Shown here one piece after another: positions 1-26,327 of a stretch of DNA of 26,327 nucleotides. The stretch covers positions 1-26,327 of the IMG/VR virus record IMGVR_UViG_3300035670_001110, one strand, 5' to 3'. The notes under the pieces are model-generated. The model was not told the DNA's origin and did no database searches. It saw only the letters and a list, made by a program, of their open reading frames with translations. This DNA is from a virus. Taxonomy: Duplodnaviria > Caudoviricetes. Both the position numbers and the translations under genes were made by a program. Position 1 is the first letter of the stretch; each line of letters opens with the position of its first letter.

Positions 1-647
1 CAATAGCGGAGGTAGGTGTCGAGCTTCAGCTCGCGCCGGGCGAAGTGATCGAGGGGGTTGAGCGCCATGTTGGCCATGATCTGGCTGGTGCTCGCGCCAA
101 TGGGGATGCCGCAGTCGCCACCGTTCACCGTGATGTAGCGCCACAGCAGAGCAAGCGTTGGCTTGCATTTGATGTGACGGCACATCTCGGCATAGAGCGC
201 TTCGTGGTTGATGCTGTAAAAGAACTTGCTGATGTCGAGGCTGAGGTAATACTTAAACCGCCTGTTCTTCAGATAGGCATGAAACTGCTGGCTGCAGCGA
301 TGGGTGCCGCGGCCAATCAGGCAGCTGTAGGTGTGGGCGATCAGTCGCTGCTGCAGGGGCACGCGCAGCACGTTGCAGACGGCGTGCTGCACGATGCGAT
401 CTTCAAGGAACGGCGCCTGGATCAGCCGGGGCTTCGGGTCCTTGATCCAGAACTCATAGTGCGGCCGCGGCTTATACCTGCCGTCCAGCAGCTTGGCTTC
501 CAGATGGGAGAGGTTGACCGCCAGGTTGCTCTCGTACTGGAGGATCAACCGCTTGTCGCCCTTGCCGCTTCTGACTTCCTTCCAGGCGTCAAGCAGCGCG
601 TCGTAGCTGGCGATCTGGGGCCACAGATTGCTGAGCTTGTGGGGCAT
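1..647 (-). CDS. DGR reverse transcriptase, N-terminal 215 aa (continues past the left edge; not in the ORF track)
   Basis: Manual translation from ATG at 647 is open to position 1: MPHKLSNLWPQIASYDALLDAWKEVRSGKG...KPRLIQAPFLEDRIVQHAV...TYSCLIGRGTH...YYLSLDISKFFYSINH...GIPIGASTSQIMANMALNPLDHF...DTYLRY. These are the RT1-RT4 motifs. The sequence ends at 'RY' plus a partial TG codon, the expected start of the YxDD motif. Confidence 0.96.
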   Translation of the reverse strand, partial: MPHKLSNLWPQIASYDALLDAWKEVRSGKGDKRLILQYESNLAVNLSHLEAKLLDGRYKPRPHYEFWIKDPKPRLIQAPFLEDRIVQHAVCNVLRVPLQQRLIAHTYSCLIGRGTHRCSQQFHAYLKNRRFKYYLSLDISKFFYSINHEALYAEMCRHIKCKPTLALLWRYITVNGGDCGIPIGASTSQIMANMALNPLDHFARRELKLDTYLRY

Positions 648-694
648 GGCGAGACGGTCGCAGAGCTACTGGAATCGCCTTCCCCGGCTATTGA

Positions 695-709
695 GAGCCC
701 AGTGGGCTC
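695..709. other. Small perfect hairpin (GAGCCC-3 nt-GGGCTC) in the TR-to-RT spacer
   Basis: Inverted repeat 695-700 / 704-709 read directly. A role in the DGR RNA 3' spacer is inferred. Confidence 0.45.
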
Positions 710-782
710 AAGGACGAACTCCCTCCCTTCAACACGACACGGCCGGTCCCACGTGAGGCCCGACGCTGGGCGTGATTGTGTC

Positions 783-906
783 GAAGTCGGACGGCACGCG
801 CCCCATTGTTGTTGTTCGCGTTGCTGGATGTGTTGTTGAGATTCACGTTGAACACACCGGCATTGGCCGTGTTGTCCCAGTTGCCCCCAACATTCGGCAG
901 CATGTC
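783..906 (-). ncRNA. DGR template repeat (TR)
   Basis: AAC/AAT-rich (13 AAY codons, 34 adenines on the minus strand) copy of the target 3' end, lying between avd and RT. Confidence 0.96.
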
Positions 907-1339
907 AGGAGTCCGCCCTGAGTTCAGAGCGTAGCCAGCCCCCTAGAAGTTTGCCCACTTCGTCGAGCTTCTCGCAGGCAACACGGTGTCGCCTGGGCTC
1001 GATGAACTTGGCTTCCACTGCCAGGTTGAGTAGCTGGCGGAGGAACTCGTGCTGCACATTGAAGCGCGTGAGATCGGTCTTCTTGTGCTGCTTCTTGTTG
1101 GCGGCAATGGCCAACTCCAGACAGAGATACCCGATCTCACGCATCTTGGCACTGAGGACGTACTTCTCATACCGCGGCATGTTCCTGGTGAGAACATCCA
1201 GGTAGAGGCAGAGGTCCTTGCAGCGCCGCTCGATGAGCCAATAACGCTCCCGCCGGCGGTCGAGGCCCAAGGCCTGTTCTTCCGGCGGTGTGGCGTCAGA
1301 GGGAAGGCCCGCTGCCGCGGGCCCCACATGGCTGCTCAC
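905..1339 (-). CDS. avd: DGR accessory variability determinant (Avd-like four-helix bundle)
   Basis: 144 aa with MPRYEKYVLSAKMR and C-terminal EVGKLLGGWL motifs typical of bAvd; lies between target and TR. The start is uncertain (GTG at 1339 overlapping the target stop, or GTG at 1327). Confidence 0.9.
   Translation of the reverse strand: MSSHVGPAAAGLPSDATPPEEQALGLDRRRERYWLIERRCKDLCLYLDVLTRNMPRYEKYVLSAKMREIGYLCLELAIAANKKQHKKTDLTRFNVQHEFLRQLLNLAVEAKFIEPRRHRVACEKLDEVGKLLGGWLRSELRADS
1306..1323 (-). promoter_or_regulatory. DGR target-recognition hairpin/cruciform downstream of VR
   Basis: Minus strand GGCCCGC-GGCA-GCGGGCC: perfect 7-bp GC-only stem with a 4-nt GRNA loop, 12 nt after the target stop codon, as described for BPP-1-type DGRs. 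Confidence 0.85.
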
Positions 1340-2874
1340 GCAGCCAGAAGGCGGACGGCACGCGCCCCAAAGTGGGTGCTCGCGACGCTGGACGTGTAGG
1401 CGAGAATCACGTTGAACACACCGGCAGTGGCCGGGTCGACCCAGGTGCCCCCAACAGCCGGCAGCAGGTCGTTGGGACTGGAGCGATACACACCGTCACC
1501 ACCAAAGATGTTGGTGCTGGTCTGCGTGCCGCTGGTGCCCAGCTCCCTGGGAATCAGGGTCTCCGTCATCGCCCGCTTGGTGGCGTTGCTGAAGCTGCTG
1601 GAGGGGTGGAAGGTGCCACCGCTGTGGGGCACCAGATAGCTCCAGCCAGCGCTGCCGAACCAGATGCCGTCATCAGCCGCCGCAACACTCTCAGCGACCA
1701 GGGACAGCACACCAGAAGCGCCTGTGATCGAGGCATTGCCGGTGGTGTTGGTCCAGGCTGCAGAGCTCGGAAACAGGCGGAAGCCCCCGTTGCCGCCGCC
1801 GCTGTTGGTCAGGCCAGGGGCCAGTTCCCACTGGTTGCCCTGAATGTCCACGATCCCGCTGAGCTGGCCGTTGTGGGTGGTGTGCTCAGTGGCTGCAGCA
1901 CCGCTGATGCGAGCAGCGCCGGTGAAGGCGCGGTTGCTGCGACCGGCATAGCCCGAGCCGTTGTGGCCGGTCAGATCGGTGCGGGCGAACTGCAGGCTGG
2001 ACTTGTTCACGTCCGAGCCGTAGTTGTTGTTGCCCTTGGGCGCATAGGGCGCCACGTCCATCCAGGCCGCCTTGGTGGTGGCACCGGCGATGGGTGCGCC
2101 GCCAGCATCGAGCAGGGCCTGGGCATGGGCCAGCGACAGGAAGGCGATCTGGCTGCGGATCCACAGGGGGATGGGCGCAAAGTCCAGGCCGCGGGTCTTC
2201 ACCAGGGCCCACACGCCGCCGAAGTTGTTGGCGGGGGTGCCAGCAGCGCTGTTCAGCGCGGTGCTGTTCACCAGGCTGAAGGGGCTGTTGTAGTCGGTGC
2301 CGCCGTCGTCCTTGGTGGTGGGGCTGCAGGGCCAGTGCAGAGGCCGCGACACGGCGATGCCGCCGGTGAGCGGGGTGCCTCCGGGGCCGTTGGTGTGGTT
2401 CGGAGAGCCAGAGCCATCGGGCTTGCCGTTGGAGATCTGGTACTTGTCCACGAACACGCCGATCAGGCTCTGGCCTGCGTCCGTGAACGCCTTGGGCAGG
2501 ACAGCGTTGCCACTCTGCGTGTCACTGATCACCACCTTCGTGCCATAGAACGGCGCGTTGGTGTTGCCGGGGGCCTGCACGTCGATGTAGTGCGCCGGGA
2601 TGAAGCACACAATCGAAGCGCTCGGGATGTGGATGTAGTTCCCGAAGTGAGGGTGCTCGCGCAGCGGGTCGTAGGTGCCGGCGCTCAGCGGCGCAAAGTC
2701 GGCAGGCAGCAGCTCAATGGGGCAGCAACCGATGCCGAAGCCGCTCATGCCGGCCAGGCCCACGGTGTAGCGCCACTGATCGCGGTAGCCGTACCACTCG
2801 TTCTCGATGTTGAAGATCCCGGAGGGACCAACAATGCGCTCCTTGACGCGGAGCAATGGTGTGATGACAGTCAT
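1336..2874 (-). CDS. DGR target protein, Mtd-like (C-type lectin/FGE-type fold), putative receptor-binding protein
   Basis: 512 aa with motifs FVDKYQIS, HNGQLSGIVDIQGNQWEL and GGxW...AGVF...GARAV; carries the VR at its C-terminus; lies downstream of the tail fibre gene. Confidence 0.9.
   Translation of the reverse strand: MTVITPLLRVKERIVGPSGIFNIENEWYGYRDQWRYTVGLAGMSGFGIGCCPIELLPADFAPLSAGTYDPLREHPHFGNYIHIPSASIVCFIPAHYIDVQAPGNTNAPFYGTKVVISDTQSGNAVLPKAFTDAGQSLIGVFVDKYQISNGKPDGSGSPNHTNGPGGTPLTGGIAVSRPLHWPCSPTTKDDGGTDYNSPFSLVNSTALNSAAGTPANNFGGVWALVKTRGLDFAPIPLWIRSQIAFLSLAHAQALLDAGGAPIAGATTKAAWMDVAPYAPKGNNNYGSDVNKSSLQFARTDLTGHNGSGYAGRSNRAFTGAARISGAAATEHTTHNGQLSGIVDIQGNQWELAPGLTNSGGGNGGFRLFPSSAAWTNTTGNASITGASGVLSLVAESVAAADDGIWFGSAGWSYLVPHSGGTFHPSSSFSNATKRAMTETLIPRELGTSGTQTSTNIFGGDGVYRSSPNDLLPAVGGTWVDPATAGVFNVILAYTSSVASTHFGARAVRLLAA
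1347..1470 (-). repeat. DGR variable repeat (VR) with G/C-rich 3' end (IMH-like)
   Basis: Ungapped match to 783-906 (offset 564). Encodes DLLPAVGGTWVDPATAGVFNVILAYTSSVASTHFGARAVRL, versus TR frame DMLPNVGGNWDNTANAGVFNVNLNNTSSNANNNNGARAVRL. Confidence 0.96.
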
Positions 2875-2877
2875 GGC

Positions 2878-3153
2878 TCAGGCCTCGTTGAAAGGAGCGG
2901 GGTAGAAGGTGACGGGATTGGGTAGCTGCGTCTTGGTGATTGCTGTCACCGGCTGGCCACCAGCCCAGGCGTCGATGTCATCACCAACGCCATAGGCCCC
3001 GAAGTAATCGAAGCCGTCGTGAGTGTTGGCGTCAGGGTCAGCATCACGCTGCAGTGCCACCAAGGTGAAGGTGGGCTCGGCGGCGGGATCTTGCTCAGGC
3101 CATTGCACGTTGGTGCCGGGCTCGGGATCAGCCTTGTAGAAACGGAAGTCCAT
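2878..3153 (-). CDS. Hypothetical acidic protein (91 aa), possibly a tail-fibre/RBP accessory or chaperone
   Basis: ATG start, 3-nt gaps to both neighbours, co-directional. Function is inferred from position only. Confidence 0.7.
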   Translation of the reverse strand: MDFRFYKADPEPGTNVQWPEQDPAAEPTFTLVALQRDADPDANTHDGFDYFGAYGVGDDIDAWAGGQPVTAITKTQLPNPVTFYPAPFNEA

Positions 3154-3156
3154 GGC

Positions 3157-3324
3157 TCACATGTGAGAAGCGGAAGTGGGGTCGATCACAGAACGACCGC
3201 CATAGCTGCGATCACCAGGGCGACCGATTGGCAGTGTGTCTTGATCAAATTGCTGCAGTTTCTGCAGGCTGGGTTCGGCAACCGGCGCTGTGGCCGGAAA
3301 CCCTGTGGACGGAAGTACGGCCAT
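3157..3324 (-). CDS. Small hypothetical protein (55 aa; not in the ORF track)
   Basis: MAVLPSTGFPATAPVAEPSLQKLQQFDQDTLPIGRPGDRSYGGRSVIDPTSASHM. ATG overlaps the upstream stop (TGATG) and the stop is followed by GCC-ATG of the next gene, so it exactly fills the gap. Confidence 0.7.
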   Translation of the reverse strand: MAVLPSTGFPATAPVAEPSLQKLQQFDQDTLPIGRPGDRSYGGRSVIDPTSASHM

Positions 3325-3341
3325 CAGCAGAAGCTCCCTGA
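3320..3341. repeat. 22-bp direct repeat, copy 1 (core of a ~145-bp diverged duplication; other copy 3784-3805)
   Basis: GCCATCAGCAGAAGCTCCCTGA is identical at 3320-3341 and 3784-3805. It encodes SGSFC-stop plus the overlapping ATG of the next gene. Confidence 0.9.
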
Positions 3342-3590
3342 CGGAAGGTGAATAGGGTTGTAGGCATCAGCACTGACGTAGTGAAACGCCGTGCCAGGAG
3401 GCACCACCGGGCCAACGCCGAATGGCACTTGCCCAGGGGTGCCAACTGAGAACGAGCCGTTGCGATAGATCGCAGTCAGCTCATCCAGCAACACCGAGCC
3501 AGTTGTTCCCTCCGGCCCGACGGGACCGATGGGACCAGGAATTGCTGGGCTAAGCGTTCCCGAGAACGGGTTAAAGGCGTAGTTGGACAT
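3324..3590 (-). CDS. Small tail-associated protein (88 aa) with short collagen-like Gly-X-Y run and C-terminal module shared with the tail fibre
   Basis: N-terminal FNPFSG, then GPI-GPV-GPE-GTT-GSV; the last 42 aa are 27/42 identical to the tail fibre C-terminus. Confidence 0.8.
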   Translation of the reverse strand: MSNYAFNPFSGTLSPAIPGPIGPVGPEGTTGSVLLDELTAIYRNGSFSVGTPGQVPFGVGPVVPPGTAFHYVSADAYNPIHLPSGSFC

Positions 3591-3593
3591 GGC

Positions 3594-3788
3594 TCAGCTC
3601 TTGGTGATGCTGGTGACGTTGCCGCTGCCGTCATAGGCAAGGGTCAGCGTGGTAACGGTTGTCCCAGATGCGCCACCTTGCTTGTAGGTGACCGTCGAAA
3701 GATTTGTTCCCGAGTACGTCATCGCAACGTAGTCATGTTCGGGAATTGCGAAGCCTGGAATTGCGTCGCCATAAGGTTGAGTTGCCAT
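3594..3788 (-). CDS. Small beta-rich phage tail-region protein (64 aa)
   Basis: IPEHDYVAMTYSG...YKQGGASGTTVTTLTLAYDGSGNVTSITKS resembles small hypothetical proteins I recall next to tail fibre genes; TGATG coupling to the fibre gene. Confidence 0.75.
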   Translation of the reverse strand: MATQPYGDAIPGFAIPEHDYVAMTYSGTNLSTVTYKQGGASGTTVTTLTLAYDGSGNVTSITKS

Positions 3789-3805
3789 CAGCAGAAGCTC
3801 CCTGA
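3784..3805. repeat. 22-bp direct repeat, copy 2
   Basis: Identical to 3320-3341. Confidence 0.9.
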
Positions 3806-4543
3806 AGCGTGGTGAATGGGGTAGTAATCGCTCTGACTGATGCCAGAGAACGCAGCCCCAGGCGTCAGCACAGGGCCAACACCGAAGGGAATGGCGCCGG
3901 GCCGGCCAACACTGAAGGCAGCGTTGATCAGAATTTCCAGTGGCTCGAGCACCTGAATGGGGCTCTGTGGCACGGCTGCTGCCGTGGCGATCTGCACAGC
4001 AGCGTTGGCTGCCGCTGATGCGGCATTGGCCGTGCCGGTGACAGCGTTGGCTGCTGCGATTGCCGCGTTCGATGCTGTGGTCGCCGTGACGGCTTCCGCC
4101 TGGGCCGCCGTGGCTGAAGCCTGCGCAGCGGTTGCCGAAGCCTGGGCCGCCGTGGCGCTGGCTCCAAGCTGTGTGATGGCCGCGTCGTTACGGTCCTGCT
4201 GCTCTTGGACGACGTACAGGTTTTGCAGGTCGGCGGTGTCGAGATCGTCGGCGATCAGGTTGCTGCCGTCCTGCCAATCGACCAGGCGTGTGGCATTCGG
4301 CGTCTGGCGGATGACGGTCAGTACTTGCCCAGCTACAGGCGCAGTTGCGGCCTGAATCTGCGAGGAGCTGGTCCAGCTAAAGCCAACGCCATCCGCCAGT
4401 TCAGTGCTGAAAGTGCCGTCAAGGATGTTGAACCCCAGATAGACCTTGACGTGAGCCTTCAGCAGGTACGGGAACGGGACAGAAAAGGTCGTGGTCGACC
4501 CGTTGCCCGCGTACTGGCGGTACGAGAATGGCGTCGCTGACAC
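3788..4543 (-). CDS. Short tail fibre / adaptor protein with T7 gp17-like N-terminal anchor
   Basis: YAGNGSTTTFSVPFPYL...RQTP...DWQDGSNLIADDLDTADLQNLYVVQE is the typical gp17 N-domain, followed by (ASATAAQ)x3 heptads; only 251 aa; GTG start. Confidence 0.9.
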   Translation of the reverse strand: MSATPFSYRQYAGNGSTTTFSVPFPYLLKAHVKVYLGFNILDGTFSTELADGVGFSWTSSSQIQAATAPVAGQVLTVIRQTPNATRLVDWQDGSNLIADDLDTADLQNLYVVQEQQDRNDAAITQLGASATAAQASATAAQASATAAQAEAVTATTASNAAIAAANAVTGTANAASAAANAAVQIATAAAVPQSPIQVLEPLEILINAAFSVGRPGAIPFGVGPVLTPGAAFSGISQSDYYPIHHASGSFC

Positions 4544-4550
4544 GGCATGA

Positions 4551-7500
4551 CTACGGGGCTGTAGTCATTGTGGCTCCATTCAAGGCCTCAGCAAAGCCAC
4601 GCAGCCCTCCATCCGTGTTGCGCTCCAGATTGTTGGTTCGCATGATGTCGCGCCGTTCGCGCCATTCCTGAGCGGCCGGAGTGTTGCTGATGTTGATCTG
4701 ATCTCGTGTGATCAGGTGGTAATACTCCTTGGTTGCGTTGATCAGCACCTGGGCCGCTTTGCGGCGGCGTTCAGCGGCAGGCATGTCGCGGGCCTTGAGG
4801 TCGCTGGTGGTGCTGGGGTCGTCCTGCATCGCCTGGTAGACCGGCGAGTTGATCAGTGAGCGCAGCGCCTCCTGGACGGTGCGGCCTTTGACGTGTGGCT
4901 CCACGAATTGCACCACCGGGAAGCTGACCGTCTTGTTGTTCGGGATGGTGATGCCCGTTGGCGTGTCGACGGGGAAGGCGAGCTGGAAGCTGACCGACGG
5001 CACCTTGCCGGAAATGGCGAGCCGCGCGGTCGGCGACATTTCGCCTTGGATCGTCGCGTAGGTGTCGTTGTACTCCTTCTTCAGGTCGTCCCCCATCGCA
5101 ACGCCTTCGAGCACGCCTGACATCAACGCGCTGGGCGGGTTGAGTTGGTTCTGGGCGTCGAGCTCGGCGTAGAGCTTCTCGTCGGCCTCGGGCCACACCT
5201 GCGGGAAGAAGCGGTCCTTCAGGGCATCGGCCAGCTGCTGCCCCCAGGCGAGCTTGATCTTGCTGCCCAGCCAATCGCGCTCCTTGTAAGCACCGCCGAT
5301 CAGGCCGGTAAGGCCAAGGGTGCCGTAGGCGAGCTCGCGCAGCTGGCGCTCGATCTTTTCGAGCGGGCTGTCATCGGCGCCCTGGAAGTTTTGGGATGTG
5401 CTCGGCGCAGTGCTGCTAAACAGGTTGCGGCTTTGCATCCCGCTGAAGCGCTCAGCGTCGCGGATCAGGCCGATGTTTGGGATCTGGCCACTGCCGAGGT
5501 AGCCAAGGAGTCGGGCCGGTGAGCGGTTGGGCTCGAGGAACAACTCCATCAGCTGATTCACCTGGCCCAGGGCGGTCTGGCGCATGAGGTGGCCGGTGAG
5601 CACCTGCATCAAGCCGCCCAGGGCGTTGTATTGGTCGTACTTGGAGTACGCCCCCGTCACGAACGTCTCCTTGATGTCCTTCCACAGGAACAGAGTGTTC
5701 AGCACGGGGATGCCGCCCAGGAAGGGGATGCCGGCGATGGTGTTTGGCGCCTTGCCCTGAGCCTGCAGCCCGATCCGCCACTCCTCCCTCTCGCGCAGAT
5801 CGATCGGACCATTGCCGATGATCAGGCCCATGGCGTCCAGGGTGACGAACAGGCCAAGCAGTTGAGCTGAAACCGCCCATGCAGCCTTGGCTCTGGCCGC
5901 CTGCTCTGGCGTTGCGCTCTTGCCAAAGGCTGCCTGCACCGGAACGGTCAGCCAGTCGCTGGCAAGGCGGAAGTCCAGCAGCGTGCCCATGAAGGGCGAC
6001 TGCACATACGGGAACGCCAGATCGAAGAACCAGTGCTTGCGGGCGCCCTGCATGGCGTTGAAAACGCCGCCGGTGATCGTGCCCTCCTCAGGGCGGTTCT
6101 GCATCCGCATCTCTTGCGAGAACCCTTCAGCAGCCAAGGAGTCCGGTGTGTCGAACGTGGGGTAGCCGTAGGTCTCGCCGACCTTTTCGTTAAGGATGCG
6201 CTCGGCAATCTCCTGATCCGTCATGTCGGCGCCCAGAGCGTTCTCACGGCGGAAGCTCTTGATGTTCTCCTCGCTCGGCTCAAGCTGGTAGAAGGCCTTG
6301 TCCAGCTCGGACTGCACCCACTCATCGCGGCTGCGCTGATCGAACAGGCCGAGTTGGGCGCCGTCACGCCGGGCCCTGATCTCCAGGTCGTTCTTGATCT
6401 TGAACAGGTGGAAGAAGTAGCCGGCCGTGTTGTCGACGCCGGCCATCATGCGGAAGCCGGGCGTAAGCACCTTGGCACCCATGCTCTCCGCCCACAGCCG
6501 CCATGCGGCGTGCATCTTGTTGCGGAAGACGCCGACGTTCTCGGGGATCGACCAGATGCCGGAATCGCGGCCCGTGCGGAACGGCATATCGAGCATCTGC
6601 TGCAGCTCGGCCTTGAGCTGTTGGTTGGTCGAGATCTGCCGGCCGTAGGTGTCGGCGTTGCCGCCGAACGGGGCGACGCCCTCTTTGAAGGCACTGGTGA
6701 ACAGCTCGCGCGCGGATGCCCGCGTCATGTCCAGGCCGAACTTGACGCTGTTCCAGGCGACGCCAAAGCCTTCCTTGGTCGCATCCCACTGCTCGCGGGT
6801 GAGCTTGGTGCCGGCCGGCGTCAGGAGCCCGATGTTCTCGTAAGCCTGGCGGTAGGGGCCCAGGAAGAGCATGCCGATGTTGCTGCCCGCGTTCGTCTTG
6901 AACTGGGTCATCGCGTTCAGCAGCTGGCTGTCTTTGGCCAGCGCATTGCCGCGCTTCATCAGCAGGTTGAACCACTGCTTGTCACCCAGGCGGCTCTTGG
7001 GGTCGACGCCATCGAGTTGGGTGATCAGCTTGAGCTGCTCGATGGTTTCGGCCGCACGCTCTGGATTGACCTTGGCGTCATCGACGGCATCGACCACCCG
7101 GGCGAAGTGGTCGTCGCGCATCAGCTCCTCTGGCGTCATCGTCAGCGCGCCTTGGACTTCCGGCGCATCAGGCTCAAACAGGCGGCCGTCGGCCAGCTGG
7201 TCGGCCAGCTCGGTGTCCATGGCGCCAGGGCTGTCCACTGCGCCGCGGCGGGCGTAGAGGGCCTGGCCAGTGCGGCGGCCGGCGAGGCTGTAGTGGCGCT
7301 CGGAGACCAGGGCCAGCTTCCAGGCCTTGAACGCTGAGCCCTTCAGGTCGGCCGGAACGTCGCTTGCACGGATCGCGGTGCTGATCTCATCCAGCTTGTC
7401 GAGGTAGGCGTCGCGGTAGCCCTCCTTGGCCACACGCAGGCGGATCATCCGCTCGGGGATGGCGTTGAACGCTGCGGCGTCGTTGGCCATGAGGGCCATG

Positions 7501-7949
7501 ACGTTGTTCACGTCCAGGTTGAGATCCCGGTAGCTGCTGACCACCAGCTGAGCGATGCGCTCCTGGCCGAGTTGCTCGGTGATGAAGGCGTAGTCCTGGG
7601 GGTTCAGGCGCCGGTTGGAGATGGTCAGCAGCTGGGCGAGCTTGGCGTAGTCCTCAGCGGTCTCGATGTCGTAATTGGCCAGCAGCTGCTTGAAGTTGAT
7701 CGGCTGGTCGCCACCGATGTCGACGCGGGGCGTTGTCTCCAGCGCCCGCTCGATGTAGGCATTGAACTGGTCGTTGTCGAGCAGTTCTGTCTGGCGGCGC
7801 AGCTCACCCTCGAGCGCGTTGTCGGGAACGGTGGCTTCGCCGTCGACCGTGTAACCGCTGACCTTGATGCGGTTGAGGCGTTCCTCGATCTGGCGCTTCT
7901 GCTGCTGCAGGCGCTGGATCTCTTGAAAGGCGTCTTCGCAGTTGGACAT
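4551..7949 (-). CDS. Large internal virion (ejection) protein, T7 gp16-like position (1132 aa)
   Basis: Long, probably helical protein directly upstream of the tail fibre, with hydrophobic segments. Assignment is mainly by synteny. Confidence 0.75.
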   Translation of the reverse strand: MSNCEDAFQEIQRLQQQKRQIEERLNRIKVSGYTVDGEATVPDNALEGELRRQTELLDNDQFNAYIERALETTPRVDIGGDQPINFKQLLANYDIETAEDYAKLAQLLTISNRRLNPQDYAFITEQLGQERIAQLVVSSYRDLNLDVNNVMALMANDAAAFNAIPERMIRLRVAKEGYRDAYLDKLDEISTAIRASDVPADLKGSAFKAWKLALVSERHYSLAGRRTGQALYARRGAVDSPGAMDTELADQLADGRLFEPDAPEVQGALTMTPEELMRDDHFARVVDAVDDAKVNPERAAETIEQLKLITQLDGVDPKSRLGDKQWFNLLMKRGNALAKDSQLLNAMTQFKTNAGSNIGMLFLGPYRQAYENIGLLTPAGTKLTREQWDATKEGFGVAWNSVKFGLDMTRASARELFTSAFKEGVAPFGGNADTYGRQISTNQQLKAELQQMLDMPFRTGRDSGIWSIPENVGVFRNKMHAAWRLWAESMGAKVLTPGFRMMAGVDNTAGYFFHLFKIKNDLEIRARRDGAQLGLFDQRSRDEWVQSELDKAFYQLEPSEENIKSFRRENALGADMTDQEIAERILNEKVGETYGYPTFDTPDSLAAEGFSQEMRMQNRPEEGTITGGVFNAMQGARKHWFFDLAFPYVQSPFMGTLLDFRLASDWLTVPVQAAFGKSATPEQAARAKAAWAVSAQLLGLFVTLDAMGLIIGNGPIDLREREEWRIGLQAQGKAPNTIAGIPFLGGIPVLNTLFLWKDIKETFVTGAYSKYDQYNALGGLMQVLTGHLMRQTALGQVNQLMELFLEPNRSPARLLGYLGSGQIPNIGLIRDAERFSGMQSRNLFSSTAPSTSQNFQGADDSPLEKIERQLRELAYGTLGLTGLIGGAYKERDWLGSKIKLAWGQQLADALKDRFFPQVWPEADEKLYAELDAQNQLNPPSALMSGVLEGVAMGDDLKKEYNDTYATIQGEMSPTARLAISGKVPSVSFQLAFPVDTPTGITIPNNKTVSFPVVQFVEPHVKGRTVQEALRSLINSPVYQAMQDDPSTTSDLKARDMPAAERRRKAAQVLINATKEYYHLITRDQINISNTPAAQEWRERRDIMRTNNLERNTDGGLRGFAEALNGATMTTAP

Positions 7950-7951
7950 GA

Positions 7952-10900
7952 TCAGCAGCCCTCCATGGCAGCGCGTTGTTTGACCGCCTCAATGCGGGCG
8001 TTCAGATCAGCGACCCGAGCTTCAGCTAGCTGAGTGCTCTCCGCTAGGGCGCGGGCCGGCTGGCCGTTCAGCAGCTCTTTGGTGGCCGCTCGTGACAGCC
8101 CTTTGGGCAGGCCGGTGCGTGGGTCTGGGTCGCCAATCGCATCGGCCAGCTCGTCGACCAGAGAGCCCTGGCTGACTGCGGGCATCTGCATCGCGGAGCC
8201 GCCCTTGCCGGGAATTTGCTCGTTCCAGGCCGACTGGGTTCTCCAGCGCCCGCTGATGGGGTCCATCATTTCGAACCCGCTGCCAGCGGCAATGCCGCCA
8301 GTCGCGTCTTCAAAGCCGATGACGTCGGCTAGAGCTCCTTGCCTTGCTCGCTCAAAAATGGCTCGCGTCGAATCAAACGTGCCTTTTGAAGCAAGGTTAT
8401 AAAGCTTCTCGAAAACATCAAGAATCCGGTCGAAAGCCGAGATGACATAGCTGACGTTCTTTTGCGTTTTGCTTGTGTCGAACTCGTAGGCGCCGAGCAT
8501 TGCCCGAATTGGATCTTGCCCGTTTCGCTTGGCCCCTGCATAGCGCATGAACGCGACGGCCTGAGATTCAGCGTATGCGATTGGCGTCTTGCCCATGTGG
8601 TTTGAGCCAATGCCGACCTTGATGCGGGCCCAGCTGCTGTTCAGAACAGCGACCTCCTTAGGGCCAAGCGACAGGTACTGGATCCTGTGAAACGCCTCGT
8701 GGTACGCCGTCCGGGCAAGGGCTTCGTCGTCCTCCCGCAGCACGGCGTTGATCTGGATGAGGTCGTCCCTCATGCGGTAGAAGCCGCCGATGAGACTGGT
8801 CTTCTTGCCGTCGCCGCCCCATTCCGCGCTGGTGGTTTTGCGGGTCCAGTCGTCCTGGAAGCGGATTGCCACCTCGTCGCCGGCTACTTCTCGAATGATT
8901 TGCGTGAGCTCCTGCTGCCGCCGGGCTCGCATCTCTGGGTTGCTTTCAAAGGGCGTGTTGTCGAACTCATCCCAGCCGGCGGGGACAAACCGGCGGGCCG
9001 GAGATTGCAGCTCTTCCGCGCCGGCAAAGCGCTGCTCCGGCACCTGCAGGCTCATCGCCCTCTGCGGTGCAGCGGCTGAGCCGGTCTGCTCCGTGACGAC
9101 GCCCTTGATCGCATCACGGACCTTGGCGCCGTGCGTGCGGATTGCGGTGAGGTTGTAGCCGGCCTCCTCCAGCGCCTGGATTAGGCGTGATTCGCCCTTC
9201 GACTTCTTGGCCTCGTCGCGCAGCATGTAAGCGGCGCGGTCTAGGTCGGAGGCGAACTCCACCTTCGCCATGCCGTAGCGCGGCGCTGACTTCGAGAGAT
9301 CTGCCGGGAAGGTGAACGGCTCAGGCGGTGCCAGGTCTTGGCCGGTGAGCTCTTGCAGCTGCTTGCGCTGCTTGGCGGCGAGGTCACGCAGCTGCTGCGC
9401 AAACTCGGCATCGCGGGCCTCGGCGGCCGGCAGGCGGGACTGCTCGATCTGGCGGATGCTGCGTTCGAGCCGGTCGATCTCCTCGGCGCGGCGCTTGGCG
9501 GCGGCGGTTCCTGGCGGCGGTTCCTGGAAGTCGCTCACCACACCCGCGGCCTTCTTCTCATCGAAGGTCTTGAGGTCGTAGCCCTCAGCGTCACGCGCGG
9601 CCTTCTCCGCCTCTTGGGCGACGGCGTCATCCAGCTGGCGGTAGGCATCGCGGAGCTCCAGCTCGTCCGCCATGGCCTGCACCACGTCGTCGGTGATGGT
9701 GTTCTCGGCCAGATCGCGCTGGACCTTCATCAGGTCGACACCCGAATCCATCGGCAGATCGGGGATCGGCGTTTCAGGCGGCCGCACCTCGCCGTTCTGG
9801 ATGGCGCGCTGAATGGCCAGCATCTCCATCGCCTGGCGGTCATCGGGCAGCAGCTCGTCGAGCTTCTGCGGCGCCTGGGCCAGCAGGTCTTCCTGGACCA
9901 CGTCGGCCCGGGTGATGGCCTGCTCGCCCATCAGATCAGCGAGCTGACCCACCAAGCGGTTCTTGATCTGCTTGGCGATCGCGCCCTTGTTCTCGCCGGC
10001 TGCGACGCGGTTGCCGCCCTCGTTGAGCAGATCGCGGATCGGGCCGGTCTCCATCCAGGTGCGCTGGAAGTAGTCGATGGCGCGGGCGTTGGCCTCGGCC
10101 ACCTGCTGCGCGCTGGCCTTGTCGATCCGGCTGCCCTTGGCCTCCAGCGCCGCCGAGTTGGCGTCCGCCATGGAGAACAGCCGCTTCTCCCGCTTCAGCA
10201 GGGTGGCCACCTCGTCGGCGAGGTCGGCGACCGCCACCATCTGCTTGTTGAAGGTCTGATCCCAATCGGTGCCGGCCAGCAGATCGGTCTGCTCGCCCGT
10301 CGCCTGGGCCTCGCCGGTCATCTGCTTGCTCAGCTCGAGCATCCCCTTCAGGCGACCCTCGGTGGTGCCGGGGTTCTCGACCAGATAGCGGTAGGCGCCG
10401 CGCATCGAGGCTTCATCAGCCCCGCTGCCGCCAATCAGCCGGCCCTGGCGCTCCTTGATCTGGCCGCTCTCGACCGCGCGCAGGATGTCCTCCGGCAGAC
10501 GGCTGAGCTGGAAGCCGGACAGGCCGTTGCCGGAATCGGGCGCCAGCGGCACTTGAAGCGCTTTCAGTTGCGCCGTATCGGTGATGCCGGCGCCTTTGAA
10601 AAACCAGGCTGCATCGATTGGCCGGCCGCCGCCGGTGGCGATGTTGCTCAGGGCCCCAACTGTTTTCGCCTGCTCGGGCGACTCAGCAAAGATCTCCTTG
10701 ATCGGCAGGGTCGGGATGTTCTTCGCCTGGGCCAGGGCAAAGCGGTTGTGGCCGTTCACCACATAGAACTCGCCGTCGGCCGGGTCTTGCCACACCTCGA
10801 CCGGCTGCTCCATGTCGGTGTTCCAGCGGTCGACGCCCTCGAGGGAGGAGCCGCGCTGCACGCCGCGAGCGTCAGTGCCTTGCTTGAACTGGAAGCGAGC

Positions 10901-12544
10901 CGGGTCGATCTTGAGATCGCCCGTCTTCATCATTTGCTGGCCGGGCACCAGGCGACTGGGGATGACGATCGAGCCGTCGTCAGCGGCTGCCTGCAGCGTT
11001 TGCACCGCATCGGCCGGGGTGAGCTCCTCCCATTCCTTGCCGGTCAGCGCTTGAGCCCTTGCTGCCAGGTCAGGGTTCACCTCGGGGTGGAGGACGCTGA
11101 CCAGCTGCTGGGGGTCGCGCTTGCCCAGCTGTTGCCATTGCTGCACAAACGGGGTGATCGGATCAGCGAGGCTGTCGCTCGGTGCCGTGTTCAGCTCAGT
11201 GCTCAGCGCAGGGTCCGGCTCAAGCGGCTGGCGAGTGGCCATGCGCTGATCCAACTCCTGGAGCACGGGCCCGCCACTGCGCACGGTGTCGAGTAGCTCA
11301 GCGTCAGAGGCGTTCTTGATCTGACTGAGGGCGACGTCAGCCTCCGGCAGCTCGGGGTCGTAGTCGATCGCCCATGGATCGAGCCCTGGGTCAGCCGTTG
11401 GCAGCTCCCCTTCCATGACAGCGCCGCCTGGCTCCATCGCCTGGCTGGGAATGGCCGGCTCTGGCGCCGCAGCAGGCTCCGGCGTGCTGATGCCGTACTT
11501 CTCCTCCAGGGCGGCATTGGCCTCGCGCAGGCTTTGGCCCTGCACGGCCTCCGGGGTGAACGCTGTGGCGCCGGTATCGGGGTCGCTCTGGACCAGGCCA
11601 GCCCCCTCGAGCTCCGCCCGGGGCTGCTCAACGGTCTGCTGCACCACGCTGCGGGCTTTCCGCGCCCGGTTGATGCCCATGAAGGCGCCGCCCAAGCCAA
11701 CGCCGAACGCGACGTTGGGGATGAATGAGGCTGCGGCCGCATCGGGAAAAGCCATCCCGGGCTTAACCGGGTCGAGCTTGGTGCCAAGCACCGCATCGAC
11801 CAGGCCAACGGCGCTGCCGCCGGTAGCGGTGTAATCCAACGGCGCGGTGACGGCCTCGCCGACCGCAGCGTCGAATGCCAGGCGCGATGCTGCGCCCTGC
11901 CAGGACTTTGCCAGGGCTGGGTTCATGGCATTGGCCAGCGTCTGCGCAGCGGGGCCAGCGAAGCGGACGCCACTCAGCGCCTTCAAGCCAACGCCAACAC
12001 CAACGCCGCCGGCAACGCCAAGAGTCAGCGCGCTGCGCAGGTCATCGACGCCCTTCTCCTCGGGCGTCATCTGCGATGGAGGCGTTACCCCTGCCGAGCG
12101 GTAGACGTGATCGACAACCCGGTCGACGGCGCGGCCGGTAGGGCTGGTGCTGTAGTCGGTCTGCTTTCGGCCGCCGGCCCGCTGCTTCCATTCGATGCCA
12201 GCGCGAACGGCATTGGCGGTCGCCGCCGTGGCGCCAAGGCTGCCCTGCCTGAAGGCGATGCCAGCCGGCGTGCTGCGCATGGTCGTGCTCGCCGCCCGCT
12301 CAACGCTGCGCAGCGGGTCTGTCGCCAGCTGGTTGAGCTCGTAGCGGAGGTCGTTGCCGAGCTTGCTCAGTGAGAAGCCGCCGGGCCCGACGCCCCAGAA
12401 GTTGTTGGCCTTGGGCTTGGGTTTCGGCTTGGGCTTGGCGCGAGGGGCCGGGGGACGCTCGGGGACAACAGGCTGGCCAAAGCCCAGCGAGCCCTTGGCA
12501 ACAACTTTCCCGGTGCGGGGATCGGTGACGTACTCGATAGGCAT
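7952..12544 (-). CDS. Large internal virion protein (1530 aa) with ParB-like domain and HExxH metallopeptidase-like domain
   Basis: Lies within the ejection protein cluster; motifs VWQDPADGEFYVVNGHNRF (ParB/Srx fold) and TAYHEAFHRIQ...YAESQA (zincin). Confidence 0.75.
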   Translation of the reverse strand: MPIEYVTDPRTGKVVAKGSLGFGQPVVPERPPAPRAKPKPKPKPKANNFWGVGPGGFSLSKLGNDLRYELNQLATDPLRSVERAASTTMRSTPAGIAFRQGSLGATAATANAVRAGIEWKQRAGGRKQTDYSTSPTGRAVDRVVDHVYRSAGVTPPSQMTPEEKGVDDLRSALTLGVAGGVGVGVGLKALSGVRFAGPAAQTLANAMNPALAKSWQGAASRLAFDAAVGEAVTAPLDYTATGGSAVGLVDAVLGTKLDPVKPGMAFPDAAAASFIPNVAFGVGLGGAFMGINRARKARSVVQQTVEQPRAELEGAGLVQSDPDTGATAFTPEAVQGQSLREANAALEEKYGISTPEPAAAPEPAIPSQAMEPGGAVMEGELPTADPGLDPWAIDYDPELPEADVALSQIKNASDAELLDTVRSGGPVLQELDQRMATRQPLEPDPALSTELNTAPSDSLADPITPFVQQWQQLGKRDPQQLVSVLHPEVNPDLAARAQALTGKEWEELTPADAVQTLQAAADDGSIVIPSRLVPGQQMMKTGDLKIDPARFQFKQGTDARGVQRGSSLEGVDRWNTDMEQPVEVWQDPADGEFYVVNGHNRFALAQAKNIPTLPIKEIFAESPEQAKTVGALSNIATGGGRPIDAAWFFKGAGITDTAQLKALQVPLAPDSGNGLSGFQLSRLPEDILRAVESGQIKERQGRLIGGSGADEASMRGAYRYLVENPGTTEGRLKGMLELSKQMTGEAQATGEQTDLLAGTDWDQTFNKQMVAVADLADEVATLLKREKRLFSMADANSAALEAKGSRIDKASAQQVAEANARAIDYFQRTWMETGPIRDLLNEGGNRVAAGENKGAIAKQIKNRLVGQLADLMGEQAITRADVVQEDLLAQAPQKLDELLPDDRQAMEMLAIQRAIQNGEVRPPETPIPDLPMDSGVDLMKVQRDLAENTITDDVVQAMADELELRDAYRQLDDAVAQEAEKAARDAEGYDLKTFDEKKAAGVVSDFQEPPPGTAAAKRRAEEIDRLERSIRQIEQSRLPAAEARDAEFAQQLRDLAAKQRKQLQELTGQDLAPPEPFTFPADLSKSAPRYGMAKVEFASDLDRAAYMLRDEAKKSKGESRLIQALEEAGYNLTAIRTHGAKVRDAIKGVVTEQTGSAAAPQRAMSLQVPEQRFAGAEELQSPARRFVPAGWDEFDNTPFESNPEMRARRQQELTQIIREVAGDEVAIRFQDDWTRKTTSAEWGGDGKKTSLIGGFYRMRDDLIQINAVLREDDEALARTAYHEAFHRIQYLSLGPKEVAVLNSSWARIKVGIGSNHMGKTPIAYAESQAVAFMRYAGAKRNGQDPIRAMLGAYEFDTSKTQKNVSYVISAFDRILDVFEKLYNLASKGTFDSTRAIFERARQGALADVIGFEDATGGIAAGSGFEMMDPISGRWRTQSAWNEQIPGKGGSAMQMPAVSQGSLVDELADAIGDPDPRTGLPKGLSRAATKELLNGQPARALAESTQLAEARVADLNARIEAVKQRAAMEGC

Positions 12545-15321
12545 CAGCCTTTACCTCCAGTGGTGGCCTGTCTGATTTGGTCCCTTACTTGGTCGTAAAG
12601 GGAACCGAAAATGCGCCTGCCTTCCGCGGCGCTGATCACCTGGCCACGCGTGTACCGGAAAACCCCCTCGTATTGGCCTGGCGCCTTCGCAATGTCGACA
12701 ATCGGTTTATTGCCGGCAACGGCAGATCTGTTGATGAGGTTCGCCGCGACCTCAAGTTTTCCCCGCATGGTCGGGCCTGCTTCGGTCAACGCGGTAAAGA
12801 CAAGGGCATTGACGTCCTGTTCTGTCAGGCGCTGGGCTCGCTTAATTGCCAGCGGCACAACGGAAGGGTTGAAGTCAAAGAACCAGTTCTCCCTTGGATG
12901 ACTTTGGTAGTCGCCGGGGCGCTTGTTCTTGATCAGCGAGATGCCACGGAACGAATTAGCGCCGCGCAGATCCTTGATAACGCCAAGCAAGTTTGTCGAG
13001 CCCGATGTTGTTGCCATGGCCTGGCCTCTTGCGGAGAAGTTCTGCATTGAGCCCGCGTAAGCAGGAGCCGTGCCGGTGATGGCATCCAGGGCCCACATGC
13101 CGGCAGCTGCCAGGGGTGATTGCGAGCTGCGCTGCGCGGCGGCCACCTGCTGCGAGTAGCTCTGTGTCGCCCGCGCCTGCTGGCCACTTCTCCCGAGTTG
13201 CGAGCGCTGAGCCGGCGTCAGCTTGATGTCGTTTGGATAGAAGTCCGCCTGCTGGAGCAAGAACTGCTGCGGGCTGGTGCCGGCTGCCTTGGCCGCGCGG
13301 TTCAGCGGGGCCGGCAGCGACTGGCCGCCCAGGGCTAGCGGGATCAGGCGCGCGGTTTCGGATGCGCTGAGCACGGCCTCACCGCGCCAGTTCTGCAGCC
13401 GCTGCTCGCGGTTGGGGATGGCGTCCAACTGAGCAACGCCAAAGGTGGGCGCCCCCTGCGCGCGGCGGCCCGGCGGCGGCTTGGGCGGCTCAGGGCGATC
13501 GGCGCCAGGGCGGGTGGTCCCAAATGGAACCGTGCTTGGCTGGCCATTGGTGCCGGGGAAGAGTGTCTTCCAGGTAGCCGGTGCGTTCTTTTGGAACCCG
13601 GTCAAGGTGGAATCGATCACCTGCTGCTGTTCGGCCGGAGTGAGGTCGCGGTCGAGCTCGGCGCGCTTGGCATCAATGGCCCGGTAGATCGAGGTGCGGA
13701 AGGCGGCGTTCTGGCGGGCTGCGGACGCGGCGGCGTTGGCGTCGCCGGTGGCCATCAGCTCTTCAATGTTGCGCGCCCCGCGGACGGCCGCAGTGACCGT
13801 GTCGGGGTAGTTGGCCTCCAGGTTTGCCTTCACCTGGCGCGCAATGGCGCCGCTGATGAGGCTGTCCGGCATGTTCTGCTTCTGCGTTTCCTTGCGGCGG
13901 CGCACCTCGGCGTACTGAGCCGAGAACTGAGCGCGCTTCTCGGGTGCAACTTGCTGCAGCTCCAGCTGGAACAGGCGGTCGAATTGGGCGGGGTCCCAGT
14001 CGCTGCCATAGGCCGCATCGGCCTCTTGCAGAAACACGGCGCCGGCATCGTCTGCGAAGCCGCGGCTGGTGATGTCTTCGGTGACGTTGGTGGTGCTCTG
14101 CTCGATCTTGAGCATTTCCGACAGCGGCAGCTGCCCCTGGTACTGGCCCCTGATCTGCTCAAGCCGAGCGGCCTTCTCTGGGCCATCCGGCAGGCCAAGG
14201 GTGGCGCCGGCGACCTCGTCGGCGTATCGCTGGTCAACGGCTTCTTGCTGCGCCTTGCGGGCGCGGTAGTTCATCTGGTCCGTCCTGTCAGTCGCCTCGA
14301 GGATCTCCAGCGCGTACATCTGCTGGGCCGTAGGCCGGTAGCCGTTGGAGTCCGGCGGGCCAACCAAAATCGAGCCGATGACGGCCCGCGCCTCCCGATC
14401 GATCACGCCGGTCTGCGGATCCATCGCCATGGAAATCGCGTTTTTGATCGCCGTCTCCTTCATCTCCTGGCCCTTGCCAGGGATGCCGAAACGCCGCGCC
14501 TCCTGATCGAGGTAACTGGTTTCGTTGGCGACGATCTGGGCCAGCGGCACGCCGTCCGCCATGGCCTTCTTCACCCGGCCGTAGATGGTGGCCGCTGCGA
14601 TCCGCGGCACCGTCTCGTCCAGGTATTTGTTGTGGTCGTCGATCTGGTCCTGAGTGATCTTGTCCCACTCGCTGTTCATCCGCGGCAGGACGTAGTCCAT
14701 GAAGCCGGGGGTGAACTCGCTCAGGCCGAACTTCTGGCTGACCTGGGCGATGGCGGCAGCCTTGACCGCATTGACCTTCGGGTCGGCGGGATCCAGTAGC
14801 GCCAGATCAGCGCGGCGCTGGTTGAACTCCCGCCGCATGATCATCGGCATCTCAACCGACGCCAACTTGCTCAGCTGGTTCTGGCGGCCGGCCGTGCGGA
14901 ACGGGTTGGCCCGATCCATCAGCAGGCCAGCGACGGGATCCTGCCGGGCCACGTCGCGGTTCTCGGCCGCGTATTCGTCCGCCGACACCATCAACTGGCG
15001 GTTGGCGATCGTGTAGGCCTTCAGCGCTTCGTTCTGGCCCTGCTGGTACTCATTTGAGGCGTACAGCTGGACGCCATAGTTCATCAGCTTGGTGAGGTTC
15101 TGGCTGAATGGAGCCAGGGCCCGGGCCAGCTGCTCGCCCTGGTCGTAACCCTGCACGTTCGGCGCGGCAGCGGTCTGCACCAGGCCGATCCGATCGCTGG
15201 AAAGGTTGATCTGCTGGGGCTGCGCAGGGCGGGCTGTTTCGATCAACCCCGGCTGCACAAAGCTCGATACCGGGCGGGCCGCCGGCTGGATCTGCCCAAG
15301 AGGTAGTTGTTCGCGTGCCAT
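12544..15321 (-). CDS. Internal virion protein, gp15-like (925 aa), with C-terminal SleB/CwlJ-like cell wall hydrolase domain
   Basis: N-terminal IQPAARPVSSFVQP and QLARALAPFS resemble podovirus core proteins; C-terminus has ALTEAG...GKLEVAANLINR...DIAKAPGQYEG. Confidence 0.75.
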   Translation of the reverse strand: MAREQLPLGQIQPAARPVSSFVQPGLIETARPAQPQQINLSSDRIGLVQTAAAPNVQGYDQGEQLARALAPFSQNLTKLMNYGVQLYASNEYQQGQNEALKAYTIANRQLMVSADEYAAENRDVARQDPVAGLLMDRANPFRTAGRQNQLSKLASVEMPMIMRREFNQRRADLALLDPADPKVNAVKAAAIAQVSQKFGLSEFTPGFMDYVLPRMNSEWDKITQDQIDDHNKYLDETVPRIAAATIYGRVKKAMADGVPLAQIVANETSYLDQEARRFGIPGKGQEMKETAIKNAISMAMDPQTGVIDREARAVIGSILVGPPDSNGYRPTAQQMYALEILEATDRTDQMNYRARKAQQEAVDQRYADEVAGATLGLPDGPEKAARLEQIRGQYQGQLPLSEMLKIEQSTTNVTEDITSRGFADDAGAVFLQEADAAYGSDWDPAQFDRLFQLELQQVAPEKRAQFSAQYAEVRRRKETQKQNMPDSLISGAIARQVKANLEANYPDTVTAAVRGARNIEELMATGDANAAASAARQNAAFRTSIYRAIDAKRAELDRDLTPAEQQQVIDSTLTGFQKNAPATWKTLFPGTNGQPSTVPFGTTRPGADRPEPPKPPPGRRAQGAPTFGVAQLDAIPNREQRLQNWRGEAVLSASETARLIPLALGGQSLPAPLNRAAKAAGTSPQQFLLQQADFYPNDIKLTPAQRSQLGRSGQQARATQSYSQQVAAAQRSSQSPLAAAGMWALDAITGTAPAYAGSMQNFSARGQAMATTSGSTNLLGVIKDLRGANSFRGISLIKNKRPGDYQSHPRENWFFDFNPSVVPLAIKRAQRLTEQDVNALVFTALTEAGPTMRGKLEVAANLINRSAVAGNKPIVDIAKAPGQYEGVFRYTRGQVISAAEGRRIFGSLYDQVRDQIRQATTGGKG

Positions 15322-15327
15322 TGCTGA

Positions 15328-16206
15328 TTAGCCCCCGTATTGGCGGATGCCGTCGGTCAAGTTGCCGACCGCCGCGGCGCCGGCTTTGCCGCTTGATGTG
15401 AACTGCTGCAGGCCCTGCCAGACGCTCAGGCCGGTGTTGATGCCGCCCAGCACCGCGTTGCCCATGGTCAAGTTGGCGGCCGCCTGGCTCGGCCCTGCAC
15501 CCGTCATCGACGGCGGCTGCGGCATCACCAGCGTCGGCAACGGCGCAAAAGGCCGCACCGGGTCTTGATACGGGGCAGGGTCATAGAACTGCTGGCTGTT
15601 GTATCGGCTGACGTAGTTCGCCACGAGGCCGGCCTGCTCGCGCGTGTACTGGCGCTCCCGGAAGTTCTGATTGATCTGCTTCAGGGCCTCGAAGTCACCC
15701 AGCTGACGCGCGTAGTCGTTCACCAGCCGATCGACGCTGGCGCCCTCCTGGCCACTGGCCACCACCTGCGACTGCGCCTTCATCGCCTGGTGGGCGTATT
15801 GGTAGGCAGCCACGGCGTCTTGAGAGGCCTGCTCCCGGATGCCTTCGCTCAGCGCCTGGCTCTGCAGGCTGAAGTCCGCCATGGCAGAGGTGCGCGTGCG
15901 GCGCACAACATCAGCCTGCTTGTAGGCCTTGACCAGCTCGTAGTTCCGCAGCTGGTTGACGTAGCTGAGGTTCTGGTTGTAGTTGACCGTCTCGGCCCAG
16001 TAGCGGTACTTGCTCTGGGTGTTGGCGATGCGGGCGTTGATCTTGGAGGACCAGCGCGCGTACTTGTCGCTGACCTTCTGAAACCTCAGCGCGTCTTGGT
16101 ACTGCTGGCGAGCCGAAGCGTCCTGAGCGCTGGCGCCAAAAAGGCTCATCCCCATCTGGCCCAGCCCAAGGCCAAGGCCAATGGCGTCATCCCATCCAAA
16201 TGCCAT
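15328..16206 (-). CDS. Internal virion protein, gp14-like (292 aa)
   Basis: Start re-called at ATG 16206 (TGATG overlap with the upstream gene): MAFGWDDAIGLGLGLGQMGMSLFG hydrophobic N-terminus, Q/A-rich helix, GASVDRL motif. Confidence 0.8.
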   Translation of the reverse strand: MAFGWDDAIGLGLGLGQMGMSLFGASAQDASARQQYQDALRFQKVSDKYARWSSKINARIANTQSKYRYWAETVNYNQNLSYVNQLRNYELVKAYKQADVVRRTRTSAMADFSLQSQALSEGIREQASQDAVAAYQYAHQAMKAQSQVVASGQEGASVDRLVNDYARQLGDFEALKQINQNFRERQYTREQAGLVANYVSRYNSQQFYDPAPYQDPVRPFAPLPTLVMPQPPSMTGAGPSQAAANLTMGNAVLGGINTGLSVWQGLQQFTSSGKAGAAAVGNLTDGIRQYGG

Positions 16207-16664
16207 CAGTCCGCCTCCCTGCAGAAATAACGAAACAGCTGGGCGTAAGGCCCATGGGGCTGGGCCGGATGAACGGTGAAGCCCAGGAACCGCAGCCACG
16301 CCACTGACCGGGTGTTGGCCGCAAACACCCAGTTGTGAAGGAACCGCCAATCCGGCAGCAGTTCATCCACCCATTGCCGCCCCTTGCGGGCCAGCTGCAC
16401 CTGGTGACTGCGTGTGGCCACCAGCTCGTCGGTGCCGAGCATCCAGATCTCCCCGGCGCCGGAGTCCGGGCAGACGCCGCACAGCCCGATCAGATCGCCG
16501 TCGTCACCCAGGATCCCGTGGCGCTCTGAGCTGCCGTTCCAGCTCTGCCACACCGCCTCCCTGGCGCCCAGGCCGTGGCTGGCCCTCGCTTCGCGGCGGT
16601 CTTCCGCGCGCAGCAATTCGGCCAAGTGCTCGATGTCGTGCGTGGCGGGGTCGGTGAATCTCAT
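16206..16664 (-). CDS. T7 gp13-like protein (GNAT acetyltransferase fold, 152 aa)
   Basis: Start re-called at ATG 16664 (ATGA overlap with the tail B stop): LRAEDRRE...IWMLGT...LHNWVFAANTRSVAWLRFLGF. Confidence 0.85.
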   Translation of the reverse strand: MRFTDPATHDIEHLAELLRAEDRREARASHGLGAREAVWQSWNGSSERHGILGDDGDLIGLCGVCPDSGAGEIWMLGTDELVATRSHQVQLARKGRQWVDELLPDWRFLHNWVFAANTRSVAWLRFLGFTVHPAQPHGPYAQLFRYFCREAD

Positions 16665-19174
16665 TGCATTGATTTGGCCTTGCCGGTAATGAGGCCGATC
16701 CACTCGCAAGTGCTGAACTTGCAAGGGAGGGCAGAAGCGTTGTGGATCTCCACCACGCAGTTGTCCCCTTTGCTGAGGACGGGGATGGTGAACACCCCTT
16801 CCTGATACCGCTTGTCCTCTGTCGCCTGATCGAAGTTCCAGGCGTCTTGGCCCACAACACTGTTGCGGCTGCCGAGGATGACTCCGCTGTACTTGTAAAC
16901 AGCAGTGCTGCGGCGCTCGGCTTTGACGTGCGCCTCGAAATAGCCCGTCTCGTGATACCGGAGCAACGCTTTTCGCACCTGAGTGCGGAGGCTGTTGGCA
17001 GCGGTCTTGCCATTGCCGATCTCCCGCATCGCTTTGAACCGCGTGAAGCGGTACTGGAAGTCGTAGACCTCGCCAAAAAAGATCGCCTTGGCGCTCCAGT
17101 CGCCACGCGCCGTGATCGTGCTGCCGCTGCTTGCTTCCCCGAGCAGCACGCCGCCGTTGGCCGTCGAGAACGAGCTCCAAGCCTGCGTCTTGGATTTGAT
17201 CGTGTAGGGCAGCGTCCACGTCGTGATGCCCGTGGTGGCGTTGTAGGTGCCTGCCGCAACGCGAATCGCTGTCGGAGTGTCCGTGGTGGTGGACACCCAG
17301 CGATCGAGCAGCAGCGGGGTGGGCTTGGTGGCGCTCTCTGCGGTTTGATCCGCAATCGGCATCCTCTCCAGCCAGACCTCCGTGCCGTACTGCACCAGCA
17401 GGTAGAGCACCTCCTGGATTGCAAGCACTTGGAGCACCTTGTCGGCGCCGCTCAGCTGCCAATGGCTCCAGCTGTTCTGCAGGCGCTCGACGCCGTTCCC
17501 CGTGTTTCGCAGGAAGAACTTTTGCGCGTAGATCCGATTGAGGTAGCCCGTTCTGTCGCTGATGGCGTACCAGCTGTTGCTGGTGTCATCGGCCGCGATG
17601 CGGAACACCCCGCTCGGCACATAGGCCGCTACCTGCTGGGTCAGTTCAACCGCATCGGCCGCGATCGAAGTGCCGCTGCCGCGGATGCTGAACTCCCGGA
17701 ACTTGGTCCAGTCACCGGCCACCTGGGCAAAGACAATGCCGTTGCCGATCTGCGTTGGCCGGCAGCGGGTGTCGATCTCGTACTGGGTCAGCGCGGTGAT
17801 CTGCGCCGTGGCTGAGGTCAGCGTGGTGTCGTTGCTCGAGAGGCGGAACTGCGTCTGGTCCGAGAACAGAATCAGCTCGTCCTGGAACGGCACCGCGTAA
17901 CGCAGCACGCTGACCCGTGTGCCGCTGGCCTTGATGTCGATCGGGTCAGTCGCCAGTGTTGTGGTGACGGTCTCCGGGAAGAACTCAAAGAACTCGCCGG
18001 GGCGGCTGAGTACCACGGCCTCGTCAGCCAGGATCCCCAGGCGGTTCTTGAAGACGAACAGATCCTGGATGCCCTTGCCGATGAAGCTCGGGTCGGGAGC
18101 GGTCACATAGTCGCCACAGGTGCGATCACCCCACTTCCGCAGCGTGACGCCCGTGGCGATGGTCGAGCCATCCATCGGCCCGAAATAGAAGGTGTTATCC
18201 GGCCTGCGCACCAGGACGTGCGGCATCGTGCTCGGTTTGATGCGGTACTCGGCGCCCGGGGCAACGGTCTCCCTCCAGGAGCCCTCCCCGAAAGTGCCCT
18301 GGCCGGAGCGCGGCTTGAACTCGACGTAGTAGCCATCCCAGGCATTGCCCGGGTCGCCGGTGATCTCGATCTGGTAGCCGACTGGCGCGATGGTCGGCAG
18401 CTCGGTGAACACCTGAACGCTGTTGGTGATCGCCGTGATGTCGGCATTGGCGCGGGCATCCGTCGCCTTGATCGTCATGGCGCTGCTGCTCTTGAAGTGC
18501 AGCACCGATCCACTGCGCTCGATCGTGACGCCGCTCACGCCGGCCAGGCCGGTCTTGATGTTCTCGGCGATTTCAGCCGCGCTGATCTTGGTTTCGGTCA
18601 GCGTGCTGCCCACCACGATCACGGCCGCCGTGGCGGTGGTCACGTCCACCGTCGTGCTGTTCAAGGTGACGGTGTATTTCTGGCCGTAGTTGGCGGCCTT
18701 CACCCAGACCAGCGCCTCATGGGTGGCGGGCCTGGCGGTCGCCGGGGCCAGCAGGGTGCTGTCCATGTCTGGCAGCGCCCGGGTGTTGGAGATGAAGGTG
18801 TAGTCGCCGATTGAGACGGCGCGGATGTCGCTCTTGGCGCTCACCACCGACGACAGGTAGGTGTACGCACCCGCCGCGGCGCTGACCGTGTACTCAGTGC
18901 CGGCCAGATCGAACACCCGGATGGCGGTCTTGCTGATCACCACCAGGTACTTCTCTGCGCTGTCTCGCAGCACGGAGTGGACGAACACGTCGCCCAAATC
19001 GGTGGTACTGATCTTGGCCAGCGACTGCGTTGGCTCCCGCTTCCTCAGCCCTTCCGAGATTGATGAATAGCCATTGATCTGCAGCTCGCCCTGGGTCGGG
19101 TCACGCTGCGCATCGGGCTGCTGGCTGATCCCCTGGAACAGGTTGGGGATCGTGTAGGAGAAGAGTTCAGCCAA
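16661..19174 (-). CDS. Tail tubular protein B (T7 gp12-like nozzle)
   Basis: 837 aa; TIPNLFQGISQQPD start, GLRKR, PSFIG...FKNRLG, QNSWSHW; synteny. Confidence 0.95.
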   Translation of the reverse strand: MAELFSYTIPNLFQGISQQPDAQRDPTQGELQINGYSSISEGLRKREPTQSLAKISTTDLGDVFVHSVLRDSAEKYLVVISKTAIRVFDLAGTEYTVSAAAGAYTYLSSVVSAKSDIRAVSIGDYTFISNTRALPDMDSTLLAPATARPATHEALVWVKAANYGQKYTVTLNSTTVDVTTATAAVIVVGSTLTETKISAAEIAENIKTGLAGVSGVTIERSGSVLHFKSSSAMTIKATDARANADITAITNSVQVFTELPTIAPVGYQIEITGDPGNAWDGYYVEFKPRSGQGTFGEGSWRETVAPGAEYRIKPSTMPHVLVRRPDNTFYFGPMDGSTIATGVTLRKWGDRTCGDYVTAPDPSFIGKGIQDLFVFKNRLGILADEAVVLSRPGEFFEFFPETVTTTLATDPIDIKASGTRVSVLRYAVPFQDELILFSDQTQFRLSSNDTTLTSATAQITALTQYEIDTRCRPTQIGNGIVFAQVAGDWTKFREFSIRGSGTSIAADAVELTQQVAAYVPSGVFRIAADDTSNSWYAISDRTGYLNRIYAQKFFLRNTGNGVERLQNSWSHWQLSGADKVLQVLAIQEVLYLLVQYGTEVWLERMPIADQTAESATKPTPLLLDRWVSTTTDTPTAIRVAAGTYNATTGITTWTLPYTIKSKTQAWSSFSTANGGVLLGEASSGSTITARGDWSAKAIFFGEVYDFQYRFTRFKAMREIGNGKTAANSLRTQVRKALLRYHETGYFEAHVKAERRSTAVYKYSGVILGSRNSVVGQDAWNFDQATEDKRYQEGVFTIPVLSKGDNCVVEIHNASALPCKFSTCEWIGLITGKAKSMQ

Positions 19175-19829
19175 TGAGGTGCCCTCCTCCCGGTCCGCGC
19201 AACAGGCCGTAGCCCGGGCTGTAAGTCGGGAAGGGGCGCAGGCCAGGGCCGCCGGTCAGCAGGTTGTAGTGATCGTTCTCGGCCTCCATCCGCAGCAGCT
19301 CATTGAGCGCCGCCTGCTCGTCGATGGCCGTGTACTTGAACAGGGCGTCAGAGCTCAGGACGCGATCACTGAAGACGCGAGCGGATCGAATCGTGATCCA
19401 GCGGTTGAAAGGCTCGGGGCAGTCATCCCACGGCAGCAGGAACACCACATCAGCCAGCACCTGAGTGATGTCAGAACCCAGAGTTGAGGTGCGCTTCTCG
19501 CGGTCGTAAACCTTCTGTCCGCGCAGCTGAAAGCGCCCAGCCCACTGGTACGGATCGGGCGACCACCGCACCACGTTGGCCGGCACGGTGATCGTGTTGG
19601 TGGTGACGTCCTTGCTGAAGGGGTAGCCGGATTCGGTGTTCCACGCCCAGCCCCTGGACTGCCCTTCCTTGTGAAACTCGAGCAGTGTCCGCTCTGCAAT
19701 GCGGGCTTCTGCAACCTGTTCATTCTCGAGCGTTTCCACCGGCGCCTCGCCGATGTTCTCGAGCAGCACGTTGACGGCCTCGAGAAGGCTGGTCCGCCCT
19801 GGCGTCAGTGACTGGTTGGCGGTGCCCAT
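19167..19829 (-). CDS. Tail tubular protein A (T7 gp11-like)
   Basis: LEAVNVLLENIGEAPV, QSRGWAWNTE, ITIRSARVF; follows the capsid gene. Confidence 0.95.
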   Translation of the reverse strand: MGTANQSLTPGRTSLLEAVNVLLENIGEAPVETLENEQVAEARIAERTLLEFHKEGQSRGWAWNTESGYPFSKDVTTNTITVPANVVRWSPDPYQWAGRFQLRGQKVYDREKRTSTLGSDITQVLADVVFLLPWDDCPEPFNRWITIRSARVFSDRVLSSDALFKYTAIDEQAALNELLRMEAENDHYNLLTGGPGLRPFPTYSPGYGLLRGPGGGHLIG

Positions 19830-19869
19830 TGGCTCTGCGGGGCCGTAGACCTAACTGTACGAGCCGCAC

Positions 19870-19897
19870 AAAAAAGGGGCCAGCCGTAGCCAGCCCC
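19870..19897 (-). terminator. Intrinsic terminator after the capsid gene (T7 T-phi position)
   Basis: Minus strand GGGGCTGGC-TACG-GCTGGCCCC-TTTTTT: 9-bp stem with two G-U pairs, cUACGg tetraloop and U6 tail. Confidence 0.9.
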
Positions 19898-19935
19898 AGG
19901 TGATTTCCACTCGACCCCGAGGAGTCGAAGCGAGT

Positions 19936-20946
19936 TTAAGGGACGACGATCTTGTAGGCGGCCTCAGCGCGAAGCACGCCCATGCCGATGGCCTGGCGGG
20001 CCACCATCAGGGTTGCCTGCATCTGGACGTTCCAGTCGCCGCTGGTGATCTGCAGAGAGGGGCTCATCAGTGTCACCACGCCGGCGGCTTCCTTGTTAAA
20101 GATCAGGCCGCGGCATTTCGACAGATCCTGCGCATAGTCAGTGTTCTTGTCGCCGGTGACGTTGGTGTAAGCCGCCTGGGTGACGTGGTTCGACATCAGG
20201 ATGGGGATGCTGGCCACCTGCAGGGTCTTGCCGCTGGCGATGGTGCCGTTGCCGCCACTGCCGCCGTTGAAATCGGCGTTGATCGCGCGCGAAGATTGCG
20301 TGATGTAGTAGTACTCCTCAGGGGAGAACACTGCATACATGCCATCAACGGGGACGTCCTTCTTGTCGAAGTTCACCCGTGCAGCGAAGATCGCATCCAC
20401 CAGCTCATCACCCTTGGCCTGGTTGGTGGCAGCGGCGTAGCCAGCGGAGAGGGTCTTGCCGGCACCGATGCGACCGGCGTTGCCGGCTTTGCCCAGGGGC
20501 TCGGTGACATTGGAGGCGGCGGCGAACAGGATGCGAGCCACACGCTTGTCGTACTCGTAGGCCAGGGCCCGGCCGAGTTCAGTGGTGTAGATCTGGCGCA
20601 CGTCGTAGTACGCCATCAGCTCGTCGATCTCTGCCACAGCAGCGTCGGCGATCATCAGGCCGTCGAGCTCAATGAGGCGCTCGTTCAGGTCGGAAGGGTT
20701 GTTGCCTTCACCGAGAATCGGAACGCCGGGCGAGTGGTACCTCGCTGCCATTTTCCCGGTGATGGGGAAGGCAACCGACTTCCCACCTTTGATGTTGCGC
20801 TCGCGGGTTTTGCCCTTGAAGACGGTGGTGCGCTCGAACGCATCGAGAACTTCAGCAGCGCCGAGCTTGAGGAATAGGGCACGGTCATCACCCGTGCCTT
20901 TGATTTGACCAAGCCGCTGAAGCGCGGCATCGGGAGGGGTAGCCAT
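19936..20946 (-). CDS. Major capsid protein (T7 gp10-like)
   Basis: ALFLKL..AEVLDAF, RNIKGGKSVAFP, YDVRQIYTTELGRALA, GMGVLRAEAA motifs. Confidence 0.97.
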   Translation of the reverse strand: MATPPDAALQRLGQIKGTGDDRALFLKLGAAEVLDAFERTTVFKGKTRERNIKGGKSVAFPITGKMAARYHSPGVPILGEGNNPSDLNERLIELDGLMIADAAVAEIDELMAYYDVRQIYTTELGRALAYEYDKRVARILFAAASNVTEPLGKAGNAGRIGAGKTLSAGYAAATNQAKGDELVDAIFAARVNFDKKDVPVDGMYAVFSPEEYYYITQSSRAINADFNGGSGGNGTIASGKTLQVASIPILMSNHVTQAAYTNVTGDKNTDYAQDLSKCRGLIFNKEAAGVVTLMSPSLQITSGDWNVQMQATLMVARQAIGMGVLRAEAAYKIVVP

Positions 20947-21058
20947 GGTGTTTCAAAGAAGAAGTGATCGGCTGACTTCTTCCCCTCTGCACCGGGTTGT
21001 CTCCCTAGGGAGGCCCGTTCAGTTACGGGGGTGTAGAACTTGCCTCCCTTGAGAGTAA

Positions 21059-21919
21059 CTAGAAGACGTCAGAAGCGTCCAACATCCGAATCACCTGCGC
21101 GCGGTAGGCCTCGTCAACGTCGTACAGGCGCTGACCCTTGCCGTTGAGCTTGTTCATCGCCTCGAGTACTTGGGCTTTCGACTCGAATGTCTTGCCGGCC
21201 GATGGCGCACGGCCGCTGCCCACCAGCTCTGGTTCCTTAAGGGTCGCCTGCTTAGGTGCGCTGCCCTGAGACGCCCGTGCCCGCATCGCTTTCAGCGCCC
21301 AGCGGATCGCCTCTTTGTTTCCGGCCGCGACCACTGCGTTGTATTCATCGATCTCGTCCTGGGGGACGTTCTCTTTCACCCAGGCCGACAGCTGCTGGAA
21401 CTGCTCCTCGCCGCCAACTAGGCCTTTGATCTCGGCCTGATCCTCAGCGCTGAGCTCAACGGATCCCGGCGCGGATTCGTAGCCGCCCTCGAGGTAGCGC
21501 TCGACGATGGCGCGGGGGATGCCAACGCCCTCGAGCTTGGCCATGAACGGCTCGACGTCCTGGCCTGCTTCAAAGGCGGCGGCCATTTCGTAGGGGTTGA
21601 ACTCAGCCTCCTCGAACTTGCCGGCCAGGAACTCGCCGTACTCCTTGACGCCTTCCTCCCGGGTGTAAGCCTTGGGGGGTGAAGGCAAGGTCTCTGCGGG
21701 CTGGTCCTTGGGCTGGCCCAGTTTCCTTTCCAGCTCCTGATATGCCTTGGCCAGCTCCTCCTGGCTGTTGAACTTGCCGAGGATCTTCTCCGGCTCAGCC
21801 TGTTCAGCGTCGCGTTCTGCCAGGAACTCCTCGAGCAGGCTCTCCTGCCCGGGGGCGACCGGCGTTTCGTTAATGGCTTCAGCTGTGCTGAGGCTGTTGT
21901 CGACGGGTGCTTGGGTCAT
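21059..21919 (-). CDS. Capsid assembly scaffolding protein (T7 gp9-like)
   Basis: Acidic 286 aa; GKFNSQEELAKAYQELERKLG, VGGEEQF, C-terminal YDVDEAYRAQV. Confidence 0.93.
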   Translation of the reverse strand: MTQAPVDNSLSTAEAINETPVAPGQESLLEEFLAERDAEQAEPEKILGKFNSQEELAKAYQELERKLGQPKDQPAETLPSPPKAYTREEGVKEYGEFLAGKFEEAEFNPYEMAAAFEAGQDVEPFMAKLEGVGIPRAIVERYLEGGYESAPGSVELSAEDQAEIKGLVGGEEQFQQLSAWVKENVPQDEIDEYNAVVAAGNKEAIRWALKAMRARASQGSAPKQATLKEPELVGSGRAPSAGKTFESKAQVLEAMNKLNGKGQRLYDVDEAYRAQVIRMLDASDVF

Positions 21920-23532
21920 TGCGGTTCGGTGGGTTGGTCAGGGTTGGCCAGCTGCTGCTCGATGGCAGCGGCCTCGGCCTGTTTCTGCGGGTCGGCCATG
22001 GGTGACGCCATGGCCTGCTGAGCAAGCGCCATCTCCTGGGCCTGCTGCTGCTCGGCGGCGACTTCCTCGTCGGTCTTGATCAGGCCAACGGTGTCGACGC
22101 CCATCGAGGCAGCAAGCCTGCGGATCAACTCAGAGGGGTTGACCCGCATCGTCACCTCCTGCTGGCCAATGGCGTTGCCGAGCTCGGCGATGGTGCTGAC
22201 AAAGCGCACCACCCGCTCGAGGTCATTGCTGCGGCCAACGGCAGCCAGGCCAACGCTGACCACTGGGCGCACCAACTCCTTGGGCAGGGGCTGGAGCCTG
22301 CCCTGGCGGATCAGCAGATCCAGCTTGCGGGTGACGTAGGGGGTTTGGAACTCGGTGGTAAGGATCGAATAGATCGAGCCGAGAGAGTTTTCGATCTGCA
22401 GCGCCTGGAGGCGGACTTCTTCCGCAGTGGTGCGCTCGCTGTCGCGCACGTCCGCGAGCATGAACGCTTGGCTCAGGCGGGCCTCAACCCGGGCCAGGCC
22501 GGCCATGGCCACCTGCATGTCGCCGGCCTTCTGCACCTGCAGTGCCTGGACGTCATTGATGTCGCCGACGACAAAGGCGCCGTTGGCCGCATCGGCTAGG
22601 GCCTTGGCCTTGGTGACGCCGTTGGGGCGCACGAGGAATCGGATCGCAGCGCTGGCCAGGGAGCCTTCGGCTACGGCCTGGCTCAGAGCTTCAGCCGTCT
22701 TGAGATCAGCCAGCGCGGCCGACTCGACGTAGCCCACCCCGTAGGGCTGGCCATCCACGCGCGACATGCGCAGTGGCATCCAGGGGTTCGACTCGATCGG
22801 GGCCTCGCCCTCGCTGCCGGGGATCCGCTTGCCCTTGACCTCCTGATACCACTCGACCTTGTCCTTCTCCCAGTGAACGCAGGTGTAGACCTTGACCGTC
22901 TTGTCGTACTCGCCGATCTCGTCGTAGTCGTCCTTGGCCAGGCGGCCGACAACGTCGTCCTCGTCCTCCTCGAGCAGCGCTTTGATCTCGGGCGGGAGCG
23001 TGTTCATCGCCAGCTCCTCGCACGTCACCACCTCCAGGGGATTGCCCATGGGGTCGCGCGAGCAGACGTATCGGTTCAGGTGGTAGACCTTCAGCCCATC
23101 CTTGCCGACGTAGAGCAGCACGTTGCCGCAGACGATCAGCCACAGCAGGGCTTCATGGAAGGCGACTCGATCGTTGGTGCCTTCGATGGAGCGGAGCACC
23201 TCCTGCTCCATCTTTGCCAGGGCCGAATCGAACTCTGATTTCTGCGAGGTGTCGATGCCCTGGCGGATCATCTCCATCTCGTTGAGCGTGAACCGGAAGA
23301 AGCTCTGCGTCGGGGGCAGCAGGGCCAGCAGCATCCGGCTCGCCAGGTTCAGCACGCCCCTGGCGCCGATGCCATTCCACGGAAGGGGGAACACTTCTTT
23401 GTTCCCCTTGGTGGGCTCGTTGCTGGATGGCACGAGGTAGGGAAGGGTGAGCCGCGCAGCCTCCCGTCCCCGCTCGAGGTAGTAGTTCCGATCGGACTCA
23501 AGGGCCCGGTAACGCTGCGCTGCAGTGGCCAT
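21916..23532 (-). CDS. Portal / head-to-tail connector (T7 gp8-like)
   Basis: 538 aa; GARGVLNLASRMLLALLPP, YGVGYVE, RDSERTTAEEVR. Confidence 0.97.
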   Translation of the reverse strand: MATAAQRYRALESDRNYYLERGREAARLTLPYLVPSSNEPTKGNKEVFPLPWNGIGARGVLNLASRMLLALLPPTQSFFRFTLNEMEMIRQGIDTSQKSEFDSALAKMEQEVLRSIEGTNDRVAFHEALLWLIVCGNVLLYVGKDGLKVYHLNRYVCSRDPMGNPLEVVTCEELAMNTLPPEIKALLEEDEDDVVGRLAKDDYDEIGEYDKTVKVYTCVHWEKDKVEWYQEVKGKRIPGSEGEAPIESNPWMPLRMSRVDGQPYGVGYVESAALADLKTAEALSQAVAEGSLASAAIRFLVRPNGVTKAKALADAANGAFVVGDINDVQALQVQKAGDMQVAMAGLARVEARLSQAFMLADVRDSERTTAEEVRLQALQIENSLGSIYSILTTEFQTPYVTRKLDLLIRQGRLQPLPKELVRPVVSVGLAAVGRSNDLERVVRFVSTIAELGNAIGQQEVTMRVNPSELIRRLAASMGVDTVGLIKTDEEVAAEQQQAQEMALAQQAMASPMADPQKQAEAAAIEQQLANPDQPTEPQ

Positions 23533-23534
23533 GA

Positions 23535-24278
23535 TCAGACGGGGATGTTGAGGCCAGTGCCGGCCGTTGCGGTCTCAGTCGGCGAGATCGCCAACGAGGT
23601 GTTGAGGTTCTTGAGGCGGCGGTTGATCGCCTGCGTCACCTGTGCGCCTTGGACCGGGGCATTGGTCGTTGTCATCACCGCGTAGGGGGCGGCCGACACC
23701 TGCTGCTGTTGCTGCTGCATGTTGGCGGCCGACATCTGATTCATGAGGTCGTTGATCATCCCCATGTAGAGATCTTGGTTGGCCTGGTTCTGTGCGACAG
23801 ACGCATTGATTGCGTCGATCATTGCCTGGCTTCCGTCGTCGACGGAATTGGACCACTGCTGCGTTTGGTTGCTGGCCTCAGCTGTTTGCTGGGCCGGTGC
23901 CGCAGTCGCAGCCGGAGCCTGCGTGACCTTCACGGTCGTCCTTGGCATGAAGCTGTAGGTCGGCAGGCTCGATGTCGAGACGCCGCCGTTTGGCGTTCGA
24001 GACTGAGTCGCCTGCGAGCCGGTGACTGCCCAGCCGGAGCCAGGGTTAGGCGCCGGGGCCGCAGCAGTTGGCGTGTAGCTGATCACGCCTTTCTTGTTCT
24101 GATCAATGTTGTAAATCTGCTGCGCGTTCTGGCCGATCGTTGCGTCGTTCCTGGCCGCGACAGTCAGGATTTTTGCCGTTGAAATGCCGGCGTTGTTGAG
24201 GTTCCTGATCTCGGATGCGGTCAACCTGTTGTTGCCCTTGAGGGCCTGCTGAACTTTCTTGTTGGCGTTCTTGGCCAT
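23535..24278 (-). CDS. Putative virion protein, gp7.3-like position (247 aa)
   Basis: Immediately upstream of the portal; basic N-terminus; C-terminal SLAI...GTGLNI resembles the T7 gp7.3 end (SLSV...GGINI). Confidence 0.6.
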   Translation of the reverse strand: MAKNANKKVQQALKGNNRLTASEIRNLNNAGISTAKILTVAARNDATIGQNAQQIYNIDQNKKGVISYTPTAAAPAPNPGSGWAVTGSQATQSRTPNGGVSTSSLPTYSFMPRTTVKVTQAPAATAAPAQQTAEASNQTQQWSNSVDDGSQAMIDAINASVAQNQANQDLYMGMINDLMNQMSAANMQQQQQQVSAAPYAVMTTTNAPVQGAQVTQAINRRLKNLNTSLAISPTETATAGTGLNIPV

Positions 24279-24289
24279 CGGTCGTGCTC

Positions 24290-24841
24290 CTAGATGGTGA
24301 GGGTGCTTGAGGGGGTGCGGTCAATACGCAGCGCCTGCCTGGTCTGCCCAGGCCTGTAGTTCTCGTCGCGGAACCGGCCGACCACCGGCCGATCAGCGCT
24401 GTCCTCTGGCGGGGGTGCGCCCTTCAGCAAGCTCTGCCGCATGGCGTCTTGCTGCAGTAGCTGCTGGTTGTCGGCAGCCATCTCCGACAAATCCTTGAGC
24501 TGCGTCAGCGTGTCCTGCAGCCCCCGGTTCGACTGGTTCAGCAGATCCTGCGCCAGGTTCAGCGAGTTGTCCGGGGCCAGCAGGTCTTTGACCTTTCCCC
24601 ACATGAACTGGGTGTCGTTCTCGACCCGGTTGGCGCGGGGGTCTTTGTATTTGGTCTTGACCGCCTTGCGCTGTTGCCTGGCGTTGCCCAGCTTTTCTTT
24701 GTAGGCGGCCGGGCTCATCTGGTCCTTGCGTGCTTTCACCCGCTGGACCCGTTGTGTGGCCTGCCTGTACTGCTTGGTGCCCCGCAGTGGATCAGTGATG
24801 CGCGCCCTGGGCACGCTTCCGCCGCCGCCGCCAACGCACAT
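24290..24841 (-). CDS. Putative virion protein, gp6.7-like position (183 aa)
   Basis: MC-GGG start characteristic of this slot in T7-like phages; TGATG coupling with the upstream gene. Confidence 0.6.
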   Translation of the reverse strand: MCVGGGGGSVPRARITDPLRGTKQYRQATQRVQRVKARKDQMSPAAYKEKLGNARQQRKAVKTKYKDPRANRVENDTQFMWGKVKDLLAPDNSLNLAQDLLNQSNRGLQDTLTQLKDLSEMAADNQQLLQQDAMRQSLLKGAPPPEDSADRPVVGRFRDENYRPGQTRQALRIDRTPSSTLTI

Positions 24842-25032
24842 CAGCCCACCTCCAGATCAACACCTTTCTCGAATTGCTCCTGCATTGCAGTGATCAGGAA
24901 GCGGACCACGGAGGCCTGGCCGGAGCGGAACCAGACCTCCTTTTCGGTCCACTGCAGATCAGGCGCACGGTCCGGGAACTTCTGCGCCAATGCACTCACA
25001 AGGCGCTCAGAGATCGGAGGCAGCGCAACCAC
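24841..25032 (-). CDS. Small conserved podophage protein, gp6.5-like (63 aa)
   Basis: FPDRAP...EVWFRSGQASVVRFL motif; follows the exonuclease. Confidence 0.7.
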   Translation of the reverse strand: MVALPPISERLVSALAQKFPDRAPDLQWTEKEVWFRSGQASVVRFLITAMQEQFEKGVDLEVG

Positions 25033-25051
25033 TACAGGTCTGCAGATGTAG

Positions 25052-25792
25052 TCAGGCTACCGGCGGGCTCCATAGCAGGGGAGTGCCGGTTCGCAAGTCA
25101 TACTCGCCAGGCCGAAGGATGCGAGCGCACCTGGCTTGAGTGATCGCATAGTCCTCGCTGAGCTCCTTCTTGGCGTAGGCGGCGAGCACCGTCTGCCACA
25201 TCTCCACCTCCGTAGAGCAACTGGCCAAGGCCCTCTCCGCTGTCACCGGGCCATAGCCGGGGCAGCCGGGGTAGTTGTCCGTCGCATCGCCAGTCAACAC
25301 CTGGGCGTAGAACGTGCGATCGGCTTCCAGCCTGCTGGCGCGAATGATCTCGCCATTGCGCAGGTGCAAGCCGGGAATAGTGAGCAGATCTTTGTCGATG
25401 GAGGCGATCACGTCGCCGTCTTCATAGAGCACGCCCAGCACGTCATCTCCTTCGATGTCAGGCAGGCGCGCAACCCGCCAGCCACGGGACTGCGCCGCCT
25501 TCTCAACCCACTCGACCAGCTGCCGGTAGCCGGCGGGGCGCCTGTACTTCTTGCGGTTGGCCTTGTACTGGGGCCACACGCCATAGCGGAAGGAGACGCG
25601 ATCCCCGAAGACCAGAACGGGCTGGTGATCGGGGGCGCCCTCGCGGATCTCGGCGATCAGCTCCTGAAAGTTGGCCTGGGCATCAGCGTGCCGGCACAAA
25701 TAGGTCCAGTCGCCGTCATCCCACTCGGCCTCCCACTCCGCCGCAGTGGCGGAGCGGAACAGGTAGACCTCGGCGTCGATCAGGAGCTTCAC
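25052..25792 (-). CDS. 5'-3' exonuclease (T7 gp6-like)
   Basis: LLIDAE, YKANRK, IEGDDVLG, SIDKDL, LTGDATDNYPGCPGYGPVTA, QARCARIL. Confidence 0.95.
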   Translation of the reverse strand: MKLLIDAEVYLFRSATAAEWEAEWDDGDWTYLCRHADAQANFQELIAEIREGAPDHQPVLVFGDRVSFRYGVWPQYKANRKKYRRPAGYRQLVEWVEKAAQSRGWRVARLPDIEGDDVLGVLYEDGDVIASIDKDLLTIPGLHLRNGEIIRASRLEADRTFYAQVLTGDATDNYPGCPGYGPVTAERALASCSTEVEMWQTVLAAYAKKELSEDYAITQARCARILRPGEYDLRTGTPLLWSPPVA

Positions 25793-25938
25793 AGGCCAGC
25801 CTCTTTCATGTCGCGCTCAACGAGCTCTCTCAGCCGCTCCTGGTACAGCCCGGTGTAGGTGCTGCAGGCACGGCCTGACTGCTGATACAGCCACTCGAGA
25901 TACTCCTGGCGGCGCTGTTCAATCTTGGGGTCAGTCAT
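25789..25938 (-). CDS. Small hypothetical phage protein (49 aa; not in the ORF track)
   Basis: MTDPKIEQRRQEYLEWLYQQSGRACSTYTGLYQERLRELVERDMKEAGL; its stop overlaps the exonuclease GTG start (GTGA). Confidence 0.75.
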   Translation of the reverse strand: MTDPKIEQRRQEYLEWLYQQSGRACSTYTGLYQERLRELVERDMKEAGL

Positions 25939-25956
25939 TGTGATTAGTGAAGGTGA

Positions 25957-26190
25957 CTACTGGGTTTCAAGTTCAATAGCAACGGCCAAAAGTTCGGCGC
26001 GTATTGCCGATGCGTGTACATCACAGCAAGAATCATACGGAAGACACGGCGCTGGAACCACCTGATCTACAGCGGCTCGCAAAACGGCAGCGGCACAGCG
26101 ATAATCTTTTTCAAACGGACCATCGAGCCAGCCACAGTTATCCATGTAGGCATTTAAAACTGCAGTTGCAGCAGAAGAAAGTTCAGTCAT
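25957..26190 (-). CDS. Small hypothetical phage protein (77 aa)
   Basis: MTELSSAATAVLNAY...AAAVLRAAVDQVVP...IRAELLAVAIELE; ATGA overlap with the upstream paralogue. Confidence 0.8.
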   Translation of the reverse strand: MTELSSAATAVLNAYMDNCGWLDGPFEKDYRCAAAVLRAAVDQVVPAPCLPYDSCCDVHASAIRAELLAVAIELETQ

Positions 26191-26327
26191 TGGTTTTCTA
26201 GTTCGGCAGCGATGGCGAGGATCTGGCTTCGTGTTTCTTGTCGCTGTCCACGTCGTATCTCTCGGCTGGAGTACACATCTCCTGCTGGCCTCATACCTGT
26301 CGGAGCTGGTTCATTCGGCACCACCTG
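26187..26327 (-). CDS. Partial paralogue of the 77-aa protein (5' end outside the window)
   Basis: Translation QVVPNEPAPTGMRPAGDVYSSREIRRGQRQETRSQILAIAAELENQ-stop shares QVVP and LA(I/V)AxELE. Confidence 0.7.
   Translation of the reverse strand, partial: QVVPNEPAPTGMRPAGDVYSSREIRRGQRQETRSQILAIAAELENQ

Follow-up and report, generated by a model that had tools for sequence, protein, structure and literature searches.

How is a separately encoded DGR target attached to a phage particle? To our knowledge this question is largely unresolved, and avidity decides whether a DGR variant works. The window analyzed here, the whole 26,327-nt stretch covering positions 1 to 26,327 of IMG/VR record IMGVR_UViG_3300035670_001110 (Caudoviricetes), raises it at a T7-like locus. 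The virus is a freshwater one, likely with a cyanobacterial host, and the T7-like phages carrying this locus likely infect freshwater Synechococcus. Contigs of a public run match the window DNA with zero differences, and that run is possibly its source. The reverse transcriptase gene, cut by the contig end, and the avd gene both lie beside the target, and all 21 mismatches between template repeat (TR) and variable repeat (VR) over 124 nt fall at TR adenines. The locus puts an intact-looking DGR on T7-like phages (Table 1).

Table 1. Features of the DGR and tail-fibre region of the window
Feature	Position	Strand	Basis or remark
DGR reverse transcriptase	1..647	-	PF00078, phrog_1423; cut by contig end
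Template repeat (TR)	783..906	-	TR/VR comparison
Avd	905..1339	-	PF22296, E 4e-23
DGR target, 512 aa, likely receptor-binding protein	1336..2874	-	AlphaFold2 pLDDT 95; Foldseek 5vf4, E 2.3e-14
Variable repeat (VR), 3' end of target	1347..1470	-	TR/VR mismatches at TR adenines
Target neck module (residues 35–90), homologue of headless copies	2605..2772	-	Profile comparison, predicted model
Clade-specific target N-terminus (residues 1–34), candidate docking element	2773..2874	-	Lower model confidence
91-aa conserved protein, candidate co-adaptor	2878..3153	-	No known family (Pfam, PHROG, protein atlas)
55-aa protein	3157..3324	-	Conserved N-terminal peptide and internally deleted module (residues 30–55)
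88-aa protein	3324..3590	-	N-terminal FNPF peptide, 5 Gly-X-Y triplets, short likely helical segment, headless module
Headless module copy 2, ends at stop codon	3327..3461	-	Sequence alignment, profiles, dN/dS, tree
64-aa conserved protein	3594..3788	-	phrog_26903; generic tail-region gene
Short tail fibre, 251 aa	3788..4543	-	gp17-type anchor PF03906, E 1.9e-28; PHROG tail fibre
Headless module copy 1 (fibre type), ends at stop codon	3791..3925	-	Sequence alignment, profiles, dN/dS, tree

The short tail fibre consists of a T7 gp17-type anchor (residues 1–153), an Ala-rich stretch that is likely a coiled coil, and a C-terminal headless module. No receptor-binding domain was found in the fibre; Pfam gave no match past the anchor, the PHROG matches listed end by residue 192, and sequence matches revealed no T4gp10-like branching domain, with ~45 aa remaining after the Ala-rich stretch. 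The initial annotation had noted that the fibre shares its terminal module with the 88-aa protein, and this observation was borne out: the two 42-mers are identical at 27 of 42 positions without gaps (83/126 nt), and their local alignment score of 146 (shuffle mean, 28) was matched by none of 5000 shuffles. The collagen-like branch read into the 88-aa protein is marginal, as the protein has five Gly-X-Y triplets and the five homologues checked have five to nine. A PDB sequence search with the module gave chance-level matches only, and a protein atlas search gave no usable match. Contigs from RNA runs of related strains span the 88- and 55-aa genes, which is no proof of transcription.

The kinship proposed between this module and the N-terminal region of the target is weak for single sequences (reached by 1 of 5000 shuffles with the 88-aa copy and by 24 of 5000 with the fibre copy) and rises as profiles are used, from an hhalign probability of 29 (E 5.9e-4) through 74 (E 2.9e-5) to 92 (E 6.7e-7), the last alignment running end to end over target residues 35–89. 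When one subset of stalk-borne modules was compared with the deepest target alignment, the first half alone aligned (probability 68). The echo of the module previously seen in the 55-aa protein is, as had been said, weak by itself (4 and 12 of 5000 shuffles; probability 5, E 0.007). The N-terminus of this protein is homologous (probability 92, E 8e-7) to proteins of 76–109 aa that occupy the same gene slot in relatives and carry the full module (E 5e-17). By these comparisons, the 55-aa protein is an eroded third copy of the module and an orthologue of the full-module proteins.

The head of the target is predicted to adopt a TaqVP-like, FGE-type C-type-lectin (CLec) fold. A single-chain AlphaFold2 model built with 150 diverse sequences (neck pLDDT 93–98, pTM 0.94) matches TaqVP, Mtd, and FGE proteins, and its CLec fold holds the VR; a PDB sequence search with the target gave no match. 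In this model the neck is packed on its own head and is predicted to be part of a compact lectin head. In a first fold based on 56 close sequences, residues 1–89 had pLDDT values below 50; this low confidence was an effect of alignment depth, was gone with 150 diverse sequences, and gives no ground for a neck that folds only as an oligomer. The headless copies are predicted to end where the first core strand of the lectin head starts, and they lack ~10 residues of a loop that covaries with a glycine-rich motif in the family. The module is thus the target's neck subdomain in a conserved copy that lacks the head.

In the wider family, which comprises 495 clusters, stalk and TaqVP-like C-type-lectin head belong to a single chain, with the neck as the joint between them. 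The module precedes the head in 133 of 134 long family representatives, 96 of which have more than 60 aa before the module in the same chain. In the clade of the window, a gene of its own encodes the head, which starts with 34 clade-specific residues; this candidate docking peptide is conserved in all 43 clade loci and absent from distant loci. We favor the reading, with a probability of roughly 0.6, that the 45-residue module is a candidate clip mounting the separate receptor-binding head on the tail, either directly or via the 91-aa protein. An ancestral stalk-neck-head fibre would have split into separate parts; the split-off head would have retained its neck and acquired the 34-aa N-terminus, and the neck copy remaining on the stalk could have taken over attachment. 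Later duplication may have put clips on the gp17 fibre tip, the 88-aa arm, and the 55-aa peptide adaptor, and several mounting points might provide avidity for a variable head of low affinity. An interface between necks is not implied, because in the predicted model the target neck already packs against the head of its own chain, and TaqVP is monomeric.

A gene ending in the module lies within 2.2 kb upstream of the target in 40 of 43 clade loci, compared with 0 of 36 distant loci, 31 of which have at least 1.5 kb of sequence upstream. Two loci (L035 and L111) have a module gene ~10 kb from the target, and no module gene was found in another (L055). In a module-only reverse search, 28 of 31 viral contigs also carry a target, the other three being fragments of 4.3–8.4 kb, and the target accompanies the module in 13 of 17 metagenome loci, the remaining four ending less than 400 nt from the module; near-identical phages are among those counted, and target-bearing loci were the source of the module profile. 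The locus search used a narrower module alignment, the wide one being too diverse. The earlier expectation that the module co-occurs with DGR targets in other phages thus holds for the co-occurrence but not for a tie to the DGR itself. Three genomes that are at least 90% complete and have no Avd match keep the pairing of module and target, and the module is therefore tied to the receptor-binding-protein clade rather than to the DGR.

The module terminates carriers of 63 to 916 aa that have different N-termini, unrelated stalks among them, and 120 of 121 profile matches end within 3 aa of the stop. This placement, together with the Ala-rich stretch that it follows in the fibre and the Gly-X-Y triplets that it follows in the 88-aa slot, would suit a self-associating, foldon-like cap that trimerises and ends stalks, with the target mounted by its own N-terminus, the 91-aa protein, or some other means. 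We regard such a cap as unlikely. In nine loci the sole adjacent copy is an ORF of 63–99 aa made up of a peptide and the module with no stalk, and a 110-kb record that is 100% complete has a stalkless carrier but no other headless copy; carriers of this kind, 55–99 aa in length, offer little to trimerise. A free-standing cap would also be expected on fibres that lack a target, but every contig with the module that was of sufficient length to judge carried one.

The 91-aa gene, like the 64-aa gene of the same gene run, had been left out of the initial annotation. It is found in all 31 clade loci that have an adjacent stalk-borne or o55/o76-slot module; a Fisher test of its presence against module type was discarded, as the loci are not independent of one another. 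In L045, a 63-aa protein of peptide and module accompanies the target with no 91-aa gene. An origin of the 91-aa protein as a piece displaced from the target neck received no significant support from hhalign (E 0.62), and motif tests between the two, with motifs picked after inspection, gave 3, 3, 6, and 41 of 300 shuffles and are a lead only. The 91-aa protein belongs to no known family, and the genes just upstream of the target are small and conserved, the stop codon of one overlapping the start of the next. Both features could point to helpers: like tail-fibre chaperones, the 91-aa protein and the small proteins that bear the module would assemble or fold the head and not be kept in virions. 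Such a role seems improbable, as the same module terminates the gp17-anchored fibre, and a gp17-type fibre is a virion protein in T7. Furthermore, the stalkless carriers begin with peptides common to larger tail-region proteins, with matches in L043 and S-SRP02.

The 64-aa gene also occurs in S-SRP02, whose tested tail genes had no module or target, and its product lies outside the clip system. The region as a whole is made of serial small proteins, and in five viral loci the 88-aa slot consists of two genes, the second beginning with Mtd_N, a domain that sits on a module-bearing 131-aa protein of relatives. These features, and the position-specific subtypes formed by the copies, might be expected if the module were a chain link among accessory proteins, or a small invariant adhesin, and did not hold the target. 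This arrangement is quite improbable given that the 64-aa and FNPF genes occur without the module in S-SRP02, that module-bearing fibres occur without these genes in L026 and L028, and that the target is the sole constant companion of the module.

The median dN/dS values of the three copies are 0.105, 0.087, and 0.116, no pair exceeds 1, and all three copies are under purifying selection. In the module tree (54 columns, long branches), 49 headless copies form one clade with 100/100 support, apart from all targets, and split into their subtypes within it. Most relatives end the module with TGA and others with TAA, and this stop codon usually overlaps the start of the gene that follows; on both counts, we rejected readthrough as a way of fusing the module to that gene. 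The alternative originally offered, that the copies are relics left when parts of the target gene were duplicated repeatedly, would account for the homology to the target and the eroded 55-aa copy. Neutral decay among relatives was not seen, and this alternative fails because the copies are under purifying selection, keep their stop at one position whether it is TGA or TAA, and form a single clade separate from all targets, leaving non-functional relics very improbable.

The candidate clip is small, and the locus pairs it with a candidate co-adaptor; both would serve phage lectin heads of a large family that lacks annotation. More tentatively, the headless neck could be a portable C-terminal clip on any stalk or docking peptide, completed by the 91-aa protein and catching a hypervariable head. 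Phages with genomes of several sizes would then set how many heads they carry, and where, by clip duplication. A self-derived attachment principle of this kind was not found described in the literature searched. The locus suggests a route from fused to split fibres by duplication of a junction domain, and display methods would profit from a short tag able to capture a binding domain that can be diversified.

Fused stalk-neck-head relatives, such as phrog_20912 of Campylobacter CP220-like phages, have the same neck and head but, unlike the window, keep the neck inside one chain and have neither a headless module gene nor a 91-aa gene (absent from 36/36 distant loci). The best structural match to the target is TaqVP (PDB 5vf4; TM ~0.6 by target length), the DGR target of a Thermus aquaticus prophage, which shares the FGE-type CLec fold, the C-terminal VR, and the gene order at 15% identity; TaqVP is a monomer with no described attachment mode (PMC6328139). 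Bordetella phage BPP-1 is likewise a podophage with a DGR made up of target, avd, TR, and RT, and its C-type-lectin target Mtd is described as displayed at tail-fibre ends, where micromolar affinity becomes picomolar on the phage and avidity is required (PMC2408619). Unlike Mtd, the target of the window has no Pfam match, and hence no Mtd_N, and its structural resemblance to Mtd is weak (Foldseek E 0.006 or worse). The analogy to K1-5 and KP32 drawn in the initial annotation stands as a functional likeness and does not extend to a shared domain, because no T4gp10-like domain was found. As described for K1-5, SP6, G7C, and KP32/KP34, which also have truncated peptide-only variants, a T7-type anchor without its own receptor-binding domain is combined with a separately encoded receptor-binding protein whose N-terminal peptide is conserved, here the candidate docking element (PMC6872550). 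In those systems the cargo, a depolymerase, docks on a T4gp10-like domain to which it is unrelated (PMC6872550), whereas the cargo in this locus is a DGR lectin head and the candidate site is a stretch of 45 aa copied from the neck of that cargo and present one to three times.

The initial annotation proposed that one peptide module recurs in the fibre, two small proteins and the DGR target. The fibre and the 88-aa protein do share a terminal 42-mer with 27 identical residues, which 0 of 5000 shuffles reached, and the module profile matches the target N-terminal region at residues 35–89 (probability 92, E 6.7e-7). The match of single module sequences to the target is weak, being equalled by 1 and 24 of 5000 shuffles, and strengthens as profile diversity grows. 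With a profile made from distant targets only, the 32 modules have a median score of 10.7 bits (shuffle 99th percentile, 6.0), and only 7 of them exceed the best shuffle. The proposed echo in the 55-aa protein is weakly similar when taken alone (E 0.007); however, because its N-terminus is homologous to 76–109-aa proteins that carry a full module in the same slot of relatives, this protein is an eroded third copy.

The target family comprises 495 clusters at 50% identity. Among the best 150 of these, the module lies ahead of the head in 133 of the 134 members of at least 400 aa, and 96 of the 133 have more than 60 residues before it in the same chain. The module is therefore the neck that joins a single type of head to a variety of stalks. 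The target model, built from 150 diverse sequences, has an overall pLDDT of 95 and pTM of 0.94 (pLDDT 93–98 for residues 31–90 and 67–77 for residues 1–30). Among solved structures it most resembles TaqVP, a DGR target (E 2.3e-14), and many of its viral matches carry a tail-fibre annotation. Headless copies stop at the equivalent of target residues 88–90, within the head's first long strand (E87–93), and are without about 10 residues of the middle loop of the neck. A distant head-family member, annotated as hypothetical, occurs in the cultured Campylobacter phages CP220, CPt10 and CP21 and relatives (residues 42–149, about 35%; structural match E 5e-21).

In the close clade of target loci, a module-ending gene lies within 2.2 kb upstream of the target in 40 of 43 loci. 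Of the other three, one is a contig that wraps round, with modules at its other end (L001), one has its module gene about 10 kb from the target (L035/L111), and one is an 8.7-kb fragment (L055). No module-ending gene was found upstream in the 36 distant target loci, and the 34-aa target N-terminus is present in 43/43 close-clade loci and absent from every distant one. The expected co-occurrence of module and target was borne out by a module-only search of viral contigs (32 loci; of the 31 contigs, 28 hold the target and 3 are short fragments) and by a metagenome search (17 loci; 13 hold the target and the other 4 are truncated within 400 nt of the module), counts that are not independent because the sets overlap and contain near-identical phages and the profile was built from target-bearing loci. 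Module carriers vary in length between 63 and 916 aa and have unrelated N-termini; the records that hold them run from about 42 kb to 127 kb. The arrangement is kept in all five searched records without Avd, of which three have a completeness of 90% or more, and so is a property of the receptor-binding protein and not of the DGR. Separately, genes upstream of distant short-N-terminus targets (L063, L071, L072, L087, L088, L090) share another conserved C-terminal motif, ending WSI/LNII/LSII, which suggests a further docking pair serving this head.

We consider it fairly probable (about 0.6) that the neck copy left on the stalk serves as an attachment clip for the free head. A fused stalk–neck–head fibre would have been split with a neck copy staying on the stalk, and the head would bind this clip directly or via the 91-aa protein. 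On the tail, one clip would be secured through the gp17 anchor, and the 88- and 55-aa proteins would contribute further clips via their N-terminal peptides. The avidity rationale comes from Mtd (PMC2408619), and we count against the clip that TaqVP is a monomer (PMC6328139). The target's own neck is also predicted to pack on its own head, which counts against it too. The module could be a mere trimerisation cap, like a foldon; this is unlikely, as stalkless carriers exist and the module is tightly linked to one head clade. Still less likely is that the small module proteins act purely as tail-fibre chaperones, as the fibre also bears the module, and T7 gp17 is a trimer in the virion.

Median pairwise dN/dS, with pairs of zero synonymous change or pS ≥0.7 excluded, is 0.105 among the fibre copies (16 sequences, 96 pairs), 0.087 in the 88-aa slot (16 sequences, three of which belong to other stalks; 107 pairs) and 0.116 at the C-terminus of the 55-aa protein (14 sequences, 79 pairs); no retained pair exceeds 1. 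In a 70-module tree (54 columns, long branches, 55-aa copies left out), the 49 headless copies form a single clade (100/100) that excludes the 21 target necks. The 14 copies borne by gp17 fibres cluster together (87/88), not with the second copy of their own genome. This pattern fits a single ancient duplication whose product was then copied from carrier to carrier. Repeated partial duplication and decay of the target gene, the alternative initially raised, is ruled out by dN/dS near 0.1 and the single headless clade.

The 91-aa gene accompanies module genes in 31 loci. In 9 loci, which lack the 91-aa gene, a short peptide-plus-module ORF provides the sole adjacent copy; the gene is likewise missing from the five whole records of this type searched, one of them complete. 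Two such proteins have peptides that are found again at the N-terminal end of larger tail-region proteins (in the related locus L043 and in the cultured Synechococcus phage S-SRP02). Because S-SRP02 has the 64-aa gene and the FNPF start with no module or target in nine tail-region genes tested, these form a separate, generic junction.

The window, an entire virus record of 26.3 kb, has on its minus strand a T7-like set of structural genes, for the head-tail connector, capsid and tail tube. The internal-protein genes are followed by the 251-aa fibre, then by the 64-, 88-, 55- and 91-aa genes, and these by the 512-aa target, avd, TR and RT. With Avd and RT matched by profiles and 21/21 TR/VR mismatches at template adenines, the DGR is canonical. 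A freshwater picocyanobacterium is the likely host, because among cultured phages the nearest capsid match (63.7%) is to S-SRP02, which comes from a freshwater lake, and a target relative at 89% sits on a contig binned as uncultured Synechococcus.

Coordinates of features in the window and in related loci
Record	Coordinates	Feature
Window	7952–12544	1530-aa ORF, internal-protein region; residues 540–656 match phrog_21 (E 1e-22; annotated portal), probably an embedded domain
Window	3594–3788, 3324–3590	64-aa gene, then FNPF-start gene; recurs in many tail regions, target present or not; candidate generic adaptor pair
S-SRP02		p003/p004, same pair
Window	2878–3153	91-aa protein; two short motifs resemble target residues 67–76 and 88–96 (weak, post hoc statistics), parts without counterpart in the headless module
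L011	4388–7578	Two tandem target-family genes, diverged N-termini, behind two module genes; record 99% complete, no Avd match
L054	6004–9191	As L011 for the tandem and module genes
L024	3629–3964	avd and RT fragments fused in one 111-aa ORF; deleted DGR adjoins intact target and three module genes
L125	5591–5704	Stop between target N-terminal piece and neck; mutation or assembly error
L006 (also L008, L009, L010, L024, L123)	1016–1659	88-aa slot made up of two genes, for an 83-aa FNPF-collagen protein with a DxGG-type motif at its end and a 131-aa protein with Mtd_N start (PF18454, E 4e-14), collagen, then module; looks like a second, inserted junction lengthening the arm

The module feature is real, conserved and apparently undescribed: searches of the main text of open full-text papers found no description of the module or of DGRs in such cyanophages, and a listing in a large DGR survey (e.g., PMC8144416) is possible. 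By sequence, the window target is not an Mtd-type trimer. In its way of working the arrangement probably resembles the anchor/adapter systems of K1-5, G7C and KP32 (PMC6872550). However, it is not a member of that type, because no T4gp10-like domain was found here and the candidate docking element derives from the cargo itself; the mechanism we infer would make it a variation on known anchor-mediated display.
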